A DNA stretch of 64,000 bases from an uncultured Eubacteriales bacterium (GTDB taxonomy: Bacteria; Bacillota; Clostridia; Oscillospirales; Oscillospiraceae): contig UQZA01000002.1 in NCBI GenBank assembly GCA_900545515.1, positions 31,345-95,344 on the forward strand. Reading direction: 5' to 3'. The notes beneath the pieces are model-generated. The model searched no databases. It had not been told where the DNA came from and saw only the letters and a list, made by a program, of their open reading frames with translations. A program made the translations under genes and the position numbers. Positions 1 through 64,000 of this stretch are shown in pieces (positions within the stretch are counted from its first letter, which is position 1; each line of letters begins with the position of its first letter).

Positions 1-897
1 GCTTTTCATAAAGTCACAGGTGATATCCTGGGACAGCCCGTGAAAGAGACCGGGTTCTGTGGCGGAAGGGGAGAATTCTGAGGCCCATTTGGCCCGGAAG
101 TATACCGTCGTGGCCAGGGCAAGAACCGTTTCGGCACTCAGCTCCAGTCCCTCCGCCTGCTCCTGAAGAAGCCCACCGGTCTGCTCGTTGATCCAACTCC
201 GCAGGGCCTGGTTGGTCTCCTTTGATCCCATTTTTCCCTGATAGGTGGAGGCATAATAGGTTTTGGACAGGGTGTCCAAGGTGCTTTGGACGAAGGTTAC
301 GTCTTGATTCAGCCATAACGAAGAAGCCAGAATGCAGGTGGTGGCCCCATCGTTCACATAGTGGGACTGCCACAGGGCCGTGGCCCGGGTTCGCAGGGTC
401 TCCAGGTCCGGTACATCCAGCAGGTCCAGTACCTGCTGGCGGCTATTGCCGTCTGTGAGCTCGGCCAGCATGGCCAGCGCCATGTAGAGGCTGAGGGGAG
501 AGTATACCCGGTTTTCTTCGGTTTGCCCTGCCAGAAACTGGGGGATGGTGGAGGAGAGGAAGGAGCCCAGAGTCTGGTTGCATTGTTTGCTCCATTCCCT
601 CCGCGCCGCCTGGTCCTGATACCAAGCCTCATAGGAGGCCCCAGCGGCATCGGACGACTCGTCCGGATAGGGTGCAGATGCCGGATATTCCGCCTGGCTG
701 ACCGCCTGCACCGTGGGGACCAGAGGGCTTCCACCAGGCCATAACACAACGCCCAGGACGATGGCGGCCACAGCTGCCGCTGCAGTCAGGCCCAGCCAAA
801 GGGGCCGGCGGCGCTTTTTCTGGATTTTAGCGGCTTCCACAATGTGCCGGTCGCTGATTTCCTCCATGGCTTTTGTCCATATTTCGTATTTCATCAT
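1..897 (-). CDS. Membrane-anchored serpin-domain protein, putative ECF anti-sigma partner; 5' part only, the C-terminus lies beyond the window start
   Basis: The minus-strand frame starting at ATG 897-895 (MMKYEIWTKAMEEISDRHIVEAAKIQKKRRRP, then a TM segment LWLGLTAAAAVAAIVLGVVLW) stays open to position 1. It encodes serpin hallmarks (VYSPLSLYMALAMLAELTDGNSRQQ, LRSWINEQTGGLL, TTVYFRAKWASEF). Its start overlaps the upstream sigma-factor stop (ATGATGA). It is absent from the ORF track because no stop codon falls inside the window. Confidence 0.6.
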   Translation of the reverse strand, partial: MMKYEIWTKAMEEISDRHIVEAAKIQKKRRRPLWLGLTAAAAVAAIVLGVVLWPGGSPLVPTVQAVSQAEYPASAPYPDESSDAAGASYEAWYQDQAARREWSKQCNQTLGSFLSSTIPQFLAGQTEENRVYSPLSLYMALAMLAELTDGNSRQQVLDLLDVPDLETLRTRATALWQSHYVNDGATTCILASSLWLNQDVTFVQSTLDTLSKTYYASTYQGKMGSKETNQALRSWINEQTGGLLQEQAEGLELSAETVLALATTVYFRAKWASEFSPSATEPGLFHGLSQDITCDFMKS

Positions 898-1445
898 ACT
901 GCTCCTTCCTGTTCCAGATATTGCTTGAGTCGACTGCGGATGCGGTGCAGCTGCACGGAGACATGGTTTTCCGTTATGCCCATTTGCCTGGCAATCCACG
1001 AGACAGAGTCGGAAAACCAATACCGCCGGAGAAACATCACCCGGCTTTTCCTGTCCAGGGTGTCCAGAAAGCAGTCCAGCGTCTGACCCAGTGCCTGCGC
1101 CGACCAGGTCTCCTCGGCGGAGGGAGCGGCCAGGCAGCCCTCCAGCTCTACCAGGGGGAGATTCCGGCTTTCATCCCGCCTTTGGGCGTGATTATGGCGG
1201 TAGCGGTTCAGGGATACATTCCGGGCAACCCGGCAGACAAAGGCCAGCAGGGGATTGGGCCGGTGGGGCGGGATGGCGTTCCATAGGCCCAGGTATGTAT
1301 CGTTGACACACTCCTCCGCGTCCTGGGGGTTTTCCAGGATATTTCGGGAAATCTGAAAAATCAGCCCCTGGTATTTGGCGGCCGTTTCCGGGATGGCCTG
1401 TTCTGAACGCTGGAAAAACAGGTCCACAATCTCTGCATCTTCCAC
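894..1445 (-). CDS. RNA polymerase ECF-type sigma-70 factor
   Basis: 183-aa ORF with region 2 (DTYLGLWNAIPP) and region 4 (IARQMGITENHVSVQLHRIRSRLK) motifs. RBS AAAGGAGG lies upstream. Confidence 0.85.
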   Translation of the reverse strand: MEDAEIVDLFFQRSEQAIPETAAKYQGLIFQISRNILENPQDAEECVNDTYLGLWNAIPPHRPNPLLAFVCRVARNVSLNRYRHNHAQRRDESRNLPLVELEGCLAAPSAEETWSAQALGQTLDCFLDTLDRKSRVMFLRRYWFSDSVSWIARQMGITENHVSVQLHRIRSRLKQYLEQEGAV

Positions 1446-1657
1446 GGCAGTACCTCCTTTCTCCTACTGATCAACTACCGATTGGAGCTGGCATCTTACA
1501 GGATATTCAAAAATTTTTTGTTTTGGCATGAAAAAGCTGCTGCAAGCCGGACCGGTCAGATCTGCCCACGGAACCCTGCATGAAGTGGAAACCTTCACAG
1601 GGGACATCAAGGGAGTTCTGATTCGCTCACGATTTGCAGCAGCGTTGCTATGCTCCT

Positions 1658-2098
1658 TTAGCCGCAGTGACATGCACCTTCGTGACAAGCGGCGCAGTTT
1701 TCGGCAAACTTCTCCTTGTCGTAGGGGATGCCGTTGCGGTCGTAGTAGTCCTTGACAGCAGCCCGGACGGCCTCTTCAGCCAGGACGGAGCAGTGGAGCT
1801 TATGGGCAGGCAGCCCGTCCAGGGCCTCCACCACAGCCTTGTTGGACAGCTCCAGGGCTTCGGAAATGGGTTTGCCCTTGATCATCTCCGTGGCCATGGA
1901 GGAAGAGGCAATGGCGGAGCCACAGCCAAAGGTGTTGAATTTCACGTCCGTAATGACGTCATTTTCCACCTTGATATAGATCTTCATAATGTCGCCGCAC
2001 TTGGCGTTGCCCACCTCGCCGACGCCGTCGGCGTCGTCCATTTTACCCAAGTTCCGGGGGTGGGTGAAGTGATCCATGACTTTTTCACTGTACAGCAT
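1658..2098 (-). CDS. iscU: Fe-S cluster scaffold protein NifU/IscU
   Basis: MLYSEKVMDHFTHPRNLG...GCGSAIASS with the conserved Cys ligands and a Cys-rich C-terminal tail. The real start is M98 of the 243-aa track ORF, with RBS AGGAG. Confidence 0.85.
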   Translation of the reverse strand: MLYSEKVMDHFTHPRNLGKMDDADGVGEVGNAKCGDIMKIYIKVENDVITDVKFNTFGCGSAIASSSMATEMIKGKPISEALELSNKAVVEALDGLPAHKLHCSVLAEEAVRAAVKDYYDRNGIPYDKEKFAENCAACHEGACHCG

Positions 2099-3281
2099 AA
2101 TCAATTTCTCCTTTCTCAATTGCCTCCCACACCGGGGAAATGGAACGCAGATAAGAAACCACCTGAGGAATCTCCTGGAGCATATAATCCACATCCTCCT
2201 GGGTGTTGGCTCCGCTGAGGGACAGGCGCAGAGAGCCATGGGCCACCTCATGAGGAAGTCCCAGGGCCAAAAGCACATGGCTGGGATCCAGAGAACCGGA
2301 GGTGCAGGCAGAGCCGGAGGAGGCTTCGATCCCCTTGGCATCCAGGAGCAGCAGGAGAGATTCACCCTCGATGCCTTGGAAGCAGACATTTACGTTGCCG
2401 GGGAGCCGGTGCTCCGTGTCGCCATTGACTATAGTGAGGGGAATTTGGCTGAGGCCTTCCAACAGCTGATCCCGAAGCTTGGACACCCGGGCGGCTGTCT
2501 CCTTCATGTTCTGGCAGGCCTCGGTGAAAGCGGCGGCCATGGCGGCGATGCCGGGAACATTCTCCGTCCCTGCCCGCTTGCTCCGCTCCTGGGCGCCACC
2601 TTCAATGAGGTTGGTGAGCCACACGCCGGTCCGGGCATACAGAGCGCCTACGCCCTTGGGGGCGCCGAATTTGTGGCCGGACAGGGAGAGCAGGTCGATG
2701 TGCATGGCCTGGACGTCAATGGGCAGGTGTCCGGCAGCCTGCACGGCGTCGGTATGGAACAGCACGCCGTGCTTCTGGCAGACTGTGCCGATTTCCGCAA
2801 TGGGCTGAATGGTGCCCACTTCGTTATTGGCAAACATAATAGAGACCAGGCAGGTATCGGGCCGGATGGCAGCTTCCACCTGCTCCGCCGTCACCAGACC
2901 TTTGCGGCCCACGTCCAGAAGGGTCACCTGGAAGCCCTCCTTCTCCAGGCGCTTCAGGCTGTGGAGAACGGCGTGATGCTCAAAGGCGGTGGAGATGATG
3001 TGCATTTTCCCCTTCTTTTTCCCTAACATGGCGCCGGAGAGCAGAGCCTGATTGTCTGCCTCACTGCCGCCGGAGGTGAAGGTAATCTCCCGCTCCCGGG
3101 CGGCATTCAGGCATTTGGCTACATCCTGCCGGGCCTTCAAGAGTACTTCTGCGGCCTCCTGGCCGACGGTGTGCAGAGAGGAGGGGTTGCCCCAGGCCCG
3201 GTCCATGGTTTCCAGCAAAACCCGGCGGGCTGTGTCAGAAATCGGGGTGGTGGCTGCATTGTCTACATAAATGCGATTCAT
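2085..3281 (-). CDS. iscS: Cysteine desulfurase (NifS/IscS family, PLP-dependent)
   Basis: 398 aa with SLSGHKFGAPKGVGALY (PLP-Lys) and SSGSACTS (catalytic Cys loop). Confidence 0.9.
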   Translation of the reverse strand: MNRIYVDNAATTPISDTARRVLLETMDRAWGNPSSLHTVGQEAAEVLLKARQDVAKCLNAAREREITFTSGGSEADNQALLSGAMLGKKKGKMHIISTAFEHHAVLHSLKRLEKEGFQVTLLDVGRKGLVTAEQVEAAIRPDTCLVSIMFANNEVGTIQPIAEIGTVCQKHGVLFHTDAVQAAGHLPIDVQAMHIDLLSLSGHKFGAPKGVGALYARTGVWLTNLIEGGAQERSKRAGTENVPGIAAMAAAFTEACQNMKETAARVSKLRDQLLEGLSQIPLTIVNGDTEHRLPGNVNVCFQGIEGESLLLLLDAKGIEASSGSACTSGSLDPSHVLLALGLPHEVAHGSLRLSLSGANTQEDVDYMLQEIPQVVSYLRSISPVWEAIEKGEIDYAVQ

Positions 3282-3350
3282 ATGATCACCCTTTGTATAG
3301 TATAAATTGAGATTTATGTCAAAATCGGAAGAATCCCGATTGGATCTCCG

Positions 3351-4280
3351 TCAATCCGGAAACAGGGCGGTGGACAGGTACCGTTCCCCTCCGTCGGGGA
3401 GGATCACCGCCAGAGTTTTCCCCTGGCTTTCCGGACGGGCTGCCACCCGGGCCGCCGCCGCCACAGCTGCGCCGGAGGAGATACCCACCAGGAGGCCCTC
3501 CAGGCGGGCCAGATCCCGGACTGCTGTATAGGCCTCCTCCTCCGTCACCGGTACCACCTCGTCATACAGGCGGGTGTCCAGGACGCGGGGAATGAAATTG
3601 GCGCCGATACCCTGAATGCCGTGAGGGCCGGGTGCTCCGCCCTCCAGGAGGGGAGAGGCAGCAGGTTCCACAGCGACCAGTTTAATTTTATAATTTTGCT
3701 GCTTCAGATACCGGCCCGCGCCAGTGATGGTGCCGCCGGTGCCCACACCGCCCACCAAAATGTCCAGCCGTCCGCCTGTATCTGCCCAAAGCTCCGGGCC
3801 GGTGGTGCGAAAATGGGCTCTGGGATTGCAGGGATTTTCAAACTGACCGGCGATCCAAGCGCCGGGGATTTCCTTTTGCAGTTGACGGGCCTTCTCCACC
3901 GCCCCGGCCATTCCCGCGGAACCCGGTGTAAGAACCAGCTCTGCGCCGTATGCCCGGATCAGCTTCCGGCGCTCCGGGCTCATGGTCTCTGGCATGATGA
4001 TGATGACCCGATAGCCTCTGGCTGCGCCGAAGGCGGCAAGGCCGATGCCGGTGTTGCCGGAGGTGGGCTCCAGGATGGTGCCGCCGGGGGAGAGCAATCC
4101 GTCTTCTTCTGCCTGGCGGAGCATCTCCAGGGCTACCCGGTCCTTTACGCTACCGCCTGGATTCCGGCTCTCCAGCTTTCCTAGAATCTGCGCCCGCAAG
4201 CCGCGGTTGGCGGTAAACCGGCCCAGCCGCACCAGGGGCGTCCGGCCCACCAGTCCTTCTACCGATTGATAAATTGCCAT
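3351..4280 (-). CDS. cysK: Cysteine synthase A (O-acetylserine sulfhydrylase)
   Basis: 309 aa with the PLP-fold motifs GRTPLVRL, SVKDR, TSGNTGIGLA and GVGTGGTITG. Confidence 0.9.
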   Translation of the reverse strand: MAIYQSVEGLVGRTPLVRLGRFTANRGLRAQILGKLESRNPGGSVKDRVALEMLRQAEEDGLLSPGGTILEPTSGNTGIGLAAFGAARGYRVIIIMPETMSPERRKLIRAYGAELVLTPGSAGMAGAVEKARQLQKEIPGAWIAGQFENPCNPRAHFRTTGPELWADTGGRLDILVGGVGTGGTITGAGRYLKQQNYKIKLVAVEPAASPLLEGGAPGPHGIQGIGANFIPRVLDTRLYDEVVPVTEEEAYTAVRDLARLEGLLVGISSGAAVAAAARVAARPESQGKTLAVILPDGGERYLSTALFPD

Positions 4281-4320
4281 GGTCTTTCCTCCTCAAGGGT
4301 CCCTCATCGCTTCTGAGGGC

Positions 4321-4357
4321 ATTCTAGCACACAATTCCTACCAAGTCAATAGGAATT
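4321..4357 (-). promoter_or_regulatory. cysK promoter (-35 TTGACT, 17 nt, -10 TAGAAT on the minus strand) embedded in the perfect inverted repeat AATTCCTA-N9-TAGGAATT, a candidate CymR/Rrf2 operator
   Basis: Minus-strand read: AATTCCTATTGACTTGGTAGGAATTGTGTGCTAGAAT. The arms are exact reverse complements. The TMGGAATT half-site resembles CymR boxes. Confidence 0.4.
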
Positions 4358-4435
4358 ATAGGACTTCCCGATGTAGCAGCCCCTACTCAGTTCCCTGGAA
4401 ATGGCGGAGAGGGGTAACCTGGTTTTGCCAGGCCT

Positions 4436-4921
4436 CTATTCGCCGCACTTGCAAACCGTTGTTTCCACTTGACCGGTCTTTGGCTGGGGGCAGGGCAAAT
4501 CTTGAGGCAGCCGTCCCTGGAGCAGGTCTGCCAAAGACACCCGGCGCAGGTAGCTGTCGATCAGCTGATCCAGCTGCCGCCACATGGGATAGGTGATGCA
4601 GCGCTCCGATTTTTCACAGGCGCCGCCAGGCTCCAGACAGTACACCGGTGCCATACTACCCTCTGTAAGTTGCAGAATTTCTCCCACAGAGCAAGACTCC
4701 GGCGGACGGGTCAGGCGGTAACCGCCGCCCTTGCCCCGCAGACTCCGGACCAGACCGGCCCGGTTCAGCATGGCAACAATGCTCTCCAGGTATTTCATAG
4801 ATATGTTCTGCCGCTGCGCTACCTCTCGAAGAGAGATGTATGCCTCCGGGTCCTGCTGGGCCAGATCCAGGCAGACGATTAGGGCATAGCGGCCCTTCGT
4901 GGATACCATCATTGTTCTCAC
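4436..4921 (-). CDS. cymR: Rrf2-family transcriptional regulator (CymR/IscR-like)
   Basis: STKGRYALIVCLDLA...SLREVAQRQNISMKYLESIVAMLNRAGLVRSLRGKGGGYRL is the Rrf2 wHTH. It is encoded first in an operon with cysK-iscS-iscU. Confidence 0.8.
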   Translation of the reverse strand: MRTMMVSTKGRYALIVCLDLAQQDPEAYISLREVAQRQNISMKYLESIVAMLNRAGLVRSLRGKGGGYRLTRPPESCSVGEILQLTEGSMAPVYCLEPGGACEKSERCITYPMWRQLDQLIDSYLRRVSLADLLQGRLPQDLPCPQPKTGQVETTVCKCGE

Positions 4922-5021
4922 CTCTTCCCATATAATACGATAGGATTACTAGGAATTCAAGACCGGCTTGCACTTAATATGCCCGCCGTGGTATACTATA
5001 TGCACACTGAGCAGGGGAGGA

Positions 5022-5900
5022 ATGGAAATGGATCAGGAAAATGCCTCGCGCCGGGGTTATCTCGAAGAGGATTTCCGGCTATTTCATCTGAAGGACGCCG
5101 TCATGGGACCGGTGGATTGGCATTACCACAGCTTTCACAAAATCCTGGTACTGCTTGCCGGGCGCGCCTCCTATGCCATTGAGGGCCAGAGCTATGCCCT
5201 GGAGCCGGGAGATGTGGTTTTGGTGCCCCGGGGCTCCATTCACCGGCCGGAGATTGCCCCCGGACAGGCCTATGAGCGGTACATTTTATACATTGCCCCG
5301 GAGTTTCTCCAGAAGGCCTCTACGGCGGAGACAGACTTGGGCAGTTGTTTCCGTCTGGCGGCGGAGAAATACAGCTATGTGCTCCGCCCAGACCGGGAGG
5401 TCCGGATTGTCCGGCTGCTGGAGACTCTGCGGGACTCCCAGGCGGCCCCAGGCTACGGCCAGGAGCTGCTGGACAAGGCCCTGGTGACCCAATTTCTGAT
5501 TGCCGTCACCCGGGATCTGGAGGCGCGTCAGCTGCAATATGTGGCCTCCGCCTCCTGTGACGAAAAGATCGTCTCCATTCTCAAGTATCTGAATCTGCAC
5601 CTGTCTGAGCGCCAGTCTATTGACAGCCTGTCCCGGCAGTTTTATATCAGCAAATACTACATGATGCGCCGGTTTAAGGCAGAAACCGGCTACACCATTC
5701 ACGGGTATCTCACAGAGAAGCGGCTGCTCCTGGCTCGGGAGAGAATCAGGGCAGGGGAGGCCTTGGGCCAGGTCAGCGAGGCCTGCGGCTTCCAGGATTA
5801 CTCCACCTTCTCCCGGGCCTACAAAAAGAGGTTTGGAGCCAGCCCCAACGCTCCGATCCCCGAGGCCCGGAGCCTGGTGCCTGCAGAACCCCTGGATTGA
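5022..5900 (+). CDS. AraC-family transcriptional regulator with N-terminal cupin domain
   Basis: C-terminal HTH_AraC (YISKYYMMRRFKAETGYTIHGYLTEKRLLLARERI) and N-terminal cupin (GDVVLVPRGSIHRPE). Start ATG at 5022 after AGGGGAGG. Confidence 0.75.
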   Translation: MEMDQENASRRGYLEEDFRLFHLKDAVMGPVDWHYHSFHKILVLLAGRASYAIEGQSYALEPGDVVLVPRGSIHRPEIAPGQAYERYILYIAPEFLQKASTAETDLGSCFRLAAEKYSYVLRPDREVRIVRLLETLRDSQAAPGYGQELLDKALVTQFLIAVTRDLEARQLQYVASASCDEKIVSILKYLNLHLSERQSIDSLSRQFYISKYYMMRRFKAETGYTIHGYLTEKRLLLARERIRAGEALGQVSEACGFQDYSTFSRAYKKRFGASPNAPIPEARSLVPAEPLD

Positions 5901-6610
5901 GCCTTATGGAGAGAAGAATGAGATCCGGCCCCTCCCGGGAGACTCTTCGCTGTGTCGCCGCCGGCACCATGTTCATCGACCATATAGGGGTAGCACTCTT
6001 TCCCGGTGTGCTGTGGCTTCGGTGCGTGGGGCGGCTGGCCTTTCCCATATTTGCCTTTTTCCTGGCAGAGGGGTTTCGCCTGACCCACAGCCGGAAGCGG
6101 TATCTCCAGCGCCTGGTTCTCTTTGCCCTCTTGGCTGAGCTTCCCTTTGACCGGATGACTGGCAAGCAATGGGTGGACTGGTCCGGACAAAATGTCCTTT
6201 GGACCCTGGCCCTGGGGTTGTGCGCCATGGCCTGTGTCCAGCGGGCGCCCCGGGAGCCGGGGTTGCCCTCATTGGCCTGGCTTTCTGCCGCAGCGGGATG
6301 CTGCCTGCTGGGAGAGCTGCTGAACACCGATTATGGAGCCTTCGGGGTGCTCCTGTGCCTGCTATTTTACTGCACCCACGGCCTGCGGAGGAGGTTCTGG
6401 ATTTGCGGGGGGATGTTCCTGTGGATGTGCTACGCATTCCAGTTTGTCTTCCTTCCGGGAATTCCGGTACCTTTGGAGGCCCTGGGGATTTTGTCCTTCC
6501 CTCTGCTGGCGGTCTACCGGGGCCGCCGGAGCTCCCGGCGGCCCCTGGGTCGGTATGGGTTTTATTGGTTTTACCCTTTGCACATGCTGCTTTTAGCCCT
6601 CTTCAGTTAG
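5897..6610 (+). CDS. TraX-family membrane protein
   Basis: Multi-TM protein with the TraX-like N-terminus LRCVAAGTMFIDHIGVALFP and a conserved GFRLTHSRKRYLQRL segment. Confidence 0.65.
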   Translation: MSLMERRMRSGPSRETLRCVAAGTMFIDHIGVALFPGVLWLRCVGRLAFPIFAFFLAEGFRLTHSRKRYLQRLVLFALLAELPFDRMTGKQWVDWSGQNVLWTLALGLCAMACVQRAPREPGLPSLAWLSAAAGCCLLGELLNTDYGAFGVLLCLLFYCTHGLRRRFWICGGMFLWMCYAFQFVFLPGIPVPLEALGILSFPLLAVYRGRRSSRRPLGRYGFYWFYPLHMLLLALFS

Positions 6611-6849
6611 GCAGAGAGCATGTCACTGACTGCAATGGCGCCCAAAAGGGAAAGCGGCAGACATATCCCGGCGGCAACTGCCCAAGGCCTGTATGTTCCC
6701 TGCTTCTGCCTGGTCCGGATGGCCTTCAGAAGGGAAAAATGAACCCGATGGGCCACAAGGGGAAAAAGGGGACCCTGATATAAGCAAGGACCTCTGATAA
6801 AACGTGCACGTTGCCATTGCCCCTTTCTGAAATGCCAACAGGTGCCAAA

Positions 6850-9477
6850 TTATCCTTCCGACTCCCGGAAGAGGAAGGTGGCGACCTGCCCCCGGGTGCA
6901 GCTTCGATTGGGCATAAAATGGGTGGCATCAATCCCCAGGGTAATTCCCCTGGCAGCGGCCCACAACACGGCGTCATAGTAGAATCGGTCCTGCGTCACA
7001 TCCACGAATGGATTTCTGCCGGATACAGCGGGGCAGCCTCCGGCGCGCCACAGGAAGGTTACCAGCTGCCCCCGGGTTACGACTCCCTCGGGGTTGAAGT
7101 GGGTGGCGTCCACGCCGGCGGTGATGCCTTGTTCTGCTGCCCACAACACCGCATCATAGTAATACCGCTTGGGGGTCACATCCAGGAAGGGGCACTGGGC
7201 CGATTCCGGGGCTGGGCATCCCTTGGCACGCCACAGGAAGGTCACTACCTGCCCCCGGGTGCAGGTTTGCTCCGGCATAAAGTGGGTACGGTCTATGCCG
7301 GAAGCAACCCCGGCATAGACAGCCCACAGGACCGGCGTATAGTAGTACCGTCCTTCTTCAACGTCCACAAAAGGGTTTGGCCAGGGACCAATGGATTCGG
7401 TCCGGTTTTCGTTGCACCGGGTGCAGACATAGGTCTTTACACCGGGTTTGGCCGGTGTGGGCGGTGTGGTCACCCTGCCTTTGTCCCAGCTGTGGCCTCT
7501 GGGGTTTACATAACAGTCCACATAGGAGTTTCCGCAGACAGAGCAGGTGTGGGTGGTGTAGCCCTCCTCGGTACAGGTGGGGGGTGTGACCAGTTCCCCA
7601 TATTGGTGAGGTAAAGGAGAAATGGCTTGGGTTTCTCGGATGCCGCACCGGGTGCATGTATAGACGGTGGTGCCGGGACTGGTACAGGTGGGCTCCTGAG
7701 CCACGATGCCCTGATCGTAGGCATGCCCCAGAGGTGCTATGGTCTCCGGCTGACTGTGGCCGCAGCGGATACAGGCGCGCTCCTGCAATCCTGGATCTGT
7801 GCAGGTGGGTTCTTGCTTGCAGACTGCCGGTCCCAGGCTGTGGCCCAGGGCCGGGGTGTAGGTATCCCGATAGGAATGGCCGCAGAGGGTACAGGTGTAG
7901 GTGGTGTATCCCTCTTCTGTACAGCTTGGGGGCGTCACGTCAGCTTTGTAATCATGGGTGTGAGGGGCTGGGGTCCACTGAGCGTAGAGGGTATGGTCCC
8001 TGCCGATTGTCACCTGGGTATCCTCCGTCACCCGGAGCTTCGTCCCGCCTTGGTCCAGGTACCAGCCTGCAAAGGCGTAGTCCAGGCGAACCGGATCCGG
8101 CAGGGGACCATAGGATGCGCCATACGTGACGGACACCATGGAAGGGCTGACTGTGCCGCCGTTTGGGTCCAGAGTTACGGAAACGGACCCGTTCAGGCAC
8201 TCCAGTCCACCGGTTTTGGGGTCCAGCCGGTAAAACACCGGCCCGCTTTTGGCGGTGCAGTACCACCAGACAGAGCCCTCCAATATTACCGGCTGACAAT
8301 CGGACAATCTGCCGCTGCCATGGTAGATATTCCCCACCAGTTTTCCGGAACCATCCAGGAAGCCGAACTGCAGCTCCTCCTGGGCCTCCCAGAGCAGAAG
8401 CAGCCGGTCCTCCCCCAGTTTGACCAGATAGGGATTGGAGGCGCCTGCGGGCTGGCTGTCTTCAAAGGACGTTATCCAACGGAGTTCTGTGGCGGACTGG
8501 GTGAAATTTTGCGCCGGGGTGCTGGTGACAAAGATGTTCCGGACGCCACCGAAGGCGCTTTCCTCGTTCTGCGCCACGGAGCAGCCTGCAACCAGGTAGG
8601 CCGAGGAGGTTGCCGCCAACCCGCCCAGGCTAAGGCCCGTACGATTGTCTCCGGTTTCTCCGGAAATGGGGAGGACTTCCACCATATCCGCATAGCCGGA
8701 GAAGGTCTCCTCCCCGCCTGGCCGGGCGCAACGGGACAGCGCCACTGCCCGGGGATAGGCGTCTCCGTGGTCTGCTGCCAGGAGGGTGGTGCCCCGCAGT
8801 GCCAGAAACTGGTTGAAGGAGTGACTCACATATCCAAAGCCGAAACGGCTGACAGCGGTGTGCCGGTCCGTCACCTCCATGGTGGAAATCTGCACACAAA
8901 AGGTGAGGTTGGCCTGGTGGTTCAGTCCGTCGCTTGGATTCTGATACATTTTGTGACTGGTACGGATGTACAGCATATCTCCACACTGTACCATACAGAG
9001 ACTCCCGGCGTGAAAGGGCGTTACCGTATTGGCCCCTGTCAGACGGGCGTCATCCAGCCGCCTCCAGTCCTTGGTATAACGGACCACCCGGATGACTTCC
9101 CTGCCATCGTCTTCCTCCGGGTTTTCCTGGCCAAAGACGAAGAAATTGTACTGGTCTCCAGAGTAAAAGCCGCCAAACAGAGGCAACTCTACCGCCAGGT
9201 CCTGCTGGGACAGAATTTGCCCCGTCTCGTTGTAGGATTCTACGGTGATCCGGTCCCCAGTGTATTCCACCCGCGTCATGAAGCTGCCATTGCCTGCCAT
9301 CAGGTAGGAACGTACTGGCCGGGCGGTGTTTCCCTCATAGTTGTGATCTCCTGCGTTATCCGTCACCACCGGCGCAGGGCTGGAAGCTCCGGCGTGGCCA
9401 GAGGTGAGGCCACACAGCACAGCTGCGAGGATGAAAAAAGCAAAAAAACGTCTCATAATCGTCTGCCCTCTTTCCAT
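6850..9477 (-). CDS. Large secreted cell-surface protein: signal peptide, unknown ~470-aa N-terminal domain, a Listeria-Bacteroides (Flg_new) repeat, five Cys-rich ~33-aa repeats, and three C-terminal SLH domains
   Basis: 875 aa. Signal peptide MRRFFAFFILAAVLCGLTSGHAGA. Flg_new repeat LDYAFAGWYLDQGGTKL...YAQWTP. Repeats CTEEGYTTYTCTLCGHSY. SLH motifs FVDV..RYYYTPVLWAV..GI..G....F.P....TRGQVVTFLWR occur three times. Confidence 0.8.
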   Translation of the reverse strand: MERGQTIMRRFFAFFILAAVLCGLTSGHAGASSPAPVVTDNAGDHNYEGNTARPVRSYLMAGNGSFMTRVEYTGDRITVESYNETGQILSQQDLAVELPLFGGFYSGDQYNFFVFGQENPEEDDGREVIRVVRYTKDWRRLDDARLTGANTVTPFHAGSLCMVQCGDMLYIRTSHKMYQNPSDGLNHQANLTFCVQISTMEVTDRHTAVSRFGFGYVSHSFNQFLALRGTTLLAADHGDAYPRAVALSRCARPGGEETFSGYADMVEVLPISGETGDNRTGLSLGGLAATSSAYLVAGCSVAQNEESAFGGVRNIFVTSTPAQNFTQSATELRWITSFEDSQPAGASNPYLVKLGEDRLLLLWEAQEELQFGFLDGSGKLVGNIYHGSGRLSDCQPVILEGSVWWYCTAKSGPVFYRLDPKTGGLECLNGSVSVTLDPNGGTVSPSMVSVTYGASYGPLPDPVRLDYAFAGWYLDQGGTKLRVTEDTQVTIGRDHTLYAQWTPAPHTHDYKADVTPPSCTEEGYTTYTCTLCGHSYRDTYTPALGHSLGPAVCKQEPTCTDPGLQERACIRCGHSQPETIAPLGHAYDQGIVAQEPTCTSPGTTVYTCTRCGIRETQAISPLPHQYGELVTPPTCTEEGYTTHTCSVCGNSYVDCYVNPRGHSWDKGRVTTPPTPAKPGVKTYVCTRCNENRTESIGPWPNPFVDVEEGRYYYTPVLWAVYAGVASGIDRTHFMPEQTCTRGQVVTFLWRAKGCPAPESAQCPFLDVTPKRYYYDAVLWAAEQGITAGVDATHFNPEGVVTRGQLVTFLWRAGGCPAVSGRNPFVDVTQDRFYYDAVLWAAARGITLGIDATHFMPNRSCTRGQVATFLFRESEG
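7407..7965 (-). repeat. Tandem in-frame ~100-bp repeats encoding the Cys-rich 33-aa units (PxCTxxGYTTxTCxxCGxxY) inside the SLH protein gene
   Basis: Five consecutive units are seen in translation (TPPSCTEEGYTTYTCTLCGHSY, EPTCTDPGLQERACIRCGHSQ, EPTCTSPGTTVYTCTRCGIRE, TPPTCTEEGYTTHTCSVCGNSY, KPGVKTYVCTRCNEN). DNA similarity is visible around 7560 and 7900. Confidence 0.6.
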
Positions 9478-9762
9478 ACTTTGGTCTTTTCTGCCATTAT
9501 ACCGTTATATGAGACATTTTTCAAGAAGCTCTAAAACAAAAACCAGGACGGCAGCATTTCCTGTTTCCGTACTGGCGCGGGAGCGCTCTTGCCTCCGGGG
9601 GAAGGCAGGGCGCTTCCGTGCCAGTGATGGGTGCACTTGGACCCGAAAAGGGGATATGCTGCTGCCCTGAAACAAAAACAGGGGGTGGGCCTGCTACAAA
9701 AGAGGGCAAGTCAAAGTGATTGCCTTTTATAGCAGGTGCAACTCAGGCTGATTTGGACCATG

Positions 9763-11427
9763 TCATCCGTAATTCCGGTGTAGGAAAGTCACCACCTGGC
9801 CCCGGGTGCAGTTGTCCTCCGGCTTGAATTGCCCGGCCTCCATGCCGTTGGTAATCCCGCTTTGCACAGCCCAGAGGACGGCGCTGTAATAGAACCGATC
9901 CTCAGAAATGTCCTGGAAGGGGTTTTCCGTCTCTGCCGGCGGCTGCCCCATGGCGCGCCAGAGGAAGGTGACAACCTGCCCGCGTGTGACGGTTCCCTCC
10001 GGGTTAAAGAGGTTGCCGCTCACCCCGAGAGCAATTTCGTTTTCGTAGGCCCACAGGACCGCCTGATAGCAGTACTGATCGGGAACTACGTCCCCGAAGG
10101 GACATTCTGTCCCGGCAGGGGCCGGACAGCCGGCTGCCCGCCAGAGAAAGGTCACGACCTGGCCCCGGGTGCAGCTGTCATTGGGTTTGAAGTGGGTGGC
10201 ATCTACTCCCAACGTAATGCCGTTTTCCACAGCCCAGAGTACAGGCGTGTAATAAAATTGGTCCGCCTTCACGTCCGCAAAGGGGCTGGGATCTGGGTCT
10301 GGCTCAGGATTGGGGTCCGGTGCGGGTGTTACCTGATCTGGCGAGAGGATATAGGACAGAGACTCTTGGATGGTGGTCTTGGAAAGCTGACCATCCCAGC
10401 GGATTTGGCACTTTCCTGTGAAGTTGCAGTCGGCATAGGTGACGGTGTCTCCGTCCACTGCTGTGACCCAAATGCTATGGGTGTCGTTCCGAAAGCGGAT
10501 CACGTCTCCTGCCTGGAGCTGGTCCAGGTCATAGAACTCCGTCCAGTCTCTGGTGTTGGTGCCATAGTAATCATAGGCCAACTTTTTGACAAATCCTACG
10601 CATTGCCAGGCCCCTAGAAATGAGTTGCAGGTGCAATCTGCCTTCTGTGTACAATCCCGGCAGCCATAAGGGCGCTCACATTCATCGCAGGGGAACTGCG
10701 TGTATCCGTCTGGGTTCGGATCGGGGCTACCCACATGATTCCAGTACATTCCGTCCGGAAACTTCTCCTTCAACTGGTCCAGGGTGAGGCGTGTTTCTGC
10801 ATGTTCCCTTTGGACTGAAACAGAAGAGCTGGTTTTCAGGGCGCTTTTTGGATTGGTGTAGCTGGTAATTTCACCGGTGGTGGTGTGGTACCGGTAGACG
10901 ACATTCCCATCTGCCAGCATATAATCCACCAGCTCTGGCCCGGCCAGCCAGAAGCGGGACAGTCCCTCCCGGCGTAGCAGCGCACTGGAATGTCCGGTAT
11001 CCAGATCCCGGTAAAAGATGGCTTCGTCAGCCAGATAATACAGGCGGCTGCCTGCCACTGCAAATCTGGAAATTTCCGCAACGGTCTCCGTCACCCGGTT
11101 CCATTGCCAGGTCTCCAAGTCCAGATAGGAGATGACAGATTTGCCGGATTCCCGGGTAAGTGCGAAGAGCCTCTGCCCGGCGGAGCAAATTTGCAGCACA
11201 GACGCTTCTGTGAGGTACACCCTGCCGGAGTGCTCCCGGCTCTCCCGATACAGGCGATTACCCTGCTCTTCGTCCATACCGTAGAGGTATTCCTCTACAT
11301 ATGCTTCCACATCGCTGTTGGCAAAGTATTCTGGTTTTTGATTGGCAGCTGCGGCATTCCCATGGGGAAGCAACGCGGCTGTGAGACAGAAGAGCAGTAT
11401 CAGACTGGATATTCTTTGAAACATCAT
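9763..11427 (-). CDS. Secreted SLH-domain protein with putative CHAP/NlpC-P60-like cysteine peptidase (cell-wall hydrolase) domain and three C-terminal SLH domains
   Basis: Start MMFQRISSLILLFCLTAALL (signal peptide) after AAGGAGG. CHAP-like segment CNSFLGAWQCVGFVKKLAYDYYG...HSIWVTAVDGDTVTYADCNF. Three SLH repeats (FADVKADQFYYTPVLWAVENGIT...). Confidence 0.7.
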   Translation of the reverse strand: MMFQRISSLILLFCLTAALLPHGNAAAANQKPEYFANSDVEAYVEEYLYGMDEEQGNRLYRESREHSGRVYLTEASVLQICSAGQRLFALTRESGKSVISYLDLETWQWNRVTETVAEISRFAVAGSRLYYLADEAIFYRDLDTGHSSALLRREGLSRFWLAGPELVDYMLADGNVVYRYHTTTGEITSYTNPKSALKTSSSVSVQREHAETRLTLDQLKEKFPDGMYWNHVGSPDPNPDGYTQFPCDECERPYGCRDCTQKADCTCNSFLGAWQCVGFVKKLAYDYYGTNTRDWTEFYDLDQLQAGDVIRFRNDTHSIWVTAVDGDTVTYADCNFTGKCQIRWDGQLSKTTIQESLSYILSPDQVTPAPDPNPEPDPDPSPFADVKADQFYYTPVLWAVENGITLGVDATHFKPNDSCTRGQVVTFLWRAAGCPAPAGTECPFGDVVPDQYCYQAVLWAYENEIALGVSGNLFNPEGTVTRGQVVTFLWRAMGQPPAETENPFQDISEDRFYYSAVLWAVQSGITNGMEAGQFKPEDNCTRGQVVTFLHRNYG

Positions 11428-11530
11428 GTTCCTCCTTGGTGCTGTGTGTTGACGGCAGATCCGACATCCGCCAGGTAAAAGTTGGCGCTTCGCAAGTCCA
11501 GCTTTGCGGAGCGCCAAGGCGTTTGCATGT

Positions 11531-12820
11531 CTATTTCTTTTCAATGATCTCAATTCCACCCAAGTATTTTCTTAGCACTTCCGGTACCACCACGGAGCCA
11601 TCGGCCCGCTGGTTTTGTTCTACCATGGCGGGGAAAATGCGGGAGGTGGCCAGGCCGGAGCCATTGAGGGTGTGGACAAATTCAGGCTTACCCGTGGCTT
11701 CCCGGCGGAAGCGGATGTTGCCCCGGCGGGCCTGATAGTCCCGGGCATTGGACACGGAGGAAACCTCTTTATAGCCATTCATGGAGGGAATTTGAATCTC
11801 AATGTCATAGGTCCGTGCCATAGAGGCGGAACAGTCGCCGGCAGCCAGCTTCACCGTGCGGAAATGGAAGCCCAGGTCCCGCACCAGCCGCTCTGCCTTG
11901 CCCACCAACTCTTCAAAAGCCTGATCAGAGTCCTCGGGACGGGTGTACTGAAACATTTCCACCTTGTTGAACTGGTGGCCCCGTACCATACCCCGTTCTT
12001 CCGCCCGGTGGCTGCCGGCCTCCCGGCGGAAGCAGGGGGTATAGGCGAAGAACTTTCTTGGCAGCTCAGCCTCCGGCAGAATCTCACCCCGGTATACGCT
12101 GGCCAGGGCTGCTTCCGCTGTGGGGAGCATATAATGGACCCGGTCATCTGTAGGGTTGGCGATCTTATAGACTTCGTCAGCAAACTTGGGGAACTGCCCG
12201 GCCGTCTCGCCGCATTGGTACTCCAGCATGTGGGGCGGCAAAATAAACTCATAGCCATCAGCTACATGGGCATCTATGAAATAGTTGAGCAGGGCCCACT
12301 CCAGCCGGGCGCCCATTCCCTTGTAAATCCAGAACCCGGAGCCGGCCAGCTTCGTCCCCCGATCATAGTCAATGAGACCCAGATCCAGGCACAGGTCCAC
12401 GTGGTGTTTGGGGGTAAAATCAAAGTGATGGGGCTCACCATAATACCGCAGGGGCTCGTTGTGCTCTTTGCCACCGGGGACCAGATCTGGGTCCGGCAGG
12501 TTGGGAAGACTGAGCATCAGGTTGTGGTATTCCACTTCTACTGCATCCAGCTTTTCTGCGGCGGCGGCAATGGCGGTTTTCAGCTCTGCCATCTCACGGA
12601 AAATGGGGGTGACATCTTGCCCGGCCTTTTTCAGCCGGGGGATTTCCTTGGAGATCCGGTTTTGCTCGGCCTTTTTGGTCTCCGTCTCCACAATTAGCGC
12701 CCGGCGCTGGGCGTCTAGCTCCAAAATCCGGTCCACCGCCTCATCACAGTTCACTTCTTTGGCCCGCAGACCCGCTTTTACCGCCTCCGGGGCTTCTTTG
12801 ATCCGTTTGATATCCAACAT
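11531..12820 (-). CDS. serS: Seryl-tRNA synthetase
   Basis: 429 aa with N-terminal coiled-coil MLDIKRIKEAPEAVKAGLRAK and class II aaRS motifs (FRRE, GSGFWIYKG). Confidence 0.95.
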   Translation of the reverse strand: MLDIKRIKEAPEAVKAGLRAKEVNCDEAVDRILELDAQRRALIVETETKKAEQNRISKEIPRLKKAGQDVTPIFREMAELKTAIAAAAEKLDAVEVEYHNLMLSLPNLPDPDLVPGGKEHNEPLRYYGEPHHFDFTPKHHVDLCLDLGLIDYDRGTKLAGSGFWIYKGMGARLEWALLNYFIDAHVADGYEFILPPHMLEYQCGETAGQFPKFADEVYKIANPTDDRVHYMLPTAEAALASVYRGEILPEAELPRKFFAYTPCFRREAGSHRAEERGMVRGHQFNKVEMFQYTRPEDSDQAFEELVGKAERLVRDLGFHFRTVKLAAGDCSASMARTYDIEIQIPSMNGYKEVSSVSNARDYQARRGNIRFRREATGKPEFVHTLNGSGLATSRIFPAMVEQNQRADGSVVVPEVLRKYLGGIEIIEKK

Positions 12821-12831
12821 GATAATTCACC

Positions 12832-13497
12832 TCATGGGTTAGTTTCCCTGGTATTTTCCTGGGGCTCCACCGCCAGGGGGAGTAGCTCCTGATACAGGGT
12901 CTTGCCTTCTGCATCTAAATTTTCTGCCAAAGGCTTCAGATCCTTCATGGCGGTCAGAAATTCCTCGGTATCTTCCTGATCTAAAGCCCGCTGCGCAGAC
13001 AGCAGCAGCTCATAAGCTTGGACCTGTTGCTCCTGCTTTGTGCATTGGGCTTGTAGGGCCGCATGGCTCTCCTGGAGCGATGTGTTGGTCTCTTCCAGCT
13101 GGCTGTAATTCTTGCTTGTCTCGTCCAGGTCAGCCTGGAGCTGTACCACCTGGTCCTGAAGGGCCTGGTTGGCCTCCAGCAGCTCCCGGTTGTTGTCCTG
13201 AAGCTGCTCTGCCCGGGACAAAGCGCTGTTGGCGTTTTGGTTTAGCTCCGAAATGGTTTGCCGGGAGTCCTTTTGCTGAATCAGGAAGGAGAGCAGTACC
13301 AAAACAAACGCCACGCCAAACAGAAAGGCGATGTAAGTCATGAGAGCCCGATTGCGGTTGGGGGATGTGGGTTTTTCCCCAGGTGGCTCCTGGGCGGGGG
13401 GCGCGCTGGCCTCCGGTTGCTCCTCGATCAGCTGGCCCATTTTTTCCAATAGCTCGTGGCCGGATTTGGCCGGTTTTTTCTCTGGCTGCTTTTTCAT
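12832..13497 (-). CDS. Coiled-coil membrane protein of unknown function, translationally coupled to parB
   Basis: 221 aa: N-terminal charged region, one TM (YIAFLFGVAFVLVLLSFLI), then a long Q/E/L-rich coiled coil. Its start overlaps the parB stop (ATGA). Confidence 0.55.
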   Translation of the reverse strand: MKKQPEKKPAKSGHELLEKMGQLIEEQPEASAPPAQEPPGEKPTSPNRNRALMTYIAFLFGVAFVLVLLSFLIQQKDSRQTISELNQNANSALSRAEQLQDNNRELLEANQALQDQVVQLQADLDETSKNYSQLEETNTSLQESHAALQAQCTKQEQQVQAYELLLSAQRALDQEDTEEFLTAMKDLKPLAENLDAEGKTLYQELLPLAVEPQENTRETNP

Positions 13498-14387
13498 GGT
13501 TTGTTCCCCATCTCCTTTGGCAGGGCTTGCAGGGCTTCATAGAGCCGCTGTAAATCTTCCGGGCCATAAAATTCCAGCTCAAACCGGCCCTTCCGTTTGC
13601 CGCTGATAATTTTGACGCCGCGACCCAGATGGTGTGACAGGGTTTTTTCACACTCCGCCACATAGTTCACCTGGAGCGCCTGCGTAGGGGGCTCCGGCTT
13701 GGGTTCCCGGCACAGTGTCCGGCACAGGGCTTCCGCCTGGCGGACGGACAGGTCCAGCGCAGCGATCTTCTGGGCTGCCTCCCGCTGCTTTTTGGGGTCT
13801 TTGACGCTTAAAACCGCGCGGGCATGGCCGGGACTCAGTTTACCGGACCGAACCAACGCCAGCAGGTCCTCGTCTAAGTTCAGCAGTCGCAGGGCATTGG
13901 CCACGGCGGGACGGGACTTTCCCACCCGCTGGGCTGCCTCCTCCTGGGTCAGGCCGTAATCGGAGAGAAGACTCTGATATCCCAGGGCCTCTTCCACAGG
14001 ATTCAAATCCTGACGCTGGAGGTTTTCTATGAGGGCCAGCTCCATGGCTTTCCGGTCATCCGCCTCCACCACCAAGGCGGGGACCTCCGTGAGGCCAGCC
14101 AGCCGGGCTGCCCGCCAGCGTCGTTCTCCGGCAATGATCTGGTAGTATTCAGAACCTGAGATTTCCCGCACAGTCAGGGGCTGCAACATGCCATGGGTGG
14201 CAATGGAGTCCGCTAAGGCCTGTAGCTCCTCTTCATTAAAATCCCGGCGGGGTTGATCCGGGTTTGGCTCCACCCGCTGCAGGGGCAGCAGGCGGAGGGT
14301 TCCGTCCCCCTCCGGGGCCTGATTGTAGTCGCCAAGCAGGGCGCCCAGGCCCCTGCCCAGCCCCTTTTGTTGGGCCATGGCATTCAT
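13494..14387 (-). CDS. parB: Chromosome partitioning protein ParB/Spo0J
   Basis: GLGRGLGALL, IIAGERRWRAARLAGL, and an HTH. Confidence 0.9.
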   Translation of the reverse strand: MNAMAQQKGLGRGLGALLGDYNQAPEGDGTLRLLPLQRVEPNPDQPRRDFNEEELQALADSIATHGMLQPLTVREISGSEYYQIIAGERRWRAARLAGLTEVPALVVEADDRKAMELALIENLQRQDLNPVEEALGYQSLLSDYGLTQEEAAQRVGKSRPAVANALRLLNLDEDLLALVRSGKLSPGHARAVLSVKDPKKQREAAQKIAALDLSVRQAEALCRTLCREPKPEPPTQALQVNYVAECEKTLSHHLGRGVKIISGKRKGRFELEFYGPEDLQRLYEALQALPKEMGNKP

Positions 14388-15139
14388 CCTTTCTCCACAA
14401 TTTCATCGGCCAGCGCCCCGTAAGCCACTGCCCCACGGCTAAAGCGGTCGTAGGCCCCCACAGGCAGGCCGTGGCTGGGTGCCTCCGCTAAGCGCACATT
14501 GCGGGGGACCATGGTGTGAAACACCTTCCCGGGGAAATGACGCCGGACCTCCTGGGCCACCTGGGCGGAGAAATTGGTTCTGCCGTCATACATGGTTAAA
14601 ACCACCCCATAGATGTCCAACGCCGGATTTACCCGGCGCTTTACGGCCCGTAGGGTAGCCATCAAATCGCTCAGCCCCTCCAGGGCGTAGTATTCGCACT
14701 GTACCGGCACCAAAATCCCGTCTGCTGCACACAGGCCGTTGAGGGTCAGCAGCTCCAGAGAGGGCGGACAATCTACGAATATGTAATCAAATTTCTCTTT
14801 GAGCGGCTCCAGCACCCGGCGGAGCTGGTGCTCCCGATCCTGGGCCCCAATGAGCTCCACCCCGGCCCCGGCCAGGGAACTGCTGGAGGGCAATAGCCAG
14901 CCAAATTTGGTCTCCAGCAGGCACTGCTCCGGGGCTGTTCCGTTGATGAGAGCGTCGTAGACCGTCTTCCCGATCCGGCGCTTATCCGCCCCCAGGCCGG
15001 AGGTGGCGTTGGCCTGGGGGTCAAAATCGCACAGGAGAGTCCGCTTCCCCCGCTCGGTGAGCGCTGCTGTCAGATTGACTGCGGTTGTGGTTTTTCCAAC
15101 GCCGCCTTTTTGATTGACAATGGCAATGATGCGGCCCAT
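14384..15139 (-). CDS. parA: Chromosome partitioning ATPase ParA/Soj
   Basis: Deviant Walker A VNQKGGVGKTTTAVNL. Its stop overlaps the parB start by 4 nt. Confidence 0.9.
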   Translation of the reverse strand: MGRIIAIVNQKGGVGKTTTAVNLTAALTERGKRTLLCDFDPQANATSGLGADKRRIGKTVYDALINGTAPEQCLLETKFGWLLPSSSSLAGAGVELIGAQDREHQLRRVLEPLKEKFDYIFVDCPPSLELLTLNGLCAADGILVPVQCEYYALEGLSDLMATLRAVKRRVNPALDIYGVVLTMYDGRTNFSAQVAQEVRRHFPGKVFHTMVPRNVRLAEAPSHGLPVGAYDRFSRGAVAYGALADEIVEKG

Positions 15140-15185
15140 CCCAGGCCTCCTTTCCGTCTCGTTTCCGTTCCGTCGTACTTGCGTT

Positions 15186-15213
15186 ATTATAGCACAGACG
15201 CCCCGAATTGCAA
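15186..15213 (-). promoter_or_regulatory. Putative parA promoter (-35 TTGCAA, 16 nt, -10 TATAAT on the minus strand)
   Basis: Minus-strand read: TTGCAATTCGGGGCGTCTGTGCTATAAT, then AAAGGAGG and ATG. Confidence 0.45.
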
Positions 15214-15219
15214 CGGTTT

Positions 15220-15235
15220 TGTTTCACGTGAAACA
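15220..15235. promoter_or_regulatory. parS: parS centromere site TGTTTCACGTGAAACA (perfect 16-bp palindrome)
   Basis: Matches the Firmicute parS consensus tGTTNCACGTGAAACa. It lies immediately upstream of the parA promoter. Confidence 0.8.
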
Positions 15236-15242
15236 GCAGGCG

Positions 15243-15593
15243 TCATCGGCTGGGTTGCGTGACGTTTGTCACATAGTTTTGCCCGATGGTTGGGTTAGCA
15301 GAGCCGTAAGAGGGCAAAAAAAGCAGCAGAGCCAACAGAACCAGGCAAATGCAAGATAAAACCACACAGATTTGCACCAGCCGCCGTTGCCGTTTGCGCA
15401 TGACAGCCAGGAGCTCCTCCACCTTCTGTGGCTTTACAGGCCGCTTCCCCCGCCGCTCCAGATCCACGGCCGGACGCTTGGGAATGACCACGGGTGTTTC
15501 ACGTGAAACAGGATGGTTTTTCATGTCCACCAGGCACCGGTCGCAGAACACCTGGGGAGCTTCTATTTCCGTGCCACATTTCAGGCAATGCAT
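15243..15593 (-). CDS. Small zinc-ribbon membrane protein
   Basis: Start MHCLKCGTEIEAPQVFCDRC (two CxxC pairs) after GGAGGTGG. It has a Lys/Arg-rich linker and one TM. It is the N-terminally trimmed form of the 272-aa track ORF. Confidence 0.55.
   Translation of the reverse strand: MHCLKCGTEIEAPQVFCDRCLVDMKNHPVSRETPVVIPKRPAVDLERRGKRPVKPQKVEELLAVMRKRQRRLVQICVVLSCICLVLLALLLFLPSYGSANPTIGQNYVTNVTQPSR
15495..15510. promoter_or_regulatory. parS: Second parS site TGTTTCACGTGAAACA, inside the zinc-ribbon gene
   Basis: The same perfect 16-mer occurs 275 bp from the first site. Confidence 0.8.
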
Positions 15594-15833
15594 ACTCCCA
15601 CCTCCGTTTCCGTTATTGTACAACAAAAAAGAGCCTTCGTAAACAGGCAAGGTAAAAAATAAATCCACTGCGCGCCGATGCAGCATGGCCACGGAACCGG
15701 CAGATGGATGCAAATGCATCGGGGGCGCAGTGGAAAAACGCACGGAATGCAAAGCAAACCGCAAAAAATGCGATGGAAAATCACCCGGTTCCATCGTATA
15801 ATATATGGAAGACAAACGGGCAGAGGTGTAGAT

Positions 15834-16139
15834 ATGGAGACAAAAGAAAAACGATTTGGCCGGGCCTGGGAGGCCTGCTGGACGCAAATGGATCTTCTGG
15901 ACATTCCCACGGTCCGAATGCGGGAGTTGGCAAGCCGAATGGGCCCTTGCGCAGCTGCCCACCGCATTCTGACAGGACGCCGCTGCAGTGATGGCTTCGA
16001 CCAATTGGCCCGCATGGGGAAGTGGGAGCTGAGCCTGGAAGCGTTGGCCTTGAAGCCCCAATGGGGCGAGCTCTTTTCCGATGAAGAGGCCAACGAGGCG
16101 TTACACCGGCTTATGGAGGCGGGCTGCCGCTTTTTGTGA
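15834..16139 (+). CDS. Hypothetical protein (101 aa)
   Basis: The ATG is preceded by GAGGTG. No recognisable domain. Confidence 0.35.
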   Translation: METKEKRFGRAWEACWTQMDLLDIPTVRMRELASRMGPCAAAHRILTGRRCSDGFDQLARMGKWELSLEALALKPQWGELFSDEEANEALHRLMEAGCRFL

Positions 16140-16205
16140 GCCCACTACTACCGAACAATCAATTAAAACGATTTTGCCTTTGGCAGAGAAAGGATATGGA
16201 TTGCT

Positions 16206-17213
16206 ATGAAGGAATACACCGTAGCCATTTTGGGTGCAACCGGCGCCGTGGGACAGGAGATGAGGAAGCGTCTGGAGGAGCGGAACTTCCCAGTGGGGAG
16301 GCTGAAGCTTCTGGCCAGCACCCGGAGCGCAGGAAAAACCGTGATGTTCCGCGGCCAAAACATCCCCATTGAAGAGGCCAATGAGGCGGCATTCCAGGGG
16401 GTGGACCTGGTGCTGGGGGCGGCGGAAAATGAAGTCGCCATACGCTTTGCTCCGGCCATCCGGGCTGCAGGAGCTGTGTTTGTGGACAATTCCAGCGCCT
16501 TCCGTATGGACCCCACCGTCCCCCTGGTGGTGCCGGAGGTCAATCCACAGGATGCCGCTCTTCATACCGGGATTGTGGCCAATCCCAACTGCTCTACCAT
16601 CATCACCGTGACCGCCATCGCCGCGCTCAACCGGCTTTCACCCATCCGGAGTATGGTGGCCAGCACCTATCAGGCAGTTTCCGGGGCTGGCGTAGCTGGA
16701 ATTGGAGAGCTACATGACCAGATTTCTGCCCTGGAGGCGGGGCGAACGCCCACTGTTTCGGCATTCCCCCATCAGATTGCGTATAATCTGATTCCCCAAA
16801 TTGGAGGAACCCAATATGAGGGCTATACCTCCGAAGAAATGAAAATGCAAAACGAAGGTCGGAGGCTTCTCCACCTACCGGATCTGACGGTTTCGTGTAC
16901 CTGCGTTCGGGTTCCGGTCATCCGCAGCCACTCCATTTCGGCGACCCTCCGGTTTGACCGGCCGATCTGTGTGGAAGAGGCGCGGGAGGCCATTGCTGCC
17001 GCACCGGGCTGCCGTCTGATGGACCGTGCAGACGAGGGATATTATCCCATGCCTCTGGAAGCTTCAGACCAGGACCTGGTTTTTGTGGGACGCATTCGCC
17101 CGGACCTTACAGACCCCAAGGGCCTGTGCCTCTGGTGCTGCGGGGATCAAATCCGCAAGGGCGCCGCCACCAACGCCGTGCAGATTGCGGAGCTCCTCTT
17201 CCCGGCCGGCTAA
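16206..17213 (+). CDS. asd: Aspartate-semialdehyde dehydrogenase
   Basis: AILGATGAVGQEM (NAD-binding) and NPNCSTI (active-site Cys). Confidence 0.9.
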   Translation: MKEYTVAILGATGAVGQEMRKRLEERNFPVGRLKLLASTRSAGKTVMFRGQNIPIEEANEAAFQGVDLVLGAAENEVAIRFAPAIRAAGAVFVDNSSAFRMDPTVPLVVPEVNPQDAALHTGIVANPNCSTIITVTAIAALNRLSPIRSMVASTYQAVSGAGVAGIGELHDQISALEAGRTPTVSAFPHQIAYNLIPQIGGTQYEGYTSEEMKMQNEGRRLLHLPDLTVSCTCVRVPVIRSHSISATLRFDRPICVEEAREAIAAAPGCRLMDRADEGYYPMPLEASDQDLVFVGRIRPDLTDPKGLCLWCCGDQIRKGAATNAVQIAELLFPAG

Positions 17214-17228
17214 GGCCGGCGGGAAGGA

Positions 17229-18146
17229 TTATCGCAAATCCCGCTTGACACCGGCAGCAATGTCCAGGATGTCTGCCATGGTGGAAATGTGGGAAATTTT
17301 CTCCTTATAATAGCCGCTGTAGGGTACGCCCCGAAGGTACCAGGCAAAGTGCTTGCGCGCTTCCAGGCAGGCAATGTGCTCCCCTTTATCCTGCTCAGCC
17401 AGGCGAAACTGCTCCACCGCCGTGTCAACCCGGCTGGCCAGGGGTGGCCGGGGAGGAGTAGCTTGCCCGGCCAGGGCGGCGGCCACCTCCTGAAAAAGCC
17501 AGGGATCCCCAAAGACTCCCCGGCCCAGCATGATGAGATCCGCTCCAGACCGCTTTTGGCATTGCAGCGCCGCCTCTCCGGAAAAAACATCCCCATTGGC
17601 AATCACCGGAATGGAGACTGCGGCTTTGACCTTCCGGATGGTGTCCCAGTCTGCCACACCGGAATAGAGCATGGTCCTGGTCCGGCCATGGACCGCAATG
17701 GCCTGGGCGCCGGCGGCCTCCACCGCTTGGGCCAGTTCTACCACGTTGATGCTGCCCCGGTCCCAGCCCAGCCGGCATTTCACCGTGACGGGAACCGGGA
17801 CAGCATGGGCCACGGCTTCCACAATCCGGGCGGCCAGAGGAATGTCCTTCATGAGAGCAGAGCCGTCGCCGTTACTGACCACCTTGGCCATGGGACAGCC
17901 CATGTTGATGTCAATGAAGTCACAGCCGGAAATCTCCATGGCCAGAGCTGCCCCCTGGGCCATTACTTCGGGATCATTGCCAAAAATCTGAGCTCCTACC
18001 ACAGAACCTTCGTTTTTCCGCAGAAGCCCGGCGCTCTTCCGGTCCCTGTACACCAGGGCCCGGGAGGATACCATCTCCGTTACTGTGAGGCCGGCGCCCA
18101 TTCGGGCGCATATGGTTCGAAACGCCCAGTCCGTCACTCCGGCCAT
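17229..18146 (-). CDS. dusB: tRNA-dihydrouridine synthase (DusB-like)
   Basis: APMAGVTDWAFR plus TIM-barrel motifs. The in-frame upstream sequence encodes LLKIGNLTIPGHLAL after GGAGGTG, so the true start is probably a non-ATG codon near 18194. Confidence 0.85.
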   Translation of the reverse strand: MAGVTDWAFRTICARMGAGLTVTEMVSSRALVYRDRKSAGLLRKNEGSVVGAQIFGNDPEVMAQGAALAMEISGCDFIDINMGCPMAKVVSNGDGSALMKDIPLAARIVEAVAHAVPVPVTVKCRLGWDRGSINVVELAQAVEAAGAQAIAVHGRTRTMLYSGVADWDTIRKVKAAVSIPVIANGDVFSGEAALQCQKRSGADLIMLGRGVFGDPWLFQEVAAALAGQATPPRPPLASRVDTAVEQFRLAEQDKGEHIACLEARKHFAWYLRGVPYSGYYKEKISHISTMADILDIAAGVKRDLR

Positions 18147-18270
18147 GGGCGCCAGGGCCAGGTGGCCGGGAATGGTTAAATTTCCAATTTTCAGAAGGGA
18201 ACACCTCCGTATTTTTACATGAGAGTATCATATCATGGGGGAGAAAAAATCGCAAGCTGCGGGAAAGACC

Positions 18271-18299
18271 TTGCAGAAAAATGGGAATTCTGCTATAAT
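18271..18299 (+). promoter_or_regulatory. sigma-A-type promoter (-35 TTGCAG, 17 nt, -10 TATAAT) for comEB
   Basis: TTGCAGAAAAATGGGAATTCTGCTATAAT. Confidence 0.5.
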
Positions 18300-18339
18300 T
18301 TCAGATAATTCAGCAGCTGACGGAAGGGGCGCATCCAGA

Positions 18340-18822
18340 ATGAAACGGGAAAATTACATTACGTGGGATGAATACTTCATGGGCGTGGCCATGCTGGCCG
18401 CCCGACGGAGCAAGGACCCCAATACCCAGGTGGGGGCCTGCATTGTATCCCCGGACAACATCATTATCTCCACCGGCTACAACGGTCTGCCCAATGGCTG
18501 CTCGGATGACGAGTATCCCTGGGAGCGGGAGGGAGAGGAAACCAAATATCCCTACGTGGTTCACGCGGAACTCAACGCCATTTTAAATGCCAACGGCCGG
18601 GACTTGCGGGGGAGCCGGCTGTATGTGGCCCTCTTTCCCTGCAATGAATGCGCCAAAGCCATCATCCAGGCGGGCGTCAAAGAGGTGCTATACCTGTCGG
18701 ATAAGTACGCAAGCACTGCCGCTACACGGGCCTCCAAACGGATGCTGGATTCCGCCGGCGTGACGTACCGGCAGCTGCATCCCAGCACAAAAGAAATTGT
18801 TCTGGACCTGGCGGAGGAATAA
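18340..18822 (+). CDS. comEB: dCMP deaminase (ComEB/CMP-dCMP deaminase family)
   Basis: HAELNAI and PCNECAK are the zinc-binding motifs. Start MKRENYITW. Confidence 0.85.
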
Positions 18823-19051
18823 TTTTCACCTATCCGGAGCAAACTTAGGGTGCATGCCATAAATTTGCGGAACATAGGAGGGAAAATCTCAAAATTTTCC
18901 TTTACAATTGAAGAACTCCATGATAGAATAAAAAGGCTGGCTATCGCCAGATCCTGTTTATCGCCCGCAGCTCAGTTTCGGGATACCGCCATTGGCGCTC
19001 CACTGGCCCATTCTTAGCTGCCGGGGAATCAATCGAAAGGTGGAAAACATT

Positions 19052-19318
19052 ATGATTCAGAAAGAAAAGAAAACCCAGGTCATTGCCGAGTATGCAACCC
19101 ATGAGGGTGACACCGGTTCTCCCGAGGTCCAGGTTGCCATTCTCACCGCCCGCATCAACGAGCTCACCGAGCACCTGCGGGTTCACAAGCATGACAACCA
19201 CAGCCGCCGGGGCCTCCTCATGATGGTCGGTAAGCGCCGGAATCTCCTGGACTACCTGGCCAAGAAGGACATCAACCGCTACCGCGCGGTGATTGCCAAG
19301 CTGGGCATCCGGAAATAA
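19052..19318 (+). CDS. rpsO: 30S ribosomal protein S15
   Basis: [42 protein letters not shown]. Confidence 0.9.
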
Positions 19319-19325
19319 TTTTGTC

Positions 19326-19356
19326 AAAAAAGGGCGGCTTTTGTCGCCCTTTTTTC
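19326..19356 (+). terminator. Rho-independent terminator after rpsO
   Basis: AAAAAAGGGCGGCTTTTGTCGCCCTTTTTT. Confidence 0.7.
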
Positions 19357-19480
19357 TAAACACATTCCCTCTGGGCGGGAGACATTTAGCAGTTGAAAGC
19401 GCCGCCGAAATTTTCGGCGTTGGTTTCAAGTGCTAAACCTCCCGGACAGAGCCAAATTTACTTTCAGGAGGTAACTTTCA

Positions 19481-21604
19481 TTGGTTACGCATAAGACTTT
19501 CCCCAACCATCGAGTATTTGAAACCCAAATCGGCAACCGCACCTTCACTGTGGAAACCGGTAAGGTAGCAGAGCTGGCCAACGCCGAGTGCATCTGCCGC
19601 TATGGGGATACTGTGGTGCTCACCACGGTTACCGCGTCCCCCGATCCCAAGCCCGGCATTGACTACTTCCCGCTCACCATTGAGTTTGAGGAGCGGCTGT
19701 ATTCTGTAGGCCGGATTCCCGGCTCCTTCAACCGCCGGGAGGGCAAGCCCTCCGAGCGGGGCATTTTGAACTCCCGCCTCATTGACCGGCCTATGCGCCC
19801 CCTGTTTGACGAGGAGCTGCGCAACGATGTGGTGGTGACCTGCACCGTTTTGGCCAATGATTACGACAATCCGGTGGAAATCGTGGCCTCTTTGGGTGCG
19901 TCCATTTCCATTGCCTCTTCCGACGTACCCTGGAACGGCCCTGTGGCCACCACCAATGTGGCATATGTGAACGGGGAATACGTGGTGAACCCCTCGGCAG
20001 AGGAGCGGGCAGCCGCCAGTTGTTTTGTGACCATTGCATCCACCTTTGAGAAGGTGGTTATGATCGAGACGGAAGCCAACGAATCTCCGGAGTCCATTGT
20101 GTTGGAGTGCATCCGCATTGCCCATGAAACCAATATGGAAATCGTCAAGTTCATCAACGGCATTGTGGCTGAAATCGGGAAACCCAAGTTCACCTTTGAG
20201 AAGGCCGCTGTGAACCACGACCTGCTGGACGAGCTGTGCGCCTACGGTATGGATCAAATCGAGTACGCGCTGGACACAGATGACAAGAACATCCGGGAGG
20301 AGCGGCTGACTGCCGCCCGCCGGGACTTTGCCGAGAAATTTGCAGAGAAGTATGAGGACTTCGACCTTCACATTGAGGTTTGCCTGTATAAAATGCAGAA
20401 AAAGGTAGTCAAGAAGTGGCTCCTGGCAGGCAAACGGGTGGATGGACGTGGTATGGACGAAATCCGGCCTCTGGCTGCCGAGGTGGGCGTTCTGCCGCGG
20501 GTTCATGGCTCCGGCCTCTTCACCCGGGGTCAGACCCAGGTGTTGTCCATCTGCACCCTCAATACCCTATCTGCCGCCCAGAAGCTGGATACAATCTATC
20601 CGGAAGAAACCAAGCGGTATATTCACCACTATAACTTCCCCGCTTTCTCTACTGGCGAGGCAAAGGCGGCCCGCTCCACCTCCCGCCGGGAGATTGGCCA
20701 TGGCGCACTGGCGGAGAAGGCGCTGCTGCCTGTGATCCCCTCTGTGGAGGAGTTCCCCTACGCCATCCGTGTGGTTTCCGAGGTTTTGTCCTCCAATGGC
20801 TCCACCTCCCAGGGCTCTATCTGTGGCTCTACCCTGGCTCTGATGGACGCGGGTGTGCCCATTAAGCGGCCTGTGGCTGGCATCTCCTGCGGCCTCATCT
20901 CCGACCAGGAGACTGGGGAGTGGAGAACCTTCACCGATATTCAGGGGGTGGAGGACTTCCACGGCGAGATGGACTTCAAGGTTGCCGGTACCACCGAGGG
21001 CATTACCGCCATTCAGATGGATCTGAAGAACAAGGGCCTTACCATGGAGATCATTGCCGACGCTTTGGAGCGGACCCGGAAGGCTCGGCTGGAAATCCTC
21101 AGCGAGATTATGCTCCCCTGCATCGCCGAGCCCCGGGCTGAGGTTTCGGAGTACGCGCCCAAGATGATTTCCATGAAGATTCCTGTGGATAAAATCCGGG
21201 AGGTCATTGGCTCCGGCGGTAAGACCATCCAGAAGATTTGCACCGACACCGGCGCCAAGATTGACATTGACGATGACGGCTCCGTCTTTATTTCCGCAGT
21301 GGATTCCGCCGCTGCCTATGCCGCCAAGAAGATGGTGGATGATATTTGCTTTGTCCCGGAGGTAGGCAAGCTCTACTATGGCAAGGTGGTCCGCATCCTG
21401 CCCATTGGCGCGTTTGTGGAAATTGCACCCGGCCATGACGGCATGGTCCACATTTCCAAGCTTGAAAATTACCGGGTGGACAAGGTGGAAGATGTCCTCA
21501 AGCTGGGCGACATGACTTGGGTCAAATTCATGGGCTTTGACGAAAAGGGCCGGGCCAACTTCAGCCGCAAGGACGCGTTGAAGGAGCTGGCACAGAACAA
21601 ATAA
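19481..21604 (+). CDS. pnp: Polyribonucleotide nucleotidyltransferase (PNPase)
   Basis: 707 aa with two RNase PH domains, KH and S1 domains. TTG start follows AGGAGG. Its leader contains the palindrome CGCCGAAATTTTCGGCG. Confidence 0.95.
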   Translation: MVTHKTFPNHRVFETQIGNRTFTVETGKVAELANAECICRYGDTVVLTTVTASPDPKPGIDYFPLTIEFEERLYSVGRIPGSFNRREGKPSERGILNSRLIDRPMRPLFDEELRNDVVVTCTVLANDYDNPVEIVASLGASISIASSDVPWNGPVATTNVAYVNGEYVVNPSAEERAAASCFVTIASTFEKVVMIETEANESPESIVLECIRIAHETNMEIVKFINGIVAEIGKPKFTFEKAAVNHDLLDELCAYGMDQIEYALDTDDKNIREERLTAARRDFAEKFAEKYEDFDLHIEVCLYKMQKKVVKKWLLAGKRVDGRGMDEIRPLAAEVGVLPRVHGSGLFTRGQTQVLSICTLNTLSAAQKLDTIYPEETKRYIHHYNFPAFSTGEAKAARSTSRREIGHGALAEKALLPVIPSVEEFPYAIRVVSEVLSSNGSTSQGSICGSTLALMDAGVPIKRPVAGISCGLISDQETGEWRTFTDIQGVEDFHGEMDFKVAGTTEGITAIQMDLKNKGLTMEIIADALERTRKARLEILSEIMLPCIAEPRAEVSEYAPKMISMKIPVDKIREVIGSGGKTIQKICTDTGAKIDIDDDGSVFISAVDSAAAYAAKKMVDDICFVPEVGKLYYGKVVRILPIGAFVEIAPGHDGMVHISKLENYRVDKVEDVLKLGDMTWVKFMGFDEKGRANFSRKDALKELAQNK

Positions 21605-22229
21605 GCTTTGATCTACTTTCTAACTTCCTCTTCCCCGGCAGGCTGCAAAGACCGGCGCACCAGCACGGTGCACATGTCCATGCGGCTTGCCGGGGAATGC
21701 TTTTACCCAAGGGAACATGGCGTTGGTTGCGTGGAGCCCACGTAGGGTGCGGTCTCCTGGACGCACCGCAGAAGGACCGGGGTGGTCACTGCAAGCTTGT
21801 GTGAACTCGCGGCGACCTGCGGGGAAGATTGGGATTCGCCAAAGCGCTACAGACGGGGAGCATCGTACCGCTGGTGCTCCAGGAGGCCGATCCTACGCAC
21901 TGGGGGACAGCCGGGAACCACGGTATCACCTCGTAGGGGTGCACATGGTCGATGTTGCAGGCTTAAGGCTGATAGAATGCCTTGATTCTGCACTGGCGCG
22001 GGAGCGCCCCTGGCTTCCCCCCGGGGGGAAAGCTGACAGCCAAAGGCTGACTGATGAGAAACGGCGAAATTTAGCAAAACGGAACGCTGAAACAATCGTC
22101 CGCCAAATGCATATCAATCGCAATAGATTGCCGATCCCCACGAGTCAGCTTTGCTGTACCATCTGGAATTGTGGAGTCGTTTGCCATCGGCAGTGCCTCC
22201 GGCCCCTTTGCGGCAGTGAAAGCCAAGGG

Positions 22230-22260
22230 CAAAAAAATCCCCGAGGCGATTGCCCCGGGG
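22230..22260 (-). terminator. Rho-independent terminator for the M23 peptidase gene
   Basis: Minus-strand read: CCCCGGGGCAAUCGCCUCGGGG (9-bp stem with one G-U pair) followed by AUUUUUUUG. Confidence 0.65.
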
Positions 22261-22356
22261 AAAGGCGCGTTCCGCTGTTCCGCGGACGGTGCGCCGGGGC
22301 GATAGACGCCCCTTCAAGAGGAAGAAAATGAAAAAGATGGAATGAGCAGATTGGAA

Positions 22357-23082
22357 TTATCCTACGAACTCCGCCGGGTCCAGGCCCTTGTCGTTGCAGG
22401 TGACGGAGAAGTGGACATGGGGTTCCAGGGCTTTTTCGGTCAATGCCGTTTTGCCCACGGTTCCGATGGTGTCGCCACAGGAGACGGTGTCTCCAGCTGC
22501 GACGGCTGTTTCTTCGGACAGGCTGGAATAGGTGGTGACATAGCCGCCGGAGTGCCGGATTACCACAGTGGTTCCCAAGAGGTCATCGCTGTACACGGTG
22601 TAAACGGTACCGTCTGCGGCGGCTTTGACCTCTGTCCCAGCAGTTGCCGTCAGGTCCACGCCGTTGTGCACCCGCCAGTCCCGTGTGGTTTCATTGTAGG
22701 CCAACCGGTCCATGGCGTAGGCTGCTGCGGTCTCCCCTTCCACCGGCCACATGGTCTTGGCTGGCTTGGTGCCGGTGGATTCCGTGGTGGTGGGGGCTGT
22801 GGTTTCGCCGGATTCTGTAGGTTGCTTTCCCGGGGTGGTTCCGATGGCGGGCACCAGCTCGTCCCCCGCTCCGTCAGGCCCAGCGGGCTTGGTGGTTTTG
22901 GGAGCGGTATCTGACGGCGTGGTCACATTGGCCGCCAGACTGTCTGGTGTCTTGCTCTGGGTGGATTGGTAGTACACATAGCCGGAGATCCCAATGGCTG
23001 CCGCACACAGGATCAGGGCTATGTAGTAGCCCTTTCCCTTGAGGCTTTGCCAAAAGCCCCGGTTTTGCTTGTCGTTGTTCAT
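22357..23082 (-). CDS. M23-family peptidase (LytM/lysostaphin-like) with N-terminal TM and Thr/Pro-rich linker
   Basis: HNGVDL and GYVTTYSSL...HVHFSV are the M23 motifs. Confidence 0.85.
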   Translation of the reverse strand: MNNDKQNRGFWQSLKGKGYYIALILCAAAIGISGYVYYQSTQSKTPDSLAANVTTPSDTAPKTTKPAGPDGAGDELVPAIGTTPGKQPTESGETTAPTTTESTGTKPAKTMWPVEGETAAAYAMDRLAYNETTRDWRVHNGVDLTATAGTEVKAAADGTVYTVYSDDLLGTTVVIRHSGGYVTTYSSLSEETAVAAGDTVSCGDTIGTVGKTALTEKALEPHVHFSVTCNDKGLDPAEFVG

Positions 23083-23219
23083 TTCAAGCACCTCCGAAGA
23101 CCAGTATGCCCGATTTTACGGAAGCTAAACCCAGAGTGCGAAAAATTTTCCATCTTGCAGGGCGGCGACTTTTGCAGTAAGATATATATTGAGATTTTTT
23201 AAGTTAAGGGGAGGAAACC

Positions 23220-23984
23220 ATGCTATTTGATACCCATGCCCATCTGGATGACCGCCGGTTTGACCTGGACCGGGAGGAGCTCTTGTCCCGGCTCCCGGAG
23301 CAGGGAATTGGGCTTCTCATGAACCCCGGCTGTGATCTGCCCTCCTCCCAGGCTGCCAGCGCCCTGGCCCGGCGCGTTGACTGGATTTATGCCGCTGTAG
23401 GCTCCCATCCCGATGCGGCGGACCAAATCGGGGATGAGGTTTTGCAGGAATACCGGAATTTGGCGCAGGGAAATTCCAAGGTCAAAGCCATTGGGGAGAT
23501 TGGCTTGGATTATCACTATGAGGATGTACCCCGGCAGCAGCAGATTCTCTGCTTCCGGGAGCAAATGGCTTTGGCCCGAGAGTTGGATCTGCCGGTGATC
23601 ATTCATGAGCGGGAGGCGCATGAGGATGCGCTGCAAGTCCTGGCAGATTTCCCCCAGGTTACGGGGGTGTTTCACTGCTATTCTGGCTCGGCAGAGATGG
23701 CGCGGCGATTGGTGTCTCAGGGCTGGTATATTGGATTTACCGGCGTCATCACATTTAAAAACGCCAGGAAGCTGGTGGAGACTGCCATGGCGATTCCTCT
23801 GGACCGGATGGTCATCGAAACCGACTGCCCCTATATGGCGCCAGAGCCCTTCCGGGGCCGCCGGAATGACCCGGGCTATGTTTACCGCATGTCTGAGAAG
23901 CTGGCAGAGCTGCGGGGAATTTCGCCGGAGGAAATGCAGAAAATTACCATGGAAAACGGAAAACGGCTGTACCGCTTGAACTAG
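23220..23984 (+). CDS. tatD: TatD-family metal-dependent hydrolase/DNase
   Basis: MLFDTHAHLDD, GEIGLDYHY and VIIHEREA. Confidence 0.9.
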   Translation: MLFDTHAHLDDRRFDLDREELLSRLPEQGIGLLMNPGCDLPSSQAASALARRVDWIYAAVGSHPDAADQIGDEVLQEYRNLAQGNSKVKAIGEIGLDYHYEDVPRQQQILCFREQMALARELDLPVIIHEREAHEDALQVLADFPQVTGVFHCYSGSAEMARRLVSQGWYIGFTGVITFKNARKLVETAMAIPLDRMVIETDCPYMAPEPFRGRRNDPGYVYRMSEKLAELRGISPEEMQKITMENGKRLYRLN

Positions 23985-23992
23985 GAGGCTCC

Positions 23993-25426
23993 ATGCTCAC
24001 TCAAAATCAGATTTATACCGCCCTCATCACAGACTACACTGCGCAAGGGCAAGGGGTGGCCCACATAGAGGGCTGTGCCGTTTTTGTACCCAACGCCATT
24101 GCCGGGGAGCTTTGCGACATTCAGATCACCAAGGCTGCTAAAACCTGGGCCGCTGGGCGAGTTTACAAGATCCTGGAGGTTTCCCCGCACCGGGTAAACC
24201 GGGCCTGCCCCCAGAGCAAGCTTTGCGGTGGCTGTGCCTTTCAGCACATGGACTACCAGGAGGAGTGCCGCCTGAAGGCGGAGCGGGTCCGCCAGGCCCT
24301 GAACCGCCTGGGCGGGGAGGCCCTGGAGGAAGTCCCGATTTTACCAGCTCCCGAGATTTTCCACTATCGAAATAAAGCCCAGTATCCGGTTGCACCGGGG
24401 AAGGGGCGGGCTGTGGCAGGCTTTTACCGGGCAGGGACACACCAGGTGGTAGCCTGCCCGCAATGCGGTATTTTGCCGCCGGAGATGGACGCCGTCCGGG
24501 ATGCAGTGGTGGATTACATGAATCAGTACCGGGTAAGCTCCTATGACGAAGGAAGCGGAAAGGGCCTGGTGCGGCATATTTACGTGCGTAAGGGCTGGGT
24601 TTCCGGCCAGCTGCTGGTGTGTCTGGTGGTGAACGGAGACAAGCTTCCCCGGCAGGAGGCTCTACTGGAGCGGCTGCAACAGATCCCGGGCTTTGCTACT
24701 CTGGTGCTGTCCGTCAATCGGAAGCCGGGGAATGGGATTTTGGGGGAGACCTTTTACACCCTGTACGGCCCGGGCTGGATTGAAGATACCTTGTGCGGCC
24801 TCACCTTCCGGCTGTCTCCCCGGTCCTTTTACCAGGTGAACCACGACCAGGCGGAGCGGCTGTATGAGCTGGCCATTGCCGGCGCAGAAATCCAGAAAAC
24901 CGACACCGTCCTGGATCTGTACTGCGGCGTGGGCACCATCACCCTGGCCATGGCGAAAGCCGCAGGCCGGGTCATCGGTGTGGAGGTGGAACCCCAGGCT
25001 GTAGCAGACGCCCGGGACAACGCCCAGCGCAACGGCGTCCAAAACGCTGAATTTTTCTGCGGCGACGCCGGCCAGGCTGCCCGATCCCTCCGGGAACAGG
25101 GCCTCACCCCGGACGTGGTGGTGGTAGACCCACCCAGGAAGGGCCTCAGCCCTGATGTCATCCGGGTCCTGGCCCAAATGTCCCCCCGGAAAATCGCCTA
25201 CATCTCCTGCGACCCGGCCACCCTGGCCAGAGACGTGGCGCTGCTGAAGGAACAGGGCTTCCGGCTTCTGGGAGCAAGAGCTGTGGATATGTTCCCAAGA
25301 TGTGCACATGTGGAGACCGTTGTTTTGCTTTCCAAGGGAGAGGTCGAGTCGAAAAAGGTTCGGGTGGAGTTCTCTTTGGAAGATATGGATATGTCGGATT
25401 TTCAGGACAGCGCAACCTACACATAG
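23993..25426 (+). CDS. rlmD: 23S rRNA (uracil-5-)-methyltransferase RlmD/RumA (TRAM + [4Fe-4S] + SAM MTase)
   Basis: TRAM domain, CPQSKLCGGCAFQH cluster, and DLYCGVGTITLAMA (SAM motif I). Confidence 0.9.
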   Translation: MLTQNQIYTALITDYTAQGQGVAHIEGCAVFVPNAIAGELCDIQITKAAKTWAAGRVYKILEVSPHRVNRACPQSKLCGGCAFQHMDYQEECRLKAERVRQALNRLGGEALEEVPILPAPEIFHYRNKAQYPVAPGKGRAVAGFYRAGTHQVVACPQCGILPPEMDAVRDAVVDYMNQYRVSSYDEGSGKGLVRHIYVRKGWVSGQLLVCLVVNGDKLPRQEALLERLQQIPGFATLVLSVNRKPGNGILGETFYTLYGPGWIEDTLCGLTFRLSPRSFYQVNHDQAERLYELAIAGAEIQKTDTVLDLYCGVGTITLAMAKAAGRVIGVEVEPQAVADARDNAQRNGVQNAEFFCGDAGQAARSLREQGLTPDVVVVDPPRKGLSPDVIRVLAQMSPRKIAYISCDPATLARDVALLKEQGFRLLGARAVDMFPRCAHVETVVLLSKGEVESKKVRVEFSLEDMDMSDFQDSATYT

Positions 25427-25497
25427 ATTAAAGACTACGTGTTGGAGCATGGGGGATTAAAAGTTTCTAACCTGTATATTTCGCATATAAAGCGGAA

Positions 25498-25833
25498 ATG
25501 CGGGATGAAAGAAAACACACACACATGGCTCTTGCTCTTTACAGAGACTATCCCGAGGTAATTAACGATGCAAGAACTATCTTGTACGACTACAAAAGAG
25601 ATTACACCTTTGGACCGGAAAAGCGCCATATTGCCGATTACCATATCGAGGGAGCATACGGTTTGCCCGCGTCTAAAGAGGCATACGACAGATATATCGA
25701 GGGCGGCCATGGGCATACAGTGTTTTTCTTTAATAGGAAAGCACCAATGTTAGGTTGGAAAGCCGAAGAACAGAGGCGATTCTTTCATCTGCGAGGAAAG
25801 CCTATATCAGAGAGAGCAGGAGAACAATCATGA
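25498..25833 (+). CDS. Hypothetical protein in the low-GC islet
   Basis: ORF with no recognisable domain, in AT-richer DNA. Confidence 0.3.
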   Translation: MRDERKHTHMALALYRDYPEVINDARTILYDYKRDYTFGPEKRHIADYHIEGAYGLPASKEAYDRYIEGGHGHTVFFFNRKAPMLGWKAEEQRRFFHLRGKPISERAGEQS

Positions 25834-26315
25834 AACTAATCGAGATGACTCAAGTAAGTGACGAGCTTGCAGAAATGGTTGCCTTGTTTCGGGTAGAACT
25901 GCATTCATATAAAGGGATTGTATCGAAACCAAACATTGAGGCAGGGCGTGAAGAAACGGAAGGATACCTTTCTGCCAACTTCCCGGTGTTTGCTGCCTTT
26001 GTGAATGACGAATACGCAGGCTACGTGGTTTGCCGTATTGATAGCGAGGTGGTGTGGGTGGAATCTATCTTTGTCAAAGAAGAATACCGCCGTCAAGGAG
26101 TAGCCACTGCTCTACACAGCAAAGCGGAGGAAATCGCCGCTTCTTATGGTAACGATACCGTTTACAACTATGTTCACCCCAACAACTACCGCATGATTGA
26201 ATTTCTGAAGAAGCGCGGTTATACGGTTCTGAATTTAATTGAGATCCGCAAGCCGTACAAGGACGAAAAGCTGACGCAAACGATTGTGGTCGGTGAACAT
26301 GAATTTGACTATTGA
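25830..26315 (+). CDS. GNAT-family N-acetyltransferase
   Basis: Motif A: EEYRRQGVATALHSKAEEIAASYG. Start MKLIEM after AGGAGA. Confidence 0.8.
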   Translation: MKLIEMTQVSDELAEMVALFRVELHSYKGIVSKPNIEAGREETEGYLSANFPVFAAFVNDEYAGYVVCRIDSEVVWVESIFVKEEYRRQGVATALHSKAEEIAASYGNDTVYNYVHPNNYRMIEFLKKRGYTVLNLIEIRKPYKDEKLTQTIVVGEHEFDY

Positions 26316-26495
26316 TTGGAGATTCATTTTGGTGAAATAGACACCGCAATTTCTGTTATGCGTGAGGTTGCAGCTTGGGGACGAGAGCGAGGATATCGTG
26401 TATGGCTCGATGAATGGCTAACAAAGGAAGAATTGATTACGCTCGATGCCCAACCAGAGAATTTTTATATTGGAATGGTTGATAGAGAAAATTGA
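26316..26495 (+). pseudogene. Remnant of a second acetyltransferase-like gene (no ATG, ~59 codons)
   Basis: The frame reads LEIHFGEIDTAISVMREVAAWGRERGYRVWLDEWLTKEELITLDAQPENFYIGMVDREN*. It starts directly at the GNAT stop codon. Confidence 0.3.
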
Positions 26496-26878
26496 TTGCA
26501 TGTTTATTCTGTAATGAGCTGATATACCGCTCCTTGGATATCGCAGACCGGGAAGCAGATAGTGCATGCTTTATAGGGCTGATGCTGGAAATCATTTGGG
26601 ACAGCCTGCAGGATGTAACGGTACTTGGTTGCTCCACCGACCAAGATGACGCACCAGTTGCCAAGCTTCTGGCTGTACTTGGGGATGAAACGCTTTCGGC
26701 AACAGAACTGATGGAACGACTAGCATTATCACATAAAGCAACATTCCGAAAAAATTATTTGAACCCGGCCCTGGAAAAGTATCAAATTGAGTGGACTATC
26801 CCAGAGAGACCCAACAGTAGGAACCAGAAATATCGAAAGCGGCATCAAAAGCAACGCAAAGGATATCCTGATTTTTAA
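26492..26878 (+). pseudogene. Truncated ORF retaining only the C-terminal winged-helix tail typical of Fic/DOC or HATPase_c_4 (RecG-like regulator) proteins
   Basis: LSATELMERLALSHKATFRKNYLNPALEKYQIEWTIPERPNSRNQKYRK matches the ...TIPDKPNSRNQKYRLT tail. The N-terminal catalytic portion is missing. Confidence 0.4.
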
Positions 26879-26979
26879 TGTGTAAATGTCCAGGACTCTC
26901 CGTACCCTGCCAGCAAGCATATCACGTCAACAGTATGCAAACAGCATCTTAAATATACAACATAGAAAGAGGTGTCACC

Positions 26980-27462
26980 TTGGAATTCTTTTTCGTATTT
27001 CAGAACAGAACCTTTGATAGAGAACAGCAAGGCGGCTATCTTTGGGCCCCAGACGGATGCCGCGCCCATTGGCAAAAGATGCGCAGCGTAACTTGTGGAG
27101 ATATCATATTTCATAGTTATCAGCGTAAAATCGTTGCCATAAGCATTGCAAAAACTGATTGCTACACTGCCCGGCGACCCACAGAATTAGCCATTGAACA
27201 ACTCTGGGATGATCAGGGTTTACGGGTGGACTGTGACTATTATTTGCTGCCCTCTACCTTGGATACCCATGGCATTATGTCAGACCTGCTGAAATTACAA
27301 CCTAAAAAATATGCGCCGTTTAACAAGTCTGGCAAAGGAAATAGGGGATACTTATTTGATTGCTCAGCTAGCATGGCCAGTTTCCTTCTAAATGCGCTAA
27401 TCCAATCTGACAGTAACCGCGAAGTAATACAACATTTTCAGAAAATTCTCCTAAACCTCTAA
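26980..27462 (+). CDS. PUA-like (EVE-type) domain protein, putative modified-base reader
   Basis: TTG start after GAGGTG. The pattern W..HW..M..V..GDIIFHSYQRKIVAISIAKTDCYTARRP matches the EVE signature W.GVRN..ARN.M..M..GD.V.FYHS...IVGI.EV.SE.YPDP. Confidence 0.45.
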   Translation: MEFFFVFQNRTFDREQQGGYLWAPDGCRAHWQKMRSVTCGDIIFHSYQRKIVAISIAKTDCYTARRPTELAIEQLWDDQGLRVDCDYYLLPSTLDTHGIMSDLLKLQPKKYAPFNKSGKGNRGYLFDCSASMASFLLNALIQSDSNREVIQHFQKILLNL

Positions 27463-27507
27463 TTGTGTCCACATCACCATCAATATCTTACAGAAAGGAT
27501 GTGTAGT

Positions 27508-28431
27508 ATGTCTAAAACCAGAGGGGAGCAGGGTGTCGTCCAAAATATTATTGCAAACTATCAGCAGACAGAGCGTTTCATCGTAGAACAGCTTTATATG
27601 GAGAACGAATTGCATGGCCCCACCACCGGATCTATGCGTGAAAACGTGTGGCGGGGATTATTCGAAATGATTGTACCAAAAAAGTTTGTTATTGAGCATT
27701 CTGTGTTTATTATTGACTCTAACGGAAGAATTTCTCGCGAGGTGGACTTGGCTATTATAGACGAAACGTACACGCCATACATTTTTCGCTATGGAAAGTT
27801 GAAGTTCATCCCAATCGAAGCCGTAGCCGCAGTAGTTGAGTGTAAAAGCAAGGTACTCAGAAAGCGCGAAGAGGTACAACTGAAAATGTGGTGCGAAGGA
27901 ATTAAATCCCTAAAAACGGCAAAGCAATCTATCGCAAGGCTGGCAACAGGCATTTCCACTGGCCCTGCATTGACGCAACAAGGTACACGCCCCATAAGAG
28001 TACTTTGCGCACTAAATCCCAAAATTAGCCCTGAAATACAAGATATGTTCGACTTTGTCCTTACCGCGAGCAAGCGGCCGGCACGCATTAATATCTCAGA
28101 AAATGAAGCAAACAACAGCCTTTTTTCTTGGTATAAGTCCTTGAGCTTCTATAATGAGCCAGAGGCATTGCAGGCACTTTTGGATGACGATAAGCAACAG
28201 GGGTTTCGAGACGCATCCGATATACTAAAGGGAATTTCAATACAATCCTACAAAGTGCATAATCAAGACGGGGAAAATATCTCTCTCCTCTCCTTCAACT
28301 TCCAATTCAATCAGCTCCTGATGCTCATTAACAACCCCATGCTGTTTCCCCACCAGGAGTATGTAAATATGTTTTGCCATTATGCAACTGGAGAAACAGC
28401 CAAAGCGGATTCCCCGATGAAAGGCGATTAA
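27508..28431 (+). CDS. PD-(D/E)xK (Mrr-cat-like) restriction-endonuclease-fold protein
   Basis: Start MSKTRGEQG after AAAGGA. Core is GLFEMIV...IDSNGRISREVDLAIIDE...IPIEAVAAVVECKS (D...E.K). It starts 45 nt after the upstream gene. Confidence 0.5.
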   Translation: MSKTRGEQGVVQNIIANYQQTERFIVEQLYMENELHGPTTGSMRENVWRGLFEMIVPKKFVIEHSVFIIDSNGRISREVDLAIIDETYTPYIFRYGKLKFIPIEAVAAVVECKSKVLRKREEVQLKMWCEGIKSLKTAKQSIARLATGISTGPALTQQGTRPIRVLCALNPKISPEIQDMFDFVLTASKRPARINISENEANNSLFSWYKSLSFYNEPEALQALLDDDKQQGFRDASDILKGISIQSYKVHNQDGENISLLSFNFQFNQLLMLINNPMLFPHQEYVNMFCHYATGETAKADSPMKGD

Positions 28432-28470
28432 CGCTGCTCTGAAAATTTAACAAATTGGTAGCAAAAAGAG

Positions 28471-29577
28471 GTGTTTACCATAGAAACCAACAATCCAAAC
28501 CGCGCCCTCATTGCCATGAGTGGCGGAGTGGATAGCTCTGTAGCGGCCTATCTCATGAAGCGGGCGGGGTATGACTGCGTGGGGGCCACCATGCGGCTGT
28601 ATGAAAATGAGGATGTAACCACACTCCGTACCGGGACCTGCTGTTCCCTGGAGGACGTAGAGGATGCCCGGGCTGTGGCGGCCCGGTTGGGGATGCCCTA
28701 CTACGTGTTCAACTTCAAAGAGGACTTCGGCCGGCAGGTCATGGATCGGTTTGTAGCGGCTTATGAGGGGGGCTGTACACCCAATCCCTGCATTGACTGC
28801 AACCGCTACCTAAAATTCGACCGGATGTACCGTCGGGCCCGGGAATTGGGCATTGGCTACGTGGTGACCGGCCACTATGCCCGGATTCAGCAGAGCGAAA
28901 CTGGCCGCTGGCTCCTGCTGAAGGGGCCGGACCCCCAGAAGGACCAGAGCTATGTGCTCTACGCCATGACCCAGGAGCAGTTGGCCCACACCCAATTCCC
29001 CCTGGGGACCCTTCGCAAAGAGGAAGTCCGGGCCATTGCCGAGGCCCAGGGCTTTGTCAACGCCAAAAAGCACGATAGTCAGGATATTTGCTTTGTCCCT
29101 GACGGAGATTACGCCGCCTTCATTCGCCGCCGGACCGGCAGGACCTATCCCGAGGGCAACTTTGTGGACCCGGAGGGCCATATTCTGGGACGGCACAAAG
29201 GCATCATCCATTACACCATTGGCCAGCGCCGCGGCCTGGGCGTCTCCGGCGGACGGCCCCTGTATGTCAAGGAAATTCAGCCAGAGGACAACACCGTGGT
29301 ACTGGCAGACGACTGTAGCCTGTATGAGCGCACCGCAATCGCCACAGACTTCAACTGGATTGCCCTGGAAGCCCCCGCTTCCCCCATCCGAGTCCAAGCC
29401 CGGGCCCGCTATCACCAGCCGGAGCAGGATGCCACCGCCACGGTCCTACCCGATGGACGGGTCCAAGTCACCTTCGACCACCCCCAACGGGCCCTGACTA
29501 AGGGACAAGCTATTGTGTTATATCAGGGGGACGTGGTTGTAGGCGGCGGCACCATTGTGGAAACCTGCAAAAGTTAA
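28471..29577 (+). CDS. mnmA: tRNA-specific 2-thiouridylase MnmA
   Basis: PP-loop AMSGGVDSSVAAYL, with C..C..NRYLKFD. The GTG start immediately follows an in-frame stop. Confidence 0.9.
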   Translation: MFTIETNNPNRALIAMSGGVDSSVAAYLMKRAGYDCVGATMRLYENEDVTTLRTGTCCSLEDVEDARAVAARLGMPYYVFNFKEDFGRQVMDRFVAAYEGGCTPNPCIDCNRYLKFDRMYRRARELGIGYVVTGHYARIQQSETGRWLLLKGPDPQKDQSYVLYAMTQEQLAHTQFPLGTLRKEEVRAIAEAQGFVNAKKHDSQDICFVPDGDYAAFIRRRTGRTYPEGNFVDPEGHILGRHKGIIHYTIGQRRGLGVSGGRPLYVKEIQPEDNTVVLADDCSLYERTAIATDFNWIALEAPASPIRVQARARYHQPEQDATATVLPDGRVQVTFDHPQRALTKGQAIVLYQGDVVVGGGTIVETCKS

Positions 29578-29599
29578 AATACAACACCTATGATTGAAA

Positions 29600-29642
29600 G
29601 CACCCTGGAGTCGGCCGTGATTGCCACTCCAGGGTGCTTTTT
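29600..29642. terminator. Hairpin terminator between convergent mnmA and purL
   Basis: GCACCCTGGAGT-N14-ACTCCAGGGTGC followed by TTTTT on the plus strand. Confidence 0.7.
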
Positions 29643-29645
29643 GCT

Positions 29646-32600
29646 TTATTTAAAGTACTTCACCGCAGACTCAAAGAGCTTCATATCGAACTCACCTGGC
29701 ACATTCTTATACAGGCCAAAGCCCTTCCGTTCGCTGTGGCCCATTTTGCCCAGGATGCGGCCGTCGGGGGAGGTGATGCCTTCGATGGCGTAGATGGAGC
29801 CGTTGGGGTTGAAGTGCACATCGGTGGTGGCATTCCCCGCCAGGTCCACATATTGGGTGGCAATCTGCCCCCGCGCTGCCAATTGCTTCACCAGGGCTTC
29901 CTCTGCCAGGAAGCGGCCCTCGCCGTGGGAAATAGGCACGGTGTACACCTCGCCCACCTGGGTACCCGAGAGCCAGGGACTCAGGTTAGAGGCCACCCGG
30001 GTACGCACCAGGCGGGACTGGTGGCGGCCAATGGTGTTGTAGGTCAGAGTGGGACAATCGGCATCGGTGTCTAGGATCTTGCCATAGGGCAGAAGGCCCA
30101 GCTTGATGAGGGCCTGGAAGCCGTTGCAGATGCCCAACATCAGACCGTCCCGCTCCTCCAACAGCGCTGTAATCGCTTCCTTAATGGCGGCATTGCGGAA
30201 AAAGGCGGTGATGAATTTGGCAGAGCCGTCCGGCTCATCCCCGCCGGAGAAGCCGCCGGGGAGGAAGACCATTTGCGTCTGCTTCAGCTTTCCGGCAAAT
30301 TCCTCCACACTTTGGGCAATGGCAGCAGCCGTCAGATTTCGGATGACAAAGATCTCCGCTTCTGCGCCTGCGTCTATCATGGCCTTGGCGGAATCATACT
30401 CACAGTTGGTACCGGGGAACACGGGAATCAGAACCTTCGGCCGGCCGGTTTTTGCCGCGGGGCAGACCCGGGTCTGGGCCTGGAAGGAGACGGTCTCTAC
30501 CGGAACCTGGGCGTCCGGAATATTACAGGAATACACCGGTTCCAACTTCTCTTCGTAGGCCTTCTGCAGGGCTACTCCATTTACGGATTCTCCGTGCCAG
30601 ACAAACCGGCTGTCCGGGCGGATGGTACCCAGCATCTTGCCCACCGGCTCATGCCCGTCCAGCTCCAGAACAAAGCTGCCATAGGCATAGCCAAACAAAT
30701 CCTCCATGGTGACCTTCTCATCAAAGTCAAAGCCGAACCCGTTGCCAAAGGCCATTTTCATCACTGCCTCTGCCGGGCCGCCCATACCGGGGGTGTATGC
30801 GGCCACCGCCGCGCCGGTGCGCAGGAGCTTGGTCACCAGCCGGAAATGGGCCAGCAGAGACTGGGGATCGGGCAGCCCGGCCTCGTTGTACTGCGGCTGC
30901 AGCAGGCAGACGGTGTGACCCGCCGCCTTGAACTCATTGGATACAATGTGCTGCACCTGCTCCGTGGTGACAGCAAAGGACACCAAGGTTGGCGGCACAT
31001 CCAGATCTTCAAAGGTACCGGACATAGAGTCCTTCCCACCAATGGCGGCGATTTTCAAATCCTTCTGGGCCTCAAAGGCGCCCAAGAGGGCTGCCAGGGG
31101 CTGGCTCCACCGCTTGGGATCCCGGCCCACCCGCTTGAAATACTCCTGGAAGGTGAGGTATACATCTTCGTAGGCTGCGCCGGTGGCCACCAGTTTGGCG
31201 GCGGACTCCACCACCGCCAAGTACGCCCCGTGATAGGGGCTCCTCTCGGTAATAAATGGGTTGTAGCCCCAGGACATGAGGGAACATGTATCGGTGTGTC
31301 CCTGCTCCAGGCTCACCTTGTGGACCATGGCCTGGATGGGGGTCTGCTGATGCTTGCCGCCGAAGGGCATGAGCACAGTCCCGGCTCCAATGGTGGAGTC
31401 AAACCGCTCCGACAGGCCCCGCTTGGAGCAGGTGTTCAAGTCTGTGGCAACAGCCTCCAGATTCTCCAGGAAGCCGCCAAAGACCGGCTTGGCATAGTCC
31501 CCCGGTGCATCCAGCTGAATGGTGATGTGCTTTTCTGCGCCGTTGGAGTTTAGGAATTCCCGGCTCACATCCACAATGGTGTTCCCGTTCCAGTGCATCC
31601 GCAGCCGGGGATTCTCCGTCACCGTGGCCACCACTGTGGCCTCCAGGTTTTCCCGAGCAGCCAGTTCCAGAAAGCGGTCCACATCGGAAGCAGCTACCAC
31701 CACCGCCATCCGCTCCTGGGACTCTGAAATGGCCAACTCCGTGCCGTCCAGACCGTCATATTTCTTGGGCACCCGGTTCAGGTCAATTTCCAAGCCATCG
31801 GCCAGCTCGCCAATGGCCACAGAGACGCCGCCAGCGCCGAAGTCGTTGCACCGCTTGATCATTCGGGTGGCTTCGCCGTTGCGGAACAGACGTTGAAGCT
31901 TCCGCTCCTCAGGGGCGTTGCCCTTCTGAACCTCTGCTCCGCAGGTTTCCAAGGAGTGAAGGTTGTGGCTTTTGGAGGAGCCGGTTGCACCGCCGCAGCC
32001 GTCCCGGCCTGTGCGGCCGCCCAGCAAAATCACCTGGTCGCCGGGAGCGGGACATTCCCGGCGCACATTCTTCTCCGGAACGGCAGCAATTACGGCGCCA
32101 ATTTCCATCCGCTTGGCCGCATAGCCCGGGTGGTAAATTTCATCCACCAAGCCGGTAGCCAGACCGATCTGATTGCCATAGGAGGAATAACCTGCGGCCG
32201 CTGTAGTCACCAGCTTCCGCTGAGGCAGCTTGCCAGGTAGGGTCTCCGACACCGGCGTCAAGGGATCCGCCGCACCGGTGACCCGCATGGCCCCATATAC
32301 ATAGGCCCGGCTGGCCAAAGGATCCCGAATGGCGCCGCCAATGCAGGTGGCCGCGCCGCCGAAAGGCTCAATCTCTGTGGGGTGGTTGTGGGTTTCGTTT
32401 TTGAAGAGCAAGAGCCAGGGCTGATCCTCCCCGTCCACGGTGACAGTCATATGGACGGTGCAGGCGTTGATCTCCTCACTCTCGTCCAGTTTATCCAAAT
32501 AGCCGTTTTTGCGCAGATATTTGGCCGCCAGGGTGCCGATGTCCATGAGGTTTACAGGCTTTGTTCTGCCCAATTCTTTCCGGGTCTCCAAATAGTCATT

Positions 32601-33332
32601 GTAGGCTGCCTGCAGCAGAGGATCTGCAAATTTCACCTGGTCAATGGTGGTGAGGAAGGTGGTATGGCGGCAGTGATCGGACCAGTAGGTGTCGATCATG
32701 CGGATTTCCGTAATGGTGGGGCAGCGGCCTTCCCGGCGGAAATAGGCCTGACAGAAGGCAATATCGTCCAGGTCCATAGCCAGGCCCAGCTTCGTCACCA
32801 GCGCCTGCAGGCCGGCCCGATCCAGATCCAGGAAGCCTTCCAAGGTTGCTACCTCTTGGGGAATGGCATAATTCATCTTTAAGGTTTCCGGTTTCTCCAA
32901 CGCCGCCTCCCGGGCCTCCACCGGGTTGATGACGTACTTCTTAATGGCATCCACATCTGCGCTGGATAGTTCACCTGCCAGCACGTACACTTTAGCGGTA
33001 CGAACGGTGGGCCGCTCCCCCTGGGAGATGATCTGGATGCACTGGGCGGCGGAGTCGGCTCGCTGGTCAAACTGTCCGGGGAGGTACTCCACGGCAAAGA
33101 CCGCTCCCTGGGCCTGGATGGTCTCTGAGACCGTGTCCAGCTGAGGCTCGGAAAACACCGTCTTCACGGCGTAGTCAAACAGGTCTTTTTCAATGTTCTC
33201 CACATCGTAGCGGTTGATGATCCGGACCCCAGTCAGGCTCCGGATTTGCAGGAGCTCTCTGGCCTCATGGAGCAGATCCGCAGCCTCCTTGGCCAGGTCC
33301 TTCTTTTTTTCTACGTAAATTCGGTAAACCAT
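29646..33332 (-). CDS. purL: Phosphoribosylformylglycinamidine synthase, single-chain large form
   Basis: 1228 aa with FGAM synthetase AIR-synthase-like domains and a C-terminal glutamine amidotransferase (GICNGFQAL). Confidence 0.95.
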   Translation of the reverse strand: MVYRIYVEKKKDLAKEAADLLHEARELLQIRSLTGVRIINRYDVENIEKDLFDYAVKTVFSEPQLDTVSETIQAQGAVFAVEYLPGQFDQRADSAAQCIQIISQGERPTVRTAKVYVLAGELSSADVDAIKKYVINPVEAREAALEKPETLKMNYAIPQEVATLEGFLDLDRAGLQALVTKLGLAMDLDDIAFCQAYFRREGRCPTITEIRMIDTYWSDHCRHTTFLTTIDQVKFADPLLQAAYNDYLETRKELGRTKPVNLMDIGTLAAKYLRKNGYLDKLDESEEINACTVHMTVTVDGEDQPWLLLFKNETHNHPTEIEPFGGAATCIGGAIRDPLASRAYVYGAMRVTGAADPLTPVSETLPGKLPQRKLVTTAAAGYSSYGNQIGLATGLVDEIYHPGYAAKRMEIGAVIAAVPEKNVRRECPAPGDQVILLGGRTGRDGCGGATGSSKSHNLHSLETCGAEVQKGNAPEERKLQRLFRNGEATRMIKRCNDFGAGGVSVAIGELADGLEIDLNRVPKKYDGLDGTELAISESQERMAVVVAASDVDRFLELAARENLEATVVATVTENPRLRMHWNGNTIVDVSREFLNSNGAEKHITIQLDAPGDYAKPVFGGFLENLEAVATDLNTCSKRGLSERFDSTIGAGTVLMPFGGKHQQTPIQAMVHKVSLEQGHTDTCSLMSWGYNPFITERSPYHGAYLAVVESAAKLVATGAAYEDVYLTFQEYFKRVGRDPKRWSQPLAALLGAFEAQKDLKIAAIGGKDSMSGTFEDLDVPPTLVSFAVTTEQVQHIVSNEFKAAGHTVCLLQPQYNEAGLPDPQSLLAHFRLVTKLLRTGAAVAAYTPGMGGPAEAVMKMAFGNGFGFDFDEKVTMEDLFGYAYGSFVLELDGHEPVGKMLGTIRPDSRFVWHGESVNGVALQKAYEEKLEPVYSCNIPDAQVPVETVSFQAQTRVCPAAKTGRPKVLIPVFPGTNCEYDSAKAMIDAGAEAEIFVIRNLTAAAIAQSVEEFAGKLKQTQMVFLPGGFSGGDEPDGSAKFITAFFRNAAIKEAITALLEERDGLMLGICNGFQALIKLGLLPYGKILDTDADCPTLTYNTIGRHQSRLVRTRVASNLSPWLSGTQVGEVYTVPISHGEGRFLAEEALVKQLAARGQIATQYVDLAGNATTDVHFNPNGSIYAIEGITSPDGRILGKMGHSERKGFGLYKNVPGEFDMKLFESAVKYFK

Positions 33333-33358
33333 GGGGTATCCTCCCTATTACCACAAGT

Positions 33359-34942
33359 TTATTTGCTTTTGTACTGCTGCTCCAGGGAGCCCTGGAGCAG
33401 CGCCATTTGAAGTTCCGCCAGGTTGTTGGGGGCGTCCGGATCACCGTGGCGGGCCGCCCGCAGGGTCCAGTACAGGGCTTTGCCCAAGTCCCGGGCTACG
33501 CCCTGGCCCATCCAATAGAAGTAGCCGACCTGGCATTCTGCCAGAGAATAGCCTTGAAGCGCCAACTCCATGCAGCCATGAAAGCAGGTGACGAAATCGC
33601 CCTTGCAGTAGTGATTTTCAATCAGCTCATTGACCCGGTGCAACTCCGGGCAGTCCTCATAGACCCACGTGGCGGGGGGAACCGGCGCTTGCAACGCTCT
33701 GGCGCCGATGTCGCTTCTGCGGTAGGCGTTGTCGAATTGTACTTCCCCGGCCAAACGGTAGGCCTCTGCAATGGCCTGTTCCAAAGTGTCTGCCACGGCA
33801 GTGGTGCCGGTAACCCGGCCCCCGGAAGTGACCAGTTTCCCATCCACCAGCTTGGCCCCGGCCACGTAGGTGTGAGCGGCGGCCTCCGGCGTCATGGTGA
33901 GGAGAAAGCCCTTTTCATAGGACAGGGGATAACCTCGGGAGGCGTTGATGACGCAGCAGGCGGATTTGTCCGAACACCTCACTTCCGTCTGCGCCAATGT
34001 ACCAAAGGTGGTGGCCTGCATCACGGTCAGAAGGTCAGACTCCAAAAGGGGAAGCACCACCTGGGTCTCCGGGTCGCCAAAGCGGCAGTTGTACTCAATG
34101 ACCTTGGGGCCGTCCCGGGTGAGCATCAGACCAAAATACAGGCAACCGGTGAAAGGCCGTCCCTCTTCTGCCATGGCCCGGACGGTGGGCAGGAAAATTT
34201 CTTCCATACACTGCAGAGCCACCTGGGGGGTGTAGTAGGGATTGGGGGCGACTGTTCCCATGCCCCCGGTGTTGAGGCCCTGATCTCCATCCTGAGCCCG
34301 CTTATGGTCCATGGAGGATACCATAGGCTTTACGGTTTTGCCGTCCGTAAATGCCAGTACGGAAACCTCCGGTCCTTCCAGGAACTCCTCAATGACCACT
34401 GTGGAACCGCTTTTTCCAAATTTGGCATTCGCCATCATATCGGTGACTGCATTCACAGCCTCCTCCCGGGTCTGGCAGATGAGGACGCCCTTCCCCAGGG
34501 CCAGGCCGTCGGCCTTGACCACCAGGGGAAGCGGCTGCGCCTGGACGTAGTCCAGCGCTGCCTGTAAATCAGAGAAGGTCTCATACCGGGCAGTGGGAAT
34601 GTGGTACTTTTTCATCAGGTCCTTGGCAAAGGCCTTGCTGCCCTCAATGACGGCGGCGTTTTGCTTGGGTCCAAAGCAGGGCACCCCAATTTCATTCAGC
34701 CGGTCCACACAGCCCAGGACCAGGGGATCGTCCGGGGTGACCACGGCATAATCCACAGGATGCTCCTTGACAAACTGCACAATGCCGTCCAGGTCCGTAG
34801 CGCCGATGGGCACACAGGTGGCGTCCGCAGAGATACCGCCGTTGCCGGGCAGGGCAAAAATCTCTGTGACGGCAGGGCTTTCTTTTAATTTCTTGATGAT
34901 GGCGTGTTCCCGGCCGCCACCGCCAACCACTAAAATCTTCAT
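33359..34942 (-). CDS. purD: Phosphoribosylamine--glycine ligase with a ~100-aa C-terminal Sel1-like repeat extension
   Basis: PurD ATP-grasp core (MKILVVGGGGREHAI...) through about aa 428. The extension, nt 33359-33658, contains GYFYWMGQGVARDLGKALYWTLRAARHGD. Confidence 0.9.
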   Translation of the reverse strand: MKILVVGGGGREHAIIKKLKESPAVTEIFALPGNGGISADATCVPIGATDLDGIVQFVKEHPVDYAVVTPDDPLVLGCVDRLNEIGVPCFGPKQNAAVIEGSKAFAKDLMKKYHIPTARYETFSDLQAALDYVQAQPLPLVVKADGLALGKGVLICQTREEAVNAVTDMMANAKFGKSGSTVVIEEFLEGPEVSVLAFTDGKTVKPMVSSMDHKRAQDGDQGLNTGGMGTVAPNPYYTPQVALQCMEEIFLPTVRAMAEEGRPFTGCLYFGLMLTRDGPKVIEYNCRFGDPETQVVLPLLESDLLTVMQATTFGTLAQTEVRCSDKSACCVINASRGYPLSYEKGFLLTMTPEAAAHTYVAGAKLVDGKLVTSGGRVTGTTAVADTLEQAIAEAYRLAGEVQFDNAYRRSDIGARALQAPVPPATWVYEDCPELHRVNELIENHYCKGDFVTCFHGCMELALQGYSLAECQVGYFYWMGQGVARDLGKALYWTLRAARHGDPDAPNNLAELQMALLQGSLEQQYKSK

Positions 34943-34959
34943 GCTGTCCTCCTAATGGT

Positions 34960-36144
34960 TTAATGGTGGAACAGCCGCATTCCAGTAAAGGCCATAACCA
35001 TGTCGTTCTTGTCGCATTCTTCGATGACCAGGTCATCCCGAATGGAACCGCCGGGCTGGGCCACGTAGCGCACACCGGACTTGAGGGCCCGCTTGATGTT
35101 GTCCGGGAAGGGGAAGAAGGCATCCGAGCCCAGGGAGACGTTCTGCCGGGTGGCCAGGAACTCCCGCTTCTCTTCCTCGGTCAGGGGCTCCGGACGCTGG
35201 GTAAAGTAGTTCTGCCAAATGCCCTCGGCGCAGACGTCCTCTTCGTTGCCGTTGATATAGCCGTCAATTACATTGTCCCGGTTGGGCCGGCCCAGGTCCG
35301 GCTTGAAGGGCAGGGCCAGGGTCTTGGGATGCTGCCGCAGGAACCAGGTGTCGGCTTTGGAGCCTGCCAGACGGGTGCAGTGAATCCGGGATTGCTGTCC
35401 CGCACCCACGCCAATGGCCTGGCCGTCATAGGCAAAGCAAACGGAGTTGGACTGGGTGTATTTGAGGGTGATGAGGGAGACAATCAGGTCCCGTTTTGCG
35501 CCTTCGGGCAGGTCCTTGTTCTGGGTGACGATGTGGTTCAGGAGCTCTCCGTCAATTTTGAAGTTGTTCCGCCCCTGCTGGAAGGTGACGCCATAGACCT
35601 GCTTCTCCTCCTGCTGCGCCGGGACATAGTTCGGGTCAATGGCCACCACATTGTAGCTGCCCTTCCGCTTGGTCTTCAGGATTTCCAGGGCTTCCTCGCT
35701 GTAGCCGGGGGCAATGACCCCGTCGGACACCTCCCGGGCGATGAGGGAAGCGGTAAGGGCGTCACAGGGATCGGACAGAGCGACCCAGTCCCCAAAGGAA
35801 CACATCCGGTCGGTGCCACGGGCCCGGGCATAGGCGCAAGCCAGGGGATTTTCATCCAGGCCCGCCACATCCTCCACAAAGCAGGCCTTCTTCAACTCCT
35901 CTGGCAGGGGAAGGCCCACGGCGGCGGAGGTGGGAGAGACGTGCTTAAAGGAAGTGGCGCAGGGAAGGCCTGTGGCGGTCTTCAACTCCTTGACCAGCTG
36001 ATAGGAGTTCAGAGCGTCCAGGAAATTGATATAGCCGGGCCGGCCGTTCAGGATGGTTACCGGCAGGTCAGAACCGTCGGCCATATAGATTTTGGCAGGC
36101 TTCTGGTTGGGGTTACAGCCGTACTTCAGTTCAAATTCTTTCAT
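34960..36144 (-). CDS. purH: AICAR formyltransferase (PurH AICARFT domain only, 394 aa)
   Basis: LKYGCNPNQKPA...GIGAGQQSRIHCTRLA matches the AICARFT domain. No MGS-like IMP cyclohydrolase domain is present. Confidence 0.85.
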   Translation of the reverse strand: MKEFELKYGCNPNQKPAKIYMADGSDLPVTILNGRPGYINFLDALNSYQLVKELKTATGLPCATSFKHVSPTSAAVGLPLPEELKKACFVEDVAGLDENPLACAYARARGTDRMCSFGDWVALSDPCDALTASLIAREVSDGVIAPGYSEEALEILKTKRKGSYNVVAIDPNYVPAQQEEKQVYGVTFQQGRNNFKIDGELLNHIVTQNKDLPEGAKRDLIVSLITLKYTQSNSVCFAYDGQAIGVGAGQQSRIHCTRLAGSKADTWFLRQHPKTLALPFKPDLGRPNRDNVIDGYINGNEEDVCAEGIWQNYFTQRPEPLTEEEKREFLATRQNVSLGSDAFFPFPDNIKRALKSGVRYVAQPGGSIRDDLVIEECDKNDMVMAFTGMRLFHH

Positions 36145-36147
36145 GGT

Positions 36148-37584
36148 TTATACCCTCAATTCTACGGTTAAATTTTCATTTCCATACTGCTCCAGGAGAG
36201 GCCGTACCACATCCCGGAGGAACTCCGTCACCTGACTGCCGGAGCGGCCGGTGTAGGCCTTGGGGTCCAGCTGCTCCAGGATCTCCGCCTTGGTCAGGGG
36301 GAACATGGGGTCTGCTGCAATGCGGTCAATGAGGTCATTTTGCCCACCCTCCAGCTTTACCCGGGCGGCGGCAGCGTGAGAGTGAACCCGCAGCGCCTCA
36401 TGTAGCTCCTGCCGGTTTCCGCCCCGCTTGACGGATTCCATCATGATGTTTTCCGTGGCCATAAAGGGCAGCTTCTCCATCACCCGGCGCTCTACCACCT
36501 TGTCATTGACCACCAGGCCGGAGGAGACATTCATATAGATGTTCAAAATGGCATCCACCGCCAGGAAGGCCTCCGCCACAGAGATCCGCTTGTTGGCGGA
36601 GTCGTCCAGGGTGCGCTCAAACCACTGGGTTCCGGCGGTGAGGCCGGGGTTCAGACTGTCGCAGATGACATACCGGGCCAGGGCGCAAATGCGTTCGGAC
36701 CGCATGGGGTTGCGCTTATAGGGCATGGCGGAGGAGCCGATCTGGTTCTTTTCAAATGGCTCTTCCATCTCCTCAAAGGACTGCAAAATCCGCAGGTCAT
36801 TGGCAAATTTCATGGCGCTCTGGGCAATGCCGGACAGAGCGCCCAGGAAATAGGCGTCTACCTTCCGGGAATAGGTTTGACCCGACACCGGGACCACCCC
36901 GGCAAAGCCCATGTCCCCGGCAATGAGCCGCTCCATTTCCTTAATTTTCTCCTCGTTTCCTTCGAACAGCTCCATAAAGGAGGCCTGGGTACCGGTGGTC
37001 CCCTTGGAGCCCAGGAGCTTCAGGTTGGACAGCTGATACGCCAGATTTTCCATATCCTGGGTCAGCTCATAGATCCACAGGGTGGCCCGCTTGCCCACGG
37101 TGGTGAGCTGGGCAGGCTGCAGATGGGTATAGCCCAGGCAGGGCTGGTCCCTGTGGGCTTCGGCAAAGGCGGCCAGATTTTTCACCACCTGGGCGCACTT
37201 CTTAAGCGTCAGGCGGCTGGCCTCCCGGAGGATCACCACATCGGTGTTGTCTCCTACATAGCAGCTGGTCGCCCCCAGGTGGATGATCCCCGCCGCCTTG
37301 GGGCACTGCTGCCCATAGGCATAGACGTGGCTCATCACATCGTGACGCACCAAACGCTCCCGCTCCTCGGCCACGGCGTAATTGATGTCGTCCTTATGCG
37401 CTTCCAGCTCTGCGATCTGCTCCTCTGTGATCTCCAGCCCCAGCTGCCGCTCCGCCTTGGCCAACGCGATCCACAGCCGCCGCCAGGTGCGGAATTTAAA
37501 ATTCTCCGAGAAAATATGCTGCATCTCAGCACTGGCATACCGGGTGGACAGAGGAGAAATATAGGCGTCATGATTTCGTTCCAT
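36148..37584 (-). CDS. purB: Adenylosuccinate lyase
   Basis: 478 aa with the fumarate-lyase signature GSSAMPYKRNP. Confidence 0.95.
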   Translation of the reverse strand: MERNHDAYISPLSTRYASAEMQHIFSENFKFRTWRRLWIALAKAERQLGLEITEEQIAELEAHKDDINYAVAEERERLVRHDVMSHVYAYGQQCPKAAGIIHLGATSCYVGDNTDVVILREASRLTLKKCAQVVKNLAAFAEAHRDQPCLGYTHLQPAQLTTVGKRATLWIYELTQDMENLAYQLSNLKLLGSKGTTGTQASFMELFEGNEEKIKEMERLIAGDMGFAGVVPVSGQTYSRKVDAYFLGALSGIAQSAMKFANDLRILQSFEEMEEPFEKNQIGSSAMPYKRNPMRSERICALARYVICDSLNPGLTAGTQWFERTLDDSANKRISVAEAFLAVDAILNIYMNVSSGLVVNDKVVERRVMEKLPFMATENIMMESVKRGGNRQELHEALRVHSHAAAARVKLEGGQNDLIDRIAADPMFPLTKAEILEQLDPKAYTGRSGSQVTEFLRDVVRPLLEQYGNENLTVELRV

Positions 37585-37639
37585 ACCATAACCTCGCTCT
37601 CTTAAGCTGATTGCATGTTCCGTTCTATGGTTATGTGAC

Positions 37640-38182
37640 CTACTTTCTCATAGGGGCGGACCCATGTGTCCGCCCGTCTCCAGCCTCCATAAGTCCATGC
37701 TTCACGGCCCATCGCAAAGGATTCTCTTGAATATAGGCACCGACTTCCTCAAAGTCCCTCTGGTTCCGAATCACATGGTCATAATATCCCCACTGCCACA
37801 GCCTGTTTGTAAAAGGCGGAAATCCATTTGTTTTCACGCCACGAATATAGGCATTTGTCGTTTGGGTTTTCAACCACTGTATCATTTGAGGTAGGTTGGC
37901 ATTCTCTTCCCGCTCTGGTCCTCGCAAGAGGATATGCACGTGGTCCGGCATCACAACAGATGCAATCAATTGAACCCCTTGAAATTTCTCCTCCAGCTTC
38001 TTGACCCATTGGGCCACCATCTGTCCAGGCGGGCTCGGGCGGACACATGGGTCCGCCCCTACGGACAGAATTTGAACGCTTCCCAAAAGGGGAAGCCGGT
38101 TCTGCGTGCAAAATGTGACAAAATAGACATATGCTCCAGCATAGGCAAAATCGGCAAGGCGCAGATTATGTCGCTGCTGCAT
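37640..38182 (-). CDS. tnpA: IS200/IS605-family HUH tyrosine transposase (REP-associated, RAYT-like)
   Basis: YVYFVTFCTQNRLPLL (first strand), VMPDHVHILL (HUH motif), WQWGYYDHVIRN (catalytic Tyr region). Its start codon overlaps the purO stop (TAATG). Confidence 0.75.
   Translation of the reverse strand: MQQRHNLRLADFAYAGAYVYFVTFCTQNRLPLLGSVQILSVGADPCVRPSPPGQMVAQWVKKLEEKFQGVQLIASVVMPDHVHILLRGPEREENANLPQMIQWLKTQTTNAYIRGVKTNGFPPFTNRLWQWGYYDHVIRNQRDFEEVGAYIQENPLRWAVKHGLMEAGDGRTHGSAPMRK
37654..37675. repeat. REP-like hairpin (8-bp GC stem, 6-nt loop), copy 1
   Basis: GGGCGGAC CCATGT GTCCGCCC. Confidence 0.7.
38042..38063. repeat. REP-like hairpin, copy 2 (inverted copy of copy 1)
   Basis: GGGCGGAC ACATGG GTCCGCCC, lying inside the transposase N-terminal coding region (codes GADPCVRP). 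Confidence 0.7.
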
Positions 38183-38898
38183 TACTGCCCACGATGCCGG
38201 TTTACAATCCGGCTCTCCGTCTCTCCAGTCTCCAGGTTGACAAAGGCCGTATACAGAGAAACCTTGTTATCCTCGTTCAGGCTCTCCCAGATGGCCTGGG
38301 TGAACTGGTCCAGGGTCCCTGTAATGGCCACTGGCCGTGGTTCACCGCAGAAGGAGGGCAAGGGAGCGCCGTCAGATTCATAGGTGTGGATCAGGTGCCC
38401 CATTCCCGCCTTGGGGGCGTCAAAGGTGAAGTAATTTCGGACGCAGCAGCTGGGGTCGCCTTGCAGGGACTTCAGAATGCTGAGAACATAGGAACCGCAG
38501 GGAAACAGAATGCCCGAAATCCTGGGTGTGTAATTGGGGCCGTCGGGCTCAAACTCCCGGGTATTGAGGGCCTCCACATAGCTCTCCCCCTCCAGCATAA
38601 AGTCCCGGAGGGTATCGGTTTGGTCGCCATTGGTCACAATGGTGGTGATGCCATCCTCATCGGCAATTCGGCGGACCGGATGATAGATGATGAGGGAAGG
38701 GTCTGTCATTTTGGCCGGGTCAAAGGCCTGGGTCCGGATGCCGTCTTCGGTCTCCACAAAGATTCGGTTCCGGCTGTTTTCGCTGCGTCCCATAATAAAG
38801 TAAGCGATGACGGCGGACTTTCCGTCTTCGCTCCGGCCCAGAAGAACGCCGCGGCCGGGATATGCATTGCCCTTTAGGAGGGCGGACAGATCATACAT
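38182..38898 (-). CDS. purO: IMP cyclohydrolase, archaeal PurO-like type
   Basis: YPGRGVLLGRSEDGKSAVIAYFIMGRSENSRNR...DPSLIIYHP...TNGDQTDT...NYTPRISG matches the PurO pattern. It complements the AICARFT-only PurH. Confidence 0.75.
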   Translation of the reverse strand: MYDLSALLKGNAYPGRGVLLGRSEDGKSAVIAYFIMGRSENSRNRIFVETEDGIRTQAFDPAKMTDPSLIIYHPVRRIADEDGITTIVTNGDQTDTLRDFMLEGESYVEALNTREFEPDGPNYTPRISGILFPCGSYVLSILKSLQGDPSCCVRNYFTFDAPKAGMGHLIHTYESDGAPLPSFCGEPRPVAITGTLDQFTQAIWESLNEDNKVSLYTAFVNLETGETESRIVNRHRGQ

Positions 38899-38919
38899 GA
38901 TAGACCTCCTGATATTGAA

Positions 38920-39537
38920 TTATCTTGTGTTGGATGGGGAAGTGGCAATCTGCCGGGCCACCAGTTCAGCTGCCTGGGGCAGGAGAATCCACTCTGCCTG
39001 TTCCATAACCCGGCGCTGCAGGGTTTCCGGCGTGTCCTCCGGCAGGACCTCCACAGCCTTTTGCAAAAGAATTGGGCCGCCGTCGGGAATCTCATTGACA
39101 AAATGAACCGTCGCGCCGGTTACCTTCACGCCCCTGGAAAGCGCTGCCTCATGGACGTGGAGGCCATAAAATCCCTCTCCGCAGAAAGCGGGAATCAGGC
39201 TGGGATGGATATTCAAAATGCGATTGGGCCACTTTTTTGTGAAGTTTTCTGACAGAATACTCATAAATCCCGCCAGAATGATCATGTCGATGCCGTCCAG
39301 CTCCAGAATCCCCTGGAGCCTGTGTTCGAAGGCAGCTTGAGAGCCGCACTCCTTCTTGGACACCACGGCTGCGGGAACACCAGCACCCTTGGCCCGCTCT
39401 AGGGCATAGGCCCCAGCATGGTTGGACACCACCAGGGCAATCTCGCCGTGGGGGATGCGACCGGCGGTCTGTGCATCCAGAAGGGCCTGGAGATTGGTGC
39501 CGCCGCCGGAGACTAAAACCGCAATTCTCGTCTTCAT
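38920..39537 (-). CDS. purN: Phosphoribosylglycinamide formyltransferase
   Basis: [15 protein letters not shown] and [10 protein letters not shown]. Confidence 0.9.
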
Positions 39538-40577
39538 TCCAAAATCACCTTGTCCTGTGAGGCCACGATCTCGCCAATGAGGTAGGCATCCTCGCCATTT
39601 GCCTGAAGGACAGACAGGGCGGTCTCCGCGTCCTCCTTAGCCACAACCACGCTCATCCCAACGCCCATGTTGAAGGTGTTGAACATATCCCGCTCCGGGA
39701 TATGTCCGGTTTTGGCAATGAGGTCAAAAATAGGAAGAATCCGAATGGCGCTCTTCTGGATTTTGGCGCCCAGGCCATCGGGGATTGCCCGGGGGATATT
39801 TTCATAGAAGCCACCACCGGTGATGTGGCTCACGCCCTTCACCCGGACCTGGTCAAACAGGGCCAGCATGGGCTTCACATAAATTTTCGTGGGGGTCAGC
39901 AGAGTCTCGCCAATGGAAGCGCCGCCCAAGGCCTCGCAGGGAGACTGGATGTTGGTGTGCTCTACATCAAATACCTTCCGCACTAAGCTAAAGCCGTTGG
40001 AGTGGACGCCAGAGGAGGGCAGGGCGATGACCACATCTCCAGGTACCATGGCGCTATGGTCCACAATCTTCTTCTTGTCCACAATGCCCACGGAGAACCC
40101 AGCCAGATCATATTCGTCTACGGGATAAAAGCCGGGCATTTCTGCAGTCTCGCCGCCAATGAGAGCAGAACCTGCCTGGACGCAGCCCTCTGCCACGCCG
40201 GACACCAGTTCGGCAATCCGCTCCGGCACGTTTTTACCACAGGCGATGTAATCCAGGAAGAACAGCGGCTTGGCCCCGCAGCAGATCACATCGTTGACAC
40301 ACATGGCCACGCAGTCGATGCCCACCGTGTCGTGCTTGTCCAAAAGGAAGGCCAAGCGGAGCTTGGTGCCCACGCCGTCGGTGCCGGAGACCAGCACCGG
40401 CTCCTCATAGCCCTTCAGGTTCAATCCGAAGAGGCCGCCGAAGCCGCCGATATCATCCAGGCAGCCCTCGTTTTTTGTCCGGGCGATGTGAGATTTCATC
40501 AGTTCCACGGCCCGGTATCCGGCAGTGATGTCCACACCGGCTGCCTTATAGCTTTCGGAATAGCTTTTTTCGTTCAT
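39534..40577 (-). CDS. purM: Phosphoribosylformylglycinamidine cyclo-ligase (AIR synthetase)
   Basis: 347 aa with GGFGGLF and [11 protein letters not shown]. Confidence 0.95.
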
Positions 40578-42007
40578 GCCTTTGGCTCCTTTTCAGAGAG
40601 TTTCCGCTCGAAGCGGAGTTTTCTGGTATTTTCCGGGACCTGGGTGGGGTAGCAGCCACTGAAGCAAGCAGTGCAGAACCCGCCGCCGTGCTCTGCCAGC
40701 TTCTGCACATTTTCCACGCTGAGATACCCCAGGGAGTCAGCTCCGATGATCTGGCAGACCTCTTCCTGGGAGTGGTGGACCGCAATGAGGGAGTCCCGGG
40801 AGTCAATGTCCGTGCCATAGTAGCAGGGATTCAGGAAAGGAGGGGCGGAGATCCGCATATGGACTTCCGTCGCACCGGCCTCCCGCAGCAGCTTGACAAT
40901 GCGGGCAGCTGTGGTACCCCGCACGATGGAATCGTCAATGAGAACCACCCGCTTCCCCTTCACTGTGGCGGAAATGGGATTCAGCTTGATCCGGACCTTG
41001 TTCTCCCGATTTTTCTGGCCCGGGGCGATGAAGGTCCGGCCGATGTACTTGTTTTTGATCATGCCCACGCCATAGGGAATGCCGGAGGCCTGGGCAAAAC
41101 CGATGGCGGCGTCAATGCCGGAATCCGGCACGCCCACCACCACATCCGCCTCCACCGGATGCTCCAGGGCCAGGAACATCCCCGCCCGTCGGCGGGCATT
41201 GTGCACCGAGCTGCCGTCCATTACGGAGTCGGGCCGGGCAAAGTAGATGTACTCAAAAACGCACATGGTTCTGGCCGCCTGGCCGCAATGGGTGCGGATG
41301 GAGCGGACGATCTCTCCATCAAAGACTACAATCTCCCCAGGTTCTACGTCCCGGATGAAGGAAGCGCCTGCTGCATCCAGGGCGCAGCTCTCTGAGGCGA
41401 CGATATAGGCCCCGTCGGCGGTTTGTCCATAGCACAGGGGCCGAAAACCTCTGGGGTCCCGGACCGCCATCAATTTGGTGGCGGACATGACCACCAGGGA
41501 GTAAGCACCCTGGAGCTTGTCCATAGCCCGGTCCACCGCCTCTTCAATGGAGGGGGCGGAAAGGCGCTCTTTGGTGATCACATAGGAGATGACCTCGGTG
41601 TCGGAGGTGGTGTGAAAAATGGAGCCGGTGAGCTCCAGCTCTTCCCGAAGGGCGAAGGAATTCACCAGGTTCCCGTTATGGGCCAGGGCCAGGGAGCCTT
41701 TACAGTGGTTTACCACAATGGGCTGGGCGTTGTTTCGGTCTGTGGCGCCGGTGGTGCCATAGCGCACATGGCCTACTGCCATGTGCCCCTGGCCCAACCG
41801 GGTCAGGGTTTCTGGGGTAAATACCTCCTCCACCAGGCCGATGTCCTTGTGAGCGGCAATGACGCCGTCGTTGCACACGGCAATGCCACAGCTCTCCTGC
41901 CCCCGGTGTTGCAGAGCAAAGAGACCATAGTAGGCAGTGGTTGCCACCTCCCGGTTGTCCTTGGCGTAAATGCCAAAGACGCCGCATTCCTCTCTCAGTT
42001 TTTGCAT
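40574..42007 (-). CDS. purF: Amidophosphoribosyltransferase
   Basis: N-terminal nucleophile MCGVFGI (the ORF reads [14 protein letters not shown]), a PRTase motif, and the Fe-S Cys cluster. Confidence 0.95.
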
Positions 42008-42046
42008 GAGTTGGGTATCCTCCTTTGTGTGGGAACCTGATGGGCC

Positions 42047-43468
42047 TTATTCCTGCCCGGTCCAGCAATAGGTGCAGACCTTTTCCCGGTCCAGGCCAAT
42101 GGCCTCCAGCAGCCCGTCCAGGGACTGGTAGCCCAGGGAGTGGAAGCCCATCTCTTCACAGATGGATTTCAGGAGGCACTGGCCCCGCTCTGTCCGGCCG
42201 TCAGCGTATTCCTCCAGGTGCTGCTGCCCTTCATCGCCCTCCAGCTTCTGGACCATCCGACGGGCCAAAAGCTCCATGTCGGAGTTACTGGAGGAAAAGT
42301 TCAGGTATTTGCAGCCGTACATAATGGGCGGGCAGGCGGACCGCATATGCACCTCTTTGGCGCCGCTCTCGTATAAAAACTCCACGGTTTCCCGCAGCTG
42401 AGTCCCACGGACAATGGAATCGTCCACAAACAGCAGCTTCTTGTCCTGGATCAGCTCCGGTACGGGAATCTGTTTCATTTTGGCTACCTGGTTCCGGACC
42501 TCCTGATTGGAGGGCATGAAGGACCGGGGCCAGGTGGGGGTGTATTTCACAAAGGGCCGGGCAAAGGGCTTCTGGCACTGGTTGGAGTAACCAATGGCAT
42601 GAGGTAGGCCAGAATCCGGTACACCGGCAATATAGTCTACCTCTGGCAGAGTCCCCCGCTCCATTTCATCCCGGGCCATAATCTGGCCGTTGCGGTAACG
42701 CATGACCTCTACGTTTTTCCCCTCGTAGTTGGAGTTGGGATAGCCGTAGTAGGTCCACAGGAAGGCGCAGATTTTCATTTTTTCCCCGGGAGCTAACAGC
42801 TGCTGGATCCCATCCGGCGTCACCCGGACAATCTCTCCGGGGCCCAGCTCATAGTGGTCGGCATAGCCCAGCTTGTGATAGGCAAAGGACTCGAAGGATA
42901 CGCAACAGCCCTCCTCATTTTTGCCTACCAGGATGGGCAGACGGCCCATCCTGTCCCGGGCGGCCAGGATGCCGTCTGGCAGCAGGAGCAGAATGGTGGC
43001 TGAGCCGTCAATCAGCTCCTGGGCGTGGCAAATGCCCTCTACCAGAGTTTCCTTTTGACTGATGAGCGCTGCCACCAGCTCCGTCTGGTTTACCTTGCCA
43101 TTGCTCATGGCCATGAACTGATGGCCGTGATCGGAGAAGCAGGTGTCTACCAGAGCCTCGGCATTGTTGATGATTCCCACAAAGGCAATGGCGTACAGGC
43201 CAAGGTGGGACCGGACCAGCAGGGGCTGGGGGTCTGTGTCGCTGATGCAGCCAATGCCGCTGCAACCCTGGAAGGAGGCCATATCCTTCTCAAATTTGGT
43301 GCGGAAGGGGGTGTTTTCAATGTTGTGAATCTGCCGCTGAAACCCCCGGTTTTGGTCATAGATCACCATACCGCCCCGGCGGGTGCCCAGGTGAGAGTGA
43401 TAGTCGGCGCCAAAGAAAATATCGAGCACGCAGTCCCGCCGGGAGACTGCTCCAAAAAATCCTCCCAA
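42047..43468 (-). CDS. PurF-like paralog (class II amidotransferase + PRTase) lacking the N-terminal nucleophile cysteine
   Basis: 473 aa. The N-terminus MGGFFGAV aligns to PurF MCGIFG with Cys1 replaced by Gly. A PRTase loop [12 protein letters not shown] is present. Confidence 0.7.
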   Translation of the reverse strand: MGGFFGAVSRRDCVLDIFFGADYHSHLGTRRGGMVIYDQNRGFQRQIHNIENTPFRTKFEKDMASFQGCSGIGCISDTDPQPLLVRSHLGLYAIAFVGIINNAEALVDTCFSDHGHQFMAMSNGKVNQTELVAALISQKETLVEGICHAQELIDGSATILLLLPDGILAARDRMGRLPILVGKNEEGCCVSFESFAYHKLGYADHYELGPGEIVRVTPDGIQQLLAPGEKMKICAFLWTYYGYPNSNYEGKNVEVMRYRNGQIMARDEMERGTLPEVDYIAGVPDSGLPHAIGYSNQCQKPFARPFVKYTPTWPRSFMPSNQEVRNQVAKMKQIPVPELIQDKKLLFVDDSIVRGTQLRETVEFLYESGAKEVHMRSACPPIMYGCKYLNFSSSNSDMELLARRMVQKLEGDEGQQHLEEYADGRTERGQCLLKSICEEMGFHSLGYQSLDGLLEAIGLDREKVCTYCWTGQE

Positions 43469-43480
43469 ATTGGTCCTCCC

Positions 43481-44191
43481 TTACTCGCCCATGAGACGGC
43501 GCATGACCTCCTGATAGGCCTCTTCTACGCCGCCCAGATCCCGGCGGAAGCGGTCCTTATCCAGCTTCTCGTGGGTCTTGCAATCCCAGAGACGGCAGGT
43601 GTCGGGGGAAATTTCGTCGGCCAAAACAATAGTACCGTCAGACAGACGGCCGAACTCCAGCTTGAAGTCCACCAGCTCAATGCCCAGGCCCAGGAAATAG
43701 GCCTTCAGCACGTCGTCTACCTGAAATGCCAGGGCTTTGATGGTCTCAATCTCTTCCTTTGTGGCCAGCTTCAGAGCCAAGGCGTGGTAGCTGTTGATCA
43801 GGGGATCGCCCAGGTCGTCATTCTTATAGGAGAACTCAATGGTTGGCTCATCAAACACGATACCCTCAGCCACCCCGTAGCGTTTGGAGAAGGAGCCGGC
43901 GGAGATGTTCCGAATGATGACTTCCAGGGGGACAATGGTCACCTTTTTTACCACAGTCTCCCGGTCGTTCAGCTCCTCCACCAGGTGAGTGGGAACGCCG
44001 TGCTTTTCCAGCATACCCATGAGGAAGTTGCTCATGCGGTTGTTGATGGCGCCCTTGCCGGAAATGGTTCCCTTTTTGAGACCATTGAAGGCAGTGGCGT
44101 CGTCTTTATAGGATACGATGAGCTTTTCGGGATCTTCTGTGGCATAGACCTTCTTAGCCTTGCCTTCGTAGAGTTGCTCTTTCTTTTCCAT
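43481..44191 (-). CDS. purC: SAICAR synthetase
   Basis: [10 protein letters not shown]...[12 protein letters not shown]. Confidence 0.95.
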
Positions 44192-44206
44192 TTGTGTAAA
44201 TCCTCC

Positions 44207-44701
44207 TTACAGGTTAAATTCGTTTTCCACGGCCTGGTTCTTTTCCAGGACCTTTTCCCGGTCCGAGGCCCGCCGGGCTGCCAGCTTGTCCGCGAGGGTG
44301 GGCTCTTCCACGGCCAGAATCTGGACCGCCAAAATGGCGGCGTTGGCTGCGCCATTGACGGCTACCGTAGCCACCGGAATCCCTGAGGGCATCTGGACCG
44401 TGGACAGCAGGGCGTCCATCCCCCCCAGCCCGCCGGATGCCATGGGGATCCCAATCACCGGCAGGGTGGTGTTGGCCGCCGCAGCTCCAGCCAGGTGGGC
44501 GGCCATACCGGCGGCGCAAATGAGTACACCGAACCCTTGGTCCCGGGCGGAAGAGCAAAATGCCTGAGCCTGGGTTGGAGTCCGGTGTGCAGAATATACG
44601 TGTACCTCATAGGGTACGCCAAAGGCGCGCAGGGTGTCCAGCGCCTTCCGAACGACGGGCAGGTCGCTGTCGCTGCCCATGAGAACGCCAACTTTTTTCA
44701 T
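44207..44701 (-). CDS. purE: N5-carboxyaminoimidazole ribonucleotide mutase
   Basis: GSDSDLPV...[19 protein letters not shown]. Confidence 0.95.
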
Positions 44702-44715
44702 AGGAGACCTCCTTG

Positions 44716-44835
44716 CAAAATGAAAAAGGGCACACTTACCGCCTGCAGTAAGTGTGCCCAGACGGCCGGCAAGAAATCCAGACGCCCTGCTCCCCCGTGG
44801 TGCTCCACTTCTTCCGTCAGTTACAGGGCGTCAGC
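44716..44835 (-). ncRNA. ZTP riboswitch (pfl motif) with intrinsic terminator as expression platform, leader of the pur operon
   Basis: Minus-strand read: CUGUAACUGACGGAAG...GUGGAGCACCACGGGGGAGC...CCGGCCGUCUGGGCA. Consensus is GACUGGCG...GUGGGAAACCACCGGGGAGC...CCGGCCGCCUGGGCA. It is followed by the 12-bp hairpin GGGCACACUUAC-UGCAGGCG-GUAAGUGUGCCC, then UUUUU, then AAGGAGG and ATG(purE). Confidence 0.75.
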
Positions 44836-44850
44836 TATTTTGACACATCC

Positions 44851-44879
44851 AGTGTATCATATTCCGGCCTGGCCGTCAA
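44851..44879 (-). promoter_or_regulatory. Candidate pur operon promoter (-35 TTGACG, 17 nt, -10 TACACT on the minus strand)
   Basis: TTGACGGCCAGGCCGGAATATGATACACT lies about 20 nt upstream of the riboswitch. Confidence 0.35.
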
Positions 44880-45374
44880 ATGGAAAGTGTTCCGAATTGA
44901 AGGGAATTATTCCAGCCGTTCCTGTCAATTATGTAAAAAATCGAACTTAACATATGGAGTTTCGCTTTGACTCCGGAGTATGGGCTCCAGGGCGATGGAT
45001 GTCTGGGTGCGTTTTTCTGAACACCTTCCAAAACAATCCGTGCCTGCCAGGGGGCGCGTCCAGGAGGCCGCCCTCTACCATCGGAATGGTACCTGACTGC
45101 CCGGACAGTTCTAAAAAAATATATGCTTTTTGGAGTTACATTGTAGTTATACCCATCAGCGCCATACTGGCGCCCATGAAAATACGCAATGTTTGCCTGG
45201 ACATAGATTTCGCCCTCATTCCGTGCTGGTAGGATTTTTCTTTGTTCGCTGTAATTGGCAGGCTATTTTAGCAGGCTCGAGTTCATTTCTCCCTAAAAAA
45301 GCCCTCCCAGGGACACATCACACGTTGCCGTGGAGAGGTGCGGGAGGTCCAGTATATGGAGATCTGTGGAAAGG

Positions 45375-45815
45375 TTAATTCTCCTCCAAAGCCATGACCT
45401 TGTCCACCCGGCGGGCGTGGCGGCCACCTTCGAAGGGGGTGGTGAGGAAGAGGTCCACCATCTCCAGGGCCAGCTTTTCCCCGACAACACCGGCGCCTAG
45501 GGCCATCATGTTGGCGTCGTTGTGCTGCCGGGTGAGCCGGGCGCTCATAAGGTCAGACAGCAGAGCGCAGCGGATGCCTTTAACTTTGTTGGCAGTGATG
45601 GACACCCCAATGCCGGTGGTGCAGATCACGATGCCCCGCTCACATTGCCCCTTGGCCACAGCCTGGGCCGCTGGCGCGGCAAAATCGGAATAGTCGCAGC
45701 TGTCCCGGGTGTGGGTACCAAAGTCCTCGACCTGATGCCCCAGCGCCTCCAGGTGTTGTTTGACTGCCAGCTTTAGGGACAGTCCCCCATGATCGCATGC
45801 CAGGGAAATTTTCAT
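45375..45815 (-). CDS. rpiB: Ribose-5-phosphate isomerase B
   Basis: MKISLACDHGG...GIVICTTGIGVSITANK. It is the C-terminal 146 aa of the 295-aa track ORF. Confidence 0.9.
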   Translation of the reverse strand: MKISLACDHGGLSLKLAVKQHLEALGHQVEDFGTHTRDSCDYSDFAAPAAQAVAKGQCERGIVICTTGIGVSITANKVKGIRCALLSDLMSARLTRQHNDANMMALGAGVVGEKLALEMVDLFLTTPFEGGRHARRVDKVMALEEN

Positions 45816-45838
45816 TGCTTGATCCTCCTGTGTGTGAT

Positions 45839-46540
45839 TCATGTAATGACGAACCCGCCGTTCACCGGCAGAATTTGTCCTGTGATAAATTCTGCGCCGG
45901 CCAGGTACACCATGGCCTTTGCCACGTCCTCCGGCCTCCCGTTGCGCTCCAATGGGGTTTCCTCTCGCAGAGCTTCCAGCACCGCCGGGTCCACGTGGGC
46001 GACCATATCGGTGAGGATGACGCCGGGAGCGACAGCATTGACCCGGATGCCGGAGGGCCCCAGCTCCTTGGCCAGAGCCTTTGTCAGGGCCAGGATGGCC
46101 CCTTTGGAGGCGGAGTAGGCCGCTTCGCAGGAAGCGCCCACCTGCCCCCACATGCTGGATACGTTGATGATGGCGCCCCGGTGCTTCTGCAGAAACAGGG
46201 GGATGGCAGCCTGAGTGCAAAGATAGGTGCCCCGGACATTGACGGCAAAGATCCTGTCCCACACCGCCTCAGGAGTCTGGGACAGGAGGCCATAGTGGCA
46301 GATTCCAGCGTTGTTGACGAGAACATCCAGCTCCCGCAGCCCGGCAAAGGCTGCCGCCACGGCGGCATGGTCGGAGATGTCGGCGCAAATGGCAGTTGCG
46401 CCGGTTTCCTTTGCCACAGCTTGGGCGGCTTCGTGGTTCTTTTCGTATAAAAATGTCACCTGGTCGCCCCGGGCGGCAAAGGCGCGGACTGCCGCTGCGC
46501 CGATTCCCCGGGAGCCGCCGGTGATTAAAACCGACGCCAT
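45839..46540 (-). CDS. SDR-family oxidoreductase (FabG-like)
   Basis: TGGSRGIG...NNAG...YSASK. Confidence 0.85.
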   Translation of the reverse strand: MASVLITGGSRGIGAAAVRAFAARGDQVTFLYEKNHEAAQAVAKETGATAICADISDHAAVAAAFAGLRELDVLVNNAGICHYGLLSQTPEAVWDRIFAVNVRGTYLCTQAAIPLFLQKHRGAIINVSSMWGQVGASCEAAYSASKGAILALTKALAKELGPSGIRVNAVAPGVILTDMVAHVDPAVLEALREETPLERNGRPEDVAKAMVYLAGAEFITGQILPVNGGFVIT

Positions 46541-46663
46541 ACTGGCTGCCTCCTTAAAAGCAAGGCTGTCTCAAAACAAAGTTTTGGGACAGCCCCACAT
46601 CATTTCAGCTTGTGACGGTTTGATTTCACTTCAGGCGAGCCTGGGTGCATCAGAATTGGGTGA

Positions 46664-47122
46664 TTACCGCCGGCGGCTCTTGGTGCGGTGGTCTGTGTAC
46701 TGCCGCAAGGAGGAAATCTTGCTGTCAGATTCAGACATAAACTGCTTCAGCCGCTCCTCAAAAATTTGGTCTGAGGATTTGGCGACGGTGGCTTGGGTGG
46801 GCGTAGGTGCGTTGGAGCGGGGGCCGCCCTGCCGGGGGGCTTTGGGGCGGTCGTTGCCGCCTCTTTGCCGGTTTGGGGCAGCGGGCTTGGGCTCCAGGCG
46901 CTTCATGGACAGATTGATTTTCCCTGCCGGGTCCAGGGCAATGACCATGACCTTCACATCCTGCCCCTCCGTCAGGTACTGGCGGATGTCGTTGACATAG
47001 GCATTGGCCACCTCTGAAATATGTACCATGCCCGTCCGGTTCTCCGGCAAGGCGATGAACGCGCCGAAGTTGGTGATGCTTTTGACCTTACCTTCGATAA
47101 TGGCTCCAACTGTCAAATCCAT
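46664..47122 (-). CDS. yabR: S1 RNA-binding domain protein (YabR-like)
   Basis: GAIIEGKVKSITNFGAFIAL...GMVHISEV (S1 domain) plus a basic tail. Confidence 0.8.
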   Translation of the reverse strand: MDLTVGAIIEGKVKSITNFGAFIALPENRTGMVHISEVANAYVNDIRQYLTEGQDVKVMVIALDPAGKINLSMKRLEPKPAAPNRQRGGNDRPKAPRQGGPRSNAPTPTQATVAKSSDQIFEERLKQFMSESDSKISSLRQYTDHRTKSRRR

Positions 47123-47187
47123 ACTGTGAAATTCGTCCTCCTCAGAAAATACAGACGCTGCTTCCTACGGGTCCGGCAGCTTGCCGG

Positions 47188-47478
47188 TTACTCCCCCACG
47201 TCGGAAAAGATAATTTCCCCATTTCCCACCAGGCCCAGCTTATCCCGGGCGATTTTCTTCACGCTGTCGTCGGAATCCAGACCGTCGATGCCGGTCTGGA
47301 GATTTTGGTTTTCCTGCTGCAGCTCGGCGGCCTGACCGGCTAACTCCTGGCACTGGGCCTGGTTGCTCCGAATCTGACTCCGCTGAGACACCAGGATAAC
47401 AGTAGCGGACACCACCACCAGCAGAACCACCACCTTCGTCAGCAAAGAGGATCTGCGGAATTTCACGGGTAATCTCAT
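47188..47478 (-). CDS. divIC: Septum formation initiator (DivIC/FtsB family)
   Basis: Start MRLPVKF after GGAGGG. TM, coiled coil, then KKIARDKLGLVGNGEIIF. Confidence 0.75.
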   Translation of the reverse strand: MRLPVKFRRSSLLTKVVVLLVVVSATVILVSQRSQIRSNQAQCQELAGQAAELQQENQNLQTGIDGLDSDDSVKKIARDKLGLVGNGEIIFSDVGE

Positions 47479-47941
47479 GTTGTTTCCCTCCAGAGTGGGC
47501 GCCGTGCGCTTTTTTACGGCGTCTATTACCGAATATTGTAACCCATTTGCGCCCAATTGAAAAGAGAAATTTTAAGAATTTTTTGATTTTTTTCCACAGA
47601 GTTCGGACTGGCCATGCAAGCAGCCGGAAGATCCGGCCTACGGTCTGCCAGAAGCAGCGGAAGACCCGCCGGAACCATGCAGAAAGAGCCGCTCCATATG
47701 CGCCAGCCCCAGCAGCCAGCCCCAGCAGCTGAAAGAGCTGCAGGCGGCCATGGCACAAGGCCAGCCCCAAGTACGCCAGGACGAAGACGGCGAGCGCCAG
47801 AAATGCCAGGTCTGCCGGGATGGTGGCCTGGGGAAGCAGCCGCCGCAGCTCCCGCAAGCAGTCGTAGACCAAGGCCAACCCGGCCCCCAGTCCCATGGCC
47901 CAGAGAAACCAATGGGCCTGCTCTGCCACAGCCGGGGCCAT
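47240..47941 (-). CDS. yabQ: Sporulation protein YabQ-like membrane protein; the ORF as read overlaps divIC by ~240 nt
   Basis: The N-terminal ~130 aa is multi-TM and YabQ-like (FLWAMGLGAGLALVYDCL...). The frame stays open through low-complexity sequence to 47240. Confidence 0.45.
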   Translation of the reverse strand: MAPAVAEQAHWFLWAMGLGAGLALVYDCLRELRRLLPQATIPADLAFLALAVFVLAYLGLALCHGRLQLFQLLGLAAGAGAYGAALSAWFRRVFRCFWQTVGRIFRLLAWPVRTLWKKIKKFLKFLFSIGRKWVTIFGNRRRKKAHGAHSGGKQHEITREIPQILFADEGGGSAGGGVRYCYPGVSAESDSEQPGPVPGVSRSGRRAAAGKPKSPDRHRRSGFRRQREENRPG

Positions 47942-48222
47942 CAGCCAAAGAGGCGGGAAAAAAATCCGCCTTCCCGCCGGGGCTCCTCGTAGATGAGAGC
48001 CGTCACCGTTCCGTCTACGGCCACCTGGCCGCCGTCCAGGGATAAGGTTTTCAGGTGCAGGTCCTGGCCCCGCACCAACAGAGTCCCCCGGCTGGTGCGG
48101 AGTACAACGGCGTTCTCCTCAAAGCTTACCACTTCCCCAACGCCGGACACGGTCAGCTTTTTTCGTTCGTCCAAGCTCAGCTTGTGGGGCTGCTGCAGCC
48201 CCCGGTCCTCCCCTTGTGCCAT
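47941..48222 (-). CDS. yabP: Sporulation protein YabP
   Basis: KLSLDERKKLTVSGVGEVVSFEENAVVLRTSRGTLLVRGQDLHLKTLSLDGGQVAVDGTVTALIY. Start after AGGAGG. Confidence 0.8.
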   Translation of the reverse strand: MAQGEDRGLQQPHKLSLDERKKLTVSGVGEVVSFEENAVVLRTSRGTLLVRGQDLHLKTLSLDGGQVAVDGTVTALIYEEPRREGGFFSRLFG

Positions 48223-48287
48223 GTGCCATGCCTCCTGTCTGGTTTGTTTCCAGTGTATGCAGGACAAGGGGGCGGTAGACATGAATT

Positions 48288-49193
48288 TCAGCGGCCCATT
48301 CTCTCCAGCTTTTCCAGAACCTCCTGAAAATATGGGGGAAGGGGCGTGGAGACGATCACAGGCAGGCCGGTCCTGGGATGTCGGAAGCAAAGGGTGGAGG
48401 CGTGTAAACATTGGGATTCCTGCCCCAGCTCCGGCTTCTTCCGCCCGTAAACGGTGTCGCCCAGTATGGGATGCCCAATGTAGGCCATGTGTACCCGGAT
48501 TTGATGTGTGCGGCCGGTTTCCAGGTGGCAGCGGATGTGGGTATAGCCCCGGTACCGGGTGACGGTCTCCCAGTGGGTCACGGCCTCTTTACCCCGGTCA
48601 GTGACGGTCATGCGCTTCCGGTCGGAGGGATGTCGCCCAATGGGGGCGTCTACGGTGCCCCGGTCCTCCTTCAGGTTGCCGCAAACCACGGCCTCGTAGG
48701 TCCGGGCCAGGGTGTGATCTTTTAGCTGACTGGCCAGGACGGTGTGGGCCAGATCGTTTTTTGCCACCACAAGCAGGCCGGAGGTGTCCTTATCGATGCG
48801 GTGGACGATGCCGGGGCGCAGGACTCCATTGATGCCGGACAGGCTCTCCCCTCTGGCGTAGAGCAGGCCGTTGACCAAGGTGTCGTCCCAATGCCCAGCT
48901 GCCGGATGGACGACCAGACCCTTGGGCTTGTTGATCACCAGGAGATCCTCGTCTTCATAGGCAATTTCCAAATCCATTTTGGTGGGGGCTACATCCAAGG
49001 GCTCCGGCTCTGGAAGCTCCACCTGAATTACGTCTCCTAACCTGGTGCGGTAATTTTTCTTCACGGCTTCCCCGTTGCAGGTGACGCAGCCGGAGGCCAG
49101 GAGATTTTGTGCAGCACTGCGGCTGAGCCCAGGTACGGCCTGGGATAGGAAGAGGTCCAGCCGCAGGCCCTCGGTCTCACAGATCAGCGTCAT
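48288..49193 (-). CDS. rluD: 23S rRNA pseudouridine synthase RluD (RluA family, S4 domain)
   Basis: VHRIDKDTSGLLVVAKN and TGRTHQIRVHM. Confidence 0.9.
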   Translation of the reverse strand: MTLICETEGLRLDLFLSQAVPGLSRSAAQNLLASGCVTCNGEAVKKNYRTRLGDVIQVELPEPEPLDVAPTKMDLEIAYEDEDLLVINKPKGLVVHPAAGHWDDTLVNGLLYARGESLSGINGVLRPGIVHRIDKDTSGLLVVAKNDLAHTVLASQLKDHTLARTYEAVVCGNLKEDRGTVDAPIGRHPSDRKRMTVTDRGKEAVTHWETVTRYRGYTHIRCHLETGRTHQIRVHMAYIGHPILGDTVYGRKKPELGQESQCLHASTLCFRHPRTGLPVIVSTPLPPYFQEVLEKLERMGR

Positions 49194-49680
49194 GATGGTT
49201 CTCCGTTTTCTTTTCCTCCCGCCAAAAGCTCCGATTGAAAAGCGCCAGATGGATCAGCAGCCCAATGGCTCCACAGGTAATGAAGCAATCGGCCACATTG
49301 AAGACTGGAAACGAGATAAAATCTGTGGCAATCATGTCCACCACATAGCCTCGGAAAACCCGGTCCAGAATGTTGCCCAGACCGCCGCCCAGAATGGCTG
49401 CCAGGCACCACAGCTCGAACCGGGCAAAAGGCAGGAATTTTTTGTGCAGGCCCCAAATCAGCAGGGCTGTAAACGCTACGAAAACTGCAATAAATAACCA
49501 CCGCTGACCTTGAAGGAAGGAAAACGCTGCGCCGTAATTTCGTACATAGGTGAGATGTACAACCCCCTCCAGCAGGGGGACGGCGCTGCCATAGGCGATG
49601 CGCTCCACCACGAAATACTTGCTGATCTGATCAGCGGCCACGATCAGCAGGGCCAGAAGGCCCATGGGAATGTAGCTCAT
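49177..49680 (-). CDS. lspA: Lipoprotein signal peptidase II
   Basis: MSYIPMGLL...NYGAAFS...FNVADCFITCG. It is the C-terminal 168 aa of the 358-aa track ORF. Confidence 0.85.
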   Translation of the reverse strand: MSYIPMGLLALLIVAADQISKYFVVERIAYGSAVPLLEGVVHLTYVRNYGAAFSFLQGQRWLFIAVFVAFTALLIWGLHKKFLPFARFELWCLAAILGGGLGNILDRVFRGYVVDMIATDFISFPVFNVADCFITCGAIGLLIHLALFNRSFWREEKKTENHHDADL

Positions 49681-49808
49681 AATCAGCCGCCCTTTCTGTT
49701 GTAAAATGTACCGATCCTCCACAAGGGCCGGTAGAATCGGATCTATATTACCACCGTCCCCATAAAATGTCAAAGAAAACAGGGCGATCGCTCCTGTGTT
49801 CCTCCACC

Positions 49809-50159
49809 TCAACCGGTCACGGCGTCTGGACCGCCTCCGCCGGAGAACTGGACCACCAGCCGGTGAGGCAGGCAGACGATGGGCTGCCCGCCCTGCCGCC
49901 AGCCGGTCTGGATGCAGTCGCCGCCGGGACAGTCTGACTGGGTTACGGCGATGGCTCCATTCTGGATGGTAACGGTGTTGCTTCCGTATGGGCTGTCCAC
50001 GGTAAAGCTCTGGTCCTGTGCCAGGGAAACCCGGCGCACCAAAACGCCGTCGGACCAAATTTCTGCCGACTGGGCCCTTTCCTGGGGCCAGAGGAGGAGC
50101 GCCAGGCTCGCCAGGAGCAGCCCGCCCAACAGGCAAATCCAAACTCTGGTTTTGATCAT
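49809..50159 (-). CDS. Secreted NusG-domain-II-like protein (DUF1312 family)
   Basis: Signal peptide, then TVDSPYGSNTVTIQNGAIAVTQSDCPGGDCIQTGW...IVCLPHRLVV. Often found next to ApbE. Confidence 0.55.
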   Translation of the reverse strand: MIKTRVWICLLGGLLLASLALLLWPQERAQSAEIWSDGVLVRRVSLAQDQSFTVDSPYGSNTVTIQNGAIAVTQSDCPGGDCIQTGWRQGGQPIVCLPHRLVVQFSGGGGPDAVTG

Positions 50160-51157
50160 GGCCCAATCTCCTCAAAGGCGCAGCCGGAGAAGCGGTCTGC
50201 CAGTCCTGCCGTGACGTAGACGGTTCCGGCTTCGGTGCAGAAGACAGCCTCAAAATCCCGGCCCTCCCGCCAGAAGTCAGACGCCTTCTCCAGGCCCATG
50301 ATGTACAAGGCTGTGGACAGACCGTCAGCCAGGAGGCCGTCTTCCGCTACGACCGTGACAGAGGCGAGCCCTGCACGGGCAGGCGCACCGGTTTCCGGGT
50401 CCAGGATGTGGCAGTAGCGCACGCCGCCAGCTTCAAAGTACCGCTGGTATCCCCCAGAGGTGACCACAGCCCAGGTTCCTTGCAGAGACAGGGTTCCCAG
50501 AGTTCCGGCTCCGGCCGGGTCCTGGATGCCAATCTGCCAGGGAGCTCCGCCCGGCTTTTCTCCGTAGGTCTGCACATTTCCTCCCAGAGACAGCAGGCCG
50601 CCGGTGACACCTTCCCCCTTTTCCAGGTATTCCGCCGCCAGGCGTCCGGCCCAGCCCTTTCCCACGGCTCCAAGATCCATTTGCGCCCCGGCTGCCAGAT
50701 GGGCGCAGGAGTTCTTCAGGATTAGCTGTTTGGAACCAGTGTGTGCCAGGGCCTCTTGGATTTCCGCTTGCTCCGGTACCCGGTAATGCCCTGTGGTAAA
50801 CCCCCAGAGCTTGGTTACAGGGTATAGACAGGGGTCCAGAGCGCCGCCGGTCCGGTTGCTTAGAGCCAAGGTTTCCCGGAACAGGTCCTGGATCTGCTCC
50901 GGCAGTTCCACCGTCTGCCCCCCGTTTAAGCGGTCAACCAGGGAGCCCGGCCGGGTGACAGACAGCTGCGCCTCCTGCTCCTGGAAGAGCCGGGACAGGT
51001 CCTGGACTGCAGTTTCCCCATGGCTGCCCCACAACTTGATGGTCATGAGGGTATCCATGGCGTATACCTGGGCCTCTACCGGCTGCCGGCTGCATCCCGG
51101 CAGCAGAAGAAGCAAAAGCAGAACCCCAATTTTGCACCGCTTTGTTTTCACAATCAT
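50156..51157 (-). CDS. apbE: FAD:protein FMN transferase ApbE (lipoprotein)
   Basis: Lipobox LLLPGC and ApbE core motifs (GAVGKGWAG, GGNV). Start MIVKTKRCKIG. Confidence 0.85.
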   Translation of the reverse strand: MIVKTKRCKIGVLLLLLLLPGCSRQPVEAQVYAMDTLMTIKLWGSHGETAVQDLSRLFQEQEAQLSVTRPGSLVDRLNGGQTVELPEQIQDLFRETLALSNRTGGALDPCLYPVTKLWGFTTGHYRVPEQAEIQEALAHTGSKQLILKNSCAHLAAGAQMDLGAVGKGWAGRLAAEYLEKGEGVTGGLLSLGGNVQTYGEKPGGAPWQIGIQDPAGAGTLGTLSLQGTWAVVTSGGYQRYFEAGGVRYCHILDPETGAPARAGLASVTVVAEDGLLADGLSTALYIMGLEKASDFWREGRDFEAVFCTEAGTVYVTAGLADRFSGCAFEEIGP

Positions 51158-51211
51158 TTCTCCTATCGAAAAAGGTGTGACCCGGAAGACCGGGTCACAC
51201 CGCAGTGACAT

Positions 51212-51409
51212 TTAGACGGGCACATTTTCCCGGACAATGACAAAGCCATCAACCAGATTGGCCTCCTGCAGCTGGCCCTCAATGGCAACCTGCCGTTCCA
51301 TCAGATCGGTGAGGATGACGCAGCCGTCCTTGCACTCTACCCGCATCACATTTTTCATCACAATGTCCTCCGGGGACATTTTATTTTTGTATACCGTGGA
51401 AAGACACAT
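51212..51409 (-). CDS. CooT-like small nickel-binding protein
   Basis: 65 aa starting MCLSTVY, matching the CooT N-terminal Cys2 pattern (MC..xVY). Confidence 0.45.
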   Translation of the reverse strand: MCLSTVYKNKMSPEDIVMKNVMRVECKDGCVILTDLMERQVAIEGQLQEANLVDGFVIVRENVPV

Positions 51410-51411
51410 GG

Positions 51412-51822
51412 TTAACCCTTCCTTTCATGCTCCAGGGCAGTCAGCACCGTGGACAGGCGCAGATTCCCCTTCTCGAAGTCTGACACAGCCTGCATCACCT
51501 GCTCATAGGAGCTGTGTGCCCCGGCTTCCTCCAGCTGCTTGGCCAGACCTGCCAGCTCCTGGGCGTGGGCGGCGTTGTGCCCCACCATGTATTTCATGAG
51601 GGCCATCAGCTCTTCCATGGGCGTGTGCTGGCAGCCGCCGCAGGCGCTGCAGTCCGCCCCGGCACAGTGCTCCTGCCCCTCATGGGTATGAGGCGCGTCA
51701 CCGTGGTCGTGCTCATGGTGGTCATGGTCGTGGTCGTGAGGATGGGTATGATAAGAATGAGAGTGCTCTACAGGAGAGCCTACATGATCGTGATCCAGGT
51801 GCATAAAGGGACTCCTCTCCAT
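51412..51822 (-). CDS. His-rich and Cys-rich metal-binding protein
   Basis: HLDHDHVGSPVEHSHSYHTHPHDHDHDHHEHDHGDAPHTHEGQEHCAGADCSACGGCQH followed by a helical C-terminal domain. Confidence 0.6.
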   Translation of the reverse strand: MERSPFMHLDHDHVGSPVEHSHSYHTHPHDHDHDHHEHDHGDAPHTHEGQEHCAGADCSACGGCQHTPMEELMALMKYMVGHNAAHAQELAGLAKQLEEAGAHSSYEQVMQAVSDFEKGNLRLSTVLTALEHERKG

Positions 51823-51839
51823 TGGCGTTTGCCGCCAAT
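51821..51839. promoter_or_regulatory. Inverted repeat ATTGGCG-TTTGC-CGCCAAT overlapping the start codon of the His-rich gene
   Basis: Perfect 7-bp arms. Confidence 0.35.
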
Positions 51840-51896
51840 CTTCATTTTGACCTTATTATACCGCACAGCTTCTCCTATGTCAAAGGATTCCGCATT

Positions 51897-51951
51897 GGGG
51901 AAAAAATATCCCCCTCCCTCCCTTGCACTGGCCTGGGGATGCTGCTATAAT
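51897..51951 (+). promoter_or_regulatory. Palindrome GGGGAAAAAATATCCCC (CsoR/RcnR-operator-like G/C tracts flanking an AT core) just upstream of the csoR promoter (-35 TTGCAC, 17 nt, -10 TATAAT)
   Basis: Read directly from the sequence. The pattern resembles known CsoR/RcnR operators (TACT-G6-N-AGTA type). Confidence 0.4.
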
Positions 51952-51990
51952 GATGAAAAACAGCAAGGATTCTGGAAAGAGGAACGCCCT

Positions 51991-52344
51991 ATGACACATG
52001 ATCACACCGGATCTCCCGGGGAAGAGACGCTTCATGACCACGCTTATCTCCATGCTCACGGCATTGCCCACAGCCACGGTCATGTTCACGCCAATCAGAA
52101 GGCGGTGATCAACCGCTTGGCCCGTGCCATCGGCCACCTGGAAAAGGTAAAGCGGATGGTGGAGGAGGGATATGACTGCTCCGAGGTTCTGGTACAGCTG
52201 GCAGCGGTCCGCTCTGCCCTGGACAATGCGGGGAAGGTGATTTTGCAGGACCATATGCGCCACTGTATGGTGGATGCTGTGGCGGCTGGGGATATGGACG
52301 CCATTGAGGATCTGTGCCAGGCTGTGGAAAAATTTATTAAATAG
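51991..52344 (+). CDS. CsoR/RcnR/FrmR-family metal-sensing repressor with His-rich N-terminal extension
   Basis: NRLARAIGHLEKVKRMVEEGYDCSEVLVQLAAVRSALDNAGKVILQDHMRHC is the DUF156 fold with a C-H-C metal triad. The N-terminus is HDHTGSPGEETLHDHAYLHAHGIAHSHGHVH. Confidence 0.8.
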   Translation: MTHDHTGSPGEETLHDHAYLHAHGIAHSHGHVHANQKAVINRLARAIGHLEKVKRMVEEGYDCSEVLVQLAAVRSALDNAGKVILQDHMRHCMVDAVAAGDMDAIEDLCQAVEKFIK

Positions 52345-52356
52345 GGAGGAACCCAT

Positions 52357-52599
52357 ATGGATTTAAAAACCTGCCGCTGGATGACCCGGCTGCTCTATGT
52401 GGGGTGCCTGGCGCTGGCAATCATTGCCCTCCCCCTGGACAACCAGATTCTGCGCATGGGGCTCCTGGGCGCGGCCCTGGCCCTGGCGCTGATGGTGGCC
52501 ATGGTCCGGGATAAGTTCTGGCGCTGCCCCAAGTGCGGAAAAATGCTCCCCAAAGGGGGCAAGGTTCGCTGCCAATCCTGTGGGTGGGAGATGCTGTAG
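52357..52599 (+). CDS. Small membrane protein with C-terminal zinc ribbon (CPKCG...CQSCG)
   Basis: RBS AGGGAGG. Two TM helices. Confidence 0.5.
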   Translation: MDLKTCRWMTRLLYVGCLALAIIALPLDNQILRMGLLGAALALALMVAMVRDKFWRCPKCGKMLPKGGKVRCQSCGWEML

Positions 52600-52619
52600 A
52601 CGGGAAGAGAGACGCTGCC

Positions 52620-53369
52620 ATGAGGTTGGATTTCTACTACTGGGCTGCGATGTGCCCCTTAAATATGGAAATGTTGGCGCTTTTACAGGCGTACAGCAGC
52701 CGGTTGGAGATCCACACCTATGATATCTCCAGGCAGCCTGACCTTGCCGGGAGGCTCCGTATGTTTTACCCGACCCTGTCGGTGGTCAACCACCGGCAGC
52801 GGTATTTCGCCCCCTTGCGCCGGGAGTTTCTGGAGCGGCTTTGTCAGGGGGAACTCCCCAGGCAGGTCCCCTATCACCCGGCACTGGGCAGAACGCCGGT
52901 TGCCGGTACTGTGCTCCCCATTACCGCAGAAAACCTGGACTTAGCGGGAAGCTGCACGGGGTGCAATGGCTGCCGGGGATGGAGGCAGAAGGCGGCGTTT
53001 TTGGAGGGCATGGGACTTTCTGTCTTTGGTTTTCTGCATATGCAGGAAAAACGGTTGCTTGGCGGAGCAGAATACGTCCCTTCTATGCAAGTGCCCTATG
53101 CAATCCCTCGCGATGCCAGGAAGGCGTTCCTCACCTGCGTATACCTGTCTGATGAGGCGTTCGACTATAAGACTACGCCTTTAAATGCTCTGGAGGCATA
53201 TCTGGGGGAGCGGTATGAAAGCGCTCTGGTGATTTCTGACGAGACCGGTGTCTTCCCCAACGGAGACCTGACGTTTTTCCTTCTGCGGGGCTATCAAGAC
53301 CTGGGCGTGGTGGCTCGGGAAGGGACGTACTGTACGTTGCATCTGTTGGAAAAACAACTCCGTACATGA
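52620..53369 (+). CDS. Hypothetical protein with CTGCNGC motif
   Basis: Start MRLDFYYWAAMCP. No recognisable domain. Confidence 0.4.
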   Translation: MRLDFYYWAAMCPLNMEMLALLQAYSSRLEIHTYDISRQPDLAGRLRMFYPTLSVVNHRQRYFAPLRREFLERLCQGELPRQVPYHPALGRTPVAGTVLPITAENLDLAGSCTGCNGCRGWRQKAAFLEGMGLSVFGFLHMQEKRLLGGAEYVPSMQVPYAIPRDARKAFLTCVYLSDEAFDYKTTPLNALEAYLGERYESALVISDETGVFPNGDLTFFLLRGYQDLGVVAREGTYCTLHLLEKQLRT

Positions 53370-53390
53370 ACTAAGTTGCGGTATGCCGCC

Positions 53391-54344
53391 TCAAAGGAGG
53401 GAGCATACCGCTTTTTCGTAGGCTGCATTCAAATTTGGCGGGACGTCTGCCAGCTTCACCCCCAGGCCCGATTGGATGGATACCTCCACTCCGGTCATGG
53501 GGTGGGGGAAGTGAAGCTCCCGGGCGCAGAGCTGCTGATAGGAAAGGCCCAGGCGGGTGGAGAGGGCTTGACTGGCCGTGGTTCCGTACTGGGGGTCTCC
53601 CAGCATGGGGCAGCCCAGGAAGGCGCAGTGGACCCGCAGCTGATGGGTCCGGCCGGTGAGGGGCTCCAGCTCCAGCAGGCTCCAGGCCGGGCCTTGCTCC
53701 AGCAGACGGTATCGGGTTCTGGCCGGTTGGCACAGGGGGTCGATGCGCCGGAGGAGACTGGGCTTGGGACAGCGCCCGATGGGCATATCTATGGTGCCCT
53801 CCGGCTCCGGTGGCGCGCCGTATACCAGGCCATGATAGATTTTGTGAAGCTGCCCCCGGGTGTGGATGTCGTTGAGAAGCCGGTGGATGTGGGCATTTTT
53901 AGCCAGGAGCACCAGACCAAAGGTATCCCGGTCCAGCCGGGTGGCTGGATGGAAGGCGCAGGCTTGGCCGGTTCTGCGGTAGTACCCCAGGACTCCGTTG
54001 GCCAGGGTTCCCGTCATCCGGTGGCGGGAGGGGTGGATCAGCATCCCTGGCGGCTTGTCCACCACCAAAAGATCCCGGTCTTCGTACCGGATCTCCAGGG
54101 GCATGTCCTCCGCCGGGTATTCGGGTTCCGGGTCGTCCAGCAATGCAGTGATCCGGTCCCCCGGCGTGACTTGCGTGTTGGTCCGGGCAGGTTGTCCATT
54201 GACCAGGAGGGCGCCCGTCCATTTCAGCCGGTTCATGAGGCCGGTGGACATGTTCAGCTCTCCCTTGAGAAAACTGGACAGGCGGCCGGACCGCACGGCA
54301 ATGTGCTCCAATTCCATGGCATTCTCCCAAAAGTTTTTCTTCAT
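53391..54344 (-). CDS. RluA-family pseudouridine synthase (S4-like N-terminus)
   Basis: LLVVDKPPGMLIHPS and TGRTHQLRVH. It is the C-terminal 317 aa of a 685-aa shadow ORF. Confidence 0.85.
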   Translation of the reverse strand: MKKNFWENAMELEHIAVRSGRLSSFLKGELNMSTGLMNRLKWTGALLVNGQPARTNTQVTPGDRITALLDDPEPEYPAEDMPLEIRYEDRDLLVVDKPPGMLIHPSRHRMTGTLANGVLGYYRRTGQACAFHPATRLDRDTFGLVLLAKNAHIHRLLNDIHTRGQLHKIYHGLVYGAPPEPEGTIDMPIGRCPKPSLLRRIDPLCQPARTRYRLLEQGPAWSLLELEPLTGRTHQLRVHCAFLGCPMLGDPQYGTTASQALSTRLGLSYQQLCARELHFPHPMTGVEVSIQSGLGVKLADVPPNLNAAYEKAVCSLL

Positions 54345-54367
54345 TATACCGGCTTTTCTCAGAGAAT

Positions 54368-55429
54368 TCAATTGCCTCTTTCCGGCTGTGCCATGGACCA
54401 GATTTCCAGGACGGTGATGGTGAGAACCGGGGCCAGAATCATACCCAGAATGCCCCAGAGCCGATATCCCATGTACAGAGCGACCAGGGTCAGCAGCGGG
54501 TTGAGCCCCAGCTGATGCCCCACCATGCGGGGCTCCAGAATGGAGCGGGTCAGAGCGGTAACGCCATAGAGGGCAATCAGCCCCAGACCCAGGGCCGTTT
54601 GTCCCTGCAACAGCACCAGGAGTCCCCAAGGTACAAGAATTGTACCGGTGCCCAACATAGGCAGAGCGTCCACCAGGGCGATGAGTGCCCCCAAAAGCAG
54701 AGGAAACTCCACCCGTAGGATGAGAAATCCTATGGTCAGCAGCAGGAACGTGAGGCCCATGAGCTTGCACTGTGCCCGAAACCATCCACCCAGGTTGACC
54801 CGCAGGTTCTGCAGCACCGGCAGGATCCGCTGGGACCAGGCTGGCGGCAGCTTCCCCAGGAGAAAGGGCCGCAGCCGTGGCAGCTGCGCCGAAATCATAA
54901 AGCTGGATACAACCGCCGTGCCCAAAAATACAAACGTATCCGGCAACGTCACAATGATCTGAGAGGCGGCCCCCAGCACCCGGGACACAGCGCCCTCCGC
55001 CAGGGCGGAGCCGTTGGAGAACAGCTGGGTAATGCTTTCCTCCAGCCCCGGCTGCAGCCGCTCCGGCGCGTCTTGGGCCAGGTGGTACAGCCAACCCTGG
55101 ACCCGGCCGGCAGCCTGGTCCAGGCCTTCCACCATTCCGGGCAGCCCGGAGGCCAAATGGTCCATCTCCTGCAGCGCCAGCCGTCCTAATAGATACACAA
55201 GGCCCAGCAGGAGCAGGTACACCCCCCCAATGGCGGCCCCGGTGGCCAGAGTCCGGGGGAATTTGGCCCGCCGGGAAAGGAACCTGGCCAGGGGCTCTGC
55301 AATCCAGGCTACGGCCAGGCCGACCAAAAATGGAAGGGCCAAAGGCAGCAAATAGCGCATGGATAACAGGGCTGCTGCTAGGATTCCCCCTGTGATCAAA
55401 AGCCGGTATCGATTTCCTGTACTTCGCAT
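54368..55429 (-). CDS. AI-2E family transporter (PerM/TqsA-like permease)
   Basis: 8-TM protein with the typical conserved loop. Confidence 0.8.
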   Translation of the reverse strand: MRSTGNRYRLLITGGILAAALLSMRYLLPLALPFLVGLAVAWIAEPLARFLSRRAKFPRTLATGAAIGGVYLLLLGLVYLLGRLALQEMDHLASGLPGMVEGLDQAAGRVQGWLYHLAQDAPERLQPGLEESITQLFSNGSALAEGAVSRVLGAASQIIVTLPDTFVFLGTAVVSSFMISAQLPRLRPFLLGKLPPAWSQRILPVLQNLRVNLGGWFRAQCKLMGLTFLLLTIGFLILRVEFPLLLGALIALVDALPMLGTGTILVPWGLLVLLQGQTALGLGLIALYGVTALTRSILEPRMVGHQLGLNPLLTLVALYMGYRLWGILGMILAPVLTITVLEIWSMAQPERGN

Positions 55430-55554
55430 GGCTCCTCCTGACGCACAATCTATGCTATTATGCAGAAATTCCTTGCATTTTCTGAGAAATATGCTACAAT
55501 GAACCTGGGACAAACCCCAGAAAACTAGTGAAAGCGACTACAGGAGGTTGCCTT

Positions 55555-55995
55555 ATGGCAAATAATCCAAAATACTACATCATTGAATCCTCTGCTCTGC
55601 CGGAAGTTTTTTTGAAGGTCGCGGAAGCCAAGCGCTTGCTGGATACGGGCGAAGCCTCCACCGTCAACGATGCCACCCGTCAGTCGGGCATCAGTCGCAG
55701 CGCCTTCTACAAGTATCGGGACTCCATTCTTCCGTTTCAGAACCTGATGGCAGGCCGGATCATCACATTTCAGCTGACCCTCCACGATGAGACTGGCAAT
55801 TTGTCCTCCCTGCTAACCATTTTTGCCCAATGGGGCGCAAATATACTTACCATCAACCAGACCATTCCCACCAATGGCTGTGCCGCCGTGACCATCTCCG
55901 CCGAAACCAACCATTTACAGACCTCCCTGGAGGAGCTGCTGCGGCACCTCAACGCCATGGATGGGGTGGTACGGGCAGAGATTCTGGCAGGTTGA
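55555..55995 (+). CDS. ACT-domain protein (UPF0735 family)
   Basis: Start MANNPKYYIIESSALPEVFLKVAEAKRLL after AGGAGG. Putative HTH plus ACT fold (ITFQLTLHDETGNLSSLLTIFAQWGANILTINQ). A promoter TTGCAT-16-TACAAT lies upstream. Confidence 0.75.
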   Translation: MANNPKYYIIESSALPEVFLKVAEAKRLLDTGEASTVNDATRQSGISRSAFYKYRDSILPFQNLMAGRIITFQLTLHDETGNLSSLLTIFAQWGANILTINQTIPTNGCAAVTISAETNHLQTSLEELLRHLNAMDGVVRAEILAG

Positions 55996-56164
55996 TTGCC
56001 TTTGGAGTGCATATCTGAGATTTCTTGCAGCCCCCGGCTCCCGGCCGGGGGCTGCATCTGTATGCGGCGTTTTTTGTCAGATTTTTCCCTGGCGGCGGTC
56101 ACGACAGCCCGCAGGAGCATAAGATGCCATGAGACAGCAGCGGCTGTCTTATGGAGGTGATACC

Positions 56165-56905
56165 ATGCTGATTGTGCAAAAATTCGGAGGGACCTCCCTG
56201 GAGGGGCGGGAGCGTATTTTCGCTGCGGCCCGCATCATCACCCAGGCGGCCAAGCGGGGCAGCCGGGTGGTGGCTGTGGTCTCCGCCCAGGGTCAGACTA
56301 CAGACGATATGATTGCTCAAGCCATATCCATTCATCCACGGGTCACCGCTCGGGAAATGGATGCGTACCTCTCCACCGGGGAGCAAGTCTCGGCGGGCCT
56401 CCTGGCTATGGCCATCCAGGCCATGGGATATCCGGTGGTTTCTCTCACCGGCTGGCAGGCCGGCATCCACACCGACGGCACCCACGGAAATGCCCGAATT
56501 CTGGGGCTGGGCAATGACCGGATTCTCCAGGAGCTGGACCGGGACAAAATTGTCCTGGTGGCTGGATTCCAGGGCGTGAACCAGGCCGGAGACATTACAA
56601 CTCTGGGCCGGGGTGGCTCCGACACCACGGCGGTGGCCCTGGCGGTGTTTCTCCACGCGGACCTGTGCCAAATCTACACCGACGTGGACGGCGTTTACGA
56701 CAAAGACCCCAGGCTGTACCCCGACGCCATGAAATTTGACTGGATCTCTTATGAAAAAATGCGCAGGCTCATAGCCGGCGGTGCGCAGGTGCTTCATGAC
56801 CGGTCCGTCGAGTTGGCGCAGCGGTTTGGCCTGGCCATTGAGGTTTTGTCCTCCTTTACGGGCCAGCCCGGTACCATTGTTTGCGCTGAGGAAAGCGGCA
56901 CATAA
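56165..56905 (+). CDS. Aspartate kinase catalytic (amino-acid kinase) domain, lacking C-terminal ACT regulatory domains
   Basis: LIVQKFGGTSL, VVSAQGQTTD, LSTGEQVSAGLLA, TLGRGGSDTTAVALA, YTDVDGVYDKDPR. The stop comes right after the kinase domain (…SSFTGQPGTIVCAEESGT*). Confidence 0.75.
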   Translation: MLIVQKFGGTSLEGRERIFAAARIITQAAKRGSRVVAVVSAQGQTTDDMIAQAISIHPRVTAREMDAYLSTGEQVSAGLLAMAIQAMGYPVVSLTGWQAGIHTDGTHGNARILGLGNDRILQELDRDKIVLVAGFQGVNQAGDITTLGRGGSDTTAVALAVFLHADLCQIYTDVDGVYDKDPRLYPDAMKFDWISYEKMRRLIAGGAQVLHDRSVELAQRFGLAIEVLSSFTGQPGTIVCAEESGT

Positions 56906-56995
56906 CGCCGGATGCCGGTAATGCAGTATATCCTGTCCCGGGCTCCGGTATGATTCCGGGGCCCGGCGAATAGGCTCTTTGCAGGGAGGGATTGG

Positions 56996-57478
56996 ATGAA
57001 GCGGCTTTGCTATGTGGGCTTTCTGGCCACGGTTCTGCTGGGAACGGGCTTGCATTTTCTCTATGCCTGGCGGCCCATTCCCCTGTTTGGTTTATTTGCG
57101 CCGGTCAACGAGAGTGTTTGGGAGCACCTAAAGCTGCTCTACTGGCCGTTTCTGGTAGTCTGCGGGGTGCTGTCCCACTGGGCGCCGTCTCCGGTTTCCT
57201 TCTGGGGGGCGGCCTGCGGGAGTCTGCTGGCTATGCCGCCGGTTCTGCTGGGAAGCTGGTACACGGCCCGGTATGGCTTTGGGGTGGAGTCCACTGCTTT
57301 TGACATTGGGCTGTATGGCCTGGTGGTGGCCTTGGGCTTTCTTTTGCTATGCCGTTTGCAGAAACGGCCCTGGACGGAGCGGCAAGTGGGGATCTGCATC
57401 ATGCTGGCGGGGCTGTGGGGCGGCGCCCTTCTGATTGGCTCTGCCGCACCCTTGGAGCTTCCCCTGTTCGAGCCGTAA
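56996..57478 (+). CDS. Hypothetical integral membrane protein
   Basis: Five hydrophobic segments. Confidence 0.5.
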   Translation: MKRLCYVGFLATVLLGTGLHFLYAWRPIPLFGLFAPVNESVWEHLKLLYWPFLVVCGVLSHWAPSPVSFWGAACGSLLAMPPVLLGSWYTARYGFGVESTAFDIGLYGLVVALGFLLLCRLQKRPWTERQVGICIMLAGLWGGALLIGSAAPLELPLFEP

Positions 57479-57651
57479 AAATCGTTCGACGGGAAGCGGC
57501 AAGCTCTGCTGTTTTCTTCGAAAACCTGGGAAAATGCCTGGAAATTTTCAGAAAAAGTTCCCGATTTCCTTTCGGTTTTGTCGCTTTCTGCGTTATTTTT
57601 TTCTGTCTTTTTAGAATCAAATGTGATTCAATAGAGACGGGGGGCGAGGAC

Positions 57652-57942
57652 ATGACCAGAAGCATTTTGATGTATGAGCGGCCGTATCACGATGAAACGG
57701 GACGGCGGTTCCTGCTGCAGTATTATCTCCTCATCGATGAGGTAATTTTCGGCTGCAACAGCCTGGAAATTTATGGGGCGAAGACGCTATTATTCCAAGG
57801 GGATACGCTCCTGGATCAAAAGGCCATTCGAGGTCTGACGCCCTTTGGCCCCAAAATCACCTCGATTCTCAATTGCTTGGCAGATGGCTTGATCCAGCCG
57901 AAGGCTATGGAGCATATGGTTTTCGATATGGTTTGCGCCTGA
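57652..57942 (+). CDS. Hypothetical protein (96 aa)
   Basis: ATG after a GGGGGCGAGG stretch. No known domain. Confidence 0.35.
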
Positions 57943-57956
57943 TATGCGGAAAATAC

Positions 57957-57985
57957 TGGACATGGGGAAAATCCTTTGCTATAAT
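57957..57985 (+). promoter_or_regulatory. nrdR promoter (-35 TGGACA, 17 nt, -10 TATAAT)
   Basis: TGGACATGGGGAAAATCCTTTGCTATAAT. Confidence 0.5.
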
Positions 57986-58016
57986 GTACAAAAGCATACG
58001 GAGAGGAGCCAATTCC

Positions 58017-58472
58017 ATGAAATGTCCTTACTGCGGCGACCAGGAAAGTAAGGTGGTGGATTCCCGCCACTCTGACGATGGCCTCAGCATCCGGCGGCGG
58101 CGGGAGTGCCTGTCCTGCCAGAAGCGGTTTACCACATATGAAACGGTGGAGAGTCTGCCCATCATTGTCGTCAAAAAGGATGGCAGCCGCCAGTCCTTTG
58201 ACCGGAACAAGGTGCTCAATGGCATGGTCCGGGCCTGCGAGAAGCGGCCGGTGCCTCTGGCCTCCCTGGAGCAGGCGGTTTCGGAGATTGAGCAAATTTT
58301 GCAGAACTCTTTGGAGCGGGAGGTCCGGTCCGAGACCATCGGCGAACTGGTGATGGAGCGCCTGAGGCGGCTGGACGAGGTTTCTTACGTGCGGTTTGCC
58401 TCTGTCTACCGGCAATTTAAAGACGTGCACAGCTTTATGGACGAGCTAAACAAATTTTTGGAAGAAAAGTAA
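58017..58472 (+). CDS. nrdR: Transcriptional repressor NrdR
   Basis: MKCPYCG...C..C zinc ribbon plus ATP-cone. Confidence 0.9.
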
Positions 58473-58485
58473 AAGGGGGAGCCCC

Positions 58486-58902
58486 ATGACAGTTTGGAGA
58501 ATACTCAGTTTTCTGATCCTGCTTACGCCGGTTCTCACCCTGATTCTGGGGCTAATTTGCTGGCGGTATCCGCCCAAGGGTCCCACGTGGGCGTTGGGTT
58601 ACCGGTCCCGCCGGGCCCGGGCCAGCCGGGAGGCCTGGCAGTTTGCCCAGAATGTGGCGGGCCAGATTTGGCTTTGCCTGGGGCTGACGTTGACGGCGGT
58701 GTTCGCCATTGTGTGCATATGCTTGCGGAACCGGGGGGTAGAGACCCTGTGCCAGGCGGCTCTGATTTGCATCATCGTGGAGGATCTTTTGGTGTTTGCC
58801 TCCATGGTTCCCACAGAGGTGCTGCTCACCCGCCGCTTTGACCGGCTGGGCCGGTGGCGGGAGCCTGCCCAACCCAAGGCAAAAAGGCGCAGTGCAGAGT
58901 AA
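58486..58902 (+). CDS. SdpI/YhfL-family membrane protein
   Basis: Four TM helices. CWRYPPKGPTWALGYRSRRA is the SdpI-like motif. Confidence 0.55.
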   Translation: MTVWRILSFLILLTPVLTLILGLICWRYPPKGPTWALGYRSRRARASREAWQFAQNVAGQIWLCLGLTLTAVFAIVCICLRNRGVETLCQAALICIIVEDLLVFASMVPTEVLLTRRFDRLGRWREPAQPKAKRRSAE

Positions 58903-58980
58903 AAAACGGCTTGGAGGAAACGCAGACGAGAGTGACTCGCCGCGTTTCCCCCAAGCCTTTTTGATTTTTAGAACAGAAGC

Positions 58981-59709
58981 TCAGGCGCCCTGGGTGATTT
59001 GAGGAAGAAAATGCAGATTGGACGCATTGAACTCCACCCGGTTTTTGGGATAGGAGACGGACCCTGTCACCGTGCCCGGGAGCTGCGCGTCATCCTCCCA
59101 GGTGATGCGGACCAGAGGCATCTGCTGGGCGTAGTCCTTCCAGGCGCCGTTTGCCTGCATCTGGGCGTCGGTTTGCTCCGCCGCCTTTTGGAACGCCTCC
59201 AGATCCTCCCCGCTCAGGTATTGGGTGACTGGTGTGGCGCTGTGCCAGAAAGCGAAGTGCTGGGTTTCCGCCAGGGTTTCCTCCTCGTATCCAACGCCGC
59301 CCGCCCCGGTGCGCAGAGACGTGAACTGCTGCACGCTGCTGCCGTAGGTGCTGGTCAATTGGGCTTTGACCTGGGCCATATCGGCCTCGTCAGGATACAC
59401 CAGGAGCACATTCACCAGACGCAGGACGCCGGCGTCGTCCTCCTGGAAGGAGAATACAGCGTGGCTGGTGGTCTCGCCGAAGCATTCCAGCTGCTCAATG
59501 GCAAAGGCAGGCTGCTCCCCAGAGTCGCTGGTCGTGACGGCGTCCTGGGAGACGCCATAGGCCGCCATGACTTCCTCCGGAGTCATCTCCCAGGAGGTTT
59601 TGGGGAATTCCAAGAGTCGGCCCTCGCCCTGTACCGGGGCAGCGCAGGCTGTCAAAAGCAAGGCCAGGCCTACCAGTGCGCAGAAGAACGACCAATTGCG
59701 TTTTTTCAT
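58981..59709 (-). CDS. Lipoprotein of unknown function
   Basis: MKKRNWSFFCALVGLALLLTAC (lipobox). Confidence 0.6.
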   Translation of the reverse strand: MKKRNWSFFCALVGLALLLTACAAPVQGEGRLLEFPKTSWEMTPEEVMAAYGVSQDAVTTSDSGEQPAFAIEQLECFGETTSHAVFSFQEDDAGVLRLVNVLLVYPDEADMAQVKAQLTSTYGSSVQQFTSLRTGAGGVGYEEETLAETQHFAFWHSATPVTQYLSGEDLEAFQKAAEQTDAQMQANGAWKDYAQQMPLVRITWEDDAQLPGTVTGSVSYPKNRVEFNASNLHFLPQITQGA

Positions 59710-60035
59710 GAAAATCCCTCCTTCGGTCATGTTTCAGAATTTACAGCTTTTCCTATCATACGGGGAAACCTGCTAATGTATAAGCATATTATATATTAAA
59801 TTCTGCGCTGTGTCAACCTGGTTCAACTAAATTGGGGAAATAGCCCATCACCTATACTGGGCCTTCCAAAGGCACTGACGCGGGACGCTCCTGCGCCCAT
59901 GCAGGAGCGAGGTATTCCGTCGGTTTTAATGGCGGATTCGGCCATGCTGTGGATCGATTGTGCAATAAAAAGACATTCCTTGTGATCAGGGCGTGAAAAA
60001 GACGCGGATTGCTATGGAATTGGGGGATTTTTTTC

Positions 60036-60064
60036 TTGACAAGCCAGAGAAAATCCGCTATACT
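60036..60064 (+). promoter_or_regulatory. ylxM-ffh promoter (-35 TTGACA, 17 nt, -10 TATACT)
   Basis: TTGACAAGCCAGAGAAAATCCGCTATACT. Confidence 0.55.
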
Positions 60065-60106
60065 AGGGAAGCTGTTAAGGGAAAAGCCTTGATAGGAGGG
60101 AGCCCT

Positions 60107-60457
60107 GTGAAGCTGGAGGAACTGGAGTTATCCCTGCTGTTTGACTATTACGGGGAGCTGCTGACGGAAAAGCAGCGGACCTGCTTTGAGCTGTATTACA
60201 ACCAGGATTTTTCCCTGGGGGAGATTGCCGGGGAGGCCGGGATCAGCCGCCAGGCGGTGTACGACACCTTGGCCCGGGCGGAGAGCGCCCTGCGGACCAT
60301 GGAGGGAAGAGTCGGCGCGGTGGCCCGGGATTTGGCCTGCCGGAAGGCGCTGGCCCGCATTCGTCAGGCGGCAGAGACCTTGGCCCAGAGTGAGGATCCA
60401 GTCACGGCCGGTCTGGCTGGGGAAATTCTGGAGGCTGCCGCCACCATGAAGGAGTAA
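60107..60457 (+). CDS. ylxM: YlxM/UPF0122 sigma-region-4-like DNA-binding protein
   Basis: LSLLFDYYGELLTEKQRTCFELYYNQDFSLGEIAGEAGISRQAVYDTLARAESAL. GTG start after GGAGGGAG, downstream of the promoter. Confidence 0.8.
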   Translation: MKLEELELSLLFDYYGELLTEKQRTCFELYYNQDFSLGEIAGEAGISRQAVYDTLARAESALRTMEGRVGAVARDLACRKALARIRQAAETLAQSEDPVTAGLAGEILEAAATMKE

Positions 60458-60460
60458 ACT

Positions 60461-61813
60461 ATGGCGTTTGAAGGCTTAACTGAAAAATTATCCGCCACCT
60501 TTAAAAAGCTCCGCGGCAAGGGACGCCTGAAGGAGTCCGACGTCAAGGAGGCCATGCGGGAGATCCGCCTGGCCCTTTTGGAGGCCGATGTGAGCTACAA
60601 GGTGGTGAAGGACTTCACCAAGTCGGTGACGGAGCGCTGCATCGGCGCCGACGTGCTGGAGTCTCTGACGCCTGCCCAGATGATTGTGAAAATCGTCAAC
60701 GAGGAGCTCACCCGCCTCATGGGCAGCGAAACTCAACACATTACCATCAACCCCAAAGGTCCCACCGTGGTGATGCTGGTGGGCCTCCAGGGCGCAGGCA
60801 AAACCACCAACGGCTCGAAGCTGGCCGGACTCATGAAGCGCCAGGGCCGGAACCCCCTACTGGTGGCCTGTGACATCTACCGCCCCGCCGCCATCCGGCA
60901 GCTGGAGGTCTGCGGCGAGAAGCTGGGTTTGCCGGTGTTCCAAATGGGTCAGACCAATCCGGTGGACATCGCCAAGGCTGCTGTGCAGCATGCCATTCGC
61001 CACGGCAATGACATGGTGTTCCTGGATACTGCCGGCCGGCTCCACATCGATGAGACATTGATGGAGGAGCTGAAGGCGGTGAAGGCGGCAGTGAATCCCC
61101 AGGAGATTATGCTGGTGGTGGACGCCATGACCGGCCAAGACGCGGTGAACGCTGCCCAGAGCTTCAACGAGTGGCTGGACATCGACAGCGTTATGCTCAC
61201 CAAGCTGGACGGCGACGCCAGAGGTGGCGCTGCCCTTTCCGTCCGGGCGGTGACCGGCAAGCCCATAAAGTTTGTGGGCACCGGGGAGAAGCTGGAGAAC
61301 ATTGAGGCCTTCCATCCGGACCGGATGGCCTCCCGCATCCTGGGCATGGGCGATGTGCTCAGCCTCATCGAGAAGGCAGAGAAGGCCTATGACGCCAAAA
61401 AGGCTGCCGAGCTGGAGGAGAAGCTCCGGTCCAACAAGTTCACGTTGGCCGATTTTTATGACCAGCTGGTCCAGCTGAAATCCATGGGCTCCATGCAGGA
61501 AATTTTGGCTCAGCTGCCAGGCGGGGCCAATATGAAGGATCTGAAGGTGGATGAGAAGGCCATGACCCGGACCGAGGCCATCATTCTCTCCATGACCCCC
61601 AAGGAGCGGGACAACCCCTCCATCATCAACGCCAGCCGGAAGCAGCGGATTGCCCAGGGTGCGGGAGTCCGCCCCCAGGATGTCAATTCCCTCCTGAGCC
61701 AATTTGAAACTATGCGGAAGCTGGTGCGCCAGTTCTCCGGCCCCGGCGCAGGGAAAAAAATGAAGCGCATGGGCCGCATGAAGGGCATGCCCGGGGGCAT
61801 CCCCGGCCTGTGA
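60461..61813 (+). CDS. ffh: Signal recognition particle protein Ffh
   Basis: N, G (GLQGAGKTT, DTAGR) and M (Met-rich) domains. Confidence 0.95.
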   Translation: MAFEGLTEKLSATFKKLRGKGRLKESDVKEAMREIRLALLEADVSYKVVKDFTKSVTERCIGADVLESLTPAQMIVKIVNEELTRLMGSETQHITINPKGPTVVMLVGLQGAGKTTNGSKLAGLMKRQGRNPLLVACDIYRPAAIRQLEVCGEKLGLPVFQMGQTNPVDIAKAAVQHAIRHGNDMVFLDTAGRLHIDETLMEELKAVKAAVNPQEIMLVVDAMTGQDAVNAAQSFNEWLDIDSVMLTKLDGDARGGAALSVRAVTGKPIKFVGTGEKLENIEAFHPDRMASRILGMGDVLSLIEKAEKAYDAKKAAELEEKLRSNKFTLADFYDQLVQLKSMGSMQEILAQLPGGANMKDLKVDEKAMTRTEAIILSMTPKERDNPSIINASRKQRIAQGAGVRPQDVNSLLSQFETMRKLVRQFSGPGAGKKMKRMGRMKGMPGGIPGL

Positions 61814-61879
61814 TCGTTCGTAACCGGCCCCTTTGGGCTTTACGATATATATTACTATGATATTTGGAGGTGAAACCCC

Positions 61880-62119
61880 ATGGTGAAGATCAGACTGAGA
61901 AGAATGGGTGCAAAGAAGGCTCCGTACTACCGCATTGTGGTTGCCGACTCCCGGTCTCCCCGGGATGGCCGCTGCATCGAGGAAATCGGCGCCTACAATC
62001 CCCTGACCGAGCCCGCTACCATTACGGTGGACAGCGAAAAGGCGAAGACCTGGATTCAGAACGGCGCCCAGCCCACCGATACAGTCCGGGGCCTGTTGAA
62101 GAAGGCCGGTGTGCTGTAA
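61880..62119 (+). CDS. rpsP: 30S ribosomal protein S16
   Basis: [25 protein letters not shown]. Confidence 0.95.
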
Positions 62120-62141
62120 GATGGCCGAAGGAGCGTTGGCT

Positions 62142-62372
62142 ATGAAAGAGCTTTTGCTGTACGTGGCAAAAAACCTGGTCGATCATCCGGACGCAGTTAG
62201 CGTCACCCAAACCGAAGGCGAGGACGGAACCCTGCTGGAGCTCCGGGTTGCCTCTGAGGATATGGGGAAGGTCATTGGCCGGCAAGGCAGAATCGCCAAG
62301 GAAATCCGGACCATTGTCAAAACCGTTGCCCAGCGCAATGGGGAGAGAATTACGGTGGACATTGTCGATTAA
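62142..62372 (+). CDS. khpA: KH-domain RNA-binding protein KhpA
   Basis: MGKVIGRQGRIAKEIRTIVKT (GxxG KH motif). Confidence 0.85.
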   Translation: MKELLLYVAKNLVDHPDAVSVTQTEGEDGTLLELRVASEDMGKVIGRQGRIAKEIRTIVKTVAQRNGERITVDIVD

Positions 62373-62377
62373 AACAA

Positions 62378-62428
62378 ACGGGATATGGATTGCTGTACCG
62401 CAGTCCATATCCCTTGTTTTTATGTTTC
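62378..62428 (+). terminator. Rho-independent terminator after khpA
   Basis: GGGATATGGA...TCCATATCCC followed by TTGTTTTTAT. Confidence 0.6.
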
Positions 62429-63460
62429 GATTGTCCGGGGGCACTTTGGCAGGGTCTTCCGAAGGACCTGAGTCAGGGATTCGCTCCGGATGTTTGCGGC
62501 AGTAGGCCCCTCCGGCGTCACAGCTTGGCCGTCTGCCAGGAAGGTCAGGGAGCAGGGGTCGTCAGAAACGACCTGGTCAATGGCTAAGAGATCCTGGGTC
62601 AGCTCCATGAGGCCAAACGGGTAGGAGTGAGCCGTCCGGGCGTTTTGCACCTGCTGGAATACGGCCTGCTGCGTCTCTGGGGATGCACCTTGGGCGTATA
62701 GCAGAACCAACAGGCTACCCAAGGGCTGAAGTTCCTCCAGCTGGGCGGGTAGGGTGGCTGCGGTTTCGTCGGAGTAGTCCAGGTGCAGGGCGTAAGGCAT
62801 CCGCTCCTCTTCCAGGGCGCGGCACAGCTCCAGAACCAGGGGCCCGTGGGCATCCACTGAGAGCAGGAGGTTGGGAAACCGGGCCAGGTTGGCCAGGTTC
62901 CAGTCAGCGCCCCGGGCCCCAGTGGTGAATACCACAAAGGCACAGGTGGGGTGCTCCCGGAGCAGCTGCTCCAGTACGTCCTGCTCCAACTGGAAATCCT
63001 GCAAAAGGAAAACCCGAATCCCCAGCTCTGTCCCCTCAGTCACCAGTCGCTGCAAATAGAGCCGGGACAGGCCCTGGCTCCCGGCCTGTATGGTGAGGGC
63101 CCAGGGGACATTGAAGCCTTGGGCAGCCTCAATCTCCCGGATGCGCCGGGCCCCCTTGCTGCAGGCCTCATAGCCCACATTGATTCCAAAGGTCTTCAGG
63201 GTCTGGCGGTCACAGGTTCGCAGCGCCCGGTCCAGGAGCTGATAATAAGGGCTGGTCTCATTTTCCAGCATACTCCGGCATAGGGTCAGAAAGTGACGCT
63301 CAAAGGTCCCCTTGGAAAAGGTGAGCGCCAGGTCTACCAGATTCCGAAGGGAGCGGTGGGCGTCCCGCTCCATATCCCGCAGTGCCCGGTCCACGGTATT
63401 CTCAATCAGAAGCCGGGTCAAATCTCGTTTCCGCAAAGAAATTCCCCCTCTATGGGTCAT
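62420..63460 (-). CDS. Hypothetical protein (346 aa)
   Basis: Long ORF with coding-like composition and no recognisable motif. Confidence 0.4.
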   Translation of the reverse strand: MTHRGGISLRKRDLTRLLIENTVDRALRDMERDAHRSLRNLVDLALTFSKGTFERHFLTLCRSMLENETSPYYQLLDRALRTCDRQTLKTFGINVGYEACSKGARRIREIEAAQGFNVPWALTIQAGSQGLSRLYLQRLVTEGTELGIRVFLLQDFQLEQDVLEQLLREHPTCAFVVFTTGARGADWNLANLARFPNLLLSVDAHGPLVLELCRALEEERMPYALHLDYSDETAATLPAQLEELQPLGSLLVLLYAQGASPETQQAVFQQVQNARTAHSYPFGLMELTQDLLAIDQVVSDDPCSLTFLADGQAVTPEGPTAANIRSESLTQVLRKTLPKCPRTIET

Positions 63461-63786
63461 CCGTTTTTGTTATCATACCTTGCCCCGGGCCGGGAATGTA
63501 GGGACAGTTTTCCGGTTCTGTCCAAAAGAAGTTATGGAAGTTACCGGCCCGGGCTTGGGGCCGGCTGCCGTCCTCCGGCGTTGCGGCGGGATTGCTCATT
63601 TGGGCCACTGTGGTATATAATTGGAAAACAGGAATCTTTGGCGGGGCGCCACCATCTAAATCATATGTTGAAGAGCCTGCTGCAAAATGTAAATTCTGCG
63701 GCAGGCTCTTTCCTTGCTGTTTCATCCATTGCTGGTGCGGGTTTGACTGGAATGCTTCCGACTCATTTGGCGCTGCTACCGGCCTT

Positions 63787-64000
63787 ACAGCAGAAAATGC
63801 TCCAGCTCCTGAACAAAGCGGCGGAGGGAAGCGGTGTTTAGGGTGTAGTAGATTCCGGTACCACGCTTGCTGACGGAGACAAAGCCCTCTCGCACCAGCA
63901 TGTTCATGTGATAGGAGATGGTGGTAGGAGCCAAGCCCAGCTTCTCGGAGAGATCCAAGCCGTTAAATTCGGAGGCCTTGAGAATCCGAAAAATCTCGAG
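63787..64000 (-). CDS. ArsR/SmtB-family transcriptional regulator, 3' part only; the N-terminus lies beyond the window end
   Basis: The reverse-strand frame reads ...LGLAPTTISYHMNMLVREGFVSVSKRGTGIYYTLN... (wHTH), then a stop. Confidence 0.55.

Follow-up and report, generated by a model that had tools for sequence, protein, structure and literature searches.

Why should the gene of a serpin, a covalent suicide inhibitor, begin within the very end of a gene coding for a sigma factor? The locus that raises this question lies at the edge of the window (the whole stretch of DNA analysed here, 64,000 nucleotides long), where two minus-strand genes make up a module, one for an ECF sigma factor upstream and one for a serpin downstream, the latter leaving the window at base 1. 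Pairs of ECF sigma and anti-sigma factors are a major route for sensing what happens outside the membrane, and ligands are known for few of them; a serpin used as an ectodomain would add proteases to the inputs that are directly sensed in this way. We understand the module as probably, if far from assuredly, a sigma/anti-sigma pair that regulates itself and has in the serpin its sensor as well as its output.

A preliminary description of the locus had proposed that the sigma stop and the downstream start overlap, as ATGATGA, and that the downstream protein is made of a cytoplasmic N-terminus, a single transmembrane helix and a serpin. Both proposals hold. The TGA stop of the sigma gene, at 896-894, is read in the sequence within ...GCA GTA TGA TGA AA..., and the serpin gene has two possible starts, an ATG at 897-895, with a 4-nt ATGA overlap, or an ATG at 894-892, with an overlap of 1 nt, the second being the one called on sister contigs. 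The downstream frame remains open over 298 codons up to base 1 of the window, and it opens with a tail of 31 aa, followed by a hydrophobic segment of 21 residues and by a match to Pfam Serpin (Table 1). The overlap is a lasting feature of the module, kept at 39 of the 40 sigma-linked loci of other species, with the same 4-nt ATGA in 21 of them and a gap of 30 nt at the lone non-overlapping locus. An Rfam scan of the sigma/serpin region returned no RNA element.

Table 1. Features of the sigma/serpin module, in coordinates of the window
Feature	Positions	Strand	Basis or remark
ECF-type promoter-like site	1466..1501	-	TGTAAGAT (1500-1493), about 12 nt, CGGT.. (1480-1477)
ECF (group 4) sigma-70 family sigma factor	894..1445	-	183 aa, GTG start
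Shine-Dalgarno sequence of the serpin gene	902..909	-	GGAAGGAG, within the 3′ end of the sigma gene; read from sequence
Stop/start overlap ATGATG(A)	892..897	-	sigma TGA overlaps both candidate serpin ATGs
Cytoplasmic tail, residues 1-31, putative short anti-sigma module	802..894	-	motif, co-variation, modularity
Single transmembrane helix, residues 32-52 (L32-W52)	739..801	-	21-residue hydrophobic stretch LWLGLTAAAAVAAIVLGVVLW
Linker and serpin N-terminal extension, residues 53-113	556..738	-	invariant Y70, P71, Y76, P77 (alignments)
AXA-like motif V62-Q63-A64, candidate site-1 cleavage site	703..711	-	12 residues past the transmembrane helix
Serpin core domain, residues 114-298 of 473	1..555	-	Pfam PF00079; hinge and reactive-centre loop beyond the window

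The product of the upstream gene matches Sigma70_r2 (E 3e-11) and Sigma70_r4_2 (E 4e-7) in Pfam, as well as TIGR02937, the sigma70-ECF model, at 74 bits for a cutoff of 43. It has traits of an ECF (group 4) factor: sigma-2 and sigma-4 domains only, a length that falls within the range of the group (about 170-200 aa), and a regulator gene directly downstream, here as an overlapping ORF. Orthologues lie upstream of a serpin in 41 other species, at 38-63% identity. The promoter-like site ends 20 nt ahead of the GTG start, and a bipartite motif, cTGTAAgAT-N13-gcGAC/GTTGA-T.ATAgGGT, which is reminiscent of the SigX consensus of Bacillus subtilis, is conserved 5′ of the sigma gene across other species. 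Scored with a PWM of this motif, 37 of the 38 upstream regions exceed the 95th percentile of shuffles, the matrix having been trained on the same set, and no sigma-70-type promoter was found in the region upstream of the sigma gene. Promoters through which ECF factors regulate themselves are bipartite, with an AAC-like -35 element and a CG-rich -10 element, and the conserved motif suggests a predicted ECF-type promoter for the sigma/serpin operon. As for further members of a regulon, a second match to the promoter pattern occurs only once in the 64-kb window, at 62115-62137, and we rejected it as due to chance, for it spans the rpsP stop codon and the RBS of the next gene, coding for a KH protein. 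A looser pattern, used at 12 loci, gave no second copy ahead of any conserved gene; among the genes downstream of the serpin, compared across loci, none is conserved, and the contexts of the module are varied.

Is the vicinity of the two genes more than an accident? The preliminary description had kept incidental coupling as its alternative, and this is not what emerges when homologous serpins are compared over 80 species-level loci. Every locus where the serpin carries the tail motif and a transmembrane helix has an overlapping ECF sigma gene upstream (43/43), as against none of those where the serpin is anchored as a lipoprotein, by a signal peptide or by a plain transmembrane segment (0/35). 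This association (Fisher p 5e-23, for loci that are not independent) excludes an incidental adjacency. In two of the 43 loci (L067 and L078), the serpin is paired with a different ECF clade and with a different tail, a second pairing that is independent of the main sigma/tail clade. On a rough NJ tree of the serpins, the kinds of anchor do not fall into separate blocks but alternate, with about 10 switches from one to another.

The tail, MKYEIWTKAMEEISDRHIVEAAKIQKKRRRP, comprises 31 aa with a basic end, and follows a motif, a(M/L/I)xEIsDxxIxEA and then a cluster of K/R, which, among the loci of homologous serpins, is limited to those linked to a sigma gene. The KKRRR run that precedes the transmembrane helix predicts an N-in topology: basic run, hydrophobic helix of 21 residues and then serpin follow one another as in the single-pass anti-sigma factors of the RsiV, RsiW and RseA type. 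The AF2 model, of low confidence across the N-terminal 60 residues, has two short helices in the tail (4-11 and 15-22, again at low confidence) and a helix at 37-51 in the transmembrane region. Classical anti-sigma domains, with three to four helices, are about 60-90 aa long, whereas this tail is much smaller, and it has neither cysteine nor the HxxxCxxC zinc motif. A possible counterpart exists among the short anti-sigma factors of class II, of the CnrY type, where a cytoplasmic segment of one or two helices, belonging to a single-pass protein, sequesters an ECF sigma factor. CnrY works with a separate periplasmic sensor, CnrX, whereas the sensor domain would here be fused to the short tail, the likeness being one of layout.

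The tail has no match in Pfam, anti-sigma families such as zf-HC2, RskA and RsgI_N included, and its NCBIfam hits are below threshold (NF052375, 'antisigma', 16.7 bits; NF038083, 23 bits; cutoff 100 for each); scans of Pfam and NCBIfam at E up to 1, extended to seven non-serpin or second-clade partners, gave nothing above threshold. A profile search with the alignment of tail and transmembrane helix against a database of 5.8 billion proteins recovered 23 short fragments only, uninformative on the diversity of ectodomains, and this diversity was sampled from the neighbourhoods of sigma homologues. There, the tail motif was also found on all seven non-serpin partners of the closest homologues of the sigma factor. 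Indeed, the sigma factor of the window is 51-61% identical to sigma factors whose overlapping partners carry the tail motif with a non-serpin ectodomain, and 45% or less identical to most of the serpin-linked ones. Identity between sigma factors goes along with identity between tails (Mantel r 0.74, p 2e-4) more than with identity between ectodomains (r 0.54), the partial correlation of sigma with tail being 0.66. Carried by these seven non-serpin partners too, the tail appears to behave as a modular anti-sigma cassette, which would bind the sigma factor. Such short cytoplasmic tails would form a large anti-sigma-like family that is without annotation in Pfam or NCBIfam.

What stands on the other side of the membrane is a complete serpin fold. 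The part truncated by the window already matches Pfam PF00079 over residues 120-297 (E 1e-27), and the full protein of 473 aa, obtained from a sister contig (L001:10552-11973), shows, beside a hinge reading DEEGCTAASYTV, a reactive-centre loop that is flexible and a DRPFLF motif. The completion of the gene, which the preliminary description had called for, thus brought out the hinge as well as the loop, whose lack would have told against its reading, and it excludes a degenerate or loop-less pseudo-serpin. The best phmmer match in the PDB is conserpin (E 3e-36, residues 114-473), and the AF2 model, with a mean pLDDT of 81, retrieves serpins with Foldseek (E 5e-30, target-normalised TM-score about 0.8); identity of the clade to solved serpins is 21-29%. 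The loop residues that follow the hinge (430-442) have low pLDDT, and the model is loop-inserted-like, not that of the native state; it says nothing about native metastability. The residue at P1 is predicted from alignment to be a small one, Ala.

Between the membrane and the serpin core, the model of the N-terminal extension shows residues 63-66 as a strand and 84-103 as a helix (pLDDT about 80). In tengpin, an N-terminal extension stabilises the native state, and the present family likewise has a conserved one. The AXA-like motif, 10-14 residues past the transmembrane helix across the sigma-linked forms, occupies the corresponding place of the alignment in 32 of the 39 sigma-linked serpins and in 15 of the 32 lipoprotein forms (Fisher p 0.0025, for loci that are not phylogenetically independent). 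By analogy with RsiV, V62-Q63-A64 would be a cleavage site for signal peptidase. The motif may instead be structural: roughly half of the paralogues anchored as lipoproteins have it too, and it lies inside a modelled strand of the folded domain.

It is worth placing this arrangement among systems that have been explored in some depth. In Bacillus subtilis, Clostridioides difficile and Enterococcus faecalis, the SigV/RsiV pair likewise associates an ECF sigma factor with a co-transcribed, single-pass, N-in anti-sigma factor. Once RsiV has bound host lysozyme, signal peptidase cleaves it close to the outer face of the membrane, at an A/V-X-A site, RasP makes the next cut, and the output of the system protects against lysozyme itself (PMC9044953). 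The serpin protein shares the topology of RsiV and has its AXA-like motif at a similar place, but its ectodomain is a serpin, not a lysozyme receptor, its cytoplasmic part, of about 30 aa, matches no known anti-sigma family, its proteolysis is predicted by likeness, and what the system seems to produce is its own sensor, not a set of cell-wall-modifying enzymes. In cellulolytic clostridia, the paralogous pairs of the SigI/RsgI systems are reported to use one conserved cytoplasmic module with many sensing ectodomains and regulated intramembrane proteolysis (PMC10328401, PMC12203970). A single tail motif on serpin and non-serpin ectodomains is reminiscent of that design; unlike SigI, the sigma factor is here a canonical two-domain ECF factor, the tail has no RsgI_N match, and the molecule sensed would be a protease, not a polysaccharide.

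Serpins under the control of proteases are not without precedent either. Bifidobacterium breve makes more of its serpin on exposure to proteases, in a system that regulates its own expression (work of Alvarez-Martin 2012 and of Turroni 2010, reported in PMC8012564), but sensing there belongs to a two-component system, a separate histidine kinase/response regulator couple, the serpin being no part of the sensor. In the present module, by contrast, serpin and membrane partner of the regulator are one fused protein, and control would be exerted by sequestration of sigma. The B. longum serpin, the siropins, saburopin, miropin and tengpin are inhibitory and come from host-associated or anaerobic bacteria, and the small predicted P1 of the present family is comparable to theirs; none of them is reported with a cytoplasmic tail or a link to a sigma factor. 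The gut ones among these serpins target elastase-like proteases (PMC8201313). Searches of the literature, that review included, found no sigma-linked serpin, in keeping with the earlier claim that no example had been characterised, and serpins go unmentioned in the main text of the paper that reclassified the ECF factors.

We may then outline how the module would operate. The circuit that we infer combines tail-sigma binding, protease inhibition, regulated proteolysis and a protease as the signal. The 31-residue tail, as a short unclassified anti-sigma domain, would hold sigma at the membrane, while the serpin, complete and of inhibitory type, would be exposed on the outside of the cell. An extracellular serine protease, probably from the host or from a competitor, would attack the reactive-centre loop or the juxtamembrane linker, and the ectodomain would be removed or remodelled, either by a site-1 cut made by the attacking protease or by signal peptidase acting at the AXA-like site, as in RsiV. 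An intramembrane site-2 protease would then cut the remaining stub and free sigma, which would transcribe its own operon and replace both the sigma factor and a serpin that can be used only once. As sigma would renew in this way its single-use partner, the serpin would be both the sensor and the main output. A more specific version, which we put forward tentatively, as possible rather than probable, is that suicide capture itself is the signal: insertion of the reactive-centre loop would remodel the serpin and free a docked N-terminal extension, exposing the AXA site to signal peptidase and then the stub to the site-2 protease, with one sigma released for each inhibitor consumed. If true, gut Clostridia would widely possess a stoichiometric circuit that ties the consumption of an inhibitor to its resupply and by which bacteria directly sense serine proteases of the host, elastase for instance.

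The most serious competitor, somewhat unlikely in our view, accepts the tail as an anti-sigma domain and makes the serpin cargo and output only: sigma would be released by another envelope cue, such as generic regulated proteolysis or membrane or cell-wall stress, the serpin would simply be using the anti-sigma segment as its anchor in the membrane, and the inhibitor would be made whenever the stress response fires. The hinge, DEEG[VC]TAAAYTV, and the loop, xGA|G/A-M/A-PPEEE, are identical between the sigma-linked and the lipoprotein forms, which suggests that the basic job of these serpins is inhibition of proteases at the surface, without signalling, and the combination of the tail cassette with many unrelated ectodomains goes in the same direction. 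At one locus (L088), moreover, a pair made of sigma and a tail protein is followed by a serpin with a gene of its own, coding for a lipoprotein, an arrangement that fits the serpin as output equally with the serpin as sensor. Against this explanation, the ectodomain is the receiver of the signal in characterised single-pass anti-sigma factors, for example RsiV (PMC9044953) and RsgI (PMC10328401); the joining of serpins to two sigma/tail clades, together with the interleaved anchors, argues for selection of this very fusion; and there is no other conserved gene of a regulon nearby.

Far less plausible is a serpin domain that would not inhibit at all, acting as a pure receptor, either a bait cleaved without trapping or the binder of a ligand that is not a protease. 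Inhibitory serpins have a hinge with Glu at P17, Gly at P15, Thr or Ser at P14 and small residues from P12 to P9, followed by an exposed reactive-centre loop. In the present clade P14 is hydrophobic (C/V/L/I) instead of Thr/Ser and P9 is Y/F; a hydrophobic P14 and a Tyr at P9 are each unusual among inhibitory serpins, and only four gut bacterial serpins, none of them of this clade, had been characterised by 2021 (PMC8201313). The remainder of the hinge (P17 E, P16 E, P15 G, P13 T and P12-P10 A-A-S/A) and the normal length of the loop are nevertheless typical of inhibitory serpins, and the same loop is retained in the stand-alone lipoprotein paralogues, all of which would suit an inhibitory-type serpin, with a predicted inhibitory activity. 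Finally, that the tail and its helix are a signal anchor devoid of anti-sigma activity, the adjacency being regulatory only and sigma controlled elsewhere or not at all, deserves the least credence: a tail of some 30 aa matching no known anti-sigma family would suit it, but a mere anchor, for which plain transmembrane and lipoprotein versions exist without sigma, has no need of a conserved cytoplasmic motif confined to sigma-linked genes, which co-varies with sigma beyond what the ectodomain does and moves with sigma onto other ectodomains.

Returning to the serpin as sensor and output of its own sigma factor, this setup would have consequences beyond the window. A serpin is a conformational trap whose change of state is large, irreversible and well understood, and the mechanism should therefore be unusually easy to test. 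The module is present in many gut Clostridia, Oscillospiraceae and Lachnospiraceae included, from human, mouse, poultry and ruminant sources according to the titles of the records; carriers in culture include Flavonifractor sp. AGMB03687 (L008), Pseudoflavonifractor phocaeensis An507 (L009) and Lachnotalea sp. AF33-28 (L020). Elastase-like proteases of the host rise in inflammation, and with such a wide distribution the module may for this reason be a common means by which commensals notice proteolysis by the host and withstand it. For those involved in synthetic biology, a compact cassette associating promoter, sigma factor and sensor in response to proteases is a possible biosensor part. At one locus (L055) there are two tandem copies of the serpin gene, and the sigma gene overlaps the first of them.

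The preliminary description placed an ECF sigma gene ahead of a gene for a membrane-anchored serpin, the stop of the first overlapping the start of the second, and this proved accurate: reading frames, overlap and domains were all recovered (see the table). The sigma protein scores above the cutoff of the NCBIfam sigma70-ECF superfamily model and is, by homology, a member of the ECF family. Its gene ends in ...GCA GTA TGA TGA AA, where the TGA stop at 896-894 overlaps two in-frame ATGs of the serpin gene (897-895 and 894-892), which is open to window base 1, that is, for 298 codons counted from the second ATG.

Positions of features in the window, with residues numbered along the serpin reading frame
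Feature	Position	Strand	Remarks
ECF sigma reading frame	894..1445	-	183 aa; Pfam Sigma70_r2 and Sigma70_r4_2
Ribosome-binding site of serpin gene	909-902	-	GGAAGGAG, read from the sequence
Serpin protein tail	31 residues	-	MKYEIWTKAMEEISDRHIVEAAKIQKKRRRP
Hydrophobic helix	L32-W52	-	21 residues, then linker
AXA-like tripeptide	703-711	-	VQA, residues 62-64, just ahead of N-terminal extension
Pfam Serpin match	residues 120-297	-	E 1e-27
Bipartite promoter-like motif	1501-1466	-	Shine-Dalgarno sequence after motif
Long imperfect hairpin and UUUUU	1531-1643	-	between nifU and sigma promoter site
ZMP/ZTP riboswitch RF01750	44749-44834	-	sole Rfam match in window; 67 bits, gathering score 39
Second promoter-pattern match, rejected	62115-62137	+	TGTAAGAT-N-CGTT; spans rpsP stop and ribosome-binding site of next KH-domain gene

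When one genome per species was scanned, relatives turned up in 510 stretches of the species-representative genomes; 80 loci were retrieved, and their gene starts, N-termini and neighbours re-derived. Forty-one of these carry the tail motif, with consensus xxLYEAIGxIDDxxLERSEK followed by a basic cluster and a TM helix, and all 41 have an ECF sigma gene immediately upstream, whose product belongs to the clade of the window sigma (38-63% identity). Two more, L067 and L078, display a different tail, MKRYxxANxxIHAPEELKE, both behind an ECF sigma gene of another clade (that of L078 has Pfam r2 and r4_2), and their sequences indicate a second, independent sigma-serpin pairing. At these two loci (L067:944-2946, L078:3447-5545) the serpin ectodomain is the same as elsewhere in the family, and their sigmas give SigC/SigE-like NCBIfam matches. 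None of the 35 serpins anchored by a lipoprotein signal (32 loci) or by a plain TM segment lacking the motif (3 loci) has such an upstream neighbour; in the last 2 loci the serpin N-terminus is truncated and the upstream sigma not assessable. The coupling, which the preliminary description had considered might be incidental, is not so: an ECF sigma precedes 43/43 tailed serpins versus 0/35 with other anchors (Fisher p 5e-23, for loci that are not phylogenetically independent). In 39/40 cases the two reading frames overlap, and in 21 of those the overlap is ATGA, as in the window. Three of the 41 loci are local duplications: L055:1930-5398 has a sigma gene followed by two tandem tail-motif serpins, while L053 and L064:947-4688 have a plain-TM serpin, the sigma and a tail-motif serpin in that order, the cytoplasmic linker of the last being long and acidic. 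In a rough neighbour-joining tree built on the serpin core, sigma-linked forms are intermixed with lipoprotein ones (about 10 parsimony changes), and repeated exchange of anchor types appears to have taken place.

The complete serpin gene was reached by exact-match look-up of the window sigma protein, which is present in thousands of assemblies; the four long contigs returned share the gene order Rrf2, cysK, nifS, nifU, sigma, serpin and convergent M23 peptidase. On the sister contig L001 the peptidase gene (11961-12944, outside the window) overlaps the serpin 3' end by 13 nt, a neighbourhood not kept in other species. The protein has 473 aa (L001:10552-11973), and residues 114-473 give end-to-end alignments with solved serpins, conserpin first (E 3e-36), then antithrombin, PAI-1, tengpin and alpha-1-antitrypsin; the ectodomain belongs to the serpin superfamily. 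It was conceivable that the complete protein would lack a reactive-centre loop. Hinge and loop are in fact present: the former aligns as E420-E-G-C-T-A-A-S-Y-T (P17-P8), and Ala and Gly are predicted at P1 and P1', with MPPEEE and a DRPFLF motif next. Since the hinge (DEEG[VC]TAAAYTV) and loop (x-G-A, then G/A-M/A-P-P-E-E-E) are essentially identical in sigma-linked and lipoprotein forms, the fused serpin should keep whatever activity free-standing surface serpins have. With the small residue that alignment predicts at P1 (Ala/Ser/Thr), elastase-like enzymes would be suitable targets, as they are for the few gut bacterial serpins so far characterised (PMC8201313). All family members aligned have in common an N-terminal extension in which Y70, P71, Y76 and P77 are invariant. 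The AlphaFold model, for which 116 homologues were used, has a mean pLDDT of 81; it is confident in the serpin body and of low confidence at loop residues 430-442 and in the first 60 residues. Foldseek matches it to serpins at E 5e-30; because its top PDB matches are serpins in cleaved or latent form and hinge residues 423-430 are placed as a strand, the model is in a relaxed, loop-inserted-like rather than native stressed state, and is silent on native metastability.

Over 44 sigma/partner pairs, sigma identity follows tail identity (Mantel r 0.74, p 2e-4) more closely than ectodomain identity (r 0.54), with a partial correlation of 0.66 once the ectodomain is controlled for. The nearest relatives of the window sigma in a database of 5.8 billion proteins (51-61% identity) are mostly without a serpin link, and at all seven such loci sampled (L085, L086, L088, L089, L091, L092 and L093) the overlapping downstream gene encodes a single-pass protein of 205-270 aa that combines the tail motif seen on the serpins (for example DAMSEISDGHICEAAR in L089, KAMEEISDRHIVEAAK in the window) with an unrelated, unannotated ectodomain. 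Given its co-variation with the sigma and its recurrence on unrelated ectodomains, the tail is a modular cassette travelling with its sigma. Neither the tail nor the seven non-serpin partners have a Pfam or NCBIfam family, and the single-pass proteins with this motif form a large unannotated family. In L085, L086, L089, L091, L092 and L093 the motif reads xA[IL]GxIxDxxIxEA, the partner genes overlap the sigma stop, and the diverse ectodomains lack Pfam matches. L086 and L087 lie in a conjugative-element-like context (relaxase, serine recombinase), and an Amidase_6 gene follows the tail-motif gene in L091 and L093.

Upstream of the sigma gene, 37/38 species have a bipartite motif, cTGTAAgAT-N13-gcGAC/GTTGA-T.ATAgGGT, 14-64 nt ahead of the start codon in clear cases; the weight matrix was trained on the sequences that it scored, the alignment being nonetheless plain by eye. 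No sigma-70-type promoter was found upstream of the window sigma gene. The only other match to the pattern in the 64-kb window is put down to chance. The hairpin beyond the promoter site (MFE -57 kcal/mol over 166 nt, z -3.3; no Rfam family match) probably terminates the Rrf2-cysK-nifS-nifU operon. None of the genes lying downstream of the serpin is kept from locus to locus, so that the conserved unit is promoter, sigma and tail-TM-serpin. This suggests an autoregulated system whose main output, among the genes encoded locally, is the serpin itself.

We are fairly confident that the sigma and its serpin-bearing partner constitute a genuine sigma/anti-sigma pair, and lean slightly towards a complete chain of events, in which the tail would keep the sigma sequestered at the membrane, a protease attacking the surface serpin or its linker would cause the ectodomain to be lost or remodelled, and site-2 cleavage would free the sigma to re-express both itself and its single-use inhibitor. 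It is rather unlikely, if still the main rival, that the serpin is an output only and that some other envelope cue releases the sigma. At L088:2175-4836 an ECF sigma (55% identical to that of the window) is followed by an overlapping 270-aa tail-motif protein and a separate 417-aa lipoprotein serpin, likely a sigma output there, in an order that may be an unfused, ancestor-like state. Both this order and the lipoprotein paralogues fit the output-only reading equally well. That the serpin acts as a non-inhibitory bait is improbable; P17, P15 and P12-P10 match the inhibitory consensus, against which a hydrophobic P14 and Tyr/Phe at P9 are unusual. Slightly more improbable again is a tail devoid of anti-sigma role. 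The tail is not a classical anti-sigma domain (31 aa, no zinc motif, only two short helices in AF2); we infer its anti-sigma activity from position, topology, specificity and co-variation.

In its working, the chain from tail sequestration to re-expression comes closest to SigV/RsiV, whose sensor, after binding a host enzyme, is cleaved by signal peptidase and then RasP (PMC9044953); in build, the modular SigI/RsgI sets are closest. In 32/39 sigma-linked versus 15/32 lipoprotein serpins (p 0.0025), an AXA-like tripeptide follows the TM helix at a distance of 10-14 residues; it reads VQA in the window and mostly AYA in other loci. RsiV has A/V-X-A at the corresponding position, where signal peptidase performs site-1 cleavage once lysozyme binding has exposed the site (PMC9044953). 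By analogy the tripeptide is a lead, not a finding, and the segment, modelled as a strand of a folded domain, may be purely structural. The preliminary description knew of no characterised example, in keeping with the literature: full-text searches for serpins linked to anti-sigma or sigma factors, ECF sigmas included, returned no report of such a fusion, and the words 'sigma' and 'transmembrane' are absent from a 2021 review of the gut serpinome (PMC8201313). The protease-inducible serpin operon of Bifidobacterium breve follows a parallel biological logic, but through a two-component system (PMC8012564).

What the first reader, a model, noticed from the sequence alone, without database searches (positions are those of the whole stretch)
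26980..28431. Split two-gene module: EVE/PUA-like reader plus PD-(D/E)xK (Mrr-cat-like) nuclease, a candidate modification-dependent (type IV-like) restriction or defence system
Two co-oriented genes 45 nt apart lie in the AT-richer islet. Gene A (160 aa, TTG start) carries the EVE signature W..HW..M..V..GDIIFHSYQRKIVAISIAKTDCYTA, and EVE domains bind modified cytosines or adenines. Gene B (307 aa) has a restriction-endonuclease core (FEMIV...REVDLAIIDE...AVAAVVECKS). EVE domains are usually fused to nucleases, and a split operon version is not a named system. The location in a low-GC islet beside gene remnants is typical of mobile defence cargo.
Basis: partly seen in the sequence, partly recalled or inferred. 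Interest (0 to 1): 0.8.

Follow-up and report, generated by a model that had tools for sequence, protein, structure and literature searches.

The report
Stand-alone EVE reader beside solo NucC nuclease
Two real, adjacent genes in a low-GC islet encode a modified-cytosine reader without a nuclease and a CRISPR-type, signal-gated DNA nuclease without its CRISPR system, but comparison with relatives suggests they are neighbours rather than a dedicated two-gene restriction system.

Summary
Gene A (26980-27462, 160 aa, TTG) and gene B (27508-28431, 307 aa) are intact, co-oriented and 45 nt apart, in a 44% GC islet within a 58-60% GC genome. Both are under purifying selection.

The domain calls are half right. 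A is a stand-alone EVE domain plus linker helices of the VcaM4I type (phmmer E 1.4e-20, Foldseek TM 0.80), and all six base-pocket residues are conserved. B is a PD-(D/E)xK nuclease, but it belongs to the NucC/DUF6602 family, not Mrr_cat. Its relatives sit inside type III CRISPR-Cas loci in at least 76 of 80 species. B keeps 68 of the 71 residues conserved in those relatives.

The proposed two-gene type IV system is weakly supported. A and B are adjacent only in one gut Clostridiales genus (3 lineages). Sister species keep B at the same site, directly upstream of mnmA, without A. Other genera keep A directly downstream of a RumA-type RNA m5U methyltransferase without B. None of the 80 B loci contains A.

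Most likely these are two independent accessory genes in a rumA-mnmA variable islet: a solo nuclease still gated by cyclic oligoadenylate, and a nuclease-less 5mC/5hmC reader. A real EVE-NucC partnership is not excluded (about 0.12).

The parts
26980..27462 (+). Gene A: stand-alone EVE (PUA-fold) domain plus C-terminal linker helices, VcaM4I type; no catalytic domain
   Evidence: ORF. phmmer against VcaM4I 6yex residues 1-153, E 1.4e-20. Model pLDDT 92.4. Foldseek 6yex TMq 0.80, E 1.7e-15, followed by EVE/YTH structures. Pocket residues T11, E15, W22, P24, W76 and Y124 are invariant in the family. dN/dS 0.08-0.28.
27508..28431 (+). Gene B: solo NucC-family (DUF6602) PD-(D/E)xK nuclease of the clade associated with type III CRISPR
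   Evidence: Pfam DUF6602 1.2e-20. PADLOC NucC 3e-83. PDB NucC E 1e-12. hhalign to CBASS NucC, probability 98.4%. Foldseek matches NucC structures only. 68 of 71 family-conserved columns are kept. dN/dS 0.10-0.13.
27463..27507 (+). 45-nt A-B spacer with the Shine-Dalgarno of B (AAAGGA at 27494-27499); no terminator, so co-transcription is likely
   Evidence: Sequence. No terminator-like site on the + strand between the genes.
25427..28470 (.). Low-GC accessory islet between the RumA-type methyltransferase gene and mnmA
   Evidence: Composition. Gene content varies between species of the same genus.
26492..26878 (+). Fic remnant; only the Fic-like_C part remains, matching residues 221-337 of the intact 337-aa homologue
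   Evidence: Pfam PF21247 5.8e-24. tblastn of the L010 Fic protein hits only 26525-26851.
25755..26315 (+). GNAT acetyltransferase (islet cargo)
   Evidence: Pfam Acetyltransf_1 9.6e-17. 70% identical to the GNAT of L021.
23993..25426 (+). RumA/RlmD-type RNA m5U methyltransferase; left border of the islet and the conserved upstream neighbour of the A family
   Evidence: Its homologues in related loci carry TRAM + tRNA_U5-meth_tr; the window protein itself was not scanned against Pfam. 82-88% identical in sister species. Lies upstream of A in 8 of 10 A lineages.
28471..29577 (+). mnmA (tRNA 2-thiouridylase); right border of the islet, always directly downstream of B in this genus
   Evidence: Homologues carry tRNA_Me_trans domains. 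91-97% identical in sister species. B and mnmA overlap by 4 nt in L017 and L022.

Best explanation
The locus is a variable, low-GC accessory islet between a RumA-type rRNA/tRNA m5U methyltransferase gene and mnmA, in an uncultured human-gut Clostridiales genus. It holds two defence-type genes that are probably co-transcribed but are not an obligate pair. Gene B is a NucC-family nuclease that was captured once from a type III CRISPR-Cas locus. By homology it should be a trimer that stays inactive until a cyclic oligoadenylate (cA3-like) binds its allosteric pocket, after which two trimers form a hexamer that cuts double-stranded DNA without sequence specificity. Because it keeps the family's conserved residues, it is probably still ligand-gated. 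The signal would have to come from a Cas10 or CD-NTase encoded elsewhere in the genome. Gene A is an EVE domain plus linker with no nuclease. It probably flips and binds 5-methyl- or 5-hydroxymethyl-cytosine, as VcaM4I does. Its conserved genomic neighbour is the methyltransferase, not a nuclease. Shown here: domain identities, conserved residues, synteny patterns, selection and composition. Inferred: ligand gating and oligomer switching of B, the base specificity of A, co-transcription, and independence of function.
For: B family context: 71 of 80 species-level B loci have type III cas genes within 6 kb by tblastn. Five more were shown by HMM, with representative operons. The catalytic D80/E111/K113 and the pocket equivalents K59 (NucC R53) and Y88 (NucC Y81) are conserved. 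68 of the 71 columns that are at least 90% conserved in CRISPR-linked members are kept in all six orphans. The orphans form one clade. Independence: no A homologue was found in the 80 B loci. B occurs alone at the same mnmA-upstream site in L018-20, L021/22 and L023, whose flanks are 82-97% identical to the window; the slot upstream of B holds Fic, CN_hydrolase or a RAYT-like transposase instead. A occurs alone directly after a RumA-type methyltransferase in six other lineages. None of 150 EVE-family representatives is fused to a B-like domain; the main fusion partner is HNH. Identity of A. Both genes are under purifying selection.
Against: A and B are 45 nt apart, co-oriented, each has its own Shine-Dalgarno, and no terminator lies between them. 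The three A-linked B alleles form a subclade, so A and B are inherited as one haplotype. A more distant A homologue (45% identity, L008) is followed after 19 nt by a 145-aa protein with a PD...EFK motif and a PADLOC PDC-S41 match, which shows that this kind of EVE can pair with a separate nuclease. No Cas10, CD-NTase or CRISPR array lies in the 64-kb window, and the rest of the genome could not be searched, so the proposed trans signal source is unverified. The NucC latch residues H136/Y141 are not kept (L155/T160), and T226 could not be mapped, so the ligand could differ from cA3.
Confidence: 0.55

Rival explanations
1. One reading: A and B form a split, modification-dependent (type IV-like) restriction or abortive-infection system. 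A recognises 5mC/5hmC in incoming DNA and recruits or licenses the NucC-type nuclease B, so that it replaces the cyclic-oligoadenylate signal.
For: Tight operon-like arrangement. A has the full VcaM4I pocket plus the linker helices, which regulate the nuclease in VcaM4I. The A-B haplotype is shared by three lineages. There is no cyclase in the window. L008 shows a separate case of a stand-alone A-like EVE next to a small PD-(D/E)xK-like protein. Stand-alone EVE proteins associated with nuclease systems are known (PMC7641849).
Against: Co-occurrence is confined to one genus. It is absent from 80 B loci and from the seven A lineages of at least 51% identity outside the genus. Sister species keep B without A. 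B retains the residues conserved in CRISPR-linked, ligand-gated relatives, with no change specific to the A-linked alleles. No EVE-NucC fusion exists among 150 representatives.
Confidence: 0.12
2. B is a self-contained single-gene defence nuclease, like the DUF6602 protein Damona. It is triggered by infection without any cyclase, and A is unrelated to it.
For: A single-gene DUF6602 cassette (Damona) is reported as an anti-phage system (bioRxiv 10.1101/2024.07.02.601686). B is maintained without cas genes across a genus, with deep allelic divergence typical of defence genes: dS is saturated while the flanks show dS 0.2-0.9. A second orphan occurs in Blautia (L058).
Against: B is nested within the CRISPR-linked clade and keeps its conserved residues, including K59, Y88 and the conserved loop residues R144, Q157, T160 and P162. 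Its relation to the Damona sequence was not tested.
Confidence: 0.18
3. A is functionally tied to the RumA-type methyltransferase, for example as a reader of the writer's product or of another RNA or DNA 5-methylpyrimidine. It sits next to B only because the islet grew around it.
For: The methyltransferase lies upstream of A in 8 of 10 lineages of at least 51% identity. The gap is 0-118 nt in six of them, including a 4-nt overlap, and the hosts range from 27% to 68% GC. In L115 an A homologue lies next to another rRNA methyltransferase, of the RlmA type.
Against: The invariant E15, which in VcaM4I accepts a hydrogen bond from the cytosine N4 amino group, argues for cytosine rather than m5U. 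A is much more AT-rich than the methyltransferase in high-GC hosts (GC3 46.5 against 89.6 in L005). rumA is a known integration site for mobile elements in Firmicutes (PMC4320837, PMC9652813), so the synteny may reflect a hotspot. A mobile element sits exactly between the methyltransferase and A in L001.
Confidence: 0.15

Closest known systems
VcaM4I (EVE-HNH modification-dependent restriction endonuclease, PDB 6YEX; PMC7897488)
   Same: A aligns to residues 1-153, the EVE domain plus the inter-domain linker helix (E 1.4e-20, TMq 0.80). The residues that sandwich and read the flipped 5mC/5hmC are conserved: T11, E15, W22, P24, W82 (A W76) and Y130 (A Y124).
   Different: A has no HNH or any other catalytic domain. 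The intercalating wedge Q128 is R122 in A and T in most of its family. The usual neighbour of the A family is a RumA-type methyltransferase.
NucC (cA3-activated endonuclease of CBASS type III and type III CRISPR-Cas; PDB 6P7O, 6Q1H, 6UXF; bioRxiv 10.1101/694703)
   Same: B has the same fold and the same core motif (NucC IDx30EAK, B VDx30ECK). Equivalents of the pocket residues R53 (K59) and Y81 (Y88) are present, as is a conserved loop at the gate-loop position. The B family is embedded in type III CRISPR loci.
   Different: B is about 65 aa longer, and its C-terminal half is not alignable by sequence. The latch residues H136/Y141 are not kept. TM-scores are only 0.42-0.58. In this genus there are no cyclase or cas genes nearby.
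Damona (single-gene DUF6602 anti-phage cassette from Vibrio chromosomal integrons; bioRxiv 10.1101/2024.07.02.601686)
   Same: A DUF6602 nuclease acting without an adjacent cyclase.
   Different: B clearly belongs to the CRISPR-linked subfamily.
Stand-alone EVE proteins associated with type I RM or SWI2/SNF2-nuclease systems (Bell et al. 2020, PMC7641849)
   Same: The concept is the same: an EVE reader encoded separately from the nuclease.
   Different: Those partnerships recur across many genomes, mostly archaeal. The A-B pairing here is confined to one genus, and its partner comes from a ligand-gated effector family.

Membership tests
EVE domain (PUA superfamily), VcaM4I-type | PUA-like beta-barrel fold with significant similarity to solved EVE domains | tested here: met
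   Foldseek: 6yex E 1.7e-15, TMq 0.80; then PH1033, 2eve and YTH structures. phmmer E 1.4e-20.
EVE domain (PUA superfamily), VcaM4I-type | Hydrophobic pocket and Watson-Crick-edge readers for a flipped 5mC/5hmC (P24, W82, Y130, T11, E15, W22) | tested here: met
   All six are conserved in A (P24, W76, Y124, T11, E15, W22) and invariant in 16 family members.
EVE domain (PUA superfamily), VcaM4I-type | Actual binding of modified DNA or RNA | not testable with these tools
   Needs EMSA or a structure.
   A is 160 aa and ends after the linker helices. No Pfam, PADLOC or NCBIfam nuclease hit.
Two-gene (split) reader-nuclease system | Conserved co-occurrence of the two genes across lineages | tested here: not met
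   The pair occurs in 3 lineages of one genus only. It is absent from 80 B loci and from all 36 A-domain lineages outside the genus, seven of which are at least 51% identical to A. B alone and A alone occupy syntenic sites.
Mrr_cat (PF04471) nuclease | Match to the Mrr_cat profile | tested here: not met
   The Pfam scan at E<=1 gives only DUF6602 and a weak DUF1829 hit.
NucC family | PD-(D/E)xK core with the IDx30EAK-type motif and NucC fold | tested here: met
   D80, E111 and K113 align to D73, E104 and K106. Foldseek top 14 hits are all NucC, E 1e-11 to 1e-8. PADLOC NucC 3e-83.
NucC family | cA3 pocket (R53, Y81, T226/V227) and gate-loop latch (H136, Y141) | tested here: inconclusive
   R53 maps to K59 and Y81 to Y88, both invariant. 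H136 maps to L155 and Y141 to T160, so the latch is not kept. The C-terminal T226 region was not aligned by hhalign. The loop has its own invariant residues R144, Q157, T160 and P162.
NucC family | Encoded next to its signal synthase (CD-NTase or Cas10) | tested here: not met
   No Cas or CD-NTase among 60 window ORFs. No hits with Cas queries. No repeat array. The rest of the genome was not searchable.
NucC family | Trimer-to-hexamer activation by a cyclic trinucleotide | not testable with these tools
   Needs biochemistry (SEC-MALS, nuclease assay with cA3, cA4 and cA6).
Type III CRISPR-Cas ancillary effector | Family members located inside type III cas operons | tested here: met
   Met for the family: at least 76 of 80 species loci. 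The window copy itself is an orphan.
Damona-like single-gene DUF6602 defence | DUF6602 domain acting alone | not tested
   The DUF6602 domain is present. No Damona sequence was available, so its relation and function are untested.

The most novel reading that the evidence does not exclude
In this genus a CRISPR-type NucC effector has been rewired to a protein sensor. The stand-alone EVE reader A detects 5mC/5hmC (or hypermodified) invader DNA and licenses the assembly or targeting of the NucC-like nuclease B without any cyclic-oligonucleotide signal. That would be a new class of modification-dependent restriction or abortive-infection system, built from a second-messenger effector.
Probability: 0.12. 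Interest if true: 0.8.

Novelty: new variant of a known kind. Interest (0 to 1): 0.42.

Why it matters
If the ordinary reading is right, the locus shows two things. First, a type III CRISPR ancillary nuclease can be detached from its cas operon, fixed at a housekeeping locus (upstream of mnmA) and maintained for a long time, with deep allelic diversity. That bears on how orphan second-messenger effectors persist and what signal they respond to. Second, it defines a small family of nuclease-less VcaM4I-type EVE readers that sit almost invariably behind a RumA-type RNA m5U methyltransferase gene, in Clostridia ranging from 27% to 68% GC. That pattern is either a writer-reader link or a footprint of the rumA integration hotspot. 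If the pairing is functional, it would be a new way to trigger a NucC-type nuclease.

Tried and rejected
- Mrr_cat assignment for B: rejected. There is no Pfam hit, and the NucC/DUF6602 matches are strong.
- A as a recently truncated EVE-HNH: rejected. The stand-alone family has a stable length of 151-178 aa and is under purifying selection, and only 45 nt follow the stop codon of A.
- B as a decaying relic: rejected. dN/dS is about 0.1 and 68 of 71 conserved columns are kept.
- Cyclase, cas genes or CRISPR array in the window: none found.
- A or B on phages: A has no phage or viral-contig hit. On plasmids, relatives of A are all annotated as HNH endonucleases, and relatives of B are DUF6602 or CBASS NucC proteins.
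- The 158-aa ORF upstream of B in L023 as an alternative sensor: rejected. It resembles a REP-associated tyrosine transposase (weak match, E 0.048).
- Sequence mapping of the NucC C-terminal pocket residue T226 onto B: failed with phmmer, hmmsearch and hhalign. Only an unverified manual ungapped alignment suggests N276/P277.
- An EVE-NucC fusion among 150 EVE-family representatives: none.
- Discordance between housekeeping flanks and the B tree as evidence for horizontal transfer of an A-B cassette: weak. The flanks of L010, L018 and L023 are all about 83% identical to the window at nucleotide level.
Full report
**Observation.** The two ORFs exist exactly as described. Gene A is 26980..27462 on the + strand (160 aa, TTG start). 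The ORF of gene B runs 27463..28431, and its ATG at 27508 gives 307 aa, leaving a 45-nt spacer. Both starts have Shine-Dalgarno sequences: GAAAGAGGTG before the TTG of A and AAAGGA before the ATG of B. No terminator-like site lies between the genes on the + strand. The genes lie in a low-GC stretch, 42-45% GC over 25.5-28.5 kb against 56-62% around it. GC3 is 43.5 for A and 48.1 for B, against about 72 for the flanking genes. The left flank is a RumA/RlmD-type methyltransferase gene (23993..25426) and the right flank is mnmA (28471..29577). The islet also holds a GNAT gene and a Fic remnant that keeps only residues 221-337 of a 337-aa protein intact in relatives. Both A and B are under purifying selection. 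dN/dS is 0.08-0.28 for A and 0.10-0.13 for B, similar to the housekeeping flanks.

**Gene A.** Pfam, NCBIfam, PADLOC and PHROGs give no hit. phmmer against PDB sequences matches residues 1-153 of VcaM4I, the EVE-HNH modification-dependent restriction enzyme 6YEX, at E 1.4e-20. A model built on 16 homologues has pLDDT 92.4. Its best fold match is VcaM4I (TMq 0.80, E 1.7e-15), followed by classical EVE and YTH domains. The VcaM4I paper identifies P24, W82 and Y130 as the sandwich for the flipped 5mC/5hmC. T11, E15 and the W22 carbonyl read the Watson-Crick edge, and Q128 is the intercalating wedge (PMC7897488). In A the corresponding residues are P24, W76, Y124, T11, E15 and W22, and all are invariant in the family alignment. 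The wedge position is R122 in A and T in most members. A also contains the two helices (130-158) that correspond to the VcaM4I inter-domain linker, but it has no nuclease domain. An exhaustive search finds 1427 clusters with this domain. Among the best 150, 31 are stand-alone and 126 are fused, and the dominant fusion partner is HNH in either order. On plasmids all relatives are annotated as HNH endonucleases. By residue conservation the likely ligand is a 5-modified cytosine, which is an inference.

**Gene B.** B matches Pfam DUF6602 (1.2e-20) and the PADLOC NucC model over its full length (3e-83). There is no Mrr_cat hit. PDB NucC chains match residues 35-120 (E 1e-12 to 1e-9). hhalign against a CBASS NucC from a Thauera plasmid, which has the same numbering as E. 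coli NucC, aligns B 35-205 to NucC 29-192 with 98.4% probability. A model of pLDDT 82.5 matches only NucC structures with significance (E 1e-11, TM 0.42-0.58). The NucC functional residues are taken from bioRxiv 10.1101/694703. The catalytic D73, E104 and K106 map to D80, E111 and K113. The cA3-binding R53 and Y81 map to K59 and Y88. The gate-loop latch residues H136 and Y141 map to L155 and T160, so they are not kept. The loop (low pLDDT at 142-156) carries its own invariant residues R144, Q157, T160 and P162. T226 could not be mapped. B is therefore a PD-(D/E)xK nuclease, but of the ligand-gated NucC family.

**Usual partners of B.** Eighty species-level genome loci encode B homologues of 36-67% identity. 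Their gene order is stereotyped: B-Cas10-Csm3-Csm4, B-Cmr1-Cas10b-Cmr3, Cmr4-Cmr5-Cmr6-B, or Cas6-B-Cas10d-Cas5(III-D)-Cas7(III-D). tblastn with nine Cas proteins flags 71 of the 80 loci. HMM scans add L083, L087, L091, L094 and L097. L095 and L101 share the gene-size architecture of L094, which is an inference. Only L023, from the window's genus, and L058, from a Blautia where B lies next to a pyruvate phosphate dikinase gene, lack cas genes. None of the 80 loci encodes an A homologue. The window has no Cas10, CD-NTase or repeat array.

**The window's genus.** Related contigs share flanks that are 82-97% identical at protein level and about 83% at nucleotide level. All of them carry B directly upstream of mnmA, with a 4-nt overlap in L017 and L022. 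The slot upstream of B varies:
- A in the window, L010/11 and L017
- an intact Fic gene in L018-20
- CN_hydrolase in L021/22
- a RAYT-like transposase in L023

. The six orphan B sequences form one clade in a neighbour-joining tree, and the A-linked ones form a subclade. All six keep 68 of the 71 columns that are at least 90% conserved among the 79 other homologues, nearly all of them CRISPR-linked. B alleles are far older than the species splits. dS is saturated against L017, L018, L021 and L023, while dS is 0.74-0.76 for the methyltransferase gene and 0.22-0.94 for mnmA. Such deep allelic divergence is typical of defence loci.

**Usual partners of A.** The close family is small: 17 clusters, all stand-alone apart from one with an N-terminal extension. 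There are ten lineages of at least 51% identity. Eight have a TRAM + tRNA_U5-meth_tr (RumA-type) gene upstream. In six of these the gap is 0-118 nt, including a 4-nt overlap in L014. In the window and L010 the islet separates the two genes by 1.5-2.4 kb. The remaining two lineages lack enough upstream sequence to tell. The hosts range from 27% to 68% GC, and A is consistently more AT-rich than the methyltransferase gene in the high-GC hosts. B is adjacent only in the three lineages of the window's genus. More distant A homologues occur in other settings:
- PolA-A-RlmA-type methyltransferase (L115)
- HTH-A-145-aa protein with a PD...EFK motif and a PDC-S41 match-SLFN-like helicase (L008)
- EVE-HNH fusions clustered with YjbR and SRA proteins (L119)

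. rumA is a documented integration site for conjugative transposons, ICEs and prophages in Firmicutes (PMC4320837, PMC9652813). In L001 a serine-recombinase/Mob element sits exactly between the methyltransferase position and A. The synteny may therefore be a hotspot footprint rather than an operon. I could not decide between these two readings.

**Interpretation.** The domain-level reading is largely right, but the system-level reading is not well supported. The conserved partner of A is a methyltransferase gene or integration hotspot. The conserved partner of B is a type III CRISPR effector complex. Each gene persists without the other at syntenic positions. The most economical model has two independent parts:
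- B is a solo NucC-type effector that is still gated by a cyclic oligoadenylate made elsewhere in the genome. That source is unverified.
- A is a nuclease-less 5mC/5hmC reader of unknown role.

I give this model 0.55. Three rivals remain:
- a genuine A-B modification-dependent system (0.12). It is favoured by the tight spacing, the shared haplotype, the absence of a cyclase in 64 kb and the L008 precedent.
- an autonomous single-gene nuclease like the DUF6602 protein Damona (0.18).
- a functional link between A and the methyltransferase (0.15). This rival concerns only the role of A, so it can hold together with any of the models for B, and the four figures are not meant to sum to 1.

Stand-alone EVE proteins that partner with separately encoded nucleases have already been described (PMC7641849).

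**Limits.** The host genome beyond the window could not be searched for Cas10 or CD-NTase. No multimer modelling was available. The C-terminal half of B could not be mapped onto NucC by sequence. Neighbour genes in the fetched loci were called with a crude longest-ORF method, although the key neighbours were confirmed with profile searches.

Noticed in passing
window 23993-25426 and 26980-27462; L005 4621-6465; L012 144-1995; L014 618-2482; L114 3598-5438; L168 966-2836; L113; L144: The stand-alone EVE family of gene A lies directly downstream of a RumA-type (TRAM + tRNA_U5-meth_tr) RNA m5U methyltransferase gene. This holds in 8 of 10 lineages, with gaps of 0-118 nt in six, in hosts of 27-68% GC. 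A stays much more AT-rich than the methyltransferase in high-GC hosts (GC3 46.5 against 89.6 in L005). The cause is either a writer-reader operon or a footprint of the rumA integration hotspot.
   Followed up: partly
window 27508-28431 compared with L017, L018, L021, L023: B alleles at the conserved mnmA-upstream site are far more diverged than the flanks. dS is saturated and amino-acid identity is 55-74%, against 91-97% for MnmA, yet the family-conserved residues are retained. This suggests old allele classes or repeated replacement at a fixed locus.
   Followed up: partly
L008 1457-4123: An HTH gene is followed by an A-like EVE (45% identity). After 19 nt comes a 145-aa protein with an RPD...EFKAK (PD-ExK) motif, a PADLOC PDC-S41 match (3e-17) and a weak HSDR_N hit, and then an SLFN-g3-type helicase. 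This is an independent candidate for a split EVE + nuclease + helicase system.
   Followed up: partly
L001 1-3950 compared with L168 966-2836: A Mob_Pre/serine-recombinase element is inserted exactly between the RumA-type methyltransferase position and the A homologue. The recombinase ORF overlaps the 5' end of the annotated A ORF by about 30 nt.
   Followed up: no
window 26316-26878: The Fic gene is a remnant. Only the C-terminal third (residues 221-337 of 337) is left, while L010 and L018 keep an intact 337-aa Fic + Fic-like_C gene at the same place.
   Followed up: yes
L023 5485-5961: In the closest named MAG (UMGS730), a 158-aa ORF resembling a REP-associated tyrosine transposase (weak PDB match, E 0.048) occupies the slot immediately upstream of B, where A sits in the window.
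   Followed up: partly
L058 5998-6846: A second orphan B homologue (46% identity) occurs in an uncultured Blautia, between a pyruvate phosphate dikinase gene and an unannotated 471-aa ORF. No cas genes lie within 6 kb.
   Followed up: partly
L119 5001-7192; L136 5001-6898: Fused relatives of A sit in multi-reader clusters. One is EVE-HNH followed by YjbR and an SRA/DUF3427-like protein. Another is a 324-aa EVE fusion next to a UzuA-like GIY-YIG protein.
   Followed up: no
L017 3243-3246; L022 4051-4054: The stop codon of B overlaps the start codon of mnmA by 4 nt in two sister lineages, which suggests that B is translated as part of the mnmA operon.
   Followed up: no
window, 60 ORFs scanned (for example TatD 23220-23984): The PADLOC hits elsewhere in the window (DndA/SspA, dCTPase, mad2, QatD) each come from a single ORF. 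They probably reflect housekeeping look-alikes such as cysteine desulfurase, the RumA-type methyltransferase and TatD rather than defence systems. The tool did not report which ORF gave which hit, so this was not confirmed.
   Followed up: no

Follow-up and report, generated by a model that had tools for sequence, protein, structure and literature searches.

How a transposase gene came to stand between two purine biosynthesis genes, and whether it is there as a mobile element, as a functional part of its operon or as a resident that has ceased to move, is the question raised by this locus, which lies in a 64-kb stretch of DNA analysed as a whole (the window) from a gut Oscillospiraceae bacterium. 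The gene is unusual at first sight in that two inverted copies of a GC-rich hairpin lie inside its own coding sequence.

Gene position and operon context

The gene and its neighbours are as follows.
36148..37584, minus strand: purB, adenylosuccinate lyase, 478 aa (TIGR00928, 386 bits, exceeding the cutoff)
37640..38182, minus strand: RAYT (TnpA_REP) gene, 180 aa, stop included (ORF list, profile and fold matches)
38180..38184, minus strand: TAATG, one-base overlap of the purO stop and the RAYT start (direct sequence reading)
38182..38898, minus strand: purO-like IMP cyclohydrolase, 238 aa (PF07826, 7e-59; NCBI name IMP cyclohydrolase)
44749..44834, minus strand: ZMP/ZTP riboswitch at the head of the RAYT-containing operon (Rfam RF01750, 67.4 bits vs a gathering score of 39)

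The ORF list bore out the preliminary description of a 180-aa Y1/HUH transposase between purO and purB on the same strand, and the base shared by its ATG and the purO stop was read directly in the sequence, the last A of the purO TAA being the first base of the RAYT ATG (...GGG CAG TAATG CAG...). The span of 37640-38190 first given for it was correct at the start but not at the end, as the ORF ends at 38182; the strand, unstated earlier, is minus. The start of purB at 37584 (minus) lies 55 nt past the RAYT stop, and purE and purC directly follow the ZTP riboswitch, by which a terminator-like stem was located (44759-44728). Between purO and purB the scan detected nothing resembling a terminator, and the total of terminator-like sites across the region was not above that in shuffles. 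Because no terminator-like site separates purO from purB and the gap to purB is so short, the RAYT is very likely co-transcribed with both genes, so that this part of the initial wording, "domesticated or at least co-transcribed", stands. The 3' hairpin of the gene was also considered as an intrinsic terminator and rejected, since the T-run is absent after the hairpin and the scan yielded no such site in this interval. Junctions in relatives were equally tight: L128 has TAATATG and L209 TAAATG, the genes overlap by 4 nt in L212, and they are 2 nt apart in L211.

Protein family and predicted structure

The predicted fold and the motifs identify the ORF as a REP-associated tyrosine transposase (RAYT). 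The 180-aa protein matched the Pfam family Y1_Tnp (PF01797, 3e-9), and the NCBIfam profile REP_Tyr_transpos (NF047646; 74.0 bits, slightly under the curated cutoff of 80) was a clearly better match than that of the IS200 transposase (NF033573; 27.9 bits vs a cutoff of 55). The E. coli TnpA_REP structure was the top PDB match by sequence (4ER8 chain A, hmmsearch E 8e-9) as well as the top fold match (4er8_A, Foldseek E 6.7e-8, rmsd 2.9 Å, compared with about 8 Å for IS608 and ISDra2) of the AF2 model (pLDDT 81). The RAYT-type assignment made at the outset was thus confirmed by Pfam and by 4ER8 in both searches, with the NCBIfam scores pointing the same way, and the two motifs named with it, VMPDHVHILL and YYDHVI, are both present in the ORF. 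Three motifs were located.
37934..37942, minus strand: HUH motif H81-V-H83 (in VMPDHVHILL); H81 invariant and H83 in 29/30 sequences of alignment A1
37763..37798, minus strand: motif W129-Q-W-G-Y-Y-D-H-V-I-R139-N, counterpart of the GTAG-contact region of E. coli TnpA_REP
37718..37735, minus strand: tyrosine motif Y150-I-Q-E-N154-P155, the class 2/TnpA_REP signature Y---NP, in 29/30 sequences

The HUH motif is placed on strand 81-87 in the AF2 model. In E. coli TnpA_REP, the residues contacting GTAG are W94, Q95, E100, H101, and R104, and Y-x3-NP is the signature of class 2, whereas IS200 has Y-x3-Q (Quentin 2018, BMC Genomics 19:475). Among the 30 aligned sequences of A1, the first position of the HUH motif was N in nine and several sequences had NNP, and the window protein has DHVH, WQ, and YIQENP.

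REP hairpins inside the coding sequence

Two REPs and one empty site were identified within the gene.
38037..38062, minus strand: REP "S1", GTAG + GGGCGGAC-CCATGT-GTCCGCCC, on the coding strand and in frame as V41-G-A-D-P-C-V-R-P49
37650..37675, plus strand: 3' REP in the opposite orientation, ATAG + the same hairpin; the coding strand reads G170-R-T-H-G-S-A-P177
37889..37921, minus strand: site "S2", which follows the HUH motif and is empty in the window (by-eye comparison with L211 and L212)

Across the 64 kb, the 22-mer GGGCGGACCCATGTGTCCGCCC had exactly two matches, one at 37654-37675 (+) and the other at 38037-38058 (-), in agreement with the two exact inverted 22-nt copies reported initially, except that the exact identity extends further, to 26 nt (TAGGGGCGGACCCATGTGTCCGCCCG). 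Dinucleotide-preserving shuffles gave 0.00 matches to the 22-mer even at <=3 mismatches; at the same tolerance no further REP copy was found in the window, and no REP was found upstream of the RAYT gene. The palindrome is perfect, with an 8 bp stem and a 6-nt loop, and the RNA hairpins were calculated at -19.2 kcal/mol for S1 and -17.4 kcal/mol for the 3' REP.

Both copies lie in the ORF, as had been stated, and the placement of one of them within the last 12 codons was accurate (codons 170-177 of 180); the other, assigned earlier to codons 40-47, occupies codons 42-49 (41-49 with the GTAG). The statement that only one hairpin is translated did not hold, since both are (GADPCVRP and GRTHGSAP). 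The suspicion that residues 36-52 form an insertion proved right in kind: the stretch holds a translated GTAG-REP that is absent in distant homologues and occurs at the same place in closer ones. S1 precedes the HUH motif and falls in the beta1/alphaA loop; the model shows its peptide as strand two of a beta-hairpin that immediately precedes helix alphaA (pLDDT about 66-74), and the C-terminal tail (169-180), which holds the 3' REP, is disordered in the AF2 model. Many homologues have the peptide VGADPCVRP, or a compensatory variant of it, where S1 stands in the window gene. The head of the 3' REP is ATAG in the window and GTAG in other common haplotypes (T178), and the equivalent 3' REP in allele B (L128) carries the stop codon in its loop and abuts ancestral intergenic sequence. 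The S2 position holds a REP in 44/75 analysed homologues, plus L211 and L212; in the window it may be what is left of a reverse REP (...GCCAACCTACC vs GCGCCCCTACC in relatives), a tentative reading of a weak similarity (12/26 positions, ungapped).

Distribution of the REP type in genomes and homologues

A scan of genome contigs for TAGGGGCGGAC-N6-GTCCGCCC matched at least 120 stretches from many phyla, in which the preceding base was almost always G, giving GTAG. Among the matches listed, the hairpin often had an inverted partner, resembling a REPIN, and the 26-nt sequence occurred at >150 sites outside any RAYT gene, again in many phyla. The window's own species was absent among these at least 120 listed stretches, and dispersed copies of the hairpin were present in related Oscillospiraceae genomes. 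The idea that each dispersed hairpin marks a copy of the gene was dropped because a RAYT ORF was present in only 2/120 of the hairpin stretches listed.

Intragenic GTAG hairpins were detected in 63/75 homologous genes analysed and were lacking in the other 12/75, and hairpin density was 2.79 per kb inside the genes vs 0.18 per kb in their flanks. Copies within one gene were <=2 nt apart in 17/18 genes, compared with a median of 7 between genes. Forward copies occupied two conserved loops and were in frame 0 in nearly all cases (S1; mostly at S2), and reverse copies were read in two frames among the homologues. The peptide variants VGADPCVRP, VGAHLCVRP, VGADRRVCP, VGVDPCVDP, and VGNGLCAVP correspond to compensatory stem changes. 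On these sequence comparisons, the constraint on the REP stretch is at the DNA level and not at the protein level. The hairpin finder cannot itself prove pairing because it demands pairing; independent evidence comes from the exact recurrence of the sequence elsewhere and from the covariation, which was seen in sequences picked by protein homology. In the literature, a search for the 8-mer GTAGGGGC matched unrelated primer sequences alone, and a search for RAYTs in Clostridia or beside gyrase returned nothing specific.

Comparison with known systems

REPs in frame inside tnpA_REP genes have been described as a hallmark unique to subclass 2.4 (Quentin et al. 2018, BMC Genomics 19:475), which equals RAYT group 4 (Bertels et al. 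2017, GBE 9:2110). The window protein is most like this subclass, although by motifs alone subclass 2.7 ([ND]HVH, WQ; Quentin 2018, BMC Genomics 19:475) also fits. Like subclass 2.4, it has the WQ and Y-x3-NP motifs, a "canonical long" GTAG REP with three G-C pairs at the stem base, and in-frame REPs within the gene, the occurrence being scattered over many phyla. Moreover, the stem of GTAG|GGGCGGAC|CCATGT|GTCCGCCC is the same as that of the subclass 2.4 REPs in Table S1 of Quentin 2018 (BMC Genomics 19:475), GTAGGGGCGGACCTATGTGTCCGCCC of Nitrosococcus oceani and GTAGGGGCGGACCCGCGTGTCCGCCC of Desulfomonile tiedjei, and the loop alone differs. The differences are that S2 is empty, with the window copies situated ahead of the HUH motif and within the C-terminal tail, that the motifs are DHVH and YIQENP rather than the subclass consensus (NH[IFV]H, WQ, YIxNNP; Quentin 2018, BMC Genomics 19:475), and that the host is a gut member of the Clostridia with the gene inside a biosynthetic operon. 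Unlike a canonical REPtron, the window gene is without an upstream REP and has both inverted copies within the ORF. Since in-frame REPs in tnpA_REP genes of this subgroup were already described in 2018, the translated REPs are less unusual than first thought, and the window gene is a clear, largely ordinary example.

The best solved relative is E. coli TnpA_REP (YafM; PDB 4ER8; subclass 2.2; Messing 2012, Ton-Hoang 2012, Corneloup 2021). Like the window protein, it has a Y1/HUH core of monomeric type and is associated with inverted REPs headed by GTAG, and its GTAG-contact residues (W, Q, E/D, H, R) have counterparts in the window protein. However, the palindromes of the E. coli REPs are imperfect and bulged, their hundreds of copies per genome are situated outside the gene, and the E. 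coli motifs are DHLH, WE, and YIHYNP. Short palindromic repeats are also known in frame in protein genes, where they are tolerated at loops or termini, and RAYT genes overlapped by a REP at their 5' or 3' end have been noted as "5'ov" and "3'ov" (Di Nocera et al. 2013, BMC Genomics 14:522). Those GTAG/CGTC REPs and the Rickettsia palindromic elements mostly reside in unrelated hosts (uvrA, uvrB, recB), whereas here the host would be the transposase that recognises the repeat. By analogy, the IS200/IS605 elements IS608 and ISDra2 may be compared for their HUH/Y1 fold, single-stranded DNA hairpin recognition and tetranucleotide "guide" 5' of the hairpin, but the window gene differs from them in having N for Q in the tyrosine motif, one fixed place and no tnpB, and its hairpins do not bound a self-sufficient unit.

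Population and history of the site

The exact protein was indexed in 1772 sample blocks, and the pur context was the same in 24/24 long contigs read for the protein and in 24/24 read for purB. In this species the RAYT gene is fixed at the pur locus, its single location in the population. L125 has an empty purO|purB junction, and RAYTs only about 53% identical stand at the same junction in other lineages. A divergent RAYT (allele B) is present there in L128, with flanks 95% identical, and another in L209, with a purO flank of 81% identity on a contig without purB sequence; in allele C, S1 is degenerate. Other relatives were located between gyrB and gyrA, and these gyr-operon relatives have internal REPs only.

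Several signs of decay were seen within the species, where changes in the RAYT number four non-synonymous to one synonymous. An Arg of the conserved WQR..IRN motif is replaced by Trp in the two commonest haplotypes (R131W and R139W); the window haplotype has W131, a position at which 26/30 aligned sequences have R. The other half of the initial wording, that the element is domesticated, is not borne out by the data; these replacements lie at conserved positions. The head of the 3' REP has changed from GTAG to ATAG in major haplotypes, the REP stems are invariant among strains despite the variable protein, and frameshifted RAYT forms occur in a few assemblies. The diversity value for purN, distorted by an indel in a single contig, is disregarded. 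The ORF is nevertheless intact across well over a thousand contigs, which argues that some constraint remains and fits poorly with simple decay.

Proposed explanation and alternatives

Taken as a whole, the explanation to which we assign a good probability is that the gene encodes a RAYT with two inverted cognate GTAG REPs, co-transcribed with the pur genes and probably now a fixed passenger. The gene would have neither promoter nor terminator of its own and would be transcribed with the ZTP-riboswitch-controlled pur operon, its translation presumably being coupled to purO termination. The protein is predicted to bind the folded REP on single-stranded DNA, as E. coli TnpA_REP does; by the same analogy, the WQ...IRN region would read the GTAG head, and Tyr150 together with the HUH-bound metal would cut and rejoin the DNA. 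The internal REPs may represent mobile REP/REPIN copies of the family that landed in surface loops tolerating about 9 extra residues, and they could be kept alike by gene conversion or by the enzyme itself. The system in this species is probably a fixed passenger sliding towards inactivity and not a busy spreader of REPs.

An ordinary, potentially active IS200/IS605-type element that landed by chance in the pur operon, with the hairpins as its left and right subterminal ends, would account for the Y1/HUH fold in common with the IS608 and ISDra2 transposases, the inverted hairpins bracketing the protein and the empty site in a related lineage. This origin is nonetheless very improbable, as the tyrosine motif is Y-x3-N-P and not Y-x3-Q, the IS200 profile reaches 28 bits against a cutoff of 55, tnpB is absent, and the same hairpin stands alone at many intergenic sites elsewhere with no transposase nearby. 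Moreover, because the left hairpin lies 120 nt within the ORF, neither the start codon nor strand beta1 would be part of a unit bounded by the hairpins. The protein of the 1772 sample blocks also has one fixed location in the 24/24 long contigs read. An active element was rejected on the strength of the motif, the profile score, the fixed location and the hairpin geometry. Even less credible, to the point of being nearly dismissed, is the notion that VGADPCVRP and GRTHGSAP are protein motifs under amino-acid selection, with the DNA palindrome as a by-product. Although the former peptide recurs at one position in homologues 40-50% identical and is modelled in a beta-hairpin, protein-level conservation of VGADPCVRP is rejected because of the non-coding copies (among the matches listed, the >150 non-RAYT sites in many phyla) and because the amino-acid covariation (A/R, A/C, V/D, NG/AV) is sensible only as base pairs. 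In addition, another part of the protein is encoded by this DNA in the reverse orientation, and model confidence is lowest in exactly these stretches.

The internal REPs might instead be functional, serving autoregulation via the gene's own DNA or mRNA, a protected master copy giving rise to the REPs elsewhere in the genome, or modulation of the expression of downstream purB, and not be tolerated insertions. In favour of such a role, forward copies sit in two conserved loops with nearly all in frame 0, copies are near-identical within a gene and different between genes, the stems are invariant among strains despite protein variation, stable RNA hairpins lie just upstream of purB, and the gyrB-gyrA operon relatives have only internal REPs. 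However, the internal copies are dispensable, given that 12/75 homologues have no intragenic REP, that the window gene has nothing at S2 and that allele C has a degenerate S1. The reverse copies in two frames suggest repeated or independent events, and REP insertions known from numerous unrelated genes are regarded as neutral (Di Nocera 2013, BMC Genomics 14:522). A functional role is accordingly held to be unlikely. Somewhat less likely still is a broader version in which the recognition hairpins of this clade are an obligatory, co-evolving part of the gene (two in-frame sites, the forward copies being nearly always in the V-G-x frame, that act as a protected master REPIN or autoregulatory target), the genes being promoter-less cassettes in essential operons (pur, gyrB-gyrA) whose alleles are swapped at a fixed junction. 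Such swapping would take place between near-identical genomes, by a route other than REP-bounded transposition.

Significance of the locus

RAYTs are the best-studied bacterial transposases kept as single-copy residents. The locus provides a well-sampled natural example in a very common gut Oscillospiraceae bacterium. In its population one junction is either empty or taken by one of three divergent occupants, and some haplotypes differ in the motif presumed to read GTAG as well as in the GTAG head itself. It thus offers a convenient setting in which to ask if internal REPs are of consequence and if selection still acts on the enzyme. The general view of RAYTs is unchanged, as translated REPs inside the gene are already in the literature; the smaller new points are the location of S1 before the HUH motif, the absence of an upstream REP, the ZTP-headed pur and gyrB-gyrA settings, the history of the junction and the Arg-to-Trp haplotypes. 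One consequence of the operon setting is that a putative DNA-cutting enzyme, placed under a ZTP riboswitch, would be produced in response to a shortage of folate or purines.

Identity of the transposase

The gene at the purO|purB junction encodes a REP-associated tyrosine transposase (RAYT, or TnpA_REP) rather than an IS200 transposase, as indicated by profile scores, its relationship to the E. coli enzyme 4ER8 and conserved motifs. The protein matched Y1_Tnp in Pfam (3e-9) and scored 74 bits against the NCBIfam REP-associated tyrosine transposase, slightly below the cutoff of 80, but only 28 bits against the IS200 transposase (cutoff 55). A profile of 30 homologues ranked E. coli TnpA_REP (4ER8) first among solved relatives (E 8e-9) and placed ISDra2, IS608 and IS200 below it, and the AlphaFold model (pLDDT 81) also had 4ER8 as its best structural match (E 6.7e-8, rmsd 2.9 A). 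Moreover, the HUH histidines, W129-Q130 and Y150-x3-N154-P155 were conserved in the homologues; according to Quentin et al. 2018 (PMC6006769), Y-x3-NP marks enzymes of class 2 (TnpA_REP). Of the IS200/RAYT type named in the preliminary description, RAYT is thus retained and IS200 dropped.

Transposase gene and flanking genes
37640..38182, minus: RAYT ORF, 180 codons, between the purO-like gene and purB
same strand as RAYT: purO-family IMP-cyclohydrolase-like gene, 238 aa (PF07826, 7e-59)
same strand as RAYT: purB (TIGR00928, 386 bits)

The ORF list and these two matches bear out the same-strand placement described before, and direct reading of the sequence agrees with the proposed stop/start overlap, in which one base is common to the purO stop and the RAYT start (...GGG CAG TAATG CAG...).

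REP hairpins inside the gene

The 22-mer GGGCGGACCCATGTGTCCGCCC was found exactly at 37654-37675 (+) and 38037-38058 (-), with no third copy in the 64-kb window even at three mismatches and zero matches in shuffles. The two exact inverted copies within the ORF had been correctly recognized in the preliminary description, apart from three details: the exact common sequence is 26 nt rather than 22 nt, the codon numbers of the upstream copy were off by two, and both copies are translated, not only the one read as GADPCVRP. The upstream copy reads GTA GGG GCG GAC CCA TGT GTC CGC CCG on the coding strand (V41-G-A-D-P-C-V-R-P49), and the downstream copy is translated as G170-R-T-H-G-S-A-P177. The upstream copy is built like a REP: directly after the GTAG head comes a perfect 8-bp G+C stem enclosing a 6-nt loop. 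Its computed folding energy as RNA was -19.2 kcal/mol. It occupies S1, the REP site in the beta1/alphaA loop before the HUH motif, and the model, with lowered confidence, shows its peptide as strand two of a small beta-hairpin; the C-terminal tail, where the reverse copy lies, is disordered in the model.

In the database alignment, VGADPCVRP recurs at the same place in homologues merely 40-50% identical, with the variants VGAHLCVRP, VGADRRVCP, VGADPCVGP, VGVDPCVDP and VGNGLCAVP. Residues change in pairs (A with R, C or G; V with D; N-G with A-V), in exactly the combinations that preserve the complementarity of the DNA stem; the constraint thus lies on the DNA. In addition, many homologues carry G-x-H-x-G-x-P-(L/T) directly after HUH, the reverse-strand reading of the same hairpin.

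To extend this, 80 homologous metagenome loci were fetched and searched for GT[AG]G-headed hairpins, and 75 genes were analysed. At least one intragenic hairpin was present in 63 of the 75, at a density of 2.79 per kb inside genes vs 0.18 per kb at distances above 300 nt; as the finder requires pairing, it gives no proof of pairing alone, and the independent evidence is recurrence and peptide covariation.

Intragenic hairpins in 75 RAYT genes (S2, REP site after HUH)
doublet at S2: 28 genes
forward copy at S1 and reverse copy at S2: 18 genes
single S2 copy: 16 genes (11 reverse, 5 forward)
other arrangement: 1 gene
without intragenic hairpin: 12 genes

Nearly all forward copies were in the V-G-x frame (19/20 at S1, most at S2). 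S1 and S2 copies within a gene differed by at most 2 nt in 17 of the 18 genes having both, vs a median difference of 7 nt between copies from different genes. The window gene is a variant of the S1+S2 layout, with S1 intact, S2 empty (a weak remnant at most) and the reverse copy at the C-terminus.

Turnover at the purO|purB junction

Three relatives' loci illustrate the history of the junction. In L125 (4630-4830), with flanks 82-85% identical to the window, purO is separated from purB by 42 nt without a RAYT gene. In L128 (1-1390), the flanks are 94.5-94.8% identical, and the RAYT protein at the same junction (P0004, allele B) is only ~52-53% identical; its layout is the same, with a TAAT-ATG junction and the S1 REP GTAGGGGCGCACCTATGTGTGCGCCC, and its reverse REP holds the stop codon in the loop and abuts ancestral intergenic sequence. 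In L209 (540-1211), where the contig stops before any purB sequence, the purO flank is 81% identical and another RAYT (P0003, allele C, ~53% identical) directly follows purO, with a degenerate S1 REP and a forward REP 45 nt downstream of the RAYT stop. The three occupants are mutually equidistant (52-55%), and one is equally close (53%) to a relative at a gyr locus. Since RAYT divergence is out of step with that of the flanks, these data suggest that the RAYT at this one junction has been replaced, or acquired more than once.

Two relatives of the window RAYT (45-47% identical), including the one just mentioned, have gyrB and a small ORF on one side and gyrA on the other, in L211 (1975-2891) and L212 (1545-2461). 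The small ORF (124-140 aa) is unannotated and had no Pfam match at either locus. Both RAYT genes abut or overlap their neighbours, and their REPs are intragenic only (S1 forward and S2 reverse; exact inverted 26-mers in L211). No REP was found upstream of the RAYT gene at the window, L128, L209, L211 or L212; therefore, the moved unit was not REP-bounded.

Variation within the host population

The host, 'Firmicutes bacterium CAG:137', is an uncultured member of the Oscillospiraceae. The exact RAYT protein was indexed in 1772 sample blocks, and the same gene context was present in 24 of 24 long contigs read for it, as well as in 24 contigs picked through purB. Among seven of the purB-picked contigs, the RAYT gene varied at five sites, four of them non-synonymous and one synonymous, with no change in the REP stems.

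Main RAYT haplotypes
haplotype 1 (window form), 848 contigs: R131W (codon 131, 37790-37792), 3' REP head GTAG -> ATAG
haplotype 2 (second commonest), 215 contigs: R139W (codon 139, 37766-37768)
haplotype 3, 155 contigs: consensus-like

Whether the 3' REP head reads ATAG or GTAG depends on the M178T difference (codon 178, 37649-37651). Arginine occupies position 131 in 26/30 aligned sequences and position 139 in 28/30, and R139 aligns with R104 of E. coli TnpA_REP, a GTAG contact (Quentin et al. 2018). Mutations of GTAG are not tolerated by E. coli TnpA_REP. Frameshifted forms occurred in a few assemblies and could be sequencing errors. Together, the haplotypes, the ATAG head and the frameshifts suggest that constraint on catalysis has been relaxed. 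Against a simple reading of this kind stands the reading frame, which remains open in well over a thousand contigs.

The same hairpin in other genomes

Scanning one genome per species for TAGGGGCGGAC-N6-GTCCGCCC identified at least 120 stretches. The matches listed came from Acidobacteriota, Desulfobacterota, Chloroflexota, Cyanobacteria, Bacteroidota, Planctomycetota, Nitrospirota, Gammaproteobacteria, one candidate-phyla-radiation (CPR) bacterium and many Oscillospiraceae; among them, G precedes TAG in nearly all, the loop is mostly C-Y-R-Y-G-T, and about one third have an inverted, slightly different partner within a few tens of bases, resembling REPIN or BIME doublets. Only 2 of the 120 stretches listed encode a RAYT, indicating that the hairpins are dispersed stand-alone elements. 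In distant phyla, the dispersed hairpins frequently form doublets in which a forward copy with the stem GCGGAC is joined by a reverse copy of another subtype, GCGCAC, GCAGAC or GCGAAC (L008, L017, L018, L023, L034, L042, L052, L072, L079, L084 and others), recalling the Y/Z pairs of REPs in E. coli BIMEs. Geobacter, Bacteroidota, Coxiellaceae, Gemmatimonadales and the window's Oscillospiraceae bacterium have identical 26-mers in common.

TnpA_REP subclass 2.4 (Quentin et al. 2018, PMC6006769), which matches group 4 in the RAYT classification of Bertels et al. 2017, occurs in Cyanobacteria, Bacteroidetes and a scatter of other phyla. Its REPs are of the 'canonical long' type, with three G-C pairs at the stem base, and the same paper describes in-frame REPs within the tnpA_REP gene itself as unique to this subclass; Table S1 gives GTAGGGGCGGACCTATGTGTCCGCCC for Nitrosococcus oceani and GTAGGGGCGGACCCGCGTGTCCGCCC for Desulfomonile tiedjei. 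The window REP is the same except for its loop. Earlier, Di Nocera et al. 2013 (PMC3733652) had catalogued REPs with a GTAG head, REPs lying in frame within genes and REPs that overlap RAYT gene ends, so from these two studies REPs translated inside a RAYT gene were already known. What is modestly new is that the REPs lie at S1 and in the C-terminal tail with none upstream of the gene, that such genes are embedded in pur and gyr operons, that alleles turn over at a single junction, and that some haplotypes have Arg-to-Trp changes.

Proposed mode of action

The data establish what the gene is, its REP type and layout, its operon setting, its fixity in the population and the polymorphism of the site. 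By analogy with E. coli TnpA_REP (Messing 2012; Corneloup 2021), the protein would bind the folded REP on single-stranded DNA, read its GTAG head, and cut and rejoin the DNA through Tyr150 and an HUH-bound metal. We consider this general mechanism, together with the RAYT identity, probable. From the family pattern, the internal REPs are probably copies of a mobile REP/REPIN that sit in surface loops able to tolerate them, and either gene conversion or the RAYT enzyme would keep the copies alike.

A function of their own for the internal REPs, which recur at S1 and S2 across the family, is conceivable but doubtful. An active IS is very improbable at a locus whose context was constant in every contig read. 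The peptide's persistence in distant homologues could be taken for a purely protein-level motif, but the stem-preserving paired changes leave this reading scarcely credible.

Operon setting and expression

Regulatory features of the pur operon
44749-44834, minus: ZMP/ZTP riboswitch (Rfam scan, RF01750, 67 bits)
44759-44728, minus: stem of the riboswitch's terminator-like expression platform

The riboswitch is followed by purE, purC, a PurF paralogue, purF, purM, purN, purO, RAYT, purB, an AICARFT-only purH, purD and purL. A scan found no terminator-like sites between purO and purB, the regional count not being above shuffles, so co-transcription of RAYT with the pur operon and coupled translation are naturally inferred. 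Because the riboswitch heads the whole operon, RAYT would be made under ZTP control, its expression following that of the pur genes. A sigma-70-like match (TTGAAA-18-TATATT, 10/12; consensus match only) lies at 37844-37873 (-) inside the RAYT ORF, upstream of purB. A GTGG-headed 11-bp hairpin GTGGGGCTGTCCCAAAACTTTGTTTTGAGACAGCC at 46564-46598 (-) is unrelated to the REP and possibly a terminator. A second, divergent PurF-like gene (42047-43468, minus, 473 aa), with weak GATase_7 and PRTase matches only, lies directly upstream of the canonical purF, and purD (GAR synthetase; 33359-34942, minus) is an unusual fusion, its C-terminus being extended by ~100 aa that include a Sel1 repeat (PF08238, 1e-7).
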